This document shows positions 1-64,000 of a stretch of 64,000 bases of DNA, piece after piece. The notes below the pieces were generated by a model. That model saw nothing but the letters and a program-made list of their open reading frames with translations, had not been told where the DNA came from and searched no databases. Both the position numbers and the translations under genes were made by a program. The stretch's first letter is position 1, and every line of letters begins with the position of its first letter. Source of the stretch: an uncultured Gammaproteobacteria bacterium (lineage in GTDB: Bacteria; Pseudomonadota; Gammaproteobacteria; Xanthomonadales; Rhodanobacteraceae). The stretch lies in contig CAVZIT010000007.1 in assembly GCA_963775445.1 (NCBI GenBank), forward strand, positions 31,086 through 95,085. The letters are read 5' to 3'.

Positions 1-182
1 TCGTGTTTGCCGTGATGCACACCATCGTGCTTCCGCTGTCCGCCTTTCCGTTCCCGCAACGGTATTCGCTGCTCGGCACCGGTACCGATCTGTTGTCGCA
101 CATGTTCTTATTTGGATTGCCGATTGCGCTCGCCACGCGCAAGGCATCCACGATGACAGATCGTCGCAACAGGCCAACTTGA
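1..182 (+). CDS. 3' end of a small membrane protein (5'-truncated by window edge)
   Basis: Open frame from nt 3, VFAVMHTIVLPLSAFPF...SHMFLFGLPIALA, hydrophobic, ends at TGA 180-182. Confidence 0.6.
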   Translation, partial: VFAVMHTIVLPLSAFPFPQRYSLLGTGTDLLSHMFLFGLPIALATRKASTMTDRRNRPT

Positions 183-304
183 CCCTGGATCGCGCAATGG
201 CGCGGCGGTTGGCCAAGCTCGCCTGTCAAGGAGCGCGCGTCGATATTCGCCGATCGTCTCGACCGGCTTTTTCGATGCGCATTTCACAGCAACCGGATGG
301 ATTC

Positions 305-775
305 ATGGACAATACGGCGCTGCCGCACATTCGCAAGGCCGTGCTCGGCGACGCGGGGCAGATCGGACGTCTGGCCGCTGAGCTCGGCTATCCGGCGACG
401 AATCAGGACATCGCCTCCCGGCTCGAGGCGTTATTGCGGTTGCCGAGTCATTTCGTTGCAGTGGCTGAAGATGAAAGCGCACTCGTTGGCTGGGTGGCAG
501 TGGAGGAGCGCCTGCTGCTCGTTTCCGGCAAGAAGGCCGAGTTGATGGGACTGATCGTCGCCCCGGCGGCAAGACGCCACGGCATCGGCAAGATGCTCGT
601 GCAAGCCGCCGAATGCTGGGCCTTGGAGCAAGGTTTCGACGCGATCATGGTGCGCTCGAATGTCGCGAGACCCGAATCGCATTCGTTCTACGAAGACATT
701 GGCTATACCCGCAACAAGACGCAGCATGCCTATTTCAAGCGGTTGTCCTCCGATCCCGGATCGGCCAGTGCATGA
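305..775 (+). CDS. GNAT family N-acetyltransferase
   Basis: IRKAVLGDAGQIGRL start and acetyl-CoA motif A LIVAPAARRHGIGKML; SHSFYEDIGY; ATG at 305 chosen over upstream TTG. Confidence 0.85.
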   Translation: MDNTALPHIRKAVLGDAGQIGRLAAELGYPATNQDIASRLEALLRLPSHFVAVAEDESALVGWVAVEERLLLVSGKKAELMGLIVAPAARRHGIGKMLVQAAECWALEQGFDAIMVRSNVARPESHSFYEDIGYTRNKTQHAYFKRLSSDPGSASA

Positions 776-914
776 GCACCTGAATCACGTCACGGCTGCG
801 CGCTGAATCGTTGCGAGAGAAGTCGACCCGCGCGTTTTCGAGGCGGCAGTGGTCGATGCGATGGGCGCATCGCGCTGGCGAATTTGCTCTCCGGCAATTT
901 GCGAGGGATTCGAC

Positions 915-1604
915 TCAGGCCGCTGCCTCACAACCGATGCCGCGTGCAATGCAGACACCGTCGAGCAACGCGTTGAGCGCGTCACACGCATCCGAAATCG
1001 CTGCCTCGATTTTCGGAGCGGCAGACGGATCCTTGCGTACCGCCTCGGTCAACATCGTCTTTTCCGATTCGGCATGCCAGACGTCCATGGTTTCATGGGC
1101 TTCGAAAAAACCCAACGCTGCCTGCGTGTCCAGTCCGTAGTTGCCCTTGAGCCCTTCGATTTTCGTCTTTGCCACTGCCGGCTGTTGCGACTCGTACGCA
1201 TACAGCGAGGCGAGGCCGCAGCGCCAGTCGCTGCGCGACAGCCGGTCGAACGTCGAGAGACATTTTTCGGTACCGGCTTCGAGTTCGGCATTCTCGACCG
1301 ATTCGCGCGAGGCACCGACAGCACCCGCGAATGCGAGCCACAGTTCGGGATGGTTCTGCGGTCCGGATTCCTCGTGGACGAGATTTTCCACAAGGCTCTG
1401 GCGCACATTCAGCTCGGGACAGTTCGAATGGACTGCGCTGACATAGCGCGGGAAACGCGCCTCCTGCGCGTAATACTGCCGGGCATAGTGCGCGAGATCC
1501 TCGCGCGTCAACGTGCCGGCCGTCCATGCGAGGTAGAACGGGTGCTTCAACAGGGACTTCGCCTCGAGGATGCTTTCAATTTCACGCCAGAACGAATCGA
1601 TCAC
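915..1604 (-). CDS. CADD/CT610-like heme-oxygenase-fold dimetal enzyme (putative self-sacrificing p-aminobenzoate synthase)
   Basis: SLLKHPFY, YARQYY, HEESGPQNHPELW, LYAYESQ, KTKIEGL, HETMDVWH motifs; GTG start 7 nt after AAGGAG. Confidence 0.8.
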   Translation of the reverse strand: MIDSFWREIESILEAKSLLKHPFYLAWTAGTLTREDLAHYARQYYAQEARFPRYVSAVHSNCPELNVRQSLVENLVHEESGPQNHPELWLAFAGAVGASRESVENAELEAGTEKCLSTFDRLSRSDWRCGLASLYAYESQQPAVAKTKIEGLKGNYGLDTQAALGFFEAHETMDVWHAESEKTMLTEAVRKDPSAAPKIEAAISDACDALNALLDGVCIARGIGCEAAA

Positions 1605-1770
1605 GGTCGAGCTCCTTGTCGTGGTCAAAGTGATTGAACGCCGGCCGGAACACGGCCGGTTCGCACCAAACCGCCCGGTGCGGTAGCTTACTCCACGGCG
1701 GCCGGGCAGTGGCGACGATTCGCCTTCAGTCGTACGGGATGCCGCCGCTGTTTCGTCAATGGGAAAAGCC

Positions 1771-2136
1771 ATGATCCTTGGTTTGCGCAGCGTGATCTAT
1801 CCGGCCCCCGATCTCGGCGCTGCGAAGGCCTGGTACGAACGCGTACTCGGCATCGAGCCTTATTTCGACGAGCCGTTCTATGTCGGATTTTCCGTCGGTG
1901 GTTTCGAACTCGGGTTGATTCCCGACGGTGAGCCAGGCATTGCCGGGGCACAAGCGTTATGGGGTTTCGCCAATGCCGACCGGGCACTCGCGCGACTGCT
2001 TGAACACGGCGCCAAACCTCTGCAGTCCGTGACCGAGGTCGGAGGTGGCGTGCGCGTGGCGGCAGTCGAGGATCCATTTGGCAACCGCTTCGGCCTCATC
2101 GAAAACCCGCGCTTTGATGCCAATGCAACGAGGTAG
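1771..2136 (+). CDS. VOC/glyoxalase family protein
   Basis: LGLRSVIYPAPDLGAAKAWYERVLG ... VTEVGGGVRVAAVEDPFGNRFGLIEN. Confidence 0.85.
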   Translation: MILGLRSVIYPAPDLGAAKAWYERVLGIEPYFDEPFYVGFSVGGFELGLIPDGEPGIAGAQALWGFANADRALARLLEHGAKPLQSVTEVGGGVRVAAVEDPFGNRFGLIENPRFDANATR

Positions 2137-2144
2137 ATACGGGC

Positions 2145-2642
2145 ATGTCAAACGAAAATTCCAACCTTCACGAAGGCGGCTGCACCTGCCGCGCCGTGCG
2201 GTATCGCATGATGAGCGCTCCGATGTTCGTGCACTGCTGTCATTGCCGCTGGTGCCAGCGCGAAACCGGCACGGCATTTGCGCTCAATGCGCTGATCGAA
2301 GCGGATCGCGTGGTGCTGATCGAGGGCGAGCCGGAAATCGTGATGACGCCGTCCAACAGCGGCAAGGGGCAGAAGATCAGCCGCTGTCCGGATTGCCGCA
2401 TCGCCGTATGGAGCACCTACGCAGGGGCCGGCGATGCCTTCCGCTTCGTGCGCGTTGGCACCCTCGACGACCCCGATCGCCTGCCGCCGGATATCCATAT
2501 TTTCACTGCATCGAAGCAGCCGTGGGTGGTGATTCCGGCCGGCATGCCGGCGGTCGCGGAATACTACAATCGCGACGATCACTGGCCCGTCGAGAGCATC
2601 GCTCGGCGTCGGGCTCAACTCGCGTCCACGGCCAATGCCTAG
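2145..2642 (+). CDS. GFA/CENP-V family zinc protein
   Basis: EGGCTCRAVRY, HCCHCRWCQR, RCPDC, HIFTASKQPW. Confidence 0.9.
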   Translation: MSNENSNLHEGGCTCRAVRYRMMSAPMFVHCCHCRWCQRETGTAFALNALIEADRVVLIEGEPEIVMTPSNSGKGQKISRCPDCRIAVWSTYAGAGDAFRFVRVGTLDDPDRLPPDIHIFTASKQPWVVIPAGMPAVAEYYNRDDHWPVESIARRRAQLASTANA

Positions 2643-4081
2643 GATTTCTCCGGGTCGCGGATCACCAGCAGGCGGATTTCCGTCATGTCCTCGATCGCGT
2701 AACGGATGCCTTCGCGCCCGAGTCCGGAATCCTTGACACCCCCGTAAGGCATGTTGTCGACGCGGAAACTCGACACGTCGCCAACTACCACTCCGCCAAC
2801 GTCGAGCCGGTCCCAGGCACGCATGACCTTGTCGAGATCGTTGGTGAACAGCCCCGCCTGCAGGCCGAATTCGCTGTCGTTGACTGCGTCGAGGGCCTTG
2901 TCGAAGTCGCGGTAGGGCTGCAGCAGTGCAACCGGGCCGAACGCTTCCATGCAGCTCACCTTCTGTTTCGGATCGACGCCTTCGAGCACGCTTGCATCGA
3001 GCATCGCGCCAACTCGCTTGCCGCCGCACAGCAATTTGGCACCGGATGCCACCGCTTCCTGAATCCAGCCGTCGAGACGTTTGGCTTCCTTCTCGTCGAT
3101 CATCGGACCAACGAAGGTGTTTTCGTCCTTCGGGTCTCCACTGCGAAGCTCCCTGGTCGCCGCGACAAAACGATCGCGCACGTCGCTGTAAATATCCTCG
3201 TGCACCAGGATGCGCTGCACGCCGATGCAACTCTGGCCGGACTGGTAGAAAGCACCGAAGATCAGACGCTCGATCACGTAGTCGAGCCGATCACGCTGAT
3301 CGGCGTCGACGATGCATGCCGCGTTGCCGCCGAGTTCCAGCACGACTTTCTTCTTGCCGGCCTTGGCCTTGAGTTCCCAGCCCACCGCGGGTGAGCCGGT
3401 GAACGAGAGCAGTTTCAGGCGCTCGTCGGTAGTGAAAAGATCGGCGCCGTCGCGGTGCGCAGGCAGGATCGAGAAGGCACCTTTCGGAAGATCGGTTTCG
3501 GCCAGCACCTCGCCGATGATCAGCGCGCCGATCGGCGTGCGGCTGGCCGGCTTGAGCACGAACGGACACCCGGCCGCAATCGCCGGTGCAACCTTGTGCG
3601 CTGCAAGATTGAGCGGAAAGTTGAATGGCGAGATGAAGGAGCATGCACCGATCGGCACGCGTCGCGTGAAACCGCGATAGCCTTTGGCACGCGCGGAAAT
3701 TTCGAGATTCAGCACTTCGCCGTCGATGCGCACGGCTTCCTCGGCCGCGATCTTGAAGGTATCGATCAGGCGGGTGACTTCGCCTTTCGAATCCTTGATC
3801 GGTTTGCCGGCTTCGATGCAGAGCGCCATCGCCATTTCGTCGAACCGCTCGCGAAAGCGTGCAACGCAGTGCTCGAGCACCGCCTGGCGCTGGTAGGGCG
3901 CGAACTTGCGCAACGGTTCTTCGGCGTCGACTGCCGCCGCGATCGCCGTGTCGATCGCCTTGGCATCGGCCAACGCGACGCGCGTCGCGACCTTGCCCGA
4001 GAACTTGTCGGTGACTTCAAGATCGGTGTTGGGTTGTTCGGCCTTGTTCGCGAGATAGTACGGATAGGTGGGCTTGAGCAT
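2639..4081 (-). CDS. Aldehyde dehydrogenase family protein
   Basis: ISPFNFPLNL, FTGSPAVG, LELGGNAA (catalytic Glu), GQSCIG (catalytic Cys), MEAFGPV, MPYGGVKDSGLGREG. Confidence 0.95.
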   Translation of the reverse strand: MLKPTYPYYLANKAEQPNTDLEVTDKFSGKVATRVALADAKAIDTAIAAAVDAEEPLRKFAPYQRQAVLEHCVARFRERFDEMAMALCIEAGKPIKDSKGEVTRLIDTFKIAAEEAVRIDGEVLNLEISARAKGYRGFTRRVPIGACSFISPFNFPLNLAAHKVAPAIAAGCPFVLKPASRTPIGALIIGEVLAETDLPKGAFSILPAHRDGADLFTTDERLKLLSFTGSPAVGWELKAKAGKKKVVLELGGNAACIVDADQRDRLDYVIERLIFGAFYQSGQSCIGVQRILVHEDIYSDVRDRFVAATRELRSGDPKDENTFVGPMIDEKEAKRLDGWIQEAVASGAKLLCGGKRVGAMLDASVLEGVDPKQKVSCMEAFGPVALLQPYRDFDKALDAVNDSEFGLQAGLFTNDLDKVMRAWDRLDVGGVVVGDVSSFRVDNMPYGGVKDSGLGREGIRYAIEDMTEIRLLVIRDPEKS

Positions 4082-4123
4082 GAAGATTCCCTTTGAGTCG
4101 GGCGTTAATCGCCGAGCGAAGCG

Positions 4124-5764
4124 TCACAGCGCCGCGCTCAGTTCGCGGATTTCCTTGTTGAGCACGCGGTCGTTGTCCGAGTAGTCGACAGGCGTATCGA
4201 TCAGGTGCACACCCGGCGTCGCGAGGCACTTTTCCAGCATCGGCAGGAAATCGGCCGCCGACTCGGGACGGTGTCCGTGCGCGCCGTAGCTTTCGGCGTA
4301 GGCAACGAAATCCGGATTGCCCATGTCCATGCCGAAATTCGGAAAGTCCATGTGCGCCTGTTTCCACTTGATCATGCCGTAGGCATTGTCGCGCAGCAGC
4401 AATACGGTCAGGTCCAGCTTCAGCCGCACGGCCGTCTCGAGCTCCTGCGAATTCATCATGAAGCCACCGTCGCCCGCAATCGCGAGCACCTTGCGCTTCG
4501 GATGCACGATCTTCGCGCCAATCGCCGACGGCAAACCCGCACCCATCGTCGCGAGCGCATTGTCGAGCAGGAAAGTATTGGGTTTGTGGCAACGGTAGTA
4601 GCGCGCGAACCAGATCTTGTACATGCCGTTGTCGAGGCAGGCAATGCCATCGTCCGGCATCGCGCGGCGCACGTCGGCGACCAGACGCACCGGATACATC
4701 GGGAATCGATCATCGTCGGCGCCGGTTGCAAGGTGCGCATCAAGGCGTTCGCGCACCTTGTTGAAATACGCGAAATCCCAGTGCTTTTGCGGCTCGATGC
4801 CCTGCTTGAAGCGCCAGATCGAATTGGCGATGTCACCGACCACTTCGATCTGCGGGAAATACACCGAATCGACTTCAGCCGGCACGAAGTTCACGTGGAT
4901 TACCGTGCGTTTGCCCTCGCGCATGAAGAACGGCGGCTTCTCGATCACGTCGTGGCCGGCATTGATGATGAGATCGGCATGATCGATCGCGCGATGCACG
5001 AAATCCCCGTCCGACAGGGTGGCGTTGCCGAGCCATAGCGGATGGGTTTCGTCCAGCACGCCCTTGCCCATCTGCGTGGTGAAGAACGGGATGCCGGTGT
5101 GGTCGACCAATTCGCGCAGCATCTTGCTGCACAGCTTGCGATTGGCGCCGGCGCCGACCATCAGCAACGGGCGCTTGGCTGCAAGAATCGCCTCGATCGC
5201 ATGATGCACGGCCTTGTAGTCGGCAACCGGCCTGCGGCTGTAGCTCTTCGGAATCAGTTTTGAATCGGAATCGTCGCGGGCGATGTCTTCGGGCAGCTCG
5301 AGGTGCGTCGCGCCCGGACGCTCTTCCTCGGCCCGGCGAAACGCTTCGCGTACCCGCGCCGGGATGTTGTCGGCCGACGCGAGCTGCTGTGTGTATTTGG
5401 TGAGCGGGCGCATCATGTCGACGACATCGACGATCTGGAAATGGCCCTGCTTGGACAACTTGATCGGTTTCTGCCCCGTGATCATGAGCATCGGCATCGC
5501 GCCGAGCTGCGCATACGCCGCCGCCGTCACGAAATTGGTCGCGCCAGGGCCAAGCGTCGCCAGACACACGCCAGCATGGCCGGTGAGACGCCCGTAGGTG
5601 GCTGCCATGAATCCAGCGCCCTGCTCGTGACGCGTGAGAACCAGCTTGATCGAGGACTCGCGCAACGCCTCGAGCAGATCGAGATTTTCCTCGCCGGGAA
5701 TGCCGAAGATGGTAGTCACGCCCTCGGCTTCAAGCGCCTTGACGAACAATTCAGCGGCTTTCAT
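4124..5764 (-). CDS. Acetolactate synthase large-subunit-like ThDP enzyme
   Basis: FGIPGEEN, TRHEQGAGFMA, TLGPGATN, GDGGFMMN...DNAYGMI ThDP-binding motif. Confidence 0.9.
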   Translation of the reverse strand: MKAAELFVKALEAEGVTTIFGIPGEENLDLLEALRESSIKLVLTRHEQGAGFMAATYGRLTGHAGVCLATLGPGATNFVTAAAYAQLGAMPMLMITGQKPIKLSKQGHFQIVDVVDMMRPLTKYTQQLASADNIPARVREAFRRAEEERPGATHLELPEDIARDDSDSKLIPKSYSRRPVADYKAVHHAIEAILAAKRPLLMVGAGANRKLCSKMLRELVDHTGIPFFTTQMGKGVLDETHPLWLGNATLSDGDFVHRAIDHADLIINAGHDVIEKPPFFMREGKRTVIHVNFVPAEVDSVYFPQIEVVGDIANSIWRFKQGIEPQKHWDFAYFNKVRERLDAHLATGADDDRFPMYPVRLVADVRRAMPDDGIACLDNGMYKIWFARYYRCHKPNTFLLDNALATMGAGLPSAIGAKIVHPKRKVLAIAGDGGFMMNSQELETAVRLKLDLTVLLLRDNAYGMIKWKQAHMDFPNFGMDMGNPDFVAYAESYGAHGHRPESAADFLPMLEKCLATPGVHLIDTPVDYSDNDRVLNKEIRELSAAL

Positions 5765-6240
5765 TGGCATCCCCCTCGTTTGGCTGGCCGTCGATTGTGG
5801 AGGTCAACGGCAATCGGCGCAATTCGCAGCGTGATTTGGGGCATCGGGTGATGGCCGCTCTTCGCCAGTCCCGTGCATCTCGTAAGTAGCGGGTCGCCTC
5901 AAGAATCCGAACTCGACGCTTTCGCGCGCGCCACCGGCCCGTTCGCCGTTTCGTTGGTCGGATTCCGCTCCGAGGCCATTGCCCGGCAAGCGACACGTCC
6001 TGCATCCTTGTTCACTTGCCGAAGCGCGCGTTCCAGGGCGGCCGGCACGAGCGTCAGAAGCAGAAAGCAGCCTGCGACATTTGGCTGGGATCGCAAACAC
6101 TCGGGTCACGAACGCCGGCCAAATGCATCGAGCAGCACCGAATGGCGCCTAACTGGACACTTTCTTCGTCATATCGCAGACTGGCCAACCGCCAAGGGCC
6201 GCAACCGCCCTTCAGAGCGAATCCATTCGAGGCGCTACCG

Positions 6241-6690
6241 TTGTCCCGCATCCTGGTATTGCACGGACCCAACCTCAATCTGCTCGGCGCACGCGAGCCG
6301 GAGCATTATGGCAATACCTCGCTTGCCACGATCGATGCCGAACTGGCAGCGATCGCCAGCGCCGCGGGGCACGACCTCACCGCATTCCAGTCCAATGCCG
6401 AGCACGCGCTGATCGACCGCGTCCAGCAGGCGCGCGACGAAGGGACCGCGATAATCCTTTTCAATCCGGCTGGATTCACGCATACCAGCGTGGCGCTGCG
6501 CGATGCGCTGGCCGCCGTCGCGATTCCGTTCGTCGAGGTGCATCTGTCGAATCCACTGGCGCGCGAAGCGTTCCGACGCGAGTCCCTGTTTGCGGATATC
6601 GCGTGCGGAGTGGTGCTGGGATTCGGGGCGGACAGCTATCGAGTCGCGCTCGATGCGGCGATGCGCCGGCTGACGGCGGCGACACCGTAA
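6241..6690 (+). CDS. aroQ: Type II 3-dehydroquinate dehydratase
   Basis: [46 protein letters not shown] start. Confidence 0.95.
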
Positions 6691-6779
6691 AAAATGTCCA
6701 TTTGCGATTCAGCAGACGGCACTCGCGGCGCAAACGCCGCCACAAGCGCCTCGTTCGATCATGACAACAGGGTTTCATC

Positions 6780-7256
6780 ATGGATCTACGCAAGATCAAG
6801 AAGCTGATCGATCTGCTCGAAGGATCGAATCTCGCCGAACTGGAGATCCGCGAAGGCGAGGAAAGCGTGCGCCTCTCGCGCATCCCCAAGTCCGCCCCTG
6901 CGGCACCGGCCGCGAGCGCTGCACCTGCCCGCGCGGTCGCCGTCGCCAGCCCGCTTGACGCGGCAGCACCGCAGGCGGCTTTCGGGATCGATCCCGAAAG
7001 CGCGCTGCCGGCCGGGCATATCGTGCGCTCGCCCATGGTCGGTACGTTCTATTCGGCGCCCGATCCGCAGTCGCCCGCTTTCGCCAATGTCGGACAAAAA
7101 GTAAAAGCCGGCGACACGCTCGGTATCATCGAAGCGATGAAGATGTTCAACCAGATCGAGGCCGATATCGATGGCGTGCTGCTGGCGATTGCGGCGGAAA
7201 ACGGCCAACCGGTCGAGTTCGACGAGCCGCTGTTCGTCATCGGACCCAAAGTCTAG
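6780..7256 (+). CDS. accB: Acetyl-CoA carboxylase biotin carboxyl carrier protein
   Basis: [10 protein letters not shown], Ala/Pro linker, IEAMKM biotinylation site. Confidence 0.97.
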
Positions 7257-7312
7257 GACGCGCGATTCATGCGCCCGGACCATTTCCTGACACACGTGAG
7301 CTGCTGACCCGA

Positions 7313-8671
7313 ATGCTCGACAAGGTCGTCATCGCCAATCGTGGCGAAATCGCATTGCGTGTGCTGCGTGCCTGCCACGCGCTTGGCATCCGCACGGTGG
7401 CCGTGCATTCGACCGTGGATCGCAACCTCAAGCATGTCGGCATGGCCGACGAGTCGATCTGCATTGGACCGGCGGCTGCCGCCGAAAGCTATCTCAACGT
7501 ACCCGCGATCATCGCCGCGGCCGAAGTCACCGATGCCAGCGCAATCCATCCTGGATACGGTTTCCTGGCCGAAAACGCCGATTTCGCCGAACGCGTCGAA
7601 CAATCCGGCTTCGTGTTCGTCGGCCCGACGCCCGCGGTCATCCGCTTGATGGGAGACAAGGTGCAGGCCATCAAGGCGATGCGCGAAGCCGGCGTGCCGT
7701 GCGTGCCCGGTTCCGATGGCCCGCTCGGCGACGACATCGGCGGCAATACGCGCATCGCGCGCGGCATCGGTTATCCGGTCATCGTCAAGGCGGCGGGCGG
7801 CGGCGGCGGTCGTGGCATGCGCGTCGTGCACACCGAGGCGCATCTCGCCAACGCGATCTCGATGACGCGTTCGGAGGCCAAGGCCGCTTTCGGCAACAAC
7901 CAGTTGTACATGGAGAAATTCCTCGAGAATCCGCGCCACATCGAAATCCAGGTGCTCGCCGACGGGCAAGGCAACGCGATCCATCTGAACGAGCGCGACT
8001 GCTCGATGCAACGTCGTCACCAGAAGGTGTTGGAGGAAGCCCCGGCGCCCGGCATCACCGCGGCGCAGCGCGCCGAGATCGGCAGGACCTGCGTCGAGGC
8101 CTGTCTGCGCATGGGTTACCGCGGCGCCGGCACCTTCGAATTCCTTTACGAAGATGGGCGCTTCTACTTCATCGAAATGAATACGCGCATCCAGGTCGAG
8201 CATCCGGTCACCGAAATGATCACGGGCATCGACCTCGTGCGCGAGCAGCTCCTGATCGCCGGCGGCGAGAAACTCACGATCGCGCAGGACGACATCGAAC
8301 CTGTCGGGCACGCGATCGAGTGTCGCATCAATGCCGAGGACGCGGAGACCTTCATGCCGAGCCCCGGAACGGTGAAACGCCTCGAATCACCGGGCGGACC
8401 AGGAGTGCGCGTCGACACCCACGTCTACGACGGCTATCGCATTCCGCCCAACTACGATTCGATGATCGGCAAGTTGATCGTGCACGGACGCGACAGGCAA
8501 ACCGCCATTGCGCGCATGCGTATCGCGCTCTCGGAAATGGTGGTCGAAGGCATCAAGACCAACATACCGTTGCAGCAACGCATTCTGTCCGATGGCGGTT
8601 TCCAGCGCGGCTCGCAGAACATCCACTATCTCGAAAGACATCTGATCGCCAGCAAGACCTCTTCGGCATGA
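7313..8671 (+). CDS. accC: Acetyl-CoA carboxylase biotin carboxylase
   Basis: [54 protein letters not shown]. Confidence 0.97.
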
Positions 8672-8725
8672 TTCAGCCGGGGTGCCGCTCACATGGCGCG
8701 GGGCGCAGCGCAGCCTGCACACGCG

Positions 8726-9619
8726 ATGCCGATGGCCTGGCTTGAACTCTCGGTCAAAGCGCACGCCGACCAGCTGGCCGACATCGAAGTGGCACTGGAA
8801 GAGCTCGGCGCGTTATCGATTACGCTCGAAGATGCCGCCGACGCACCGATCCTCGAGCCGGCTCCAGGCGAAACGCCGGTGTGGCCAACCATCGCCTTGT
8901 CCGCGTTGTTCGCATCCGACAGCGATCGGGCCGATCTGGTCGCGGCGCTGATCGCGCGCATGCCCGCGCTTGCGACGCATCCGCCGATCTGTCGCGACAT
9001 TGCGGATCAGGACTGGACACGCGTGTGGATGGATCGCTTCGGACCGATGCAATTCGGCAGGCGGCTGTGGATCTATCCTTCGACCATCGAACCGCCTGCC
9101 GACGAGGCAGCAATCGTCGTGCGTCTCGATCCCGGGCTGGCTTTCGGCAGCGGCACACACCCGACGACCGCGTTGTGCCTCGAATGGCTCGATGCAGTCG
9201 AACCGGCCGGTCTCACCGTCATTGACTATGGTTGTGGTTCCGGTGTGCTCGCAATCGCCGCGCTCAAGCTCGGCGCAACGCACGCGCTAGGGATCGACAA
9301 CGATCCGCAGGCACTCGTTGCCAGTCGCGACAACGCCGTGCGCAATGGCGTTGCCGATCGCCTCGATCTTGCCACTCCCGAAAATGCGAGCGGGATTTCT
9401 TCGGACTTGCTCATGGCCAATATCCTTGCAGGCCCGCTGAGTGAACTCGCTCCGCACCTCGCCATGAGCGTCAAGCCCGGTGGCCGGCTCGCGCTATCCG
9501 GTATTCTGCAAAGTCAGCAAGACGAACTGCTTGAGCGTTATCGAACATGGTTCGAAAATCTGAACGTGACGGTGCGAGAAGACTGGCTACGAATCGACGG
9601 AACGCGCCGAACGCACTGA
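8726..9619 (+). CDS. prmA: Ribosomal protein L11 methyltransferase
   Basis: DPGLAFGSGTHPTT, IDYGCGSGVLAIAA, MANILAGPL, LSGIL; follows accC. Confidence 0.95.
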   Translation: MPMAWLELSVKAHADQLADIEVALEELGALSITLEDAADAPILEPAPGETPVWPTIALSALFASDSDRADLVAALIARMPALATHPPICRDIADQDWTRVWMDRFGPMQFGRRLWIYPSTIEPPADEAAIVVRLDPGLAFGSGTHPTTALCLEWLDAVEPAGLTVIDYGCGSGVLAIAALKLGATHALGIDNDPQALVASRDNAVRNGVADRLDLATPENASGISSDLLMANILAGPLSELAPHLAMSVKPGGRLALSGILQSQQDELLERYRTWFENLNVTVREDWLRIDGTRRTH

Positions 9620-9694
9620 CCCGGATCGCGTGATTTGCTATCGTGATTTGCCCCGCCGCGGATTTCGCTGCCTTGTTGCATTGCCCGTCCTGCC

Positions 9695-10483
9695 ATGTAC
9701 ACCCAGTGCCCCGAATGCCTCACCATTTTCCAGGTTGATGTGACCGACATCTCCGGGGCACACGCCAGCGTGCGTTGTGGCCACTGCGCCGCGGTATTCG
9801 ATGCGCTTGTCACGCTCGCAGCGGAACTGCCGCCGGAACCGATCAACCGTCTGGCGCAACACCCGGTGCTGTCCATTCCGCCGCAACTTGGCTCGCCGGT
9901 GTATCGACCACATCCTGATCAAGGCGCCCTGTTCCATGATCCGGACGAGCGCAAACCTGCGGGGCGACCGCCATCGTCGCCGGCGTTCGCACGGCGGCGG
10001 CGCCGCGAACGCAATCAGCGCAACTGGCCGTGGCTTGCCGCGAGCGCGCTGTTGCTGTTGACGCTTGGCACCCAGATCGCATGGGGTGAGCGCTCGCAAT
10101 GGGTCGACAGCAACGCCGCGCGCCCGTGGCTCGATCAGTTGTGCGCGCGGGTCGGCTGTCGGTTGCCGTTGCGTCACGATATCGCGTCGCTCAAGTTGTT
10201 GTCGCGCGATATCCGGCCGCATCCGAGCGTCGCCAATGCGCTGATCATTTCTGCGACGCTGCGTAACGACGCGCCGTTCACGCAGGCGTTTCCGATCGTC
10301 GACATCACGCTGTCCGATCTCGATGACAACCGTGTCGCGATGCGTCGTTTCCGGCCGCGCGAGTACGTCGGCGATCCTCGCCTGATCGAATCCGGGCTGC
10401 GTTCCGGCGCGACCACTGCGCTGATATTCGAAGTCGAAGATCCTGGCCACAACGCCGTCGCATTCGCATTTGATTTCCAGTGA
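9695..10483 (+). CDS. Zinc-ribbon + DUF3426 domain protein
   Basis: MYTQCPECLT...VRCGHC zinc ribbon, one TM helix, conserved position between prmA and fis. Confidence 0.85.
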   Translation: MYTQCPECLTIFQVDVTDISGAHASVRCGHCAAVFDALVTLAAELPPEPINRLAQHPVLSIPPQLGSPVYRPHPDQGALFHDPDERKPAGRPPSSPAFARRRRRERNQRNWPWLAASALLLLTLGTQIAWGERSQWVDSNAARPWLDQLCARVGCRLPLRHDIASLKLLSRDIRPHPSVANALIISATLRNDAPFTQAFPIVDITLSDLDDNRVAMRRFRPREYVGDPRLIESGLRSGATTALIFEVEDPGHNAVAFAFDFQ

Positions 10484-10681
10484 GGCTGCGAGGGCGGGGC
10501 CCGCATCCTCAACGCTTACATGAGGTATCACGCGCAAGTGGCGATGCGCGCGCGCCATGCCAACTGCCGTGAAAATTCTGCGCCGAAAGGACTTACCAGC
10601 GTGCGGTTGCAGCGTTACTATGGTCGCTCCGCAGAAGGCCGCGGGCACTGCAACAAATCGTCGTCTGGGGGCTTTCCCGTT

Positions 10682-10963
10682 GTGAATTCCGTGAGTGTGT
10701 TGCGCGCCGAACAGGCGCACGATCCGGCGTTGCAGCCGGCGCTGCGCGAGTGCGTGGTGCGTGCAATCCGACGCTATTTGAGTGACGTGGATTCGAAGCC
10801 GGCCGAAGGCCTGCATTCGCTGGTGGTGTGCGAAGTCGAGTTGCCCCTGTTCCGTGAAGTGCTCGCGTGGTATGGAGGCAATCAGAGCAAGGCGGCGGCG
10901 GCGCTCGGAATCAATCGCGCCACGTTGCGCAAGAAGTTGCGTCATTACGGACTCGCGTCGTAA
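10682..10963 (+). CDS. fis: Fis-family DNA-binding protein
   Basis: VELPLFREVLAWYGGNQSKAAAALGINRATLRKKL HTH; upstream of purH. Confidence 0.9.
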   Translation: MNSVSVLRAEQAHDPALQPALRECVVRAIRRYLSDVDSKPAEGLHSLVVCEVELPLFREVLAWYGGNQSKAAAALGINRATLRKKLRHYGLAS

Positions 10964-11035
10964 CGCGGATCCGGCGCCCGGTATAATCACGCTTCAAGGA
11001 TGCCCCGCCTGCATTCACCGCGCTCGGCCGAAGCC

Positions 11036-12664
11036 ATGCCAGAAACCCATCGCGTGCCGGTACGGCGTGCGCTGATCAGCGTATCGGACAAGAGCGGCAT
11101 CGAGGCATTCGCGCGCGAACTCAGCGCACGCGGCGTCACGCTGATCTCGACGGGCGGCACCGCAGCGGCGCTGCGCGCCATCGCGATCCCGGTTACGGGT
11201 GTCAGCGAGGTGACGGGATTCCCCGAAATCATGGACGGGCGCGTCAAGACCTTGCACCCGGCCGTGCATGGCGCGTTGCTCGGCCGTCGCGGCATCGACG
11301 ACGTCGCGATGGATCAGCAAGGAATCGAGGCGATCGATCTCCTCGTCGTCAATCTTTATCCTTTCGAGCAGGTGACAGCGCTCGCCGATTGCAGCGTCGC
11401 CGAGGCGATCGAGCATATCGATATCGGCGGACCGGCGATGCTGCGCGCTGCGGCCAAGAACCATGAGCGTGTCGCGGTGGTGGTGGACCCAGGCGACTAT
11501 GCCACCGTGCTGGCCGAGATCGATTCCGGTGGCACCACGTCTGCCTTGCGACAGCGCCTCGCCATCAAGGCCTATGCCCTGACCGCGCAGTACGATGCCG
11601 CGATCAACACCTGGCTCGGCGAGCATCTGCAAGGCGCCGAGGGGGTCGAAAGCCGGAATGTCGAGAGCGCTGTTTCAACGGAGGGGAACACGGATGCGCG
11701 CTTTCCGCTGAACCTGACTTTGCAGCTCGAGCGCAAGCGCACGCTGCGCTATGGCGAAAATCCGCACCAGGCTGCCGCTCTGTATGTCGAACAGCCGGCC
11801 CAGCCGGGCAACGCGGCAACGGCGCGCGTGCTGGCCGGCAAGGAATTGAGTTACAACAATCTTGCGGATGCCGACGCCGCGCTGGAATGCGTCAAGGCAT
11901 TCGAGGGACAACCCGCGTGCGTGATCGTCAAGCACGGCAATCCGTGCGGCGTCGCAACTGCGAGCACCTTGCTCGACGCCTACGAGCGAGCGCTCGCGAC
12001 CGATCCGACATCTGCATTCGGCGGCATCATCGCGTTCAATCGCGAGCTCGATGCATCTGTTGCCAAGGCCATACTCGCGCGTCAGTTTGTCGAAGCCGTG
12101 ATCGCGCCCGAGGTGCATCCCGACGCGCTCGCGGTATTCGCCGGCAAACCGAATGTGCGCGTGCTCGCGTGCGGCGTGTCGCCGGACGCGGCATCGCCCG
12201 TGCTCGACTATCGCCGCATTGCGGGCGGCCTGCTGGTGCAGGAAGCGGATCGCGTTGGCGTCACCGCGCAGGGATTGCGCGTGGTGACCCGCCGCGCCCC
12301 CGACGCACGCGAACATGCCGATCTCGCATTCGCGTGGCGCGTCGCCATGTTCGTCAAATCCAACGCCATCGTGTATGCCGCCGGCGCGCGTACCCTCGGC
12401 ATCGGCGCAGGGCAGATGAGCCGCGTCGACAGTGCTCGGATCGCCGCGATCAAGGCGGAGCAGGCGGGACTCGATCTTGCCGGCAGCGTCATGGCGTCGG
12501 ATGCGTTTTTCCCGTTTCGCGACAGCATCGATGCCGCTGCGGCGATCGGGATCCGCGCCGTGATCCATCCGGGCGGCTCGATGCGCGATGCCGAAGTCGT
12601 CGCCGCCGCCGACGAGCACGACATGGCGATGGTCTTCACCGGCGTGCGACATTTCCGTCACTGA
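11036..12664 (+). CDS. purH: Bifunctional AICAR formyltransferase/IMP cyclohydrolase
   Basis: [57 protein letters not shown]. Confidence 0.97.
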
Positions 12665-12787
12665 CGCGGCTCGCGTGATGCGAATGCCCGTTTCTTCCTT
12701 TCCTGACTCTGGACATTCGCAGGATTACCGCGATCAAGTTACAGATACCATCGCAACACGAGTGACGATGGCCACGGTGAGGTACGC

Positions 12788-14068
12788 ATGAAGGTCCTGG
12801 TCGTGGGCTCCGGTGGACGCGAACACGCGCTGGCCTGGAAACTCGCCCAATCGCAACGCGTGGACGAGGTCATCGTCGCGCCCGGCAACGCCGGCACGGC
12901 AACCCAGGCGCGTGTGCGCAATGCACCGGTGGCGATCGACGATCTCGACGGTCTGCTCGAACTCGCCCGTCGCGAGCAGGTCGCGCTGACTGTGATCGGC
13001 CCCGAGGCGCCATTGGTGGCCGGTGTGGTCGATCGCTTTCGCGCGGCGGGGCTTCGCTGTTTCGGACCGCAACGCACCGCCGCGCAGCTGGAAGGTTCCA
13101 AGGCGTTCGCCAAGGCATTCCTCGCGCGCCACAATATTCCCACAGCGCGTTACGCGGTCTATAGCGAACTTGCGCCCGCGCTTGCTCACGTGCGTGCGCA
13201 GCATCCGCCCGTCGTCATCAAGGCCGACGGTATTGCCGCGGGCAAGGGAGTCATCGTCGCTCTCACGCTGGCTGACGCCGAGCAGGCCCTGCACGACATG
13301 CTCGGTGCGCGGCGCTTTGGCGTCGCTGGTGCGCGGGTAGTGATCGAGGAGTTTCTCGAAGGCGAGGAAGCGAGCTACATTGCCCTGTGCGACGGTACGC
13401 GCGCGCTGCCTTTGGCGACCAGCCAGGACCACAAGCGACGCGATGAAGGCGATCTTGGACCCAATACCGGCGGCATGGGCGCGTACTCGCCCGCCCCTCT
13501 GGTAACGCCGGCTGTCGAGCAACGCATCCTCGATGAAATCATCCAGCCGACGTTGGCGGGCATGGCAGCCGAAGGTGCGCCGTTCACGGGATTCCTCTAT
13601 GCAGGCGTGATGATCGATGCCAATGGGGCGCCGCGGGTGGTCGAGTTCAATGTGCGGCTTGGCGATCCCGAGGCGCAGCCGATTCTCATGCGGCTCGAAT
13701 CGGATTTGGCCGAGCTGATCGAAGCTGCGCTCGATAACACGCTCGAACTGGTCGATTGCCGGTGGGACCCTCGTCCCGCGCTGAGCGTTGTCATGGCCGC
13801 GCACGGATACCCGGGAGACGTGCGCCGCGGTGACCCGATCAGCGGAATCGACGAATCGACGGATGTCAACGTTGAAGTGTTCCAGGCCGGCACACGCCTT
13901 GTCGACGACGCCATCGTGACCGCGGGTGGGCGCGTCTTGAGCGTCTGCGCTCTCGGCGATGATCTCGCGAGTGCCCGTGACCGCGCCTATGCAGCGGCAC
14001 GCCGGATCCATTTTGCCGGCGCATTCTATCGTCGCGACATTGGCCGTCGCGCTTTGCGGCCAGGATAG
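12788..14068 (+). CDS. purD: Phosphoribosylamine-glycine ligase
   Basis: MKVLVVGSGGREHALAWK, LEGSKAFAK, GPNTGGMGAYSP, EFNVRLGDPEAQ. Confidence 0.97.
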   Translation: MKVLVVGSGGREHALAWKLAQSQRVDEVIVAPGNAGTATQARVRNAPVAIDDLDGLLELARREQVALTVIGPEAPLVAGVVDRFRAAGLRCFGPQRTAAQLEGSKAFAKAFLARHNIPTARYAVYSELAPALAHVRAQHPPVVIKADGIAAGKGVIVALTLADAEQALHDMLGARRFGVAGARVVIEEFLEGEEASYIALCDGTRALPLATSQDHKRRDEGDLGPNTGGMGAYSPAPLVTPAVEQRILDEIIQPTLAGMAAEGAPFTGFLYAGVMIDANGAPRVVEFNVRLGDPEAQPILMRLESDLAELIEAALDNTLELVDCRWDPRPALSVVMAAHGYPGDVRRGDPISGIDESTDVNVEVFQAGTRLVDDAIVTAGGRVLSVCALGDDLASARDRAYAAARRIHFAGAFYRRDIGRRALRPG

Positions 14069-14177
14069 ACTGCAACAGCACGCAACCGCGGCGGCCCTAC
14101 CTCCCGGGCATTGATCACGCGCGGGCCGACAGCATCGATTACGCGCTGGCGATGCAAAGGCTGCGCGGGCGAAACCG

Positions 14178-15866
14178 CTAGCCGCCCGCCTTGGCCGCCG
14201 GTTGCGCTTTTGTTTTTGGATCGGGTGCCGGACGAGGCGGATGGAACAGCGCGTTCGCGCTCGGCCAAGGCTGATCGGGGATTTGCTTTGCCTCGAACTT
14301 CTTCAGAAATTCGCGCGACTTGATCGCCGCCTCGCGGTGTCCGTTGCGCACCAGATCGAACATTGCGGCGCCTTGCGTCTTGACCGCATCGTCCCATTTC
14401 CCGTTGGCCGCCAACGCGAGTGCGTAGGCCTCGCCGACTTGCGCCGCATTGCTCGTGCGATACAACTTGGCGCCGTAATCGAGTGCCATGCGCCGCTCCT
14501 CGGGACGCGCGGCACTGCAGGTGCTCGCCACGCGCAGGAACAATTGCATGAGAAAACCATAATCGGGGCGCTTGGCCAACGCGTCATTGATCTCCTTGAG
14601 TGCCACGGCGCAATGACCGGAGATTGATTCCGCCGCAACCAGATGTGCCCATGCTTCGCCCTTGTCCGGTTGACTTTGCGTCAAGTAGCGATATTGCGCG
14701 GCTGCCGCAGCCTGCTGCGATGTGCGCATCAGGAGATTACCCAAGGCCAGACGGGCATCGGCAAGTTTCGGATCTAGTGCCAGCGCCTTGTCGTATGCCG
14801 CCTGCGCGCCGGCATCGTTCTTGCCCATCTCGAGGACCCAGCCCAAGGTGTACTGGGCAAGTGCATTGCGCGGATCGGCGGCCACAGCCGCCTCGGCGCG
14901 TTTTCGGGCGGCGGCGATGTTGCCGGCAGCTCCCTCCACCCGTGCGTAGAGACCGAGCAAGACCGGATCCCCGGGCTTGAGCTTCAGCGCGTCGTCGAGC
15001 GCGCGGCGCGCCGTTGCGTAATCCTTTTTTTGCAGATTCAGCACCGCGACGGCCACCTTGTCCGCTACCGGATCGGCTTTCTTCGGAGTGGGTGCACCCG
15101 AAGTTTGCGCGCTGCCCTGGAGCACGCCGCGGGCGAGCGGATCGGCCAATGCCGGCGCCCGGGTTCCCGCCTTGCTGCGCGCTGTCGCAGCGGCGCTGGC
15201 ATTGCCCGCGGCCGCATATGCATCGGCCAGTTCGGAATAGACGCGATCGGCCTTCGGATCGAGTTTGAGCGCGCGATCGAACGCATCGATTGCGGCGCTG
15301 TAGTGCTTCTGGCGCATGGCGATGCGACCGGCGGTCTCGTATGCCGCAGGCTGATCCTGATGCTTGGCGAGATAGTCGGAGAGGAGTTTCTGCGCCGCTG
15401 CGAGATCTCCCTGCTGCACGCGCACCTCGGCCGCCGCGAGACGAATCGGCAGGTAGTTCTGATCGAGCGCATAGGCGCGCTCGAAATAGCTGCTCGCATC
15501 GGCCTCCTGATGTCTCGCGCGTGCAATGATGCCCTGCACATACACCCAGCGGCCATCTTCCGGTGCCAGCGCAGCGGCGTCGTACATTGCGACCGCCGCG
15601 GCGTCGTAGAAGCCGGCGAGTGAATACGCGGCACCGATCAATGCATAGTCCTGGGCCAGCGGCGGGCCGATCAGCGTCGCCCTGGACTTCTCGAATTCCG
15701 CGCGGACCTTGCGCAGGGCTTCGGCTTGATCCGCCGCAAGCTTGGACAGATCCGGCGACGGCACGGGTTTGACCAGAGCGTCGGCGGCAACGGCCCAACC
15801 CGGGTGGAAGGCAAAGCCGCTCAAAGCCAATGAAAACGCGAAAACCTTGAATTTTTTGAGCATCAT
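14178..15866 (-). CDS. Exported tetratricopeptide-repeat protein
   Basis: Signal-like N-terminus MMLKKFKVFAFSLALSGFAFHPGWAVA; many TPR-like repeats (AFDRALKLDP, AYDKALALDPKLADA). Confidence 0.8.
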   Translation of the reverse strand: MMLKKFKVFAFSLALSGFAFHPGWAVAADALVKPVPSPDLSKLAADQAEALRKVRAEFEKSRATLIGPPLAQDYALIGAAYSLAGFYDAAAVAMYDAAALAPEDGRWVYVQGIIARARHQEADASSYFERAYALDQNYLPIRLAAAEVRVQQGDLAAAQKLLSDYLAKHQDQPAAYETAGRIAMRQKHYSAAIDAFDRALKLDPKADRVYSELADAYAAAGNASAAATARSKAGTRAPALADPLARGVLQGSAQTSGAPTPKKADPVADKVAVAVLNLQKKDYATARRALDDALKLKPGDPVLLGLYARVEGAAGNIAAARKRAEAAVAADPRNALAQYTLGWVLEMGKNDAGAQAAYDKALALDPKLADARLALGNLLMRTSQQAAAAAQYRYLTQSQPDKGEAWAHLVAAESISGHCAVALKEINDALAKRPDYGFLMQLFLRVASTCSAARPEERRMALDYGAKLYRTSNAAQVGEAYALALAANGKWDDAVKTQGAAMFDLVRNGHREAAIKSREFLKKFEAKQIPDQPWPSANALFHPPRPAPDPKTKAQPAAKAGG

Positions 15867-16029
15867 GAAGACAGGACCACGACCGGCCGCCGAGTAAAAA
15901 GGTTGGAAAGTGTAACCGCTCGACGCGCAACGCACATCGACAACCGCTGCGCCCGAAGGTTCGCGGGTGCCTGAGCCCAAGGCAAGTTGCGTGGCTTTTG
16001 CTAAATTGACCTTTTTCCGGGGTCTTGCG

Positions 16030-17406
16030 ATGTCGGGCCACAATCCGTTCCGCCTGCTTAAGACCCGCCGCTTCGCACCGTTCTTCGCAACCCAGGCGCT
16101 CGGCGCGTTCAACGACAACGCGTTCCGCTACGCGTTGCTGGTGCTGGTTGCTTTCCATCTGGGTCTCGACGACGCCGAGGTCACGTTTTATTCCAACATC
16201 GGTCCCGCGCTTTTCATCCTGCCATTCTTTCTGTTTTCCGCGAGTGCCGGACAACTGGCGGAAAAATTCGAAAAGACCCGCATTATCCGTTACGTCAAGT
16301 TGTTCGAAATCGGAGCGATGGCGCTGGCCGCAATCGGGTTTCACACCCACAGCGTCGCGTTGCTGCTCGCAATCCTTTTCCTGATGGGCGTGCATTCGAC
16401 CGTATTCGGACCGATCAAGTACGCAATCCTTCCTCAGGCGCTCAAGCGCCCGGAACTTCTCGGCGGCAACGGCTTGGTCGAGATGGGCACATCGCTTGCG
16501 ATACTTTTAGGGATGGTCGCGGGCGGCTCGTTGATGGCGCTCGGTCATCTGGGGCCGACCCTCGCCTCGATCCTCGTGCTTGGGGTGGCGCTATCGGGAT
16601 ATCTCGTTTCACGAGCGATCCCCGCCGCACCGGCGACGGCACCCGATCTCGTTTTCCGCTGGAACCCCTTCACCGAGACAGCGCGTGTACTCGGCATCGT
16701 GGCGCGTGAGCGCACCTTGTTCGTCGCAGTGCTGGGCATTTCATGGTTCTGGTTTTTCGGTGGCGTGTTCACCGCGCAGCTGCCCAACTACACCAAACTG
16801 TATCTCGGTGGCGGAGCAGGCGTGTCGGTGCTTGTATTGACCTTGTTCTCGATCGGTGTCGGCGCAGGCTCCATCCTTTGCGAAAAACTCTCCGGCGGGC
16901 GCATCGAGAGCGGGCTGGTGCCATTCGGCGCGATCGGGCTGACCGTCTTCGGCGTCGACCTGTATTTCGCTCGTCCCGGAATTGTCATTGCGCACGGTCT
17001 CGATGCGCTGGCCTTCCTGTCGGCGTCCGGAAGCTGGCGTATTGCGCTCGACATGACCTTGATCGGCTTGTTTGCGGGGTTCTACATCGTGCCGCTGTTC
17101 GCGTTGGTCCAGAGTCGCGCCATGCCGAGCGAGCTTTCCCGGATCATCGCGGGCAACAACGTGTTGAACGCATTGTTCATCGTCGCCGCGGCGGTATTCT
17201 GCATCGTCGCGAGCAAACACGGAGTGTCGATTCCACAACTGTTCCTGATCACGGCACTTGCGAACGCCGGCGCGCTTGCACTGCTGTGCATTGCGGTGCC
17301 GGAATTTCCGCGCCGCTTCATCGCTTGGGCATCCAGGGATCGCCTTGGCTCAACGCACCCAGCTGGCCAGAACCAGCAAAGCGATGACGGCAAGCCAGGT
17401 CAATAG
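16030..17406 (+). CDS. MFS transporter, LplT/Aas-associated type
   Basis: RRFAPFFATQALGAFNDN, FGPIKYAILPQ, SRIIAGNNVLNALF; about 12 TM segments. Confidence 0.85.
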   Translation: MSGHNPFRLLKTRRFAPFFATQALGAFNDNAFRYALLVLVAFHLGLDDAEVTFYSNIGPALFILPFFLFSASAGQLAEKFEKTRIIRYVKLFEIGAMALAAIGFHTHSVALLLAILFLMGVHSTVFGPIKYAILPQALKRPELLGGNGLVEMGTSLAILLGMVAGGSLMALGHLGPTLASILVLGVALSGYLVSRAIPAAPATAPDLVFRWNPFTETARVLGIVARERTLFVAVLGISWFWFFGGVFTAQLPNYTKLYLGGGAGVSVLVLTLFSIGVGAGSILCEKLSGGRIESGLVPFGAIGLTVFGVDLYFARPGIVIAHGLDALAFLSASGSWRIALDMTLIGLFAGFYIVPLFALVQSRAMPSELSRIIAGNNVLNALFIVAAAVFCIVASKHGVSIPQLFLITALANAGALALLCIAVPEFPRRFIAWASRDRLGSTHPAGQNQQSDDGKPGQ

Positions 17407-18234
17407 CACGCGCCTGAGCAGCGTACGCGCGTCGGCCAGCTCGATCATCGGATCGCTGACATCGGTTGCGTAGCCGTCGCCCGCGAGCACATCGGCATCG
17501 ACACCGGCGCGCGCCAACGCACCGAGGAAGCCGATGTCGAGTGTGAAATAACCGCGACCATGCGCCGCGTGGTAATTGCGCCAGGTGCTGATCACCGCAT
17601 CGAAGTCCGAGACCAACGCGAGCGTCAACGCGACGAGATGCGCCGGCGCCCAGTCGAGAGATGCGGCGAGGCGTTCGAAGCGCGCGTGCTCGGCGACATC
17701 AAGGGGTACTGCGCCATCGGTGTCGCGCGCAATCAACTGGATGATGCGGTAACCGAACGCACCAACCGGACCGAGCAATACAAACCAGAACAGGACCCCG
17801 AACCAGCGATTGAGCGCGGCCATGAACGCCGCTTCGACCAGTGCGTCCGAAACGAGCGGCACCAGCAGGTCGCTGCTGCCGGCGCGCAAGCGCTGCGCGG
17901 CTTCGCTGCGGCGCGCATTGTCCGGAGCCTTCAACACGGCGTCGATGTCGACCTCGAGTTCGCGCGGACCCCAGCAATAAAAGAGGACGATGACGGCAAA
18001 CACGAATGCCGGCAGCCCGAACAACAGATGCATGAGGATTCCCTGGACCACGCCGCACAGAACGATCAGCAGCACCGGAACCAGCCATGGCCGCGTGCGC
18101 CCTCCATCTTCATGCGCAGGAGCGCTGCGCTCCGTCCAGACTCGCAACCACGAAAAATCGCGCAGCCTCGCCGCGCCCGGAGCGGCGTAGGTCAATGCCA
18201 CAACCACCAAGACAGCAAGCAGGATGATCGCCAT
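17350..18234 (-). CDS. ampE: AmpE/CobD-CbiB-like membrane protein
   Basis: LFYCWGPRELE, RWFGVLFWFVLLGPVGAFGYR, LDWAPAHL; adjacent to nudC. Confidence 0.7.
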   Translation of the reverse strand: MAIILLAVLVVVALTYAAPGAARLRDFSWLRVWTERSAPAHEDGGRTRPWLVPVLLIVLCGVVQGILMHLLFGLPAFVFAVIVLFYCWGPRELEVDIDAVLKAPDNARRSEAAQRLRAGSSDLLVPLVSDALVEAAFMAALNRWFGVLFWFVLLGPVGAFGYRIIQLIARDTDGAVPLDVAEHARFERLAASLDWAPAHLVALTLALVSDFDAVISTWRNYHAAHGRGYFTLDIGFLGALARAGVDADVLAGDGYATDVSDPMIELADARTLLRRVLLTWLAVIALLVLASWVR

Positions 18235-18319
18235 CAGAGTTCCCCGGCGAAGTGAATTCAGCTCATCGACGCAATTGTACCCACGACGCCGCGGGTCCGC
18301 TGGTGCGGCGCCGATGGAC

Positions 18320-19288
18320 TCAGCCCGGGCTTTGCGGCCCTTGCGCAACCAGATCGGCGAGCTTGAGGCCGGCGGCGTGACGCAACCAGTGCTCGATCAG
18401 CCGATACGATACTGACAGCGAGGAAGACACGCGCAGCTCTCCGCTGCCGATCTCGCGCACCACGTCATCGACGGTGAACCAGCGCGCATCGGACAACTCC
18501 GAACCGAGCCGGATGGTCCGGTTCCGCGCCCGGGCGCTGAATCCGATCATCAGCGATGAAGGAAACGGCCACGGTTGCGAGGAATGGTATTCGCATTGGT
18601 CGACCTCGATGCCGGCCTCCTCACGCACCTCGCGGCGCACCGCATCCTCGAGGGATTCGCCCGGCTCAACGAAGCCGGCGAGAGTCGAGTAGCGCCGCTC
18701 GGGCCAGCTCGCCTGGCGTCCGAGCAGACAGGCGTCTTCGTGACTGACGATCATGATCACGGCCGGGTCGACGCGCGGGAAGTGTTCGATCGCGCATCGG
18801 GCATCGCTGCATATCGCGCGATGACCTGCGGCGACCAAACGCAACGGCGCGGCGCACGACGGGCAATAGCGTGATTGCGACTGCCAATGCGAAAGTGCGC
18901 GCGCATAGGCAAACAGGCCGGCCTGGAACACGTGCAGGCACGCGCCGGCGCTTCGAAGATCCAGAAAGCGCCCGGAGCGAGATTCCGCGACGCGCCGTGC
19001 TTCACCGTCGTTGAGCCGCAGCGTGAAGTACGGCCCGCCGTCGTCGGCGCCAAGATAAGTCGGAGACGTGACGGAATCGAGATCGGCCTGCTCGGCAATA
19101 TCGAGAAGATGCAGGGCGCTCGCGTCCGCCTGCGCCAGCGCATCGCCATTCGGACCAAGGACCAGAAAACGCGCGCGACTGTCAGCCAGCTGCCCGGCCA
19201 GCCACATTGCATCGTCACGCTGTTCGGCGTTTCGTTCCAGTGCGAGCGCGGCGAAGACGTTTGCGCCGCCGGGCAGATCTGCGCTCAC
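18320..19288 (-). CDS. nudC: NAD(+) diphosphatase
   Basis: CPSC...C...C zinc finger, HFPRVDPAVI, Nudix box GFVEPGESLEDAVRREVREEAG, SQPWPFPSSLM. Confidence 0.95.
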   Translation of the reverse strand: MSADLPGGANVFAALALERNAEQRDDAMWLAGQLADSRARFLVLGPNGDALAQADASALHLLDIAEQADLDSVTSPTYLGADDGGPYFTLRLNDGEARRVAESRSGRFLDLRSAGACLHVFQAGLFAYARALSHWQSQSRYCPSCAAPLRLVAAGHRAICSDARCAIEHFPRVDPAVIMIVSHEDACLLGRQASWPERRYSTLAGFVEPGESLEDAVRREVREEAGIEVDQCEYHSSQPWPFPSSLMIGFSARARNRTIRLGSELSDARWFTVDDVVREIGSGELRVSSSLSVSYRLIEHWLRHAAGLKLADLVAQGPQSPG

Positions 19289-19318
19289 CCAGGGATGCCT
19301 GGCGCAACCGCGAGGAAA

Positions 19319-19687
19319 TCAGGCGGCAAACGACGAGCCGCAGCCACAGGTGGATTTCGCGTTCGGATTGCGAATGACGAACTGGGAACCGCTCAGCGTT
19401 TCCGAATAGTCTATTTCGGCGCCCATCAGATATTGCAGGCTCAACGGATCGACCAGCAAGGTCACCCCGTCGCGGTCCACGGCAAGATCGTCCTCGGCGC
19501 GTTCTTCATCGAACGTGAATCCGTACTGGAAGCCCGAGCATCCGCCGCCGCTGATATACACGCGCAGGTTCAGCGCCGGATTGCCTTCTTCGGCAATCAA
19601 CTCCCCGACCTTGTGGGCAGCGGCGGTTGTGAACACGAGCGGCGCCGCATCAGCGTCGAGATAGGTCGGTGTCGTTGCGACGGTCAT
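19319..19687 (-). CDS. erpA: Fe-S cluster insertion protein
   Basis: [34 protein letters not shown]. Confidence 0.95.
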
Positions 19688-19753
19688 TGGCCTATATCCT
19701 CTGGGCGCGGGAGGCGCTGCGCCAAGTGAAACATCGTGCCTCACACGCATCTT

Positions 19754-20164
19754 TCAAGCCTTGGCAACCACCAACTCCGGACGCGACAACTGGCGCGGTG
19801 CTTCGTCCCGGTACAGCATCTTGCCGTTGATCTGCGCGCCGGCCGCCATTTCCAGCACCTTGTAATACACGTTGCCTTCGACGCGCGCATTGGGCGCGAG
19901 TTCCAGGCGCTCGGTCGCGACGACATCCCCCGAGACCGCACCGTTGATGACCGCGTTCGATGTGCGGATCTCGCCGTTGACACGCCCCTTTTCGCTGAGC
20001 GTGAGCACCGCATCGGCCCCATCGGCGTTAATCGAACCTTCGATCATGCCATCCAGATGCAGCCCGCCGGAAAACTGCACATCGCCACGAATAACGGTGC
20101 CTTCGGCAATCAGGGTGGTGATCGCCGCGAGCGGTTTTACAGTGCGCTTGTCATTGCCGAACAT
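19754..20164 (-). CDS. Bactofilin (polymer-forming cytoskeletal protein)
   Basis: TLIAEGTVIRGDVQFSGGLHLDGMIEG ... VEGNVYYKVLEMAAGAQING beta-helix repeats. Confidence 0.9.
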   Translation of the reverse strand: MFGNDKRTVKPLAAITTLIAEGTVIRGDVQFSGGLHLDGMIEGSINADGADAVLTLSEKGRVNGEIRTSNAVINGAVSGDVVATERLELAPNARVEGNVYYKVLEMAAGAQINGKMLYRDEAPRQLSRPELVVAKA

Positions 20165-20876
20165 CGTTGCTCTCCTCACCCTTGATCGCATCTTCCCACG
20201 AGAATACCTGCTCCAGATGGCCAAAGTCGCCGTCGGCGGTCACACGGACACGATTCGGGTCGAATCCCTCCGGCAGCATGATCGTGCCTTTCATCTGCTG
20301 GAAATAGCGGAAATTGAAGTCCAGGCCCGCTGCGTCTTTCTGCTGGGTCAGCGTCGCCCAGTCGAGCTTGGCCAACTTTCCTTCCCGCACGCCTTCAACC
20401 GCGATGCGCAAATGGCCCTCGGTCTGCTTGCCGCGCTTGAAGTTCTGGGTCAGCGTGGCGACGAAGTTCCAGGCCCGCGAGGCCTTTATCGGCGTCAACT
20501 TGATGCCGTGAACCGCGAGGCCTTCACGTTGGCCACCGCCCACCAGGCGTCCGTAAAACGCCAGATCGGCGCGCAGACCGTCGATTTCCTCCTGACGATC
20601 ACCGAGAGTCTGCTGCAAGTCGGCGACGGCTGCCTTGGCGACCTGTTCGGAGCGACGCAGCACTGCCACATTGTCCTTGAGTGCTTCGTTGTCGATATCG
20701 AGCGACTTGATTCTGTGTTGGACGAGACCGTTCGACTGGACGTGGACCAACGCAGCGCCGAGCAAACCTGAAACGATCACCGAAATGAACCACCCGCACG
20801 CAAGCAGCAACCCCGCACGGCGCCGCCTGGCGGGATCGCGCGAACGGATCTCGAGCAGGGAGGGAATTCTTGCCAT
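20151..20876 (-). CDS. DUF6776-like membrane-anchored coiled-coil protein
   Basis: TM + coiled coil + ADLAFYGRL ... FRYFQ ... LPEGFDPNRV; overlaps the bactofilin start. Confidence 0.7.
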   Translation of the reverse strand: MARIPSLLEIRSRDPARRRRAGLLLACGWFISVIVSGLLGAALVHVQSNGLVQHRIKSLDIDNEALKDNVAVLRRSEQVAKAAVADLQQTLGDRQEEIDGLRADLAFYGRLVGGGQREGLAVHGIKLTPIKASRAWNFVATLTQNFKRGKQTEGHLRIAVEGVREGKLAKLDWATLTQQKDAAGLDFNFRYFQQMKGTIMLPEGFDPNRVRVTADGDFGHLEQVFSWEDAIKGEESNDVRQ

Positions 20877-21184
20877 GCGGCCCGGGGTTGCAGCGGGCCT
20901 GAACTTATAGGGGCGCATGCCCCGCATCGTCAAGCGGCGTTCCATCTCAACGAGTGGCTCGTGGCGTCCATTGTACTGTCCACTGGATCCTCGAAGCGTC
21001 CCATATTGGCCCGGTCAAGCCGGTTCCACGGCCGGGCTTCAGACGCTCGGCCCCATGCGCGTTCGAGCCAGCGATCGGGTCCGAGGCTCGGTTCACAAGA
21101 GCGATGCGCGTCTGGATTTGCCAACGAGCGGCAATTCCGGGCAGCCGAAATGCTGGAGGAGGCGCTTTGGGCCGATGCGGCGCG

Positions 21185-21655
21185 TCAGTCGTCGACCTTG
21201 GTCTGCAGGTACGGCACGTCGCCCAGTTGCCTGATCAGGCCGCGTTGGGTTTCCAGCCAGTCGATGTGTTCTTCCTCCGATTTGAGGATATCGGCGAGCA
21301 GGCTGCGGCTGACGTAGTCACCCAGCCGTTCGCAGTCGACGATACCGTTTTTCAGGTCGGGAACCGCGTCCTCCTCGAGCGCCAGATCGCACTCCAGCGC
21401 TTCGACCGGCGTCTCGCCGATCCGCAACTTGCCAAGCTTTTGCAGATTCGGAAGTCCTTCCAGAAACAAGATGCGCTCGATCAGACGATCGGCGTGCTTC
21501 ATCTCGTCGATCGACTCGTCGTATTCGTGCTTGGCCAGTTCCTGATAGCCCCAATTGCGGTACATCCGAGCATGCAGGAAATACTGGTTGATCGCGGTCA
21601 GCTCGTTATATAGCGCCTTGTTGAGGTGCGTAATGATCTTGGCATCCCCTTTCAT
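21185..21655 (-). CDS. bfr: Bacterioferritin
   Basis: MKGD...[35 protein letters not shown]. Confidence 0.97.
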
Positions 21656-21797
21656 TGCGTCTCTCCAGATTTACCCACGGCGCCACATCCGTAACGCCAG
21701 CCAGACTATAGCGCGCGTCGGAAAGGCATGAGGAAATGAAACTCGCACGCATTGGCGCGCGCGAAAAGTCCAAAGGTTCGCGCCCAATGAACGCGAA

Positions 21798-22001
21798 TCA
21801 AGCAGCGACGGCGATCAGGGGCAGCTCGAATGCGCGTGAACGCAGGGCATCATCAAGGATCTCGGCGGCAAGATCGGAGCAACTGCCGCAACCATCGCCG
21901 CAACCGGTGCGGCGCGACAATTCGCCGACCGTCGCCACGCCGGCGCGGGCGGCATCGCGGATCGCGTGATCGGTTACCGCATTGCAGATGCAAACGTACA
22001 T
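21798..22001 (-). CDS. bfd: Bacterioferritin-associated ferredoxin
   Basis: MYVCICNAVTD ... CGSC [2Fe-2S] motif upstream of bfr. Confidence 0.93.
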   Translation of the reverse strand: MYVCICNAVTDHAIRDAARAGVATVGELSRRTGCGDGCGSCSDLAAEILDDALRSRAFELPLIAVAA

Positions 22002-22036
22002 CGCCGCGCAGCGTCTCTTTCCAGTGAACTGGCGTC

Positions 22037-22066
22037 AATGTAATCGCGAATGCGAATGATTGTCAA
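22037..22066 (-). promoter_or_regulatory. sigma-70 promoter of bfd-bfr with overlapping Fur-like box
   Basis: Minus strand TTGACA-18 nt-TACATT; the spacer contains AATGCGAATGATT (22049-22061), resembling a Fur box. Confidence 0.65.
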
Positions 22067-22091
22067 CCAGTACTGGCCGCCGGGGCACCTC

Positions 22092-22622
22092 TCACATCGC
22101 GGGAGCGCCGCGAGCGTCGGTTTCGCATTCCCCAAGGCGCATGTCGCACGTGCGCTCGGCCAGCGATACCAGGTGTCGAAGGGCCTGTTCATAGACGCCC
22201 CGCTTGAAGTCCACCACGTTCGTGACCGGATACCAGAAATCGACCCAGCGCCAGATGTCGAATTCCGGCTTTTCGCCAGCGTCGAGCCGGAAATCCGCCT
22301 CTTCACCGAGCAAGCGCAGCAGAAACCAGACCTGTTTCTGCCCGATGCACACCGGTCGCTGATGGTGGCGGATGAATCGCCGCGGCAAGCGATATCGCAG
22401 CCAGCCGGGTGTCGCGCCGATGACCTCGACATGAGCCGGTCGCAGTCCGGTCTCCTCCTCGAGTTCACGGTACATTGCCTCGATAGGCGTTTCGTCAGTG
22501 CGCATGCCGCCTTGCGGAAACTGCCATCCCGAACGCCCGACGCGGCGCGCCCAGAACACCTGGCCTGCCCGATTCAGCAACACGATGCCCACATTGGGGC
22601 GATATCCATCCGGATCGATCAC
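22092..22622 (-). CDS. rppH: RNA pyrophosphohydrolase
   Basis: [46 protein letters not shown]. Confidence 0.95.
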
Positions 22623-22722
22623 GGCCCGAATTCCTCCGCGGTTTTCAGGATTCTTCCACACCGTGCGCGCAGGCGGCAAGGCAAGTCTGGGGCCATGTCG
22701 ACGCGAAGGCAGTCAATCCGGC

Positions 22723-22750
22723 TTGACACAACGACCCCGCACACTAGAAT
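22723..22750 (+). promoter_or_regulatory. sigma-70 promoter of tRNA-Met
   Basis: TTGACA-16 nt-TAGAAT followed by GC-rich discriminator CGCACGCCC. Confidence 0.8.
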
Positions 22751-22785
22751 CGCACGCCCTCCCGATATCACTTGCGCGATCGCGC

Positions 22786-22862
22786 GGCTATGTAGCTCAG
22801 CCGGTTAGAGCACAGCACTCATAATGCTGGGGTCGGTGGTTCGAGTCCACCCATAGCCACCA
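22786..22862 (+). tRNA. tRNA-Met (CAT), elongator type
   Basis: GGCTATG/CATAGCC acceptor stem, D arm TAGCTCAG..GG.TTAGAGCA, anticodon arm CAGCA-CTCATAA-TGCTG, T loop GGTTCGAGTCC, encoded CCA. Confidence 0.95.
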
Positions 22863-23107
22863 AATCTGTCACGCGGGCTCCCGCCCGATGCTTCGATCAG
22901 TGCGGCCGTGTTCGCTTGTTCGCACCGTCTACGTTCCGCATTTGGCCAAATGGTTCCGAATCGACGTCAGGTTGCGCGGCCGAATCGAATCGAGCCGCCG
23001 CAGCGCCATGCCACTTTTAAGGCAGCTTCGCTCCAGTCGAGGATGGCGTGATAAAACGAAATGCAACTTCGTATCCTTCGCCAGACCCGCACCAACTGAG
23101 CCAGCTC

Positions 23108-24319
23108 ATGGATTTGAAAAGCGGCTACCCCTACTGGGCTGTCAAAAACGGGCTGATGCAAGCCTTTCCCCGGCTCGTCTCGCATCAGTCGTGCGAGATC
23201 GCCATCGTCGGAGGCGGCATAACAGGTGCCCTCGTCGCACGGGAGCTGGCCGAAAATGGCCATGATGTAGTCGTGGTCGAGCAGCGCGATATTGCCTGGG
23301 GCAGCACCGCGGCCAGCACGGCGTTGTTGCAGTATGAAATCGACACGTCGATGCGAGACCTGACGAAGCGTTATGGCGAAAGAAATGCCGCGCTTGCGTA
23401 CCGATCCTGTGCCGACGCCATATCGTTGTTGCAGCGCCTTGCAGCCACAGTGCGCGGGGTTGGCTTCGCGCCCATGCGAAGTTTGTACTACGCCAGCCGC
23501 AAAGCCCACGTCGCCGCGCTCCGGGACGAACTGGCGTTGCGGAAGAAGCATGGATTCGTCGCGAATTGGCTTGACGCAACTCAGCTGTGGAAGACGTATG
23601 GGTTGCGTGCGCCCGGAGCGATCCTGACGCAAGTTGCAGCGCGCGTCGATCCGTATCGACTGACATATCGAATACTTGGGGGCCTTTCGCGCAAGGGGAC
23701 CCGCGTCTTCGATCGATCCCAGGTCATGCAAATTTCTTGCGGCTCTCGCCGGTTCACGCTGTCTACGCAGGAGGGCACGCTGTCGGCGAAACATGTCGTC
23801 ATCGCGGCAGGCTATTCCAGCCAGGCGTGGCTGAGCGTAAAGGTGGCACGCAACCGCAGCAGCTATGCCTTCATCACCGATCCATTGCCCGACGCCGCGC
23901 TGGGTTCTTTCAAGAAGACCATGGTGTGGGAATCAGCACGCCCGTATCTCTACATGAGGTCGACGTCGGATGGACGTCTTCTTGTCGGAGGAGAAGACGA
24001 CGCGATCGATGTGCCGACCAAACGCGATGCAAAGGTCGACGCGAAAGCACAAACGCTGGTCGAAAAGGTTGGCCGCGCAATACCGGAGCTGATCCTGGAG
24101 CCCGCATTCGCATGGGCCGGAACGTTCGCTGAAACAGCGGATGGCTTGCCGTTTTTTGGAACTCATCCGCAATGGGGACCGCGGGTCTATTTCGCCATGG
24201 CCTATGGAGGAAATGGAATTACCTACAGTGCGCTTGGAGCGGGAATCATCCGCGCAGCCGTGGAACGTCGCCGACACAAACTCGCGAGATTGTTTTCGTT
24301 CCGACGGTTGGACGCATGA
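23108..24319 (+). CDS. FAD-dependent oxidoreductase (DAO family)
   Basis: IAIVGGGITG FAD motif, GSTAASTALLQYEID, TADGLPFFG, AYGGNGITYS. Confidence 0.88.
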   Translation: MDLKSGYPYWAVKNGLMQAFPRLVSHQSCEIAIVGGGITGALVARELAENGHDVVVVEQRDIAWGSTAASTALLQYEIDTSMRDLTKRYGERNAALAYRSCADAISLLQRLAATVRGVGFAPMRSLYYASRKAHVAALRDELALRKKHGFVANWLDATQLWKTYGLRAPGAILTQVAARVDPYRLTYRILGGLSRKGTRVFDRSQVMQISCGSRRFTLSTQEGTLSAKHVVIAAGYSSQAWLSVKVARNRSSYAFITDPLPDAALGSFKKTMVWESARPYLYMRSTSDGRLLVGGEDDAIDVPTKRDAKVDAKAQTLVEKVGRAIPELILEPAFAWAGTFAETADGLPFFGTHPQWGPRVYFAMAYGGNGITYSALGAGIIRAAVERRRHKLARLFSFRRLDA

Positions 24320-24463
24320 CTGGACCGGCGCGGTCCGCAGGTAAGGAAGATGAGTTCTGCGTGAATCGCCATCCGCAAATCCGGGCTCGTATTCAGCCGC
24401 TCTCAGACATGCTTGAGTGGAAGGATCAGCCAATTCCGGCTGATGAGCAAAGGAGCATGCAAG

Positions 24464-24805
24464 ATGGTGAATACGGCGATGTATCTCTCCGCGACGACGC
24501 TGATCGGCGACAAGGTCGAAAACCCGCAAGGCGATTCGCTCGGCGATCTCAAGGAAATCATGCTCGACACCGCGGGAGGAAAGATCGCCTACGGCGTTCT
24601 TTCGTTTGGCGGCATCTTGGGGATGGGCGACAAACTTTTTGCAGTCCCGTGGAGTGCGCTGACGATTGATCACGAAGGTCACAAGCTGATTCTCGATTCC
24701 AGCAAAGAGCGGCTGAAGGATGCGCCTGGATTCGACAAGAGCAACTGGCCCAATTTTGCCGACCCGACGTTCGCCGACAAGGTAAGCGCGTATTACGCCC
24801 GATGA
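24464..24805 (+). CDS. PRC-barrel domain protein
   Basis: LSATTLIGDKVENPQGDSLGDLKEIMLD...IAYGVLSFGGILGMGDKLFAVPWSAL. Confidence 0.9.
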   Translation: MVNTAMYLSATTLIGDKVENPQGDSLGDLKEIMLDTAGGKIAYGVLSFGGILGMGDKLFAVPWSALTIDHEGHKLILDSSKERLKDAPGFDKSNWPNFADPTFADKVSAYYAR

Positions 24806-25110
24806 CCTGACCTGACAAGGAAGAGCGATGCCGCTGCAAAGGCACGCTGGCGTCGATGGACCTCCTTCTCAGCTGTGCCCAATCAGCCTCGTTCTGACGT
24901 TTTGCGTTGGAGGCTTCCCGATCCCGGCGATTTGGCGCGCGCACCACTGGAAATCCGGGAAAGCTCTGAACAAACCCATTCTGGCGTTGCCAGAGCACGC
25001 CGAGTTCGGCGCATGTCCGGACTCGGTTCCGCCAAATCAAGCGCTCGTGCGCTGGATTTGCGGTGGGCCGTCCTTGGCCCGCGGAAACTTTGATCAAATT
25101 CAGAGTTCCG

Positions 25111-26094
25111 CTAGCGCAGCACCTTCAATACGAAGCGTTCCAGTTTTCGAGGCTGATGGGCGAGTTCGGCGGGCGCGCGGCGTAGGGTGTTGCCCTCGGC
25201 CCAGTCCGAAAATACCTTTGGATGGATGTAGGAGTTGCGGCAAACGGCCGGCGAGTTGCCGAGCGCGCGGGCCACTTCCTTGGTGGCAGCAACGACCATC
25301 GCCTCCGGAGTCGCTTTTTCCTCTTCTGCACGTTGGCGCAGCAGCGCGGCGACCATCAATTGGGTGCCGCCCCAGGTGCGAAAGTCCTTGGCCGTAAACC
25401 CGTTGCCGATGGCGTCTTGCAGGTAGTCGTTGATCATTCCGGAGTCGATGCGATGACGTCGTCCTTCTTCGTCGATGTACTGGAACAAAGCTTGCCCGGG
25501 AAGGTCCTGGCAACGACGCAGCAAGCGGATCAGGCGCCGATTGTCCAGCGCAATATCCTGCGACTGGCCGCTCTTGCCGATGAATTTCAGTCGGGCTCGC
25601 CCATCGCGAAGAAAGCGAAGGTGCCTGGCGCGCAACGTCGACAGCCCATAGGAGTGATTGGCCCGCAAGTAAGCATCGTTGCCGATGCGGATCAAGGTCC
25701 GCGCCATGAGGCTGATTGCCACCGCCAGTACCTTTTCTCGAGGCAGGCCTTTGCGGGCGAGATCCCGCCGCAGGCGGCGTCGCAGTTTGGGTAGCTGTTT
25801 CGCAAAATCCGCAATGCGCTGGAATTTGTCTTGCCCCCTTCTGCTGGTCCAACCGGCATGATAGCGATACTGCTTTCTTCCCTTCGCATCACGGCCGGTC
25901 GCCTGAAGGTGGCCCCGCGGGTCGGCACAAATCCACACGTCACTCCAGGCGGGCGGGATCACGATCGCGCGAATTCGCTCAAGCGTCCGGCGCGACGAAA
26001 TGCGTTGTCCGCGTGCATTTCGGTAGACATATCCGGTTCCCTGGCGCCGGCGTCGAATCCCGGGCGCCTGATCAGTTACGTGGATCAGCCTCAC
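25111..26094 (-). CDS. Bacterial DNA topoisomerase IB
   Basis: GRDAKGRKQYRYH, IRIGN, GLSTLRARH, FIGKSG, AKDFRTWGGT, LGNSPAVCRNSYIHP (catalytic Tyr). Confidence 0.93.
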   Translation of the reverse strand: MRLIHVTDQAPGIRRRRQGTGYVYRNARGQRISSRRTLERIRAIVIPPAWSDVWICADPRGHLQATGRDAKGRKQYRYHAGWTSRRGQDKFQRIADFAKQLPKLRRRLRRDLARKGLPREKVLAVAISLMARTLIRIGNDAYLRANHSYGLSTLRARHLRFLRDGRARLKFIGKSGQSQDIALDNRRLIRLLRRCQDLPGQALFQYIDEEGRRHRIDSGMINDYLQDAIGNGFTAKDFRTWGGTQLMVAALLRQRAEEEKATPEAMVVAATKEVARALGNSPAVCRNSYIHPKVFSDWAEGNTLRRAPAELAHQPRKLERFVLKVLR

Positions 26095-26464
26095 GTCTCA
26101 CTTTCCTTCTCTATGATTGGCGAGGGAACAAGCAGCGGGATGAAGAAGATCAAGCAGGACTCGAGTCTGGCGAGGCGGGACTGAACGCGGGGCTGTCACC
26201 GGAATCATTCTTCCGACTCCGCTGTCCCACACCGCGGTCAGCGGGATCAACCAGCAGTTCCGGATTTGCCCGGACCCCGTTATGAATCCCCATTGGCGCG
26301 GCAACCGCGTGGCGCCGTATCCCATCCAGGCCGGACGCAGCCCGAATTGCGTTTCTCGCCCGAAATTGCGGCTTTGCGGCAACTCCGTGCTTGTCTCTAC
26401 ATGATTGTTTCTACTTGCAATTATTTAACGTATGCGCTCCGTAGCGGGATGATCACATCAGATA

Positions 26465-26479
26465 TGTTGCATTGCAACA
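26465..26479. promoter_or_regulatory. Palindromic operator upstream of phasin (PhaR-like)
   Basis: Perfect inverted repeat TGTTGCA-T-TGCAACA with TGC-N3-GCA core, 55 nt before the phasin ATG. Confidence 0.55.
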
Positions 26480-26534
26480 AAATGTCTGATAGAGTGCTCC
26501 CACTTTCCGGCAAACCCCAAGCGAGGCAATCAAT

Positions 26535-26930
26535 ATGTTTGATCAGATCAATTCACAGGCCATGGCCTTCAGCAAGAGCTACACCGACACCATCGCCAAG
26601 ATGCAGAGCCTGACCATGGAAGGCTTCGAGCGCATCGCCGCCGTCCAGATGAAGGCTTTCGAAAACCGCATGAACGCCGCCGTCGAGTTCTGCTCCGAGG
26701 CCTCCGAAGTGCGCGATTTCGAAGGTGCGAAGGCCATCTGGCCGAAAGGCATCCAGCTGGCCAAGGACAACGCCGAGACGCTTTACGCGACCGGTCAGGA
26801 AGTCGTCGGCGTCACGCTCAAGACCAATGAAGCAATCGGCGAGCTGGTCAAGGGCTCGATCGACAGCGCCAATGACAGCGTGACACGCCAGGTCAAGGCT
26901 GCGACCACGAACGCCAAGAAGGCGCGCTGA
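26535..26930 (+). CDS. Phasin family protein (PHA granule-associated)
   Basis: Amphipathic helical protein, EGFERIAAVQMKAFE...EVRDFEGAKAIWPKG, basic C-tail; upstream TGC-N3-GCA site. Confidence 0.75.
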   Translation: MFDQINSQAMAFSKSYTDTIAKMQSLTMEGFERIAAVQMKAFENRMNAAVEFCSEASEVRDFEGAKAIWPKGIQLAKDNAETLYATGQEVVGVTLKTNEAIGELVKGSIDSANDSVTRQVKAATTNAKKAR

Positions 26931-27011
26931 ACCCAATCGGCACGTCCCATACATAATAAATAGAGCGGAACAACGCCGCCGCGTTCTCTCCCCCACGCGG
27001 CGATGTTGACT

Positions 27012-27048
27012 AAAGGCCGAATGAGCAACTCATTCGGCCTTTTTCTTT
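27012..27048 (+). terminator. Rho-independent terminator after phasin
   Basis: AAAGGCCGAATGAG-CAA-CTCATTCGGCCTTT followed by a T tract. Confidence 0.85.
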
Positions 27049-27239
27049 GCCCATCCGGCGCCCCGATTTCCTCGATCGTGCGCGTGACGTCTTCGGACCC
27101 CCCGACGAGGCGAATTGCTTCGATCTGACCCTTGTCGTCATTTTCCGACAGGTCGCGTTGTCAGAAATATTGACAAATGCGATCGACAGATGAAGTGACA
27201 AAGCGTTCCAAAGCCTTGCCCACAGCGGATTTCAGGGTC

Positions 27240-27255
27240 TGGCACGCCGCTTGCT
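27240..27255 (+). promoter_or_regulatory. sigma-54 (-24/-12) promoter, copy A
   Basis: TGGCACG-CCGC-TTGCT, an exact match to the TGGCACG-N4-TTGCW consensus, about 54 nt before the ATG. Confidence 0.85.
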
Positions 27256-27308
27256 CTTGGCCATATCACCAAACCAGACACCACCAGACCAAACCGGGAG
27301 CAGTCATC

Positions 27309-27494
27309 ATGAGCAGCGTAGCCGCCCTGAACTTCAAGCCTTTCTTTCTGCGTCACGACCTGATGATGGAACTCGGACGTCTCGAAATGGCCATCGAAAA
27401 CGCCCGCGATTGGCCAGCCGCAAACGACTCGGTCGGTCGACTCGAATCACGATTCGCAAAAATCAATGATGCGCTGAACAAGCTGCCCGCCTGA
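27309..27494 (+). CDS. Conserved 61-aa helical protein of unknown function, copy A
   Basis: MSSVAALNFKPFFLRHDLMMELGRLEMAIENARDWPAANDSVGRLESRFAKINDALNKLPA; GGGAG RBS; paralog differs mostly at synonymous sites. Confidence 0.85.
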   Translation: MSSVAALNFKPFFLRHDLMMELGRLEMAIENARDWPAANDSVGRLESRFAKINDALNKLPA

Positions 27495-27518
27495 CCGCTC
27501 AGCCGGGGGGACAGGGGC

Positions 27519-27550
27519 CGGGGCCGCGCTTTGCGCGGCCCCGTTTTTTT
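27519..27550 (+). terminator. Rho-independent terminator, copy A
   Basis: CGGGGCCGCGC-TTT-GCGCGGCCCCG-T7. Confidence 0.9.
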
Positions 27551-27608
27551 GGGAATCCAGCCAAATTCCGCCGGCCGCGCGTCACCCGCATCCGTAGGCG
27601 ATGGGCAT
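27551..27608 (-). pseudogene. 5' remnant of the MAPEG gene
   Basis: ATG CCC ATC GCC TAC GGA TGC GGG TGA (MPIAYGCG*) versus intact MPIAYWCI at 29206; upstream sequence also homologous. Confidence 0.6.
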
Positions 27609-27787
27609 GACGGTACTCCAGTTGGACTTGCCCCATCACCACCGAGCCGGACGTGCAATGCCAATCCCAATCCCGCTTTGAAGGATGGATTCAATCGGCG
27701 CCCTGGATCCAGAAATAGCGCCTTTTGCCGGGGGTGAGCCCAGGTGTAGCGTCGATGCCAAACGTGAATCGCACAGGAGGGATCGTC

Positions 27788-28199
27788 ATGCGCATGGTTT
27801 CCTTGAGCACCTTGGCAAGCCTGTTCTGCGTCGTCGCGGTCTGCGCGGCTCCCACCATCGCGTTGGGCGCCAACGCACCGTTTCATGACTCCGCCGCCAC
27901 GCTGGGCCGAAGTACGCAATAACGTTACCGGATCCCACGTTGGTGCGATCGGCAATCTTGTGGGGACTGTTCAACAAGGCAGGATACGATTTGACCGGAG
28001 GAAACGAGGTGCCCGGAATGATCGCCTATCGCCAGCTCCATGAGAGCGACGATCCTTACGATCCGAAGTTCGAGTGGCGCATTTCGCCAAACCCGTCCGG
28101 CACCACGACAGTCGGGCCTCTGCTTCCGGACAAGACAGCAAGCCGCGGCGAGCCAAGCCCTCGAACACGCCCGATCAACAACAGGGTCCGTTCTACTAA
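27788..28199 (+). pseudogene. Secreted protein of unknown function, copy A (two apparent 1-nt deletions; about 137 aa if repaired)
   Basis: Signal peptide then GANAPFHDS; frame breaks at GGG 27904-06 and CC 28153-54; restoring one base at each gives end-to-end alignment with copy B. Confidence 0.65.
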
Positions 28200-28220
28200 G
28201 CGCTATCTTCGCCGCAACCG

Positions 28221-28256
28221 AGCCGCTCCCGGAATCGATCGGCGCGGCTTTTTCTT
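28221..28256 (+). terminator. Terminator after secreted ORF A (imperfect stem)
   Basis: AGCCGCTCCCGG-AATCGA-TCGGCGCGGCT-TTTTC; degenerate version of 29789-29826. Confidence 0.6.
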
Positions 28257-28494
28257 GCGGGGGACACGGGACGGCGTCGTGCTTTGCGCGGCGTATTTTT
28301 TAGGCGCCTTTTTTCTCGAACGCGTTTCGCATGCGTTCCCGGAAGCCGTTCACATTTCCGGTTTGACGTGGTTCCCGATCTGACCTTTCTGGTCATTTTG
28401 CGACAGGGCGCGACGTCGCGAATGGACGCGAACGCGACCAGCCGAGTATGTGACAAAACGTTGTAACATGTTGTTTAAATTATGTTTCTTATGA

Positions 28495-28510
28495 TGGCAC
28501 GCCCTTTGCT
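28495..28510 (+). promoter_or_regulatory. sigma-54 (-24/-12) promoter, copy B
   Basis: TGGCACG-CCCT-TTGCT exact consensus; AT-rich tract immediately upstream. Confidence 0.85.
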
Positions 28511-28557
28511 TTGGTCATAGCACCAAATTGAATCAGACCAGACCAGGAGCGAACATC

Positions 28558-28743
28558 ATGAGCAGTGTAGCCGCGTTGAACTTCAAGCCGTTCTTTCTCC
28601 GCCATGACCTGATGATGGAGCTCGGACGCCTCGAAATGGCCATCGAAAATGCACGTGAGCGACCGGCCGCAAACGACACCGTAGGTCGTCTCGAATCGCG
28701 CTTCGCCAAGATCAATGACGCGCTGAACAAGCTTCCTGCCTGA
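28558..28743 (+). CDS. Conserved 61-aa helical protein of unknown function, copy B
   Basis: 58/61 aa identical to 27309-27494; AGGAG RBS. Confidence 0.85.
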   Translation: MSSVAALNFKPFFLRHDLMMELGRLEMAIENARERPAANDTVGRLESRFAKINDALNKLPA

Positions 28744-28765
28744 CGATCAACCGGGGAACAGGGGT

Positions 28766-28799
28766 CGGGGCCGCGCATTGCGCGGCCCCGTTTTTTTTT
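28766..28799 (+). terminator. Rho-independent terminator, copy B
   Basis: CGGGGCCGCGC-ATT-GCGCGGCCCCG-T9. Confidence 0.9.
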
Positions 28800-28822
28800 G
28801 CGACAGAAGCGCGGCTTGCGCT

Positions 28823-29206
28823 TCAGGCGCAGGCTGCGCTGACGAACAAGGCGATCACGCAGAGCAACGCAAGGCCCCAGACCACGCTGCGCAAGGTTGC
28901 CTGGTTCGCGATATAGCACGCGCCATACGCCAGTCGCAGCGCGACGAATGCGAGCGCGAGCGCGTCGATGCGTCCCTGCGCCACGTGCAGTTGCTCGGCG
29001 ACCAGCACGGCCGCGGCGAACGGGGCGAATGCCTCGAGCGAATTCAGATGCGCCCAGTGCGCACGCGCTGGCGCACCCTGCAAACGCGCCTGAAAGTCGC
29101 GTGGCGCGGCATTGTCGAACTGGCGCCGCCCGAGCCCCTTGGCGATCGCAGTAAACAAGAGTGGCAGCAAAGCGGCGGCGAGAATGCACCAATAGGCGAT
29201 CGGCAT
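28823..29206 (-). CDS. MAPEG family membrane protein
   Basis: MPIAYWCILAAALLP...DNAAPRDF...RAHWAHLNSLEAFAPFAAAV...FVALRLAY. Confidence 0.88.
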   Translation of the reverse strand: MPIAYWCILAAALLPLLFTAIAKGLGRRQFDNAAPRDFQARLQGAPARAHWAHLNSLEAFAPFAAAVLVAEQLHVAQGRIDALALAFVALRLAYGACYIANQATLRSVVWGLALLCVIALFVSAACA

Positions 29207-29363
29207 AAGGCGACTCCGGTTGGTCTAATCCTTCATCATCGTCGAGCGCGGCGTCGGACGCCATCCGCCTCTACGCCGCGGGCGCGAAGGCGACGCGATT
29301 GCGGGCGGTGCAGCGAGCGGCGTAACGTCGATGACGGATTTCGTCCGCAGCGAGGAATCGATC

Positions 29364-29767
29364 ATGCGTATGCGCTATCCGACTCTGCTGGGTTTGCTTT
29401 GCATTGCTGTCCTTGGTGTAGCTCCTTCACCGGTCCGGGGCGCCAACGCGCCTTTCTACGATTCCTCTGAAGCCGCCACGTGGCCAAGCAACATGAATTT
29501 CACTTCGCCGGAGGATGATGCGCGACCGGGCGAGAAGTTTTTCCTGTATGGCGCCCGAGCGCTGACGGCGGACATCAGATGGGCGGATCGGTTGCCTATC
29601 AGCAGCTTCACGAAAGTGACAGTCCCTACGACCCGAAATTCGAGTGGCGCCTGTCGCCGAACCCGACTGGCACCGCAACGGTCGGCCCGTTGTTGCCCGA
29701 CACGGCGAAGAGTGGCGATGACACGAAACTGTCAAATACGCCCGATCGGCAGCAGCATCCGTTCTAG
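29364..29767 (+). pseudogene. Secreted protein of unknown function, copy B (one apparent 1-nt deletion; about 134 aa if repaired)
   Basis: Signal peptide then GANAPFYDS; adding one G at 29567-68 gives LTGGHQMGGSVAYQQLHESD, matching copy A LTGGNEVPGMIAYRQLHESD. Confidence 0.65.
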
Positions 29768-29788
29768 GCGCTGGTTTCGCCGCAATCG

Positions 29789-29826
29789 AGCCGCTCCCGA
29801 ATTCGATCGGGAGCGGCTTTTTCTTG
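29789..29826 (+). terminator. Terminator after secreted ORF B
   Basis: AGCCGCTCCCGA-ATTCGA-TCGGGAGCGGCT followed by T tract. Confidence 0.85.
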
Positions 29827-29959
29827 CGCACAAGAGCGGCCGCTCGATTGGACGCCCGGCTTGCGGCAGTGCAGCAGGCGCTGCTATCCTCCGCGGCCCG
29901 TTTGTCGAGTATCAGTGCCGCCCGCGGATGGTTATGGCGATGCGGCAGGGTAGCTGCGC

Positions 29960-30328
29960 GTGATCAATAGTTTGGCTGCAGGCCGCCGGGTCGCGGGATG
30001 GCTGATGTTGGCGCAAATCGCCAGCGCGCTGCTCGCAGGGGGGGTGTTTTCGCTCGCACAGGGCGAGCGGCCAGCGATTGCAGCCATGTGCGGTGGATTT
30101 GTGGTTGCAGCCGGGACCGCGGCAATGGCAGCGATCAGCCTTGGAGGCCACGTAGCCGACGGGGGCACGATGCTGAGCCGCATGCTGGTCGGCATGTTGT
30201 TGAAGTGGATCGTGGTGCTTGGCGGCGTGCTGCTGCTGATGCTGCACTGGCACTTGCCGGCGCCGGCGGTCCTGATCGGCATGGCGGTCGCCCTGCTCAT
30301 AAACCTGATTGCGTTGAAACGGTTCTGA
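29960..30328 (+). CDS. atpI: ATP synthase protein I-like membrane protein
   Basis: Four TM segments, LKWIVVLGG, immediately upstream of atpB. Confidence 0.7.
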   Translation: MINSLAAGRRVAGWLMLAQIASALLAGGVFSLAQGERPAIAAMCGGFVVAAGTAAMAAISLGGHVADGGTMLSRMLVGMLLKWIVVLGGVLLLMLHWHLPAPAVLIGMAVALLINLIALKRF

Positions 30329-30383
30329 TCTGACGGTCCGATCGGACCGGCGACAAGGATCAACGAAAACCGGATCACATTGA

Positions 30384-31604
<1,221 letters not shown>

Positions 31605-31642
31605 CCGATCCCCTACGCACGCGCTCCGCGAGGATTCAGACC

Positions 31643-32113
31643 GTGAGTCTCAATGCAACATTGATTGCCCAGATGATCACCTTCGGGATCCTCATCTGGG
31701 TCACGATGAAATTCATCTGGCCGCCGCTGGCTGCTGCCATGAATGAGCGCTCCAAGCGCATTGCCGAAGGCTTGAATGCGGCCGAACGCGCGCGCAAGGA
31801 ACTGGCCGCTGCCGACGCGCATGCGGCTGAGGAAATCAAGCAGGCTCGCGCCGATGCCGCGGCAATCCTGGACAAGGCGCACCAGCAGGCCAGTCAGCTC
31901 ATCGAGAAGGCCAAGCAGGATGCGGTTGACGAAGCTGATCGCCAGAAGGCCATCGCGCAAGCCGATATCGACAATCTCGCCAATAACGTACGCGAACAAC
32001 TGCGCGGTCAGCTCGGAGCGCTCGCCGTCGCTGGCGCAGAGAAGATCCTCAAGCGCGAGATCGACGCCAACGAACACCGCGCGCTGATCGACCAGCTGGC
32101 GGCCGAGATTTGA
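31643..32113 (+). CDS. atpF: F0 subunit b
   Basis: [11 protein letters not shown]...MKFIWPPL...[24 protein letters not shown]. Confidence 0.97.
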
Positions 32114-32114
32114 C

Positions 32115-32648
32115 ATGCAGCAGCCATTGACGCTGGCGCGGCCGTATGCGCGCGCAACCTTCGAGATCGCAGTGAAGGACGGCACACTGACCGAATGGAG
32201 ACGCAAGCTTGAATTCGCCGGCGCGATTGCCGCCGATTCGCGTGTGATCGCGCTCCTCGGTGATCCGCAGGTCGGCATGGAAGAACTGATCGGGCTGTTC
32301 CTGCCCGAGGGCGAGGCGGGTGATTCGCCGTTCGCAACGTTCATCACGCTGCTCGCGGAAAACGGTCGTCTGCGGACGCTGCCCGAGATCGCGACGCTTT
32401 ATTCAGTCCGGCAACACGAAATGCAACATGTTCTGCAAGTCAAGATCACCAGCGCCGCCCCGATCGATGATAGCGAACTCGCCAGATTGACCTATGCCCT
32501 GAAGCAGCGTTTCAAGTGCGACATCGAAATTGCCCGATCGGTCGATGCCGACCTGATCGGGGGCGCGATCATCGACGCCGGGGACGTTGTCATCGACGGA
32601 TCCGTGCGCGGTCGCCTTGCGCGACTGGAGACGACGCTGACGCAATGA
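32115..32648 (+). CDS. atpH: F1 subunit delta
   Basis: TLARPYARATFE, ENGRL, LIGGAIIDAGDVVIDGSVRGRL. Confidence 0.96.
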   Translation: MQQPLTLARPYARATFEIAVKDGTLTEWRRKLEFAGAIAADSRVIALLGDPQVGMEELIGLFLPEGEAGDSPFATFITLLAENGRLRTLPEIATLYSVRQHEMQHVLQVKITSAAPIDDSELARLTYALKQRFKCDIEIARSVDADLIGGAIIDAGDVVIDGSVRGRLARLETTLTQ

Positions 32649-32745
32649 AGTCGTAAGACGTGAAATGTGAAACGTCAGACGTGAGACGAAAAATTCCTGG
32701 CTACGCTTGTTTTTTTCGTCTGACGTTTGACATCTGACGTCTCAC
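32649..32745. repeat. Inverted array of 7-nt tandem units (atpH-atpA spacer)
   Basis: Left AGACGTG AAATGTG AAACGTC AGACGTG AGACGAA; right TGACGTT TGACATC TGACGTC TCAC (reverse complement). Confidence 0.75.
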
Positions 32746-32803
32746 CCAACGCCGGATACCGCGCGCAGCAATGCTGCGGCGCCCGACCCAAGAGAAACCA
32801 ATC

Positions 32804-34351
32804 ATGGCCACCACACTCAATCCATCCGAAATCAGCGACCTCATCAAGAGTCGCATCGAGAAGTTCAAGCTCACCGCGGACGCCCGCAACCAAGGCACGC
32901 TGACGAGCGTAGCGGACGGCATCGTGCGCGTGCACGGGCTGAACGACGTCATGGCGGGTGAAATGATCGAGCTACCGGGCGATACATTCGCGCTGGCGCT
33001 CAATCTCGAACGGGACTCGGTCGGTGCGGTGGTACTCGGTGACTACGAACACCTGAGCGAAGGCGAGACCGCCAAGACCACCGGACGCATTCTCGAAGTT
33101 CCGGTTGGTCCGGAACTGCTCGGCCGCGTTGTGGACGCGCTCGGTACCCCGATCGATGGCAAGGGTCCAATCTCGGCGACCGGCACCAGCCCGATCGAGA
33201 AAGTCGCTCCGGGCGTGATCTGGCGCAAATCGGTATCGCAACCGGTGCAGACCGGTTACAAATCGGTCGACGCAATGATTCCGATCGGTCGCGGCCAGCG
33301 CGAACTCATCATCGGTGATCGCCAGACCGGCAAGACCGCGCTCGCGGTCGACGCGATCATCAACCAGAAAGGCACCGGCATCAAATGCATCTACGTCGCG
33401 ATCGGCCAGAAGCAGAGCTCGATCGCGAACGTGGTGCGCAAGCTCGAGGAAAACGGCGCACTCGATCACACCATCATCGTCGCCGCTTCGGCTTCGGAAT
33501 CGGCCGCCATGCAGTACATCGCGCCGTATTCGGGTTGCGCAATGGGCGAATACTTCCGCGACATCGGCGAAGACGCGCTGATCATCTACGACGACCTGAC
33601 CAAGCAGGCCTGGGCCTACCGGCAGATTTCGCTGCTGCTGCGTCGGCCGCCGGGACGCGAAGCGTATCCGGGCGACGTGTTCTATCTGCATTCGCGCCTG
33701 CTCGAGCGTGCCGCGCGCGTCAATGAAGACTACGTGGAGAAGGCTACGCAGGGTGTCGTCAAGGGCAAGACCGGTTCGCTCACGGCGCTGCCGATCATCG
33801 AGACGCAGGCCGGCGACGTATCCGCGTTCGTGCCGACCAACGTGATTTCCATCACCGACGGCCAGATCTTCCTCGAGACCGACCTGTTCAATGCCGGCAT
33901 CCGGCCGGCCGTGAACGCGGGTATCTCGGTATCGCGCGTGGGTGGCGCAGCACAAACCAAGATCATCAAGAAGCTCTCGGGCGGCATCAAGCTCGCGCTT
34001 GCGCAATATCGCGAACTCGCCGCATTTGCGCAATTCGCCTCGGATCTCGATGCATCGACCCGTGCACAGCTCGAGCGTGGGCAGCGCGTCACCGAACTGA
34101 TGAAACAGAAGCAATATGCGCCGCTGTCGATCGCCGAGCTCGCGGTGTCCTTGTTCGCCGCCGAAAACGGCTATCTGGACGACCTCGAGATCGCAAAAAT
34201 CCTTCCGTTCGAAGCGGCGCTCCACGAATACATGCAAAACGAGCATGCCGAGTTGATGCAGAAGATCGTCGACAGCGGCGACTGGAACAAGGAATTCGAA
34301 GGCGCGTTCAAGAGCGCGCTGGATGAGTTCAAGAAAACTGGAAGCTGGTAG
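32804..34351 (+). CDS. atpA: F1 subunit alpha
   Basis: [15 protein letters not shown] Walker [24 protein letters not shown]. Confidence 0.98.
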
Positions 34352-34439
34352 CGAACGGCAGGCACAACGATCATGACGAAGCACAGCGTGCGCGGGACGA
34401 TCGAGTCTGCGCCAGAATCGACGAGAGGCTGAAACAGAC

Positions 34440-35303
34440 GTGGCTGGCGCACGGGAAATCCGCACCAAGATCAAGAGTGTGCAAAACATGCGCAAGGTCA
34501 CGCGTGCGCTCGAGATGGTATCGGCGTCGAAGATTCGCAAGGCGCAGGACCTGATGCGCGCATCCCGCCCGTACGCGCGATTGATGCGACAGATGATCGG
34601 CCATATCGCGCATGCGACGACCGAGTACAAGCATCCCTTCACGATCGAACGTCCCGAGATCAAGCGGGTCGGCTATCTGGTGGTCTCGACCGATCGCGGC
34701 CTTTGCGGCGGCCTAAATGCCAATCTGTTCCGCGCGCTGCTCGCGGAAATTCGCGGTTGGCAGGACCGCGGCGTCGAGGTCGACGTTGTGTGCGTCGGCA
34801 CCAAGGCCAATTCATTCTTCAAGCGGCTCGACGTCAAGCTGGTCGGCAGCGCGAGTCATCTGGGCGAGCGTCCGCAAATCGCGCAACTGATCGGCGTGAT
34901 CAAGGTCATGCTCGATGCCTACACCGAAGGCCGCATCGATCGCCTGAATCTCGCTTACAACGACTTCGTCAACACGATGTCGCAAAAGCCCTCGATCAAC
35001 CAGTTGCTGCCGCTGCCGCCATCGAAGGCGATCGAGAGCGCGTACGCCTGGGATTATCTGTACGAACCGGATGCCGAGACCGTTCTCGAACATGTGCTGA
35101 CGCGTTATGTCGAGTCGCTGGTGTACCAGGCGACGCTGGAGAATCTCGCGAGCGAACATGCCGCGCGCATGGTCGCGATGAAGAGCGCGTCGGATAACGC
35201 GACCAAGACCATCGATTCGCTCACGTTGATCTACAACAAGGCGCGTCAGGCTGCGATCACTCAGGAAATCTCGGAAATCGTCAGCGGCGCGGCGGCTGTA
35301 TAG
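34440..35303 (+). CDS. atpG: F1 subunit gamma
   Basis: [45 protein letters not shown]. Confidence 0.98.
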
Positions 35304-35399
35304 GTGCGATCGTCCGTGATCGCGAAAATCAAAAAGCGGCCATCCTTCGCCGCACCCTTCACCAACAGCACGGCTTCGGCCGCGCTGCGACACGTTTGA

Positions 35400-36851
<1,452 letters not shown>

Positions 36852-36855
36852 GAGC

Positions 36856-36936
36856 AGGGCTGAAAGCGAAGGGTCGAGGGCTGAAAAGCAAAAGGCCCGA
36901 AACCCGCAACGCTCCCGCGCTGCAGCCCTCAGCCCT
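36856..36936. repeat. Inverted array of 7-nt tandem units (atpD-atpC spacer)
   Basis: AGGGCTG AAAGCGA AGGGTCG AGGGCTG ... CAGCCCT CAGCCCT. Confidence 0.7.
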
Positions 36937-36954
36937 CATCGAGGTTGAAGAAAC

Positions 36955-37383
36955 ATGACCGTTACCACAATCCAATGCGACATCGTCAGCGCCGAGGAAG
37001 AAATCTTCCACGGCGACGCGCACATGGTCGTCGCGACGGGCGAAATGGGCGAGCTCGGCATTGCTCCGCGTCACGCGCCATTGATCACGCGCCTCAAACC
37101 AGGTCAGGTGCGGGTGTTGCTGGAGGACGGCGATGAGCAGTTTTTTTATGTCTCCGGCGGCATCCTCGAGGTGCAGCCCAAGGTGGTGACGGTGCTCGCC
37201 GATACCGCAGTACGCGCGAAGGATCTCGACGAGACCGCCGCGCGCCAGGCCAAGGAACAAGCCGAACGCATACTCGCCGACCGCAGCGACGCGATGCAGG
37301 TCGCGCAGGCACAGGTGCAACTCGCCCAGGCGATGGCACAGTTGCAGGCGCTCGATCGTTTGCGCAGGCAGATGAAGCACTGA
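36955..37383 (+). CDS. atpC: F1 subunit epsilon
   Basis: [35 protein letters not shown]. Confidence 0.97.
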
Positions 37384-37478
37384 GAATCGGAATGCGGATG
37401 TCGGCTCCAAAACGGAGCCGGTTTGCGTCATTGTGAAATTGGGCTAATGTTGCTCGCCACGTTTCGCTGGGAAATGCC

Positions 37479-38849
37479 ATGACCGCCGCTCCCCTGCACG
37501 TCATCGTTCTTGCCGCCGGTGCGGGCACACGCATGAAGTCGGCCAAGCCGAAGGTGCTGATGCCGCTGGCGGGCAGACCCATCCTTGCGCATGTCCTCGA
37601 TACGGCGCGCGCGCTGCAACCGGCGCGCATCCATCTGGTGCACGGACATCTGGGCGACCAGGTTCACGAAGCACTCACGGATCTCGGCGATATCGAGTGG
37701 GTGCACCAGCCCGAGCAGCACGGAACGGGACATGCCGTGCGCCTGGCCATGCCGGACATACCGGACGACGCGCGGGTGCTGGTGCTGTTCGGCGACGTGC
37801 CGATGATCGGTGTGGCCACGCTGCAAAAGTTGCTTGAGGTCGAAGCGCCGCTGGTTGTACTGACGGCAGAGGTCGACGATCCGCGCGGTTACGGCCGCAT
37901 CATTCTCGATACGCAGGGTGATCGTGTGCGAGCGATCGTCGAGGAGCGCGACGCCACGCCCGAACAGCGCGCGATTCGTTGCGTCAACAGCGGTGTGCTG
38001 ACAGCCGATGCGCGTCGATTGCGCGGCTGGATCGACAAGCTCACCGACAGAAACACCCAAGGCGAGCTGTACCTGACGGACATTTTTGCCGAGGCGGCTG
38101 CCGAGGGCGAAGCTGCCCGCATCGGCACCTGCAGCGAGCCGGAGGAAGTGCTCGGCGCCAACGACGCATGGCAACTGGCCGCGCTCGAGCGGCTTTACCA
38201 AGGGCTGCGCGCCCGCGCGCTCGGCAAATCCGGCGTGCGTCTGGCTGATCCGACCCGCTTCGACCTTCGCGGCGATCTGCGCGTCGGACACGACGTCGAA
38301 ATCGATATCGATGTGATACTCGAAGGCATGATCGAACTCGGCGACGACGTGCGCATCGGCCCGTTCTGCCACATCCGCAATTCACAGCTTGCCGCCGGGA
38401 CCGTGGTATTGTCGCACTGCAACCTCGACGGCGTCGTGACCCACGGCGCCTGCGTCATCGGACCGTTCGCAAGGCTCCGTCCGGGGACCGAACTCGCCGA
38501 AGCCACGCGTGTCGGCAACTTCGTCGAAATCAAGAATTCCAAGCTCGGCGCCGGGTCGAAGGCCAACCACTTGAGCTATCTCGGCGATGCGCGAATCGGC
38601 AACGAGGTCAACATCGGAGCCGGTACCATTACCTGCAATTACGACGGTGCGAACAAGCACACGACGCGCATCGAGGACGGAGCATTTATCGGGTCCAACA
38701 CCGCGCTGGTGGCTCCCGTTTCCGTAGGGCGCGACGCCACGATAGGCGCCGGTTCCGTTATCACCAATGATGCACCGGCCGATCAGCTCACCCTCGCCCG
38801 TGCAGTCCAGAGGAGCGTGCCTGCGTGGCAACGGCCTTCCAAGGATTGA
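37479..38849 (+). CDS. glmU: Bifunctional UDP-GlcNAc pyrophosphorylase/acetyltransferase
   Basis: LAAGAGTRMKS, GTGHAV, hexapeptide repeats, HLSYLGDA, GAGTITCNYDG. Confidence 0.97.
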   Translation: MTAAPLHVIVLAAGAGTRMKSAKPKVLMPLAGRPILAHVLDTARALQPARIHLVHGHLGDQVHEALTDLGDIEWVHQPEQHGTGHAVRLAMPDIPDDARVLVLFGDVPMIGVATLQKLLEVEAPLVVLTAEVDDPRGYGRIILDTQGDRVRAIVEERDATPEQRAIRCVNSGVLTADARRLRGWIDKLTDRNTQGELYLTDIFAEAAAEGEAARIGTCSEPEEVLGANDAWQLAALERLYQGLRARALGKSGVRLADPTRFDLRGDLRVGHDVEIDIDVILEGMIELGDDVRIGPFCHIRNSQLAAGTVVLSHCNLDGVVTHGACVIGPFARLRPGTELAEATRVGNFVEIKNSKLGAGSKANHLSYLGDARIGNEVNIGAGTITCNYDGANKHTTRIEDGAFIGSNTALVAPVSVGRDATIGAGSVITNDAPADQLTLARAVQRSVPAWQRPSKD

Positions 38850-39065
38850 CCGCGCATTCGGGACAGCGCGATGTTCAGGCGCTGCCGCAGTATCGATGAA
38901 CCTTGTTCAGTCGCGCACCGAGCGGTGCGGGCAACACGCGTATCTGCCCTCTGATTGCCGCCGCCGCGAATCGCATCCGCTCGGCAGATTACGCAAGCCC
39001 ATGGCAACAAGTGCGGCGACGCGACTCCCCCGGAAGACCCCATGGCAAAACGAACCGGGGTCGAT

Positions 39066-39830
39066 TCAGTCCGCAGACGGTGGGTCGATGACGATGGCGG
39101 GTGTCTTGCGTGCGCGTTGCCAGTCCGCCCACACATGCCCGCGCCGTATCGCCTTGGCGACCACGTGCGCGGTGATACGGCACAGGTCCTGCACCGGTCG
39201 AAAATGGCTGCGGCGGAATTCACCCGCGTAGCGCGATTCGATCGGCACGGCAACTGCCCTAACCCCGCGGCGACTGGCTTCGATGAGGATGTCGGCCTCG
39301 AACACAAATCCGTTCGGGCTCACCGTGTTCGCCAGCTCCAGCGCAGCGCGCGGGTAGTAACGCTGGCCGCTCTGAGTATCGAGCACGCGCTGGCCGCACG
39401 CGATCGAAATCCCCCAGTCGCCAAATTCATTGGCCCAGCGACGGATTCGTGGCTGACGCTCGCGATGGCGAAGTCGCGCGCCGATCACCATGCATTCGGG
39501 GTGCGCCGCAGCGGCCGCAAGCAGCCGTGGAATATCGCTCGCCGCATGCTGGCCGTCGCCATCCATCGTGATCACGGCATCGAAGCCGAGATCGAGCGCC
39601 TTGCGAAACCCGGCGCGCAGCCCGTCGCCCTTGCCTTGCGATTCGGCATGCCGGATCAGCGTGATGGGCAGATCGACGATCCGCTCGGCCGTGGCGTCGG
39701 TCGATCCGTCATCGATCACGATGACATTCGGGCATCGCGCGAGTGCCGACTCGACCACGCCACGAATCGCGCTTTCTTCGTTGAGCGCCGGAATCACGAT
39801 GGCGATGTGGCGCGAATCCGTGGAACTCAT
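39066..39830 (-). CDS. Glycosyltransferase family 2 (aryl-polyene cluster type)
   Basis: IVIPALNE, IDDGSTD, GKGDGL, MDGDGQH, DTQSGQRYYP. Confidence 0.88.
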   Translation of the reverse strand: MSSTDSRHIAIVIPALNEESAIRGVVESALARCPNVIVIDDGSTDATAERIVDLPITLIRHAESQGKGDGLRAGFRKALDLGFDAVITMDGDGQHAASDIPRLLAAAAAHPECMVIGARLRHRERQPRIRRWANEFGDWGISIACGQRVLDTQSGQRYYPRAALELANTVSPNGFVFEADILIEASRRGVRAVAVPIESRYAGEFRRSHFRPVQDLCRITAHVVAKAIRRGHVWADWQRARKTPAIVIDPPSAD

Positions 39831-40627
39831 CGTTCCACCTCGATGGTCAGCGCCGGCGCACCATCCCCCGCGAGCGTCACTTGGCCCGCGGTGTTTCCCG
39901 CGAGGAGCGCGAGCAGCGGCAGCGCGCTGGCAGCCATCGGGTTCGCAGCGGCCAGCGGCACGAGATGTTGTGGCAGCGCGGAGGCTGTCGTTTCATGCGC
40001 ATCGCAGCGCAATCGCAGGATAGCCAGCCCTGCGGTGTCGTCCGCCGGAGCCACGATGAGCGCCGCGCCGAACAGCGATGCGCTGGGCCACACATCGGCC
40101 AAGGGTCCGGGGCTGTGCGTATCGTAGGCGACCAGGAGTACGGGCGTCTGTTCGCACAGGGCCTGGGTCGCGGATTCGAGCAGGCCTGCCGCAAAGCTCA
40201 TGTGCGAAGCGCTGATTGCCGTTGATGGGGCGTGACATCCGCTGGCGATGCTCCAGTAGCCCGCCGCGGCGTTGTGCACGGAGTTGTGGAATCGCGTCGG
40301 TGACAGGTCCAGGGGATTTGCCGCCAGTGTTCTGCAAAGATAGTCGGTGACCGCCATATCACCCTCGATCGACGCAAATACGCTGGGCAGCGTGGCGGCG
40401 TCGCGCCCGGCCATGGCGCAAGCCTCGGCCGCGACATCGCAGGCCATTAATACACTATGCGGGGCGCGCCTTCGCTCCGCCTGCGCCAGCGCCGTTCCGC
40501 GCGGCCGTTCCGGGGCATCATCGACGCAGGCGGTCCCTCCGCGCAACACAGCCGCCGCGCGCGGCCAGCCTTTCAAGCCGGGAGCCCAGATCCCGACGCC
40601 TTCGACCACGACCGAAAGCGTCGTCAT
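39827..40627 (-). CDS. Ketosynthase chain-length-factor-like protein
   Basis: AERRRAP, SPTRFHNSVHNAAAGYWSI; no catalytic Cys seen; overlaps KS and GT ends (ATGA coupling). Confidence 0.85.
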   Translation of the reverse strand: MTTLSVVVEGVGIWAPGLKGWPRAAAVLRGGTACVDDAPERPRGTALAQAERRRAPHSVLMACDVAAEACAMAGRDAATLPSVFASIEGDMAVTDYLCRTLAANPLDLSPTRFHNSVHNAAAGYWSIASGCHAPSTAISASHMSFAAGLLESATQALCEQTPVLLVAYDTHSPGPLADVWPSASLFGAALIVAPADDTAGLAILRLRCDAHETTASALPQHLVPLAAANPMAASALPLLALLAGNTAGQVTLAGDGAPALTIEVER

Positions 40628-41826
40628 GCGCGCACATGCGCATTGCGCGCGAACGCCAAGGTGCAATTGCTGCCGCCGAAACCGAAGGAATTGGAGAGTG
40701 CGAAATCGATCCTTCGTGCCTCGGCGTTGAGCGCAAGGTGAGTGCGACACACGATTTCAGGCTCACTGGTGTTCAACGTGGCGGGAACAAGCTCTTGCTG
40801 CATGGCGATCAGCGTAATCACGGCTTCCACGATACCTGCTGCGCCGAGGGTATGTCCGGTCCAGCCCTTGGTCGAACTCGCACGCGTCGTCGCGGGAAAT
40901 ACCTCGGCCAGCAATGCGCCCTCGACCTCATCGTTCTTCGGTGTCGCGGTGCCGTGCAGGTTGATGTAATCGACGTCACCCGCCGCCAGTCCGCTGCGCG
41001 CCAGCGCGTCTTCGAGCGCGAGACGCGCGCCGAGTCCGTCCGGATGCGGTGTCGACATGTGGTGCGCATCGTTCGACTCGCCATAGCCGACAAGATGCGG
41101 CGCGCTGGCGTCGCCTTCGCGTTCGATTATTGCGAAGCCGGCGGCCTCGCCAATCGAAATGCCGGTTCGCGAAACGTCGAACGGTCGGCACGGTTCGCGC
41201 GCGACCAGTTCGAGCGCGTTGAAGCCGAACAGCACGCTGTCACACAGCGTATCGACGCCCGCCAGAATCGCCGCATCGGCGACACCCAGACGCATCAGGC
41301 GCTCGGCCTTGGCGAAAATCTTGGCGCTGGACGAGCAAGCAGTGGCCACCGTGACGCAAGGTCCGCGCGTGCCAAGTACGGCGCTGAGAAACAAGCCCAG
41401 AGAATGTGGAGTGTGCAGCGCCGGCCGGCGCAGCGCGGCGGGCATGCGTCCGTCTTCGAGCGATCGGTAGGCCTCTTCCGTAGCGCCGATGCTCGCAGTT
41501 GACGTACCGACGATGAGCGCGACCCGGTGGGCGCCATGACGCTCGATCGTCGCGCACGCGGCATCGAGAAAACCATCGGCATTGAGTCCAAGCCACGCGA
41601 GCCGGTTGTTTCGACAATCGTGCATCTGAAAACGGGCAGGCAATGCTTTCGTTTCGATGTCGCGCACGCGCCCGATTGCACACGCCAACGGCGTGCGGGT
41701 GAAGTCGTTGGCGGCAAGCCCGCCCGCCCCTTCGGAAAAGGTTCGCGCATGCTGGGCGCGACCCGTGCCGATGGCGGAAGTGGCGGTGTACGCCGCAATG
41801 GCGAGCGGATGAATACGGGAAGGCAC
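40624..41826 (-). CDS. Beta-ketoacyl-ACP synthase (aryl-polyene/xanthomonadin type)
   Basis: TACSSSAK (Cys), NLHGTATPKND (His), STKGWTGHTLGAAG (His), SNSFGFGGSN. Confidence 0.9.
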   Translation of the reverse strand: MPSRIHPLAIAAYTATSAIGTGRAQHARTFSEGAGGLAANDFTRTPLACAIGRVRDIETKALPARFQMHDCRNNRLAWLGLNADGFLDAACATIERHGAHRVALIVGTSTASIGATEEAYRSLEDGRMPAALRRPALHTPHSLGLFLSAVLGTRGPCVTVATACSSSAKIFAKAERLMRLGVADAAILAGVDTLCDSVLFGFNALELVAREPCRPFDVSRTGISIGEAAGFAIIEREGDASAPHLVGYGESNDAHHMSTPHPDGLGARLALEDALARSGLAAGDVDYINLHGTATPKNDEVEGALLAEVFPATTRASSTKGWTGHTLGAAGIVEAVITLIAMQQELVPATLNTSEPEIVCRTHLALNAEARRIDFALSNSFGFGGSNCTLAFARNAHVRA

Positions 41827-41995
41827 GCGTCGTCGAATCCGGCGAGGCTGTGCAATTATGCCACAGCCTGTCGTACTCGCCGGTCGATCCGCCCAAATGC
41901 AAACTCGCGAATCCGAATGGGCACAGCATCGTTCGCCGGCCGATCCGATGCCGCCCACTGCGACGTTACCCTTCCACGACAATCATATCGTGCCG

Positions 41996-42574
41996 TCATC
42001 GGGGAGCCTTGGCTTTCGTGTTGAGCGCCACCCAGTCCGCGAATTTGCCGATGAAATTGCGTAGAAACGTGAGGGTGCTCTCCGCAGTGACCCTGCCGCT
42101 TTCTTCATTCACCAGTTCCTGCACCTTGCCGATATAAACCTCCGGTTGCTGCAGTGTCGGCATGTCGAGGTAGGTCAGGGCCTGCCGCAGGTGGTGATTG
42201 GCGCCGAATCCGCCGGTGCTCGCGATCGACGCGCTCAGCACCCCGGCCGGTTTGCCGCTCCAGACGCTCTTGCCGTACGGACGCGAGCCCACGTCGATCG
42301 CGTTCTTGATCGCTGCGGGTACCGAGCGGTTGTGCTCCGGCGTAACGAACAAGGCGGCTTCGGCTTTCGCGATACGCTGGCGGAACGCGGCGTACTCGGG
42401 CGGGCTGCCTGCCGCGTCGAAATCCTGGTTGTAGATCGGCAATCGGCCGATCTCGACAATTTCCAGCGCAAGCCTTTTCGGCGCGAGATCAATCAGCGTG
42501 TTGGCGATCATGCGGTTGTACGATGCCTTGCGCAGGCTGCCAACCAGGACCACCACGTCTCTTGCATTGCCCAT
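41996..42574 (-). CDS. NADPH-dependent FMN reductase (ChrR/YieF-like)
   Basis: [40 protein letters not shown]. Confidence 0.9.
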
Positions 42575-42703
42575 GATTACTTTTTCCGTCCGGAATGGTG
42601 GCATGCGCACTGGCCGCGCTGCCGTATGTCGGGTAACTATAATCGTCCGTGCACGACTACGGCTGAATGCGCGCGCCGACCAAGATATGGGGACACGCAG
42701 CAA

Positions 42704-43624
42704 ATGAATGGCGAATCACAGCGGATCCGGGCGGTAAGCGCGTTCCTGACCGATCTGCAGACGCGCCTGTGTGACACGATCGAGTTGGCCGATGGTGCCG
42801 CGACTTTCGGGCGCGACGCGTGGACACGCACCGGCGGCGGTGGCGGGTGTTCGCGCGTACTCAAGGGCGGCGCCGTGTTCGAGCAAGCCGGGGTCGGCTA
42901 TTCAGCCGTCGGTGGCGAAACGTTGCCTCCCGCCGCCACGGCACAACGCCCGGAACTGGCCGGCCGCGCGTGGAACGCAATCGGGGTTTCGGTGGTTGTG
43001 CATCCGCTAAATCCCTATGTACCCACCACGCACATGAATGTGCGTTACTTCGAGGCATGCGGGAACGAGCAGCAGCCGATCTGGTGGTTCGGCGGCGGAT
43101 TCGATCTGACGCCGTTCTACCCGTTCGACGAAGATGTACGCCATTGGCATCGTGTCGCGCGCGATCTGTGCGCGCCGTTCGGCGACGAGATATACGCACG
43201 TTACAAGCGCTGGTGCGATGAGTACTTCTTCCTCAAGCATCGCAACGAGGCGCGCGGCGTCGGCGGACTTTTCTTCGATGACTTGAATGAATGGGGATTC
43301 GAACGCTGCTTCGAGTTTCAGCGGGCAGTCGGCAATGGCTTCATCGAAGCCTATCTGCCGATTGTCGAGCATCGCAAGGATGAGCCTTTCGGCGATCGCG
43401 AACGCGAATTTCAACTCTATCGGCGCGGTCGCTACGTCGAATTCAATCTGGTCTACGATCGCGGCACGTTGTTCGGTTTGCAATCGGGCGGACGCACCGA
43501 ATCGATTCTGATGAGTCTGCCTCCGCGCCTTCGCTTCGAATATGCCTACACGCCGGAACCCGGCAGCGCCGAGGCGCGGCTTGCGGATTATCTGAAGCCA
43601 CGCGGCTGGCTTGATGACGCATAG
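42704..43624 (+). CDS. hemF: Oxygen-dependent coproporphyrinogen III oxidase
   Basis: [65 protein letters not shown]. Confidence 0.97.
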
Positions 43625-44452
43625 CCGGCAAATTTCCTTGAGGACGTTTGCAAGCCTGTGCTTCCTCCGTCGGGATCGTACTCCGGGCCGAGGCTCTTGA
43701 TTCTGGGCGAGGAACCAAGATCGAGGTTGAGCGCGGTGGTAAAATCGAGCGCTTCCTGGAGCGTCAATCCTCGATTCAAGGGGTAAGTCATGTAAATGCA
43801 ATAACCGTCTGGTAATTGGACACGTCTCCAAGAGTACGCGGTGTTGTAGTGCCACTGAGTGTACTGGGAACCAGGCGCCGCCTTGAGTTCTTCGATGCTC
43901 TTGTCAGCGCAGCCTTCCGGTCCATTGGTGTGACTTAGCGCCTGGTCGATCTGCTGCTGGGAAAAGTTTGGAAGCTGATCCGCGAGCGCGGCACGAAGCT
44001 CGTCGAATGCATGGACGTCTTGCGGCCGCACCTCATTCGTGAAGCGACCACGGCCCACGAGGGGCAATCGCATCAGCATCGCGGCCTTGAAGTCCCGTGC
44101 CTGCTTGCGCCGACAGCGGCCGCGAAAACGGCGTTCGCATGTAAATGCAGAGTAGCCCCGATCCCTGCGGTATCACCGTCCACGTGTACTCGTTGTTGTA
44201 CACGCGCGAGCCGAGCGAGGATATATTGCCGGGATCTGCGTTGTTTCGGCAGTCGGTGAACTTTTGCGCATTTTTATCGATGCGCTCTCGCACCTCGAGG
44301 CTTTGCTGCGGCAGCATCAGCGCGACTTCATCACGCAATGCCTGAAACAGATCGAGATCGGGGTCGGGCTCCGCAGCCTGGACCGGATGGAACGCGACCA
44401 GGCCCGCCGGTGCGAGCGCGCAACAAGCAAGCAAGCGAACGCGCACGTTCAT
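43588..44452 (-). pseudogene. Secreted protein with two tandem copies of an unknown ~110-aa domain (one apparent 1-nt insertion)
   Basis: Signal peptide; ORFs 44033-44452 and 43588-44079 join if one base near 44103 is removed, giving QEARDF parallel to QEALDF. Confidence 0.6.
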
Positions 44453-44500
44453 GAAATCCCCCCTCGTCGGACTTCCCTTGCGAGAGCGCCCGCCTGCCGC

Positions 44501-45004
44501 TCAATTCCACTCGTACAGCGTGTAATACACGGGCGAGATCGGGCCTTCGCTCGGGTCACGGGTCAGACGGCCGTTGCCGGTATGATCGAAAAAAGTCTGC
44601 ACCGGTCCGTCCGGCGAAATGATCCGGATCATCCACACATGGCCGTGCTGGCGATATTCCTCGACGGTGTCGCTGCCCTGCTTGCGGATCGCGACCTTGC
44701 TCTCGGCGACGCGGCGCGCCGTGTCGGCTTCGCTCGGGTTGCGGTCAGCCTTGTCGCGCACGGGACGCGTATCGGGCTTGGCCAAGGGTGCGAGCGCGTC
44801 GGGGGGGGCACCGGCATCGCCAGGCAAAGGTGCATCCGACGGCGGAGGTGGCGGCGCATCGGTGTGCACGCCCGGATCGTCGATGCTCGGCGGTGGTGGC
44901 ACGTCGGCGTGGCGATCGGGGTTCGGGGAAGACGGCGGCGCGGCGGAAACGGCGGCCATGGCGGCGAACGCCAGGGCAGTGGCAAGCAGAATTGAACGGA
45001 TCAT
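44501..45004 (-). CDS. DUF2782-like exported protein
   Basis: Signal peptide, Pro-rich region, TVEEYRQHGHVWMIRI...PVYYTLYEWN; divergent from polA. Confidence 0.75.
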   Translation of the reverse strand: MIRSILLATALAFAAMAAVSAAPPSSPNPDRHADVPPPPSIDDPGVHTDAPPPPPSDAPLPGDAGAPPDALAPLAKPDTRPVRDKADRNPSEADTARRVAESKVAIRKQGSDTVEEYRQHGHVWMIRIISPDGPVQTFFDHTGNGRLTRDPSEGPISPVYYTLYEWN

Positions 45005-45161
45005 GGCGGCGACTCCAGGCACAGTATGAGCCTAGCAGACCGGAACGACGAAAAAGCGCCCTCAAGTCTCATTGCATGAATCTTCGGATCGCCTTGCCGT
45101 CCGGATGAACCCGGCTCCTTTCCGTTAAGCTTTGGGCAGCCTGCCGTTTACCAAGCCGCTC

Positions 45162-47931
45162 ATGCCGCGCCCCCGACTCGTCCTCATTGATGGTTCATCG
45201 TATCTGTACCGCGCGTTTCATGCGCTGCCGCCACTCACCAACGCGACTGGAGAACCGACGGGCGCGCTGTTCGGCGTGGTCAACATGCTGCGGGCGATCC
45301 TGAACGATCGGCCCGAATATGCAGCGTTCGTTGGCGATGCGCCGGGCGGCACGTTTCGCGACGAGCTTTATCCAGACTACAAGGCTCACCGGCCACCGAT
45401 GCCCGATGACCTGCGCGCGCAGGTCGAGCCGATGTTTGCGTTGGTCGAAGCGCTCGGCATGCCGATTCTCTGCGTGCCGGGCGTCGAGGCCGATGATGTC
45501 ATCGGCACGCTGGCCAAACGCGCCGTCGAAGTGGGTATCGAGGTCGTCGCATCGACCGGCGACAAGGATTTCGCGCAACTCGTCGGCCCCGCACGTGACG
45601 CTGGTCAACACGATGAGCAACACCACGCTGGATGAAGCGGGTGTGTTCGAGAAATTCGCGGTGCGCCCGGACCAGATTGTCGACTATCTTGCCCTGGTCG
45701 GCGACAGCGTCGACAACATCCCCGGCGTGGAGAAGTGCGGGCCGAAAACAGCGGCGAAGTGGCTCGGGGTATATGGGGATCTGGAGCACGTCATCGCCCA
45801 TGCAACGGAGATTGGCGGCAAGATCGGTGAAAACCTGCGCAAGGCGCTGCCGCATCTGCCGCTCTCGCGCCAGCTCGCGACCATCAAGACCGATGTCGAT
45901 CTCGAGTGCGGCCCGACCGATCTCAAGCTGCGCGAACGCGATGTCGAAAGACTGCGCGAGCTGTACACGCGCTACGAGTTCAATGCGGCACTGAAGGAAC
46001 TGGATGCAACTGCGCCCGTATTGCCAGGCCAGGCGCAAGCCACGCCGCCATCCGATGAATCGGGAACTGTGGCGGCCCCAAGGTCGCCGACCAAATTGCA
46101 ACCCATCCCCGATTCGCTGATCGGCCCCGGAACCCATGAACTGGTCACGACGCGGGCGCAACTCGACGCATGGATTGGTCGCCTGCGAACAGCCCCGCTG
46201 ATCGCGTTCGATACCGAAACGACGTCGCTCGATCCGATGCGGGCCGAACTGGTCGGCATCTCGTTTTCAGTCGCACCCAGGCAGGCTGCCTACATTCCAC
46301 TGGCGCACGACTATCCGGGGGTGCCCAAGCAACTCGACCGCGACACGGTGCTCGCGGCACTCAAGGCCGTGCTCGAGGATCCCGATCGGCCGAAACTTGG
46401 CCAGCATGCGAAGTACGACATCAATGTGCTGTCCAATTACGGAGTCCACGTTCGCGGCATTGCGCACGACAGCATGCTTGAGTCGTATGTGCTCAACGCG
46501 ACTGCGACGCGTCACGACATGGACACGCTCGCAAGACGCCATCTCGGCTACGAAACCATCCGTTACGCGGATGTTGCGGGCAAGGGCGCCAAACAGATCG
46601 GTTTTGCCGAGGTCGAACTCGAACGCGCCTGCGATTATGCGGCCGAGGATGCCGACATCACGTTGCGCCTGCATCATGCGTTGTGGCCGCAACTGGCAGC
46701 GCTCCCGCAGCTCGCTTCCGTGTATGGCGATATCGAGATGCCGCTGGTGCCGGTGCTCGCGCGCATGGAACAGCGTGGCGTATTGATCGACGTCGAGGCG
46801 CTGCACCGCCAGAGCCGCGAACTCGCCGAACGCATGCAGGAACTGACCTGCGAGGCCTACCGGATCGCGGGGCGGAGTTTCGGCCTCGATTCGCCGAAGC
46901 AACTGCAGGCGCTGTTGTTCGACGAACTGCAGTTGCCGATGCGCAGCAAGACACCGACCGGCCAGCCATCGACCAACGAGGAAGCGCTCGCCGCGATCGC
47001 CGACGAGCATCCGCTACCGCAGCTCATTCTCGATTACCGTACGCTCGCCAAGCTGCGTTCCACCTATACCGTGAAATTGGCCGAATCGGTGAACTCGCGC
47101 ACCGGCCGTGTCCATACGTGCTACGGCCAGGCGATCGCCGCCACCGGTCGGTTGTCCTCCTCCGACCCGAATCTGCAGAACATTCCGATCCGTACCGAGG
47201 AAGGTCGCCGCATCCGCCAGGCATTCGTGGCGCCTCCGGGCTGGTCGGTCGTGGCGGCCGACTATTCGCAGATCGAGCTCCGCATCATGGCGCACCTGTC
47301 CGGAGACACGGGACTCCTCGCGGCGTTCGTCGGCGGGCAGGACGTTCATCGCGCAACCGCCGCCGAAGTGTTCGGCGTGCCCCCCGAACGCGTTGACGCA
47401 AACCAGCGCCGCGCGGCAAAGGCGATCAATTTCGGGCTCATGTATGGCATGAGCGCGTTTGGCCTTTCCCGCGCGATTGGCGTCGCGCGTGGCGACGCGC
47501 AGGACTACATGGCACGCTACTTCGCGCGCTATCCGGGTGTGCATGAGTTCATGGAGCAGACCCGCGAGCGGGCGCGCACGAGCGGTTATGTGGAAACCCT
47601 GTTCGGGCGGCGCCTGTATCTGACCGACATCACGTCGTCCAACCACGCGCGTCGTTCGGGCGCGGAACGCGCGGCCATCAATGCGCCCATGCAGGGGACC
47701 GCGGCGGACATCATCAAGCGCGCGATGATCGCCGTGGATCGATGGATCGAGGGACGCGACGACGTGCACATGCTCATGCAGGTCCACGACGAACTGGTGT
47801 TCGAGGTGCGCGACGATCGCATCGAGGAAATAGTCGAAGGCGCGCGCGAACACATGAGTGCCGCGGCCACACTCGACGTGCCACTCGTGGTGGACATAGG
47901 CAACGGCGCCAATTGGGATCAAGCGCACTGA
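45162..47931 (+). CDS. polA: DNA polymerase I (apparent +1 frameshift at CCCC 45587-45590, likely sequencing error)
   Basis: [16 protein letters not shown] 5' nuclease; FDTETT exonuclease; [28 protein letters not shown] polymerase motifs. Confidence 0.93.
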
Positions 47932-47992
47932 TACGACTTCGTCACCGAATTGCTACGCAAACTGATCCAGATCACCGGCCGCATGGCCCCGG

Positions 47993-49051
47993 TTACGGCG
48001 GGCATTGCGCAGCGTCAAAACCGTTTGCGAATATGCCATCGATGACGATGCGTCCGATCCAGCCGGTGCCTTGCGCATACCACAGATTGCCATCCGGTCC
48101 GGTCGTGATGTATTCGAGAATATTTCCCACCGGCAAGCTGCCGAACTCGGTGATCTCGCCATCCGGCGTAATCCGCCCGATGGTGTGGCTGAGCTGTTCG
48201 GCGAACCACAGGTTGCCATCGGGGCCGGCCGTGATGCCCAAGAGGCCGCTGCCGAAGAGATTGGCACTGAACTCGGTGACGACGCCATCCGGCGTGATGC
48301 GGCCGATGCGGCTGCCGCCGTTTTCGGTGAACCAGAGGTTGCCGTCGGGTCCGGCGGTGATGCCGAACGGTGCGGCATCGGCGCTGATGCCGACATCGAA
48401 CTCGGTAACCATGCCCGCGGTCGTGATTCGACCGATCCGGTTGGCGGAATATTCGGCGAACCACAAGTTGCCGTCGGGGCCGGACGTGATGCCGACGGGT
48501 GTGGCGCCATAGGGCGGGCAGGTCGCGCGGTCGCAGATCCCGGCGCTGTACTCGGTGATGATGCCGTCCGGCGTAATCCGGCCCACGCGATTGCCGTTCG
48601 CCTCGGTAAACCAGAGGTTGCCGTCCGCTCCTGCCGTGATGCCGAACGGATCGGAGAACGGGCTGATCATGTTGCCGACGTCCTCGCCGAATTCCGCAAC
48701 GACGCCGGTCGGTGAAATTCTTCCGACCCGACTGATCGAGTAGTCGCTCTTGCGTTCGGTGAACCAGACGTCGCCGTCAGGGCCAGCCGCGATCGAATAC
48801 GGTTGCGCACCTCCGGTAATGCCGGCGCTGAACTCGGTGATGACTCCCTGTGGGGTGATTCTTCCCACGCGGTCGCCGCCGTTGAATTCGGTGAACCACA
48901 GGTTGCCGTCGGGGCCGACCGCGATGCCGACCGGCTGCGCGTCTGCGCTCAAGCCCGCACAATATTTCGTGAGGGTTTGTGCCGACGTCGCGACCGAGAA
49001 GCAAGCCAGCAGCACAAGGGCGCCGCAGTGGATTGTACGCCAGCGAATCAT
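47993..49051 (-). CDS. Secreted 7-bladed Vgb-like beta-propeller protein with C-terminal DGIFANGFD motif
   Basis: Signal peptide; seven I-x-x-G-[PA]-D-G-[ND]-x-W-[FY] repeats. Confidence 0.85.
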   Translation of the reverse strand: MIRWRTIHCGALVLLACFSVATSAQTLTKYCAGLSADAQPVGIAVGPDGNLWFTEFNGGDRVGRITPQGVITEFSAGITGGAQPYSIAAGPDGDVWFTERKSDYSISRVGRISPTGVVAEFGEDVGNMISPFSDPFGITAGADGNLWFTEANGNRVGRITPDGIITEYSAGICDRATCPPYGATPVGITSGPDGNLWFAEYSANRIGRITTAGMVTEFDVGISADAAPFGITAGPDGNLWFTENGGSRIGRITPDGVVTEFSANLFGSGLLGITAGPDGNLWFAEQLSHTIGRITPDGEITEFGSLPVGNILEYITTGPDGNLWYAQGTGWIGRIVIDGIFANGFDAAQCPP

Positions 49052-49101
49052 GACCATTCTCCCGACAGGTTGGGTTGGCGAAAGGAATTTCCGGTGGCGC
49101 T

Positions 49102-50787
49102 TCAGGGCGAGGGTTGCGATGTTTGCCGCAGCGGGTCATTCCAGCCCGGACGTTGATCCCAGCCGAGCCGGTGCGCGGTTTGCGCATTGATCTTGCCGTC
49201 CGCATCGAGCGTGCCGTTCGCGATCAGGCGGCGCACGCTTTCGGCGGGCAGCACCGCGACGAAGTCGGTGCCGGCATGCACCGACGCCGGTACGAAACTC
49301 GTGTTCGCGTGGATCGGAGTGAATTCGGCGAACGCCTTGCGCACTCCGCTGACGATGTAATCGAAATCGACATCGGCCGAGCCGCGCATCACGATGCGAT
49401 CGAGCGATTTGGACATGCATGCGATCGTCGCGAGCTCGCCAGTCGGCGTCGCGACGACCGTAAGACCGTCCGCGCTGGTGACGATGCGGAAGTCCTCCGG
49501 CACCTCGATCGTCGCCTCGCCGTTGGTCAGATGCGCGCTGCCGCGGAAATACGTGCCGACTTCGCGCCCTTCGAGTGAGGCATAGCGGATTTCCTTGCTC
49601 GCGTCGGTCGGGTGCGGCTCGACGAAATTCTTGCTTCCCGAGGCGCCGAAGTTGCCGAACGCGTAGACGGCGAAGCCCGTTCCCGCCCCCTGACCGTACA
49701 CGCCGTTGCCATTCGTCCCGCTGCTGTGGATTCCGGTTATCCCGGACTTTCCTGCCGCGTCACTCACGCCCTGAATACCGTCACCCCCGGCGCTTCGGCC
49801 GTATACGCCCCTTGCGGCACCGGCGCTGATACCGTAGACACCCGCGGAGAGACTGCTGCCATTGTTGGTTACTCCCCAGATGCCGCTACCGGTGACGGAA
49901 GTCGCATAGATCGCCTCCGTGTCATTACTTGTAGCTATCAGCCCGACTCCATTCTGCGAGTAGGCTCGTACGCCGGCGCCGGACCCTAGCGCATTACCGT
50001 AAATCCCGTTTCCATTCCCGCTGGCGCGACCTTCAATCCCCGAGTCAAAATCGTCGGGCGAAACCCCAAGAATCCCGTTGCCGTGCGCGGAAAATCCATA
50101 AACACCCTGGCCGATGCCATTGTTTATTCCCGCCACGCCCGAATGATCCGAATTCGTCGCCCCTTGAACCGCATCGCCGGTGTCGGTGTTGGTGATCAGC
50201 AATGCCGGATTGGTCGTTGCCGCGGTACCGCTGTACGGCAACGTGACGAAACCCGGTGGCCCTTGCACACCTTGCATCCCCGCAGGTCCTTGCGGTCCTG
50301 CCGGACCATCCGGCCCGATCGGCCCCTGCGGTCCGACCGGGCCTGTCGGTCCGTCCGGGCCTTGCAATCCCATCGGCCCGACCGGACCCTGCGGGCCCGG
50401 ATTGCCGGACAGCGCATACAGAGCATAGGGCGTCGCGTTAAGCGCTTGCCGCGGGGCTAGCGTCGTATAAGCGCCGCCGGAGCCGCCCGCGCGTACGCGC
50501 ACTTCGACCCACAGCGCCTGGCCGTCGTATGGCGCGTCGGTGAAATCGAGCGACGTGGTGACGAAGCCGGCCGACACCGCGAGATCATCGACGCTGACCG
50601 TATCGACCGCGTCGCCGCCGCCTGGCGTCGTGAACAGCGCGAACTGGAAATCATATGGCCCGTCGGCCAGAACTCCCGCATCGGTCAACTGCCCCTGATA
50701 CGTGAACGCCGGGCCGACCGGGTCGGCGAATGCGGCACGGACGAGCAACACCGAAGCAAACAGGAACAGGCAAGCAGTCGCACGCAT
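49102..50787 (-). CDS. Secreted fibre-like protein: FTYQG domain, collagen (GXY) segment, Gly-rich repeats, tail-fibre-like C-terminus
   Basis: Signal peptide; AFTYQGQL; 17 GXY triplets; GvyG repeats; [19 protein letters not shown]-terminal block. Confidence 0.8.
50253..50407 (-). repeat. Collagen-like (Gly-X-Y)17 coding repeat
   Basis: [52 protein letters not shown]. Confidence 0.9.
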
Positions 50788-50797
50788 AATGGAGCCC

Positions 50798-51088
50798 TCA
50801 ATGCTCAAACCCGCTGGTGAAGATGAGATCGGTGGGAGTTTCGTTTTCCGCCGGTTCCCAGAATCCGCCGTAAAACCGATAAGCCGACCCGGCCAAGGTC
50901 GCGCTCGCACTCTGGCCGACGGTGCCGCGCAATTCGAACGTTCCGCCCGCGAGCGATCCGCCGCCGCCCGCGACGACGCTGCGATCGATGTCATAAGGAC
51001 CGCCGCCCGATTGCGCATTGACGGACCCGGGGAAAGAGCCGATGAGCGCGAAGGCGGGCATCAGGAGCCCCGTGTAAAATCGAATCAT
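50798..51088 (-). CDS. Small secreted Gly-rich protein with C-terminal [10 protein letters not shown] motif
   Basis: Signal peptide; [38 protein letters not shown]; ends 10 nt before the fibre gene. Confidence 0.8.
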
Positions 51089-51375
51089 CTGATTGCTCCT
51101 GGCCCGGGAATCAGGGCGGCTTGATTCCAGAAACACGAAACAATGCGAAAAACGGCCACGCGCTGACATCGTGCTGACTCGCGGCGGCCGCCATGGCCGC
51201 GGCTGTCGAAGACCAGCCACCCTCAGCCTGCCTCGTCAGGATCCTGAAGGCCAAGTTGCATCCGTGCGAAAAGTCGGGACGAGGTTGCCAATCGCAAGCA
51301 GACGCGTCTCGGGCTGCGAACGTCGGCCATACGCCTCCCGGCCACGGCGCATCGACGGATCGGTATGATCCGGCC

Positions 51376-51954
51376 ATGAGCGAGACGGGCCAGGGGTTTC
51401 CGATCCATCCTGCCGCGGCGTGGGAGCGGGAGCTGCCGCACGAGGTGCGCACGCTGGCCGATCGGTTGACCCCGCTGTTCTACGATGACCTCAAGCGCCT
51501 CGCGCATCGGGAACGTGCGCGCGTCGGAGCTGACGCAACCCTGCAGACGACCGCGCTGGTCAACGAGGCGTACCTGAAACTGCGGGGTGCCCAAGGCTGG
51601 AACACCGATGCGCATTTCCTGCGCGCGGCAGCGCTGGCGATGCGCCACGCGTTGATCGGCCATGCCCTCGCGCGACAGGCAGCCAAGCGTGGCGGTGGCG
51701 CGGCGATACTGCCGCTCAGTGACACGCTGGACATCGCGATCGAAGATGATCCAGCCTTGCTCGCGCTGAACGATGCACTGGCCAAGCTTGCGCACGACTC
51801 GGTGCGGCTCGCACAGGTCGTCGAATGTCGCTACTTCGGCGGCTACGACGAAGCGGAGACCGCCTGCGCGCTGGGCGTTTCGGAACGCACCGTGCGCCGC
51901 GACTGGACATTCGCACGTGCGTGGCTGCATCGCGAGTTGGCCGGAGCGGGGTAG
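51376..51954 (+). CDS. ECF sigma factor (kinase-associated, TIGR02999-like)
   Basis: YDDLKRLAH, TLQTTALVNEAYLKL, ECRYFGG, ALGVSERTVRRDWTFARAWL. Confidence 0.9.
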   Translation: MSETGQGFPIHPAAAWERELPHEVRTLADRLTPLFYDDLKRLAHRERARVGADATLQTTALVNEAYLKLRGAQGWNTDAHFLRAAALAMRHALIGHALARQAAKRGGGAAILPLSDTLDIAIEDDPALLALNDALAKLAHDSVRLAQVVECRYFGGYDEAETACALGVSERTVRRDWTFARAWLHRELAGAG

Positions 51955-51975
51955 GTCGCAACCGGCGTGTCGCGA

Positions 51976-54657
51976 CTATCCGTCATCGAATTCGTGCCGC
52001 ACCGATTCGACACGCGCCAGCTGACGCTCGACATTGTGATGTGATGCCGCCAGTGCGCGTTCGCTTTCCTCGAACAATGCGCCCGCCTCCTCGCGTCGCC
52101 CGCTCTGCAGCAAGCAATGCACGAGGACCATGGCCGCTTCGATTGCGCGCCGATCATCTGCACCGAATTCCTTGATGAAACGCGTTCTGGCCTGACGCAG
52201 CGGCGCGTCGGCTTCCTCATAGCGGTGCTCGGCAGCGAGCGCCTGGCCGAGGCCGAGCCGCGCCGCTTCCGCATAGATGTGTTTGCCATCTCCGATCTTC
52301 TGGAATGCTTCCAGCGCAGCGCGGAAACCACGCTCGGCGCCCGCGGAATCACCTGCCGCAAGACGCGCCTCCGCCAGCGCAATGGCCGCAGTCACGGTGT
52401 GTGTATGCAGCGGACCGAGCGTCGTCACATAGATCTCATGCGCACGCACGAGTGCATCGATGGCTTGCTGATGCTCCCCGTCCGCGCTCAGCGATTGCCC
52501 CATGCTGGTAAGCGCGGTCGCGGTAAAACTGTGTTCGGGGCCATATGTGTGCTCATAGATTGCCAGCGCTTCCTGGAAGACAGGAATCGCGGACTTGACG
52601 TCCCCGCTTTGGCGCATCACCGCGCCGAGTTGATGCAAGGCGTCCGCGAGCCGCGGATGTTCGTCGCCGAACAACTGCCTCATTGCTGCCACGTTCGCAC
52701 TCAACAACGCACGCGCCTCTCCGAACCGACCGAGCGACGTCAACACCATGCCGAGATCTTCGCGCACATTGAGCAAGCTGGTGTAGCTGTCGTGCGCTTG
52801 CGGATCGAGAAGTGCCAAGGCCTCGCGCAATGGTTGCTCGGCCTCGGCGATTTGGCCGTTGCGAAAGACATAGGATCCGCGATCGGCAAGGGCCTGCGCG
52901 AGATCCGCCTTCGTCGCCGTCGGCAAATGCCTGAGCAAGTCAATCGCTTGCTCGGTCCACTTGATTGCCTGGTGGTTGTCGTCGCGTTCGGCCTCGAGGT
53001 GCCCGAGCCCGAGCAGGATGCGCGCGCGCAAGGGCAGTAATTCGACACGTGTCGGCGCCGCGCCGGCCAACGCCTGTTCAAACAGCGCCTGCGCCTTGTC
53101 GAACCGTTCCGCGCCCACTTCGGCTCTGGCAGAGTCGAGCTGCGCCTCGATTCGCCGTGGATCCCCTGGCGCGTAAGCCATTTGCGCCTGCTTGAGTCGT
53201 CGCGCCAGCAATTCGGCGCTGCGCGGGTAGTCGCCCAGGGAGCGATACAGGTTGCCGCTGACGCCGAGCAGTTCGATGCGCGTGTCGGCATCCCCGCCCA
53301 GACCCGACTCGATACGCCGTACGCCCAGATCGACCAGCTCGCGCGCGCTCATGGTCCTGCTGTTTCCCGCCACCGGGTCGTTCTGACGGAACAGGTCGAT
53401 GACAAAATCGCGCACGGCATCGGCGCGATTCAGAGCGCGCTCGGTGTGCAGGCGCGCGTCGTTGGCGTACAGCGCAGCAGCTGCCATGGCCAGCACCAGT
53501 GTCGACACGGCGGCGGTGGGCAGCCAGTGCCGGCGCGCAAAACGTCGCGCCAGGTAGGTGCGGGCCCCGCCTCGCGCGAGGACGGGTTCCCTGCGCAGAT
53601 GACGCTGAGTATCCAGCTTGAGTGCGTCAACGGTTTCATAGCGATGGCCCGCTTCCTTGCGCAGGCACTTGGCCACGATCGCGTCGAGATCACCCGCCAG
53701 CAGGCGTGCGGGCACCGGTGCGTCCGGTTTTGATTTCGAAACCCGGCTCGGCCACGGCGGGCTGCGATCCATCAGCAGCCTCACCGCCTGGGTCGAAGGC
53801 AGACCTTGCATGCGCAGCGGACGTTCGCCTGTGAGCAGTTCGAACAACAGCACGCCGAGCGCGTAGACATCGGTCGCGGTCGTGACGGGTTGACCGCTCA
53901 GTTGCTCGGGCGCGGCGTAGTCGGGCGTGAACGGCGCGATCGTCACTTGGGCATCGTGTCGCGTCGCGGCGACATCGATCAGCTTGGCGATACCGAAATC
54001 GAGCAGTTTCACGCGGCCTTCACCGTCCACCAGAATATTGCCCGGCTTCAGATCACGATGGATCACGAGGTTTCGGTGCGCGAACGCAACCGCATCGCAG
54101 ACTTGTCCGAACAAGCGCAGACGCTCGCTCAGGGATGAACGCTGTTCGCGGCAGTACGCGGTGATCGAGCGTCCCTCGACGTACTCCATCAAGGTGTACG
54201 GTCGGCCATCCGGGCTCATTCCGCCGTCGAGGAGACGAGCGATTCCGGGATGTTCCAAATGGGCCAGAATGCGACGCTCGGCGTTGAACCTTTCAAGTTC
54301 GCCGGCTGCTTCATAACGCAAGAACTTGATCGCGACGCGTTGCTCGAACGCGCCGTCGGTGCGCATCGCCACATGGACGTCGCCCGTTCCGCCGCGACCG
54401 ATCATCTCGCCCACCAGCCAAGGGCCCAAACATGCACCCTCGGTTCCGGACGACGGCGGTACGAGCGCGTCGGTGGGATGCGCTACGGCGTCAAGGATTC
54501 CCGAGGCGTCGTGCGCGTGCAGCAAGGCTTCGAGTTCGGCGCGCAAGTCCGCATCATCACTGCACGACCGCTGCACAAACCTCTTGCGTGTCGTAGCCGG
54601 CACTGCCAAAGCTGCGGCGAAAAGGCGCTCCAGACGGCCCCATCGGTCCTGGTGCAC
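51976..54657 (-). CDS. Membrane Ser/Thr protein kinase with C-terminal TPR sensor
   Basis: GRGGTG, VAIK, HRDLKPGN, DFGIAK, TPDYAAPEQ, DVYALG; TM WLPTAAVSTLVLAMAAAALY; TPR repeats. Confidence 0.93.
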   Translation of the reverse strand: MHQDRWGRLERLFAAALAVPATTRKRFVQRSCSDDADLRAELEALLHAHDASGILDAVAHPTDALVPPSSGTEGACLGPWLVGEMIGRGGTGDVHVAMRTDGAFEQRVAIKFLRYEAAGELERFNAERRILAHLEHPGIARLLDGGMSPDGRPYTLMEYVEGRSITAYCREQRSSLSERLRLFGQVCDAVAFAHRNLVIHRDLKPGNILVDGEGRVKLLDFGIAKLIDVAATRHDAQVTIAPFTPDYAAPEQLSGQPVTTATDVYALGVLLFELLTGERPLRMQGLPSTQAVRLLMDRSPPWPSRVSKSKPDAPVPARLLAGDLDAIVAKCLRKEAGHRYETVDALKLDTQRHLRREPVLARGGARTYLARRFARRHWLPTAAVSTLVLAMAAAALYANDARLHTERALNRADAVRDFVIDLFRQNDPVAGNSRTMSARELVDLGVRRIESGLGGDADTRIELLGVSGNLYRSLGDYPRSAELLARRLKQAQMAYAPGDPRRIEAQLDSARAEVGAERFDKAQALFEQALAGAAPTRVELLPLRARILLGLGHLEAERDDNHQAIKWTEQAIDLLRHLPTATKADLAQALADRGSYVFRNGQIAEAEQPLREALALLDPQAHDSYTSLLNVREDLGMVLTSLGRFGEARALLSANVAAMRQLFGDEHPRLADALHQLGAVMRQSGDVKSAIPVFQEALAIYEHTYGPEHSFTATALTSMGQSLSADGEHQQAIDALVRAHEIYVTTLGPLHTHTVTAAIALAEARLAAGDSAGAERGFRAALEAFQKIGDGKHIYAEAARLGLGQALAAEHRYEEADAPLRQARTRFIKEFGADDRRAIEAAMVLVHCLLQSGRREEAGALFEESERALAASHHNVERQLARVESVRHEFDDG

Positions 54658-55069
54658 GGCATGATCCCTCAAATGCACGTGGCGAGAACCGATTGTGAAC
54701 CAGATCGGTCGCCTTGGGGCGCGACTGCAATTGCGATCGCCGCAGGTACCCCGCGCCAAAGGAAAGGGGCTGACGCGCATTGGACAGGTGATGAACCGTC
54801 GGTAAACCTTAACGATTGCGGACAAAATGTCACTGTGAACTTTGCCGTGGGTCCCCGGTCATATCACCCGGGCGCACGCAACGGCGCCCACGGATCACTC
54901 ACCTCCCTGAGTGAACCACAGGAGGCCGACTTCTCCCCGAGTCGGTTTCCACCCGCCCCGAGGGCTCCCCCTGGCCCTCGGGGCATTTTTTTGCGAGCGA
55001 TTGCCTCAGCCAGACGCGGTTTCCGCTCGCTGCGGCACCTGGTGGCGGAGCGGGCAAAGAACGCGAAGG

Positions 55070-56458
55070 CTACTGACGGCGCGCGCAGCGCAGCGCGTTC
55101 AGCAATGCTTCTTGCGGAAGTTTGCCGGTTTCGTTGCGCGGCAACCGGTCGATCAGGCATAGCGGTCGCGGCAGGAAAACCGGATCGATCGCCAGACGCA
55201 ATTCCGCGAGCAGTTCAGATTCGCTTCGATCTGGCGCCACTGCCAGGGCCGCGATACGTTTCACGCCCCCCGCGTCGGCTTCGTCGAGCTGAAATACGAC
55301 CGCGTCAAGCACACCGGGCAGATCGTTGAGGCGCCGCCCGAGATCGGCCATCGACGCGCGCTTTCCCGCGATCTCGAGCAGATCCGCATTACGGCCACAC
55401 AGTCGGAACTGGCGCCCGGGAAGAACCTCGACGATGTCGTGTAACGTCACCGGCGCCGGCAAATGCGCTGCGTGGACCTGGGTGCCATCGGGACGCGCCA
55501 CTAGATCGACGCCTGCATAAAGTGACCACTCCCGCTCAAGTGCGCAGCGTCGATGAGCGATTACGCAGGTCTCGGTCGACCCAAACACCTCAATCACCGG
55601 GGCGCAATAGCGCATCTCGGCCGTTTGTGCCAGCTCGGGGGATAGCGGCGCGGTCGCCGACACGATCGCGCCGAGCGCCGGCAGCGTCACGGCACTTCGC
55701 AACAGCGACCGGAGATGAACCGGCGTCGTAACCAGCAAGCGAGGCGGCGGCAGCTCGGCAAGGGCGGCAGCCACGTCGGCTGGAAACAGGGGGCGCGCCG
55801 CATGCACGGAAAACGGACCGGTGAGTGGCAGGAGCACCGACAATTCGAGACCGTACATGTGCTGTGGCGGAACGGTCGCGACGATGTTGGCGATGGTGAC
55901 TTGATCGAGGCCGAGAGCATGCCGCAGCAGGTCGCTATTGTTGGCGCTGCTGACCCGGAAGTGCGCCCAGGATTTGGTATTCGGTTTGGGCGAGCCCGTG
56001 CTGCCGGAGGTGAAGCCTACTGCGGCGACAAGGTCGGCGCTGATGGCTGGCAGATCCGCGAGGTGGCGCGCCCGCGCGCGACCCAGGGCAGGCAATTGCA
56101 CCGTCCGATGGTCGCATCCGTCCCGCTCGACGTCGCACAACGCATAGCTCGCGTCGCGGAAGGCAAGCGCCTCGTTCACGGCCTGCTCTGCCCGCGACGG
56201 CGGGAGCAGATTGGTCTGTCCACGGCAAATGACTGCGCAGAAAGCGACGAGAAACGCATAGCGGTCCTCGCACAGGTTGACGGCGCATGCGAGGTTCGGC
56301 AGGACGCTCGCCACTGCCCCCACATCGGCGAGGAACTCCGCCACGCTGACCGAGCGCCCCTGGCGCCAGGCGAACACACGCTCGGGGCACGCGAATGCAA
56401 GCAACGGCAGATCGTCGCTGACGCAAAGCGTCGAGTCGCCTTCAATTACCGCAGACAC
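55070..56458 (-). CDS. AMP-dependent ligase (xanthomonadin XanA2-like / aryl-polyene starter ligase)
   Basis: CEDRYAFLVAF, FTSGSTGSPK, TVPPQHMYGLE, EVFGSTET, LPRNETGK. Confidence 0.8.
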   Translation of the reverse strand: MSAVIEGDSTLCVSDDLPLLAFACPERVFAWRQGRSVSVAEFLADVGAVASVLPNLACAVNLCEDRYAFLVAFCAVICRGQTNLLPPSRAEQAVNEALAFRDASYALCDVERDGCDHRTVQLPALGRARARHLADLPAISADLVAAVGFTSGSTGSPKPNTKSWAHFRVSSANNSDLLRHALGLDQVTIANIVATVPPQHMYGLELSVLLPLTGPFSVHAARPLFPADVAAALAELPPPRLLVTTPVHLRSLLRSAVTLPALGAIVSATAPLSPELAQTAEMRYCAPVIEVFGSTETCVIAHRRCALEREWSLYAGVDLVARPDGTQVHAAHLPAPVTLHDIVEVLPGRQFRLCGRNADLLEIAGKRASMADLGRRLNDLPGVLDAVVFQLDEADAGGVKRIAALAVAPDRSESELLAELRLAIDPVFLPRPLCLIDRLPRNETGKLPQEALLNALRCARRQ

Positions 56459-56668
56459 GCCGATCCCCTTGGCAAAAAACCGATCGCTGAAAAGTCTATC
56501 TCCGAACCAGGCCCACGAGCACTTGCCGTGCGATCCGGGCCCTTGACCCCGCACAATTTCTCCGAATGTCGCTCCCCGAGTCAATCGCTTGCGAGAGGGA
56601 GGCGCGCGCGTGATGCACTCTGAATCACGTCAGCAACCGCGCGGCCCCACAAAGCCCTCAGCGAACTC

Positions 56669-57235
56669 TCAGGCGCGAATGATTGCCCCGCTGACGGCAT
56701 CGCGGATAGGCGTCGGACGATCGAGACCACCCACTGCACCTGTAACGATCGCATCGATCGCATCGCCGAAAGACGCACTGACCTCGTGCGCCTCGCGCGC
56801 TGGCGCTTCGCCATGCCGATTCGCGCTGGTCGACACCAAGGCGCCCCCGAACGCGCGACATAGCGCAGCGGCAATCCGGTGGGCCGTCACCCGCAAGGCG
56901 ATGCCGGCATGGTCACCCACAATCCACGGAGGAACGCCCTCGGCCCGCGGCAGCACCCAGGTCTCGGGACCGGGCCATGTGCTCTCGATTCGCGCGCGTG
57001 CCCGCGCAGGCAACGCTGCCAAGTCGGCATAACGTGCTAGCTGGCCAAGGTTTGCCGCAATCAGCAACACGCCTTGGGTTGACGGACGCTGCTTGAGGCG
57101 GAACAACCGCTCACAGGCAAGGCGATTCTGCGGATCGCAGCCCAACCCGTAAACCGATTCGGTCGGGTAGGCCACGACACCCCCGGCGGCAAGCGCGACG
57201 GCGGCTGCGCGAATCCCGTACTTGGCCGTATCCAT
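56669..57235 (-). CDS. tsaC: Threonylcarbamoyl-AMP synthase (Sua5/YrdC family)
   Basis: VVAYPTESVYGLGCDP, FRLKQRP, WPGPETW, STSANRHG. Confidence 0.9.
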   Translation of the reverse strand: MDTAKYGIRAAAVALAAGGVVAYPTESVYGLGCDPQNRLACERLFRLKQRPSTQGVLLIAANLGQLARYADLAALPARARARIESTWPGPETWVLPRAEGVPPWIVGDHAGIALRVTAHRIAAALCRAFGGALVSTSANRHGEAPAREAHEVSASFGDAIDAIVTGAVGGLDRPTPIRDAVSGAIIRA

Positions 57236-57250
57236 CGGTGCTGCGGCGAG

Positions 57251-59734
57251 TCAACCCGTCGGAGGTTGCTTGCGCGCGGTTTTGACCGCCGCAGTTTTCC
57301 GCGCAGATGATTTCCGCGCTGCCTTCTTCTTAGCCGGAGCCTTTTTCGTCGCGGTTTTTTTCGTCGCCCCCTTTTTGCTTGCGCCATCTTGCGCCTCGGT
57401 GGGAGCCTTTGCGCTCTTGCCGCCGCGCTTGAAACCGCCCTTTGCGCGTTCCGGCGCCGCAGCGAGCAACTCGCGGCATTCGTCTTCGCTCAGCGACGCA
57501 GGCTCACGGCCCTTCGGTACACGTGCGTTTTTCTTGCCGTCGGTAATGTACGGACCATAGCGTCCGTTCAACACCTGCACGGCGCCTTCGTCGAAACTTG
57601 CGATGACCCGGTTGGCGGCGGCTTCGGCCCTGGCCTTGAGCAACTCGAGGGCACGATCGAGTTCGATCGTGTACGGATCGTCATCCGGCGTGAGCGAAGC
57701 GTACAGCTTGCCATGTTTGACGAACGGGCCGAAGCGCCCCACGCCGACGGTTACCCCCTCCCCATCGGGCGCCGTACCGAGATCGCGTGGCAGCTTGAAC
57801 AGGACCAGTGCATCCTCAAGCGTGATGGTATGCATGCTCTGGCCTGGCCTGAGCGATGCGAAACGTGGTTTTTCTTCGTCGTCCTTTGTGCCGATTGCCG
57901 CATAAGGGCCGTAGCGTCCGAGCCGCACGGAAACCGGTTTGCCGCTGGCCGGATCCGTGCCGAGCACGCGGGCGCCGGTGGCTTCGGACTTGTCGACGGT
58001 TTCGATCTTGTCGTCGATCAGCGCCTTGAACGGTTCCCAGAAGCGGGCCAGAAGCGGCACCCATTCCTCTTCACCGCGACTCACCGCGTCGAGTTCGTCC
58101 TCGAGTTTCGCGGTGAAATCGTAATCGACATAGCGGGTGAAGTGCCCGGACAGAAAATTTGCGACCGCGCGTCCGACATCGGTCGGCTTGAAGCGCCGGC
58201 TGTCGAGAACGACGTACTCGCGATTGAGCAGCACCTGGATGATGCTCACGTAGGTCGACGGTCGCCCGATACCGTATTCTTCTAGAGTCTTGACCAGAGT
58301 GGCTTCGGAGTAGCGCGGGGGCGGCTCGGTAAAATGCTGGTCTGCGGCGATTGCGCCGAGCGGTACCGCTTCGCCGACTTGCATGGCAGGCAGCTTGCGG
58401 CCTTCGTCATCGTCTTCGGCGGCTTTCTGGTCGCGTCCCTCCTCGTAGACGGCGAGAAAGCCCGGATCCACGACGGTGGTTCCGCTCGCGCGGAACGTCG
58501 ATTCCGCGCCGCAAGAAAGATCGATCGATACGGTGTTGAGCGTCGCGTGCAGCATCTGGCACGCGACCGTGCGCTTCCAGATCAATTCATACAGACGGCG
58601 CTGGTCATCGTTGAGGAATCGCGCGATACGCGCCGGGCGCAACTCGGCCGACGTCGGCCGTATCGCCTCATGCGCTTCCTGGGCATTTTTGGACTTGTTC
58701 TTGTAGTGGTTGGCCTGTTCGGGCAATGCGCGTTCGCCAAAATCCCGACGGATGACTGTGCGCAATTCGTCGATCGCGTCGGCGGAGAGCGCCACGGCAT
58801 CAGTGCGCATGTAGCTGATCAGGCCGACCACGCCCTCATCGCCGAGCGCGATGCCTTCATACAGTTGCTGCGCGGCGCGCATGGTGCGGCTGGTCGTGAA
58901 GCCGAGCTTGCGGGCGGCCTCCTGTTGCAAGGTCGAGGTAGTGAACGGCGGCGCCGGTCGGCGCTTGCGCTCCTTGCTCTCAACCTTGCCGACGACGAGG
59001 CGACCGGCCGCGGCGCGCGTCAACCGATCACGCGCGGCCAGCGCATCGTCCTCGTTGGTCAGATCGAATTGCTCGAACTTCTTCCCGTCCAGATTGACGA
59101 GACGCGCGCGAAACGGCTGATCCGGATGCGCCAGCGCGGCCTCGACCGTCCAGTATTCGCGCGCCCTGAATGCCTCGATTTCTTCCTCGCGTTCGACAAT
59201 CATGCGCAGGGCCGGGGACTGCACGCGACCTGCCGACAGCCCGCGCTGAACCTTGCGCCACAGCACCGGCGAAAGATTGAATCCAACCAGATAATCCAGA
59301 GCGCGTCGCGCCTGCTGGGCATTGACCAGGTCGTGGGACAGGCCTCGCGGGTGAGCGACCGCCTCCCGGATCGCGCGCGGCGTGATCTCGGAGAACACCA
59401 CGCGATGCACCGCACGCCCCTCGAGCAGGCCGCGTTCGCGCAGAATCTCGGAGACATGCCAGGAAATCGCTTCCCCTTCGCGATCGAGATCGGTGGCCAG
59501 ATACAGCGCGTCGGCCTTCGCTGCAGCCTTCACGATCGCCTCGACATGCTTGTGATTGCGCTCGATCAACTCGTAATTCATTGCGAAATCGTTGTCGGTC
59601 TCGACCGCCCCTTCCTTGGGCACGAGATCGCGCACATGACCGTACGACGCCAGCACCTGGAAGTCGCTGCCGAGGTATTTGTTGATCGTCTTGGCCTTCG
59701 CAGGCGATTCGACGATCAGGAGATTCTTGGCCAT
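57251..59734 (-). CDS. topA: DNA topoisomerase I (type IA)
   Basis: LIVESPAKAKTI, ATDLDREGE, SAGRVQS, ISYMRTD, GIGRPSTY, topo-C repeats, Lys-rich tail. Confidence 0.97.
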   Translation of the reverse strand: MAKNLLIVESPAKAKTINKYLGSDFQVLASYGHVRDLVPKEGAVETDNDFAMNYELIERNHKHVEAIVKAAAKADALYLATDLDREGEAISWHVSEILRERGLLEGRAVHRVVFSEITPRAIREAVAHPRGLSHDLVNAQQARRALDYLVGFNLSPVLWRKVQRGLSAGRVQSPALRMIVEREEEIEAFRAREYWTVEAALAHPDQPFRARLVNLDGKKFEQFDLTNEDDALAARDRLTRAAAGRLVVGKVESKERKRRPAPPFTTSTLQQEAARKLGFTTSRTMRAAQQLYEGIALGDEGVVGLISYMRTDAVALSADAIDELRTVIRRDFGERALPEQANHYKNKSKNAQEAHEAIRPTSAELRPARIARFLNDDQRRLYELIWKRTVACQMLHATLNTVSIDLSCGAESTFRASGTTVVDPGFLAVYEEGRDQKAAEDDDEGRKLPAMQVGEAVPLGAIAADQHFTEPPPRYSEATLVKTLEEYGIGRPSTYVSIIQVLLNREYVVLDSRRFKPTDVGRAVANFLSGHFTRYVDYDFTAKLEDELDAVSRGEEEWVPLLARFWEPFKALIDDKIETVDKSEATGARVLGTDPASGKPVSVRLGRYGPYAAIGTKDDEEKPRFASLRPGQSMHTITLEDALVLFKLPRDLGTAPDGEGVTVGVGRFGPFVKHGKLYASLTPDDDPYTIELDRALELLKARAEAAANRVIASFDEGAVQVLNGRYGPYITDGKKNARVPKGREPASLSEDECRELLAAAPERAKGGFKRGGKSAKAPTEAQDGASKKGATKKTATKKAPAKKKAARKSSARKTAAVKTARKQPPTG

Positions 59735-59998
59735 TTGGTGGATCCCTGCCACGTTGGTGCGCCGATAAGCGATAAGGCGGAAAACCGGTTCCGCTCAGGC
59801 TGGTCCCGGTTTCGCGTGCGTATTAGTGAATGCACGCCGCCACGGCCACTGTCAAGCAACCGACGCACAGGTCCATCTGGCGAGGCTGCAATGCCGAAGC
59901 CGGATCTGGACGCCAGACAATGCGCGGCGGGCCGATTTTCTGACAGCTCCAAAGTGGTAGCGCCCAAGCAGTCATTGTTTCCAATGGAGCGACAACTG

Positions 59999-61171
59999 CT
60001 AGCCGCGAAGCGGCTCGCGAACTGCCCGCGCATAGATGCCGCCGTGTGTTGCAATCACCTCGCCGTCCAGCTCCAGCACGAGCAACATCGAGGACAGCGC
60101 CGCGACGCTCAAGCCAGTGCGCTCGGCCAGCTCATCGATGGCCAGCGGATCGTGACCGAGTGCCGCAAGCAGCACGGCGTAGTCCCCATCGCGCAGGAGC
60201 GGGCGTGTCGCAAACGGCATGGACGGCGCTGTTCCTTGTGCTGCTTCCGGCAACGCCAGACGCTCTCGCAAATGCGAGCCTAGCGTTTCGGCCAGCGGTC
60301 GCAATTCTTCGATGATTTCCTCGGCTGTTTCGACCAGTTTGGCGCCATTACGGATCAACTCATGGCAGCCCCGCGCCAGCGGGTTGTGAATCGAACCGGG
60401 TATCGCAAACACTTCGCGGCCTTGCTCGGATGCCTGGCGCGCAGTAATCAGGGACCCCGAGCGCTGGCTCGCCTCGACAACCAATGTGCCGAGCGCAAGA
60501 CCGGCGATGATGCGATTGCGACGCGGGAAATTCCGGGCGCGGCCCGGCGTGCCGGGTGCGAATTCGCTGATCTGCGCGCCTTGCACGGCAATGCGCTCGG
60601 CAAGCGCTTTGTGTTTGCCCGGATATACCTGATCCGGCCCGGTGCCGAGCACTGCAATGGTGGTTCCACCAGCATCCAGCGCCGCAGCGTGGGCGGACCC
60701 GTCGATGCCGTCGGCCAGCCCGCTGGTGATGGCAAACCCGGCCAGTGCCAACGCACGCGCAAAGATTCTGGCGTTCGAAAGGCCGGCTTGGCTCGCGCTG
60801 CGACTACCGACAATCGCGACCTGCGGCAACCACAGCCGACTTACGTCCCCGTTGACGAACAGCGCGACCGGCGCTCCCGGGATTTCGCGCAGCAAGGGCG
60901 GGAAATCGGCGTCTTCGAAAGTCAGCAGATGGTGACTGTCCGCCGCGAGCCATGCACGGTCAGTCTCAAGCAACGTTGCATCGGGCGCATCCAGCCACGC
61001 GCGGCAGGACCGATCGGCCACGCCCGACTGCTCACCACGGCGCGCCGCTGCCAAGGCGCCTGCGGCGCCTCCATGGCGCTCGATCAAACGACGCAGTGCA
61101 GCCGGGCCAAGCGCCGGCGCGCGCAACAGAATCAGCCAGGCTTCGAGGGCATCATCGTCGACGTTTCGCAT
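59999..61171 (-). CDS. dprA: DNA processing protein DprA
   Basis: VAIVGSR, ITSGLADGIDG, FPRRNRIIAG, VVEASQRSGSLITA, GSIHNPLARGC, C-terminal winged helix. Confidence 0.95.
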   Translation of the reverse strand: MRNVDDDALEAWLILLRAPALGPAALRRLIERHGGAAGALAAARRGEQSGVADRSCRAWLDAPDATLLETDRAWLAADSHHLLTFEDADFPPLLREIPGAPVALFVNGDVSRLWLPQVAIVGSRSASQAGLSNARIFARALALAGFAITSGLADGIDGSAHAAALDAGGTTIAVLGTGPDQVYPGKHKALAERIAVQGAQISEFAPGTPGRARNFPRRNRIIAGLALGTLVVEASQRSGSLITARQASEQGREVFAIPGSIHNPLARGCHELIRNGAKLVETAEEIIEELRPLAETLGSHLRERLALPEAAQGTAPSMPFATRPLLRDGDYAVLLAALGHDPLAIDELAERTGLSVAALSSMLLVLELDGEVIATHGGIYARAVREPLRG

Positions 61172-61328
61172 CGGGCCAGTGTAGCCCGCACGTCGTGCGG
61201 GGGCCGGCGTTTCGGCAAGAATCGGGTGGGCGCGCACAGTGCACACCCTACCTGCACCGGTTGCGCGTGCATGGGGAGTTCGGCGCGATCGCGCGTAGGA
61301 AATCCGCTCTCTTCGATCTGTTTGCCTG

Positions 61329-62489
61329 TTACGGCGTGGAATCCGGATCGTGCAGGAAGTCTCCCAGATGGACCGGCTTGATGGCATCCATCACCAAGCC
61401 GTAGCTGATACGGTCAAAGGTGCGGAAAATCATCACGTGACCGATGTATTCAGGTGGCAAGGCTGTCCTGGCGCGATGCGGGTGGAAAAAAGCGCGCGCG
61501 CTGCCCTCCGGATAGTCGGTCTGGTCATCGACTGTTTCGCCGGGCTGATAGATCGCATAGACCTGACCGTTGCCCACCTTGTCAGCGCTGCCGCGCGAAA
61601 GGGCCACGACCTGACGCGGACCAACTGCCGCCAGCGCGTCGGAGAGGGCGAGCACGCGCATGTTTGGCGGCATCGTCGCCGGCGCATGCGGCACGTACTG
61701 ATCATCGTACGGCGTCTCCTCGAGCGGCAGCACATAGTCACCTGCCTTGACCTCGAAATCCGAAGCAATGACCAATGCCGAAGACGGCGCGCCTGCGCGC
61801 GTGACTTCAATGGTGCCGTAATCGAGCAACTCGTAGCCAAGAAAGCGCTCGGTGCCATGCAAGGTGAATTCGTTGGGACCATGATGCCAGAGCAGAGCCG
61901 GACGTCCTTCGCGCGTATCAGGCGTTTGGCGATAGGCCTCGCGCGGCGACTCGTCATTCTCGGGCGGCAAATCGTAATAGCGGCCCAAAGCGCGCAGCAG
62001 CGCGAACTTCTGACCCGGCTCGGCATGCAGCCCGCGCACATAGACTAGCTGACCGGTCGTGCCACGCAATTGGTTTTCCTCGATCCCGACCACGTGCGGC
62101 GCGTGATCGAATTGGTCTTCGGAAACAATCCGCGTGTGCTTGAGGAAAGGCTTCAGTTCATCGAGTGGAATCGGCTCGATCGCCTTTTCGAGCGCCGTCG
62201 CACGGATATGCGGTTCGATCGATGCTTCGCCGTGTGTGACATGGCCGCCGGCCATTACCAGCGTGTCGCCAGGATAGATCAGGTGCGGGTTGCGCACCTG
62301 CGGATTGTCCTGCCAGATCTCGGGCCAGAGCCAGGGCTTTTTCAGAAACCTCGCAGAAATATCCCACAACGTGTCGCCTTTTTTGACGACGTAGCGATCC
62401 GGCGCGTGGTCGGCCCATTGGACCGTCGCGGCGAAGATTGTCAGGGTAAACAGCAGCCCGACCGCAAACGCAAGTAGTTTTTTAAGCAT
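61329..62489 (-). CDS. LysM peptidoglycan-binding protein
   Basis: YVVKKGDTLWDISARFL..PWLWPEIW..NPHLIYPGD; divergent from def. Confidence 0.92.
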   Translation of the reverse strand: MLKKLLAFAVGLLFTLTIFAATVQWADHAPDRYVVKKGDTLWDISARFLKKPWLWPEIWQDNPQVRNPHLIYPGDTLVMAGGHVTHGEASIEPHIRATALEKAIEPIPLDELKPFLKHTRIVSEDQFDHAPHVVGIEENQLRGTTGQLVYVRGLHAEPGQKFALLRALGRYYDLPPENDESPREAYRQTPDTREGRPALLWHHGPNEFTLHGTERFLGYELLDYGTIEVTRAGAPSSALVIASDFEVKAGDYVLPLEETPYDDQYVPHAPATMPPNMRVLALSDALAAVGPRQVVALSRGSADKVGNGQVYAIYQPGETVDDQTDYPEGSARAFFHPHRARTALPPEYIGHVMIFRTFDRISYGLVMDAIKPVHLGDFLHDPDSTP

Positions 62490-62743
62490 ACCCGCCAATT
62501 CCCTGATTCCCCAATGGCTTTGCGAGTGTAGCCGAAACCTCGGGCGGAAAGCACGACACACTTCCCAGATTCCCCAGCAAATGCATGCGTGCCAAAGAGG
62601 CTCCCTCGGCCAGAGCGAGTAGAATCAAGGCATTCCAAACCCGCCGCGGCGCATGCTTCCTTCACGCTGCGAAACCCGCATCCCGCGAGCAGACGCCGCG
62701 GGCTTGCCAAGTGGTGCTTTCGCCCATACGTTTCGAGCCTGCC

Positions 62744-63265
62744 ATGAGCCTTTTGACCATACTCGAATATCCCGATCCGCGGTTGCGCACCCGGGCAGAA
62801 CCGGTAACCGTTTTTGATGCCGCCTTGCGCCGACTTTCGGCCGACATGCTTGAAACGATGTACGCCGCGCCGGGTATTGGCCTGGCCGCAACTCAGGTCG
62901 ACGTGCATCGCCAGCTGCTGGTACTGGATGTGTCCGAGAGCAAGGACCAGCCCATGGTTCTGGTGAATCCAACCATCCTCGCTCGCGAGGGCAGCCAGAT
63001 CTACCAGGAAGGGTGTCTGTCCGTGCCGGGCATCTTCGCCGACGTGGAACGCGCCGAACGCATCCGTGTCGAAGCACGCGACGTGGACGGCAACCCGCTC
63101 GCATTCGAAGCGGACGCACTGCTCGCAGTCTGCATCCAGCATGAAATGGATCACCTGATCGGCAAGCTGTTCGTCGACTATCTTTCCGCGCTCAAGCGCG
63201 ACATGGTGCGAAAGAAGCTGGAGAAGCAGCGCCGCCACGCGGAACCCGCAGTCGCGACTGGCTGA
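62744..63265 (+). CDS. def: Peptide deformylase
   Basis: [26 protein letters not shown]. Confidence 0.97.
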
Positions 63266-63272
63266 TTCGACA

Positions 63273-64000
63273 ATGGGCCAGCGCCTGCGCCTGGTGTTCG
63301 CCGGAACGCCCGAATTCGCCGTGCCGAGCCTGGCCGCATGTCGCGCGGCCGATGTAGACGTCGTTGCGGTTTTTACGCAGCCGGATCGATTGGCTGGCCG
63401 CGGCCGTCGCCTCGTCGCAAGCCCGGTCAAGCAGGCCGCCCTTGCGGCGAATATCCCCGTCGAGCAACCTGCAAGCCTGAAAACTGCCGATGCAAAAAAA
63501 CGCGTGCGGGCCTACGCGCCGGACCTGCTGGTAGTCGTGGCCTACGGCTTGATCCTGCCATTGAGCGTACTGACCATTCCGCAGCTGGACTGCTGGAACG
63601 TGCATGCATCGCTGCTGCCGCGCTGGCGCGGCGCAGCGCCGATTCAGCGCGCGATCATGGCGGGAGACAGCGTCACCGGCGTGGCGATCATGCGCATGCA
63701 GGCCGGCCTCGATACCGGTCCGATCCTTCGCGAGCTGCGCGAGCCGGTTCTGCCCTCCGACACATCCGGCGCGCTGCACGATCGTCTCGCTGCGCTGGGT
63801 GCGGCTGCGCTCGGCGAGACACTTTCCGATGCAGTCCGCGGCGCGCTGCCTGCGGCGATTCCGCAAGCGCTTGACGGCGTGACCTATGCCCACAAGCTAG
63901 CCAAAAGCGAGGCGCGTCTCGAATGGACCCTGGACGCCGCGTCGCTCGAGCGCAAGGTGCGCGCCCTGAATCCATGGCCGGTGGCCGAAGGCGACGTTGC
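63273..64000 (+). CDS. fmt: Methionyl-tRNA formyltransferase (3'-truncated by window edge)
   Basis: Translated by hand: [53 protein letters not shown]. Confidence 0.95.

Follow-up and report, generated by a model that had tools for sequence, protein, structure and literature searches.

Two collinear units between a phasin gene and atpI

The window analyzed here is a 64,000-nt stretch from a genome of Dokdonella (Rhodanobacteraceae), which we refer to as G000, and its 27.1- to 29.8-kb interval is an old tandem duplication. A repeat search and alignments resolve two direct-repeat units, A and B, arranged head to tail and carrying collinear homologous elements, as follows.

27137..27163, plus strand: enhancer (UAS) of copy A, in which a GTC/GAC repeat comes after the box GTCATTTTCCGAC; the distance to the downstream -24 element is 103 nt
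27240..27255, plus strand: predicted sigma-54 -24/-12 promoter of copy A, TGGCACGCCGCTTGCT (TGGCAC-N5-TTGCT), conserved before sp61 in relatives
27309..27494, plus strand: sp61A, intact gene for a 61-aa protein predicted to form a helical hairpin, supported by dN/dS against copy B and an exact RNA contig
27519..27550, plus strand: intrinsic terminator of sp61A, a G+C-rich hairpin (27519-27543) with 11 G-C pairs plus T7, inside which an RNA contig stops
27595..27654, minus strand: what is left of MAPEG in copy A, namely, the 5' leader and the start codon with about 5 codons (MPIAY), from local alignment to 29193-29254
27788..28199, plus strand: Sel1-repeat family pseudogene of copy A, with pieces corresponding to residues ~12-46, 179-206, and 216-278 of an intact 293-aa allele, in three frames
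28196..28303, plus strand: second terminator of copy A (28218-28255), then a third, degenerate terminator of the sp61 type (28259-28303; stem 28274-28294), at the A/B junction (repeat families D3, D5, and D6)
28392..28418, plus strand: enhancer (UAS) of copy B, whose box, GTCATTTTGCGAC, lies 103 nt before the -24 element
28495..28510, plus strand: predicted sigma-54 -24/-12 promoter of copy B, TGGCACGCCCTTTGCT (TGGCAC-N5-TTGCT), from motif and repeat alignment
28558..28743, plus strand: sp61B, intact gene for a 61-aa protein, orthologous to the only sp61 gene of L034, the closest relative with a single copy
28766..28799, plus strand: intrinsic terminator of sp61B, with a G+C-rich hairpin at 28766-28790
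28823..29206, minus strand: intact, transcribed gene for a 127-aa MAPEG-family membrane protein (PF01124, E = 8e-26)
29364..29767, plus strand: Sel1-repeat family pseudogene of copy B, matching the intact 293-aa allele over residues 1-78 and 228-293, in two frames
29788..29828, plus strand: terminator that follows the Sel1 gene of copy B and lies shortly before atpI (29960)

Units A and B have diverged by 15 to 29%. Their enhancer regions (27121-27207 in A and 28376-28462 in B) are 71% identical, and the homology reaches as far as the last pieces of the secreted open reading frame (ORF) and the second terminators (28196-28259 in A and 29764-29828 in B). An Rfam scan of 20 to 32 kb found no RNA family within the duplicated locus. 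Two soil metagenomes (X1 and X2) yielded short-read contigs that overlap in a chain from 26900 to 30000; one of these contigs (record 4, 28212-28770) spans the A/B junction, and positions 27098-28144 of copy A are reproduced gap-free by independent short-read contigs. A reading made earlier from the sequence alone had described an old tandem duplication that is not an assembly duplicate, and the shared element order, the alignments, and the contigs across the array bear this out. The G000 assembly itself contains likely indel errors, for example, at a homopolymer at 27097, and at 28149/28151 the short-read contigs have one base more than it does.

sp61 is constrained and expressed in both copies

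The only gene intact in both copies is sp61, and each copy has its own enhancer, -24/-12 promoter, and terminator. sp61A and sp61B are 85% identical in nucleotide sequence and 95% identical in amino acid sequence, with 24 of the 27 nucleotide differences at third codon positions. Strong purifying selection on both copies is evident (dN, 0.025; dS, 1.03; dN/dS, 0.025). The sequence-only reading had held that the whole cassette is kept in two doses with its functional elements retained; this proves correct for sp61 with its enhancer, promoter, and terminator, and incorrect for MAPEG, which is a remnant in copy A, and for the secreted ORF, which is fragmented in both copies.

Both copies are also represented in soil metatranscriptomes. 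One RNA contig matches 27282-27538 with zero mismatches, running from just past the promoter of sp61A into its terminator, and another covers 28550-28700 in sp61B. In these data, which are assembled, unstranded contigs of low depth, the depth of sp61A is second only to that of the phasin gene across 20 kb. We propose that sp61 is made as a short monocistronic mRNA from the predicted sigma-54 promoter.

An exhaustive profile search of 1.8 billion representatives assigned 115 clusters to the sp61 family, nearly all of about 60 aa, while a word-index protein search returned just two relatives. The family is present in 69 of 301 genomes from the order, and all named members sampled are annotated as "hypothetical protein." Pfam and NCBIfam scans of sp61 and 20 homologues identified no family, a sequence-profile search of the PDB returned only chance or generic coiled-coil matches, and a search for literature on sigma-54 small proteins of Rhodanobacteraceae brought up no relevant work. 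The AF2 model is a helical hairpin (pLDDT, 82), for which Foldseek recovered only generic helical-hairpin matches in the PDB (best E, 1.9). The 61-aa ORF is indeed a real gene without a named family, as first suggested, being constrained, represented in metatranscriptomes, and without a family match. We propose that its product, at about 60 aa, is a cytoplasmic hairpin of two helices and belongs to an unnamed family conserved in Rhodanobacteraceae and allied families.

The MAPEG and Sel1-repeat genes

The copy-B MAPEG gene is a full-length match to PF01124 (91.1 bits against a Pfam gathering cutoff of 23.4), and RNA contigs cover 28855-29032 within it. Approximately 370 nt of MAPEG coding sequence has been deleted from copy A, and the start-region alignment upholds the earlier description of an intact MAPEG gene in B with only a remnant of it in A. 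Sampling of 16 same-genus genomes gave no MAPEG ortholog, the sole match there being a 34%-identical paralogue in one genome (G006). In L034 (MAG JBAUWF01), sp61 also adjoins MAPEG, and there is no Sel1 gene at the sp61 site.

In sister strains, the corresponding site before atpI is occupied by an intact 293-aa allele of the secreted ORF (P0145), and four intact Sel1-repeat paralogues are found elsewhere in G000. A Pfam scan of the window fragments gave no match, and the Sel1 repeat is absent from both copies. Since the repeat region is deleted and both the intact allele and the genomic paralogues carry PF08238, we assign the window copies to the Sel1 family as pseudogenes. Copy A has lost its Sel1 domain, and its frame changes within 27098-28144 are confirmed by short-read contigs with 0 gaps; the frameshift near 28150 in its tail may be an assembly indel because of the extra base that these contigs carry there. 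In the assembly, copy B lacks 445 nt, including the Sel1 domain, between 29565 and 29592, and this exact junction was found in none of the sequencing runs searched. All strains sampled have a broken copy A; a broken copy B is confined to the source strain. What had been considered a novel secreted protein thus belongs to a large annotated family and is a pseudogene in both copies.

The usual neighborhood of sp61 is a different one. In approximately 75 of 80 related loci, sp61 adjoins mnmG and pepN, not MAPEG, Sel1, or atp genes, and in 18 of 20 more distant genera it is flanked by mnmG and usually also by pepN. The cultivable species D. soli, D. fugitiva, and D. ginsengisoli each have sp61 beside mnmG. 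It is normally single copy and divergent from mnmG, and independent tandem duplications of sp61 are also present in other Dokdonella metagenome-assembled genomes (MAGs). A link between sp61 and the Sel1 gene was considered in another genome (G233), whose second sp61 copy lies 3.8 kb from a Sel1 paralogue; we rejected it, as leucine-catabolism genes lie in between and this paralogue is orthologous to the liu-cluster array. The sequence-only reading had viewed sp61, MAPEG, and the secreted gene as one module and had named a neighborhood search as its own check. The three genes do not co-occur elsewhere, so the locus is not a three-gene module.

sp61 shares its promoter design with the major pilin gene

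The upstream palindromes and -24/-12 promoters described earlier are real in both copies. The spacing in each promoter is TGGCAC-N5-TTGCW, which places GG at -24 and GC at -12, and more than 70 relatives conserve the -24/-12 elements ahead of sp61. The enhancer box is found in 60 of 78 sp61 promoters, in 56 of which it lies at -105 to -75, and beyond Dokdonella, an exact-pattern search of 20 distant genera located it before sp61 in just three genomes. The genome encodes RpoN (G000:C6:128942, with the RpoN box ARRTVAKYR) and eight bacterial enhancer-binding proteins (bEBPs; PF00158 proteins above the cutoff).

We searched 27 Dokdonella genomes for the composite of box and promoter (GTCA-N6-GAC, 76 to 100 nt, TGGCAY-N5-YTGCW), with the reversed pattern as a control. 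The composite has 29 matches, 15 before sp61, 13 before the major pilin gene, and 1 before a gene for an AdrA-like diguanylate cyclase (GGDEF), and the reversed control has 0. The box has the same orientation at sp61 and pilA, at -103 and -106, respectively. Only 4 of the 169 sigma-54-like sites in G000 have a box at -125 to -85, against a chance expectation of about 0.47, and these belong to pilA, sp61A, sp61B, and the AdrA-like GGDEF gene. The gene directly upstream of pilA, and adjoining it, encodes a REC-AAA+ bEBP.

The spacing of the box does not seem to fit NtrC, NorR (GT-N7-AC), FleQ (GTCA-N6-TGAC), or NifA-type sites. The box reads GTCA-N5-NGAC, that is, TGT-N9-ACA-like, and does not match the Pseudomonas aeruginosa PilR consensus TGT-N11-ACA as quoted in PMC8035640. 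In Lysobacter, a member of the same order, the PilR site also seems unlike that of P. aeruginosa, and PilR binds the promoter of a diguanylate cyclase gene, lchD (PMC8035640). pilA is the canonical PilR target in Gammaproteobacteria, this order included (PMC8035640, PMC6058289). The restriction of the composite to sp61, the pilin gene, and one GGDEF gene makes sp61 most likely a member of the PilR/sigma-54 regulon. Since its enhancer and promoter design is the same as that of the type IV pilin gene, sp61 is probably switched on together with pili.

In the G000 assembly, the pilA reading frame and the C terminus of pilR look frameshifted, by either indel error or real loss. If the interruption of pilR is real, the regulator may be defective in the source strain.

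Origin of the locus and alternative explanations

As a whole, the locus is probably best explained as a duplicated or integrated unit with decayed passengers, in which sp61 has been kept under PilR/sigma-54 together with pilin, and we hold this with reasonable but limited confidence. Between the phasin gene and atpI, a unit of about 2.3 kb would have undergone tandem duplication or been joined by a diverged second copy that integrated alongside it. The ancestral order would have been enhancer, sigma-54 promoter, sp61, terminator, MAPEG on the minus strand, Sel1-repeat secreted gene, and terminator. The passengers would then have decayed, with MAPEG deleted from copy A and the Sel1 gene broken by two different internal deletions, while purifying selection would have held both sp61 genes, each with its enhancer, promoter, and terminator. 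The sp61 promoter would be activated from the enhancer about 100 bp upstream, most likely by PilR, the putative REC-AAA+ regulator encoded beside pilA, because the sp61 enhancer is the box of the major type IVa pilin gene at a nearly equal distance. Active PilS-PilR would thereby co-induce sp61 with pilin, from two PilR-responsive sp61 genes in G000. More speculatively, sp61 could be a small protein-binding modulator in a pilus/cyclic di-GMP (c-di-GMP) circuit.

The history of the second unit could be a different one, in which a diverged allele from a related strain recombined in beside the resident copy, such that the divergence reflects the distance between donor and recipient and not the age of a duplication. 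We regard this as rather unlikely, even though copy B lies nearer to its single-copy L034 counterpart, with a dS of 0.58, than to copy A, at 1.03, A-specific sites outnumber B-specific ones 17 to 8, and nothing of unit A is seen in L034. An equally good fit is an old duplication whose unit A was later lost in the L034 lineage, tandem repeats readily collapse by homologous recombination, and sp61 has been duplicated in tandem independently in other Dokdonella MAGs. It is scarcely credible that the repeat, or the broken genes inside it, are assembly artefacts. The likely indels, the apparent frameshifts in pilA and pilR, and the failure to recover the copy-B deletion junction would favor such errors, but the copies differ by 15 to 29%, and a collapsed or duplicated assembly of one locus is therefore ruled out; moreover, independent short-read contigs reproduce the array and the copy-A frame changes gap-free, and a 445-nt deletion is atypical of base-calling error.

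Nearly as improbable is a single functional, uncharacterised module of sp61, MAPEG, and the exported protein that selection maintains in two doses, an idea that the synteny data already contradict. It draws on the identical element order of the two units, the intact copy-B Sel1 gene of sister strains, and the MAPEG gene next to sp61 in L034. However, the mnmG/pepN neighborhood predominates both among related loci and in distant genera, MAPEG orthologs are absent from the same-genus sample, L034 has no Sel1 gene at the site, copy A has no MAPEG and only a fragmented Sel1 gene in every strain sampled, and the Sel1 protein family, with more than 860 proteins, has no fixed link to sp61. The identity of the activator leaves somewhat more room. 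A bEBP other than PilR, which also acts on pilA or reads a look-alike box, could control a sigma-54-dependent sp61, and it has the eight bEBPs of the genome, a box spacing unlike the published P. aeruginosa consensus, and a pilA-adjacent gene that is only a putative PilR orthologue in its favor. Such an activator is nonetheless unlikely, given a composite essentially confined to pilA and sp61 in 27 genomes, the standing of pilA as the canonical PilR target (PMC8035640, PMC6058289), and the position of the bEBP gene directly upstream of pilA.

With PilR as the preferred activator, sp61 gains a concrete regulatory assignment, most likely to the pilin (PilR/sigma-54) regulon. The locus is not a new multigene system; it isolates a conserved, expressed, and constrained small gene that annotation ignores or calls hypothetical. 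PilR regulons beyond pilA are poorly defined, and sp61, as the only other conserved target genus-wide, would offer an entry point to how pilin sensing is coupled with other functions. We tentatively suggest, as a possibility with the odds against it, that sp61 is an unrecognised regulatory component of type IV pili in Rhodanobacteraceae, a hairpin induced by PilS-PilR/sigma-54 with pilin that modulates a bound partner. If so, the candidate partners would be PilS or PilR, in feedback, a pilus ATPase, or a c-di-GMP enzyme or receptor, and the repeated independent duplication of sp61 in Dokdonella would mean selection on dose. The locus is also a clean natural case of duplication followed by differential decay, and the intact and deleted Sel1 alleles at the same site across strains present this decay caught in progress.

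Comparison with known systems

The closest regulatory parallel is PilS-PilR/sigma-54 control of pilA in P. aeruginosa and Lysobacter enzymogenes. At sp61, too, an enhancer lies about 100 bp ahead of a -24/-12 promoter, Dokdonella pilA and sp61 are preceded by the identical composite, a REC-AAA+ activator gene lies beside pilA, and a Dokdonella diguanylate cyclase gene also has the site, recalling Lysobacter PilR at lchD. In contrast, sp61 would be a 61-aa cytoplasmic protein and not a pilus component, and the predicted Dokdonella box is TGT-N9-ACA-like where that of P. aeruginosa is TGT-N11-ACA.

Copy B of MAPEG is a transcribed, full-length, 127-aa member of PF01124, whereas copy A is down to about 5 codons, and the linkage to sp61 does not extend outside a small clade. 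The window copies share with the four paralogues and the 293-aa allele of the Sel1-repeat (SLR/TPR-like) secreted proteins (PF08238) a matching signal peptide, an N-terminal FxxPExxARPG, and a C-terminal AYRQLxESDxPYDPKF...GTATVGPL, but both are out of frame without the Sel1-repeat core and are remnants only. The locus as a whole follows duplication-degeneration, with two units in the same order, passengers lost by independent deletions, and one gene under purifying selection in both. It differs in that the retained gene is a tiny regulated ORF with a complete enhancer, promoter, and terminator, and in that this same small gene has been independently duplicated again in other Dokdonella genomes.

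A collinear tandem array upstream of atpI

The window (G000:C7:31086-95085) belongs to the source genome G000, which comprises 3.55 Mb in 12 contigs. Two head-to-tail units, A and B, lie between a phasin gene (26535-26930, PF09361) and atpI/atpB (from 29960). Each runs in the same order through a palindromic region, a promoter, a 61-codon ORF (sp61), a hairpin terminator, a MAPEG sequence, pieces of a signal-peptide ORF and a second terminator.

Features of the two tandem units
A 27121-27207, B 28376-28462: palindromic upstream region, 71% identical between A and B
A 27240-27255, B 28495-28510: TGGCAC-N5-TTGCT promoter
A 27309-27494, B 28558-28743: 61-codon ORF (sp61A, sp61B), 85% nucleotide and 95% amino acid identity
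A 27519-27543, B 28766-28790: strong hairpin terminator after sp61
Minus strand in both units: MAPEG sequence

Short-read contigs from two soil metagenome runs, X1 and X2, chain over 26900-30000, including the A/B junction, and match 27098-28144 without gaps. The array is therefore real, and the sequence-only reading was correct in proposing a tandem duplication rather than an assembly duplicate.

sp61 is conserved and expressed

What is conserved in the array is the 61-aa gene. sp61A and sp61B differ at 27 nucleotides, 24 of which occupy third codon positions (dN 0.025, dS 1.03, dN/dS 0.025). Soil metatranscriptomes contain an exact contig that covers sp61A from just past the promoter into the terminator (27282-27538), as well as a contig over sp61B (28550-28700), and within 20 kb only phasin exceeds the depth of the sp61A contig. 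The phasin transcript (26506-26983) ranks first in abundance over these 20 kb in each of the four soil metatranscriptomes that we analyzed. Another exact contig of relatively high depth (~9), at 21778-22007 between bacterioferritin and Nudix (RppH-like) genes, has no Rfam match and could come from a short gene resembling bfd or from an RNA that is not translated.

Of 24 same-genus genomes, 21 encode sp61, most of them in one copy; across the order it occurs in 69 of 301 genomes (24 of 83 genera). An exhaustive profile search recovered 115 clusters, nearly all of 57-70 aa, and the named members, from Frateuria, Dyella, Ahniella, Oleiagrimonas and others, are all annotated “hypothetical protein.” We found no Pfam, NCBIfam or PDB family match, no signal peptide and no membrane segment. 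The AlphaFold2 model is a two-helix hairpin (H11-33 and H39-58, pLDDT 82) with no significant Foldseek neighbor.

MAPEG is a passenger and the secreted ORF is a decaying Sel1-repeat gene

MAPEG is a passenger in the array. As previously noted from the sequence, it is intact in copy B (28823-29206; PF01124, E 8e-26), while copy A retains only the start codon, ~5 codons and the leader (27595-27654). The signal-peptide ORF had been considered a novel secreted protein, but it is a Sel1-repeat (PF08238) member fragmented in both copies. A whole-genome tblastn search located four intact tandem paralogues of ~300 aa (294-309 aa) at G000:C4:1393101-1397950, all carrying the Sel1 repeat, and over 860 relatives from a database search bear the annotation “sel1 repeat family protein”; we thus rejected a new family. 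The paralogue array adjoins leucine-catabolism (liu) genes and is interspersed with two small unrelated ORFs. A MAPEG transcript is also detected in the soil metatranscriptomes; none was seen for the Sel1 remnants, where coverage is thin.

Relative to P0145, the intact 293-aa allele of sister strains, copy A retains residues ~12-46, 179-206 and 216-278, spread over three frames, and copy B retains residues 1-78 and 228-293 in two frames. Because the two deletions differ, we conclude that the ancestor of both units had an entire gene, which then decayed separately in each copy. A sister MAG and a 1866-nt X1 contig both carry P0145 at the site of copy B, immediately before atpI, and the window lacks 445 nt of this allele between 29565 and 29592. 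None of the metagenome runs searched contains the window's own junction, so the deletion is provisional, but it is too large for a base-calling error. Single-base indel errors are probably present: short-read contigs have additional bases in a run of C residues (27097) and at 28149/28151, and both pilA (G000:C6:736208-736495) and the end of pilR that encodes its C-terminal HTH (G000:C6:732710-734302) look frameshifted. Single-base frameshift calls here thus need caution. A degenerate third sp61-type terminator (28259-28303, 76% identical) at the A/B junction, past the copy-A Sel1 terminator, hints that the array was once more complex, for example with a third unit now mostly deleted.

sp61 was relocated and has been duplicated repeatedly

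The proposal that sp61, MAPEG and the secreted ORF form a compact module is not supported by their neighborhoods. Of 80 related loci, 75 have sp61 divergent from mnmG and usually followed by convergent pepN, and 18 of 20 genera further away share this setting. The 16 same-genus genomes that we sampled yielded no MAPEG ortholog, and the three genes are not linked elsewhere. The mnmG locus of G000 has lost both pepN and sp61, indicating that sp61 has moved within this lineage. Among relatives with one sp61, the closest is L034 (MAG JBAUWF01), where the order is phasin, sp61, MAPEG, atpI, with no Sel1 gene. sp61B and the L034 gene (dS 0.58) are closer to each other than sp61B is to sp61A, which fits two histories equally: either the duplication is older than the L034 split and unit A was then lost in L034, or a diverged allele was inserted next to B and became unit A.

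Independent duplications of sp61 are seen in other lineages: in two further Dokdonella MAGs the mnmG locus holds tandem pairs whose copies are separated by ~50 nt, and genomes G233 (inside a liu gene cluster) and G116 (two loci) each have a dispersed second copy.

Loci of other sp61 duplications
L043:4001-4423
L053:3-390
L077:4001-4183
G116, contigs C3 and C7

This recurrence, and the retention here of both full transcription units, argue that selection acts on sp61 dose or differential regulation.

sp61 shares a predicted control region with the major pilin gene

The -24/-12 element upstream of sp61 is conserved across genera, and G000 encodes RpoN and eight enhancer-binding proteins (bEBPs), so the prerequisites for sigma-54 control are in place. 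A candidate enhancer box, GTCA-N5-NGAC, is conserved ~100 nt upstream of the promoter and is followed by more GTC/GAC half-sites. It is present at 60 of 78 sp61 promoters, in 56 cases at -105 to -75 relative to the promoter. Only four of the 169 sigma-54-like sites in G000 carry it at -125 to -85, with ~0.47 expected by chance.

G000 sites with box and promoter
sp61A
sp61B
C6:736072, major type IVa pilin gene (box at -106)
C4:1527518, AdrA-like MASE2-GGDEF gene

The AdrA-like diguanylate cyclase gene (G000:C4:1527412-1528620) combines a box at -106 with a strict TGGCAC-N5-TTGCT promoter. Searching 27 Dokdonella genomes for the composite GTCA-N6-GAC, 76-100 nt, TGGCAY-N5-YTGCW produced 29 matches, compared to 0 for the reversed control pattern, and all 29 lie upstream of sp61 (15), the major pilin (13) or the AdrA-like GGDEF gene (1).

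The sp61-mnmG spacer of relatives (550-900 nt) holds further conserved blocks upstream of the enhancer (e.g., L083, L084, L093, L110; L038, L049), including TTAGCGAAsTGTGAACA in a Rudaea-like group and GATCATGCGCGC ~75 nt ahead of the sp61 promoter in many Dokdonella; the window copies lack these extra blocks.

A REC-AAA+ activator gene is located directly upstream of pilA in G000. Some 1.5 kb of REP-like tandem repetitive sequence, open in several frames, lies between the pilR-like bEBP gene and pilA (G000:C6:734300-735900), and in Dokdonella genome G009 the pilR end directly precedes the pilA promoter. The simplest reading of the shared promoter architecture, which we moderately favor, is that the PilR/sigma-54 regulon of Dokdonella has sp61 as its second conserved member. 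The small size of sp61, its hairpin fold, the absence of both signal peptide and membrane segment, and its predicted pilin co-regulation lead us to speculate that it could act as a small protein-binding modulator in a pilus/c-di-GMP circuit. The remaining interest lies in an unnamed small protein that is conserved, expressed and given a specific predicted regulatory assignment.

The spacing of the Dokdonella box differs from that of the P. aeruginosa PilR consensus (quoted in PMC8035640). The canonical target of PilS-PilR with sigma-54 is pilA, and the PilR of Lysobacter, a genus in the same order, binds a diguanylate cyclase promoter as well (PMC8035640; PMC6058289).
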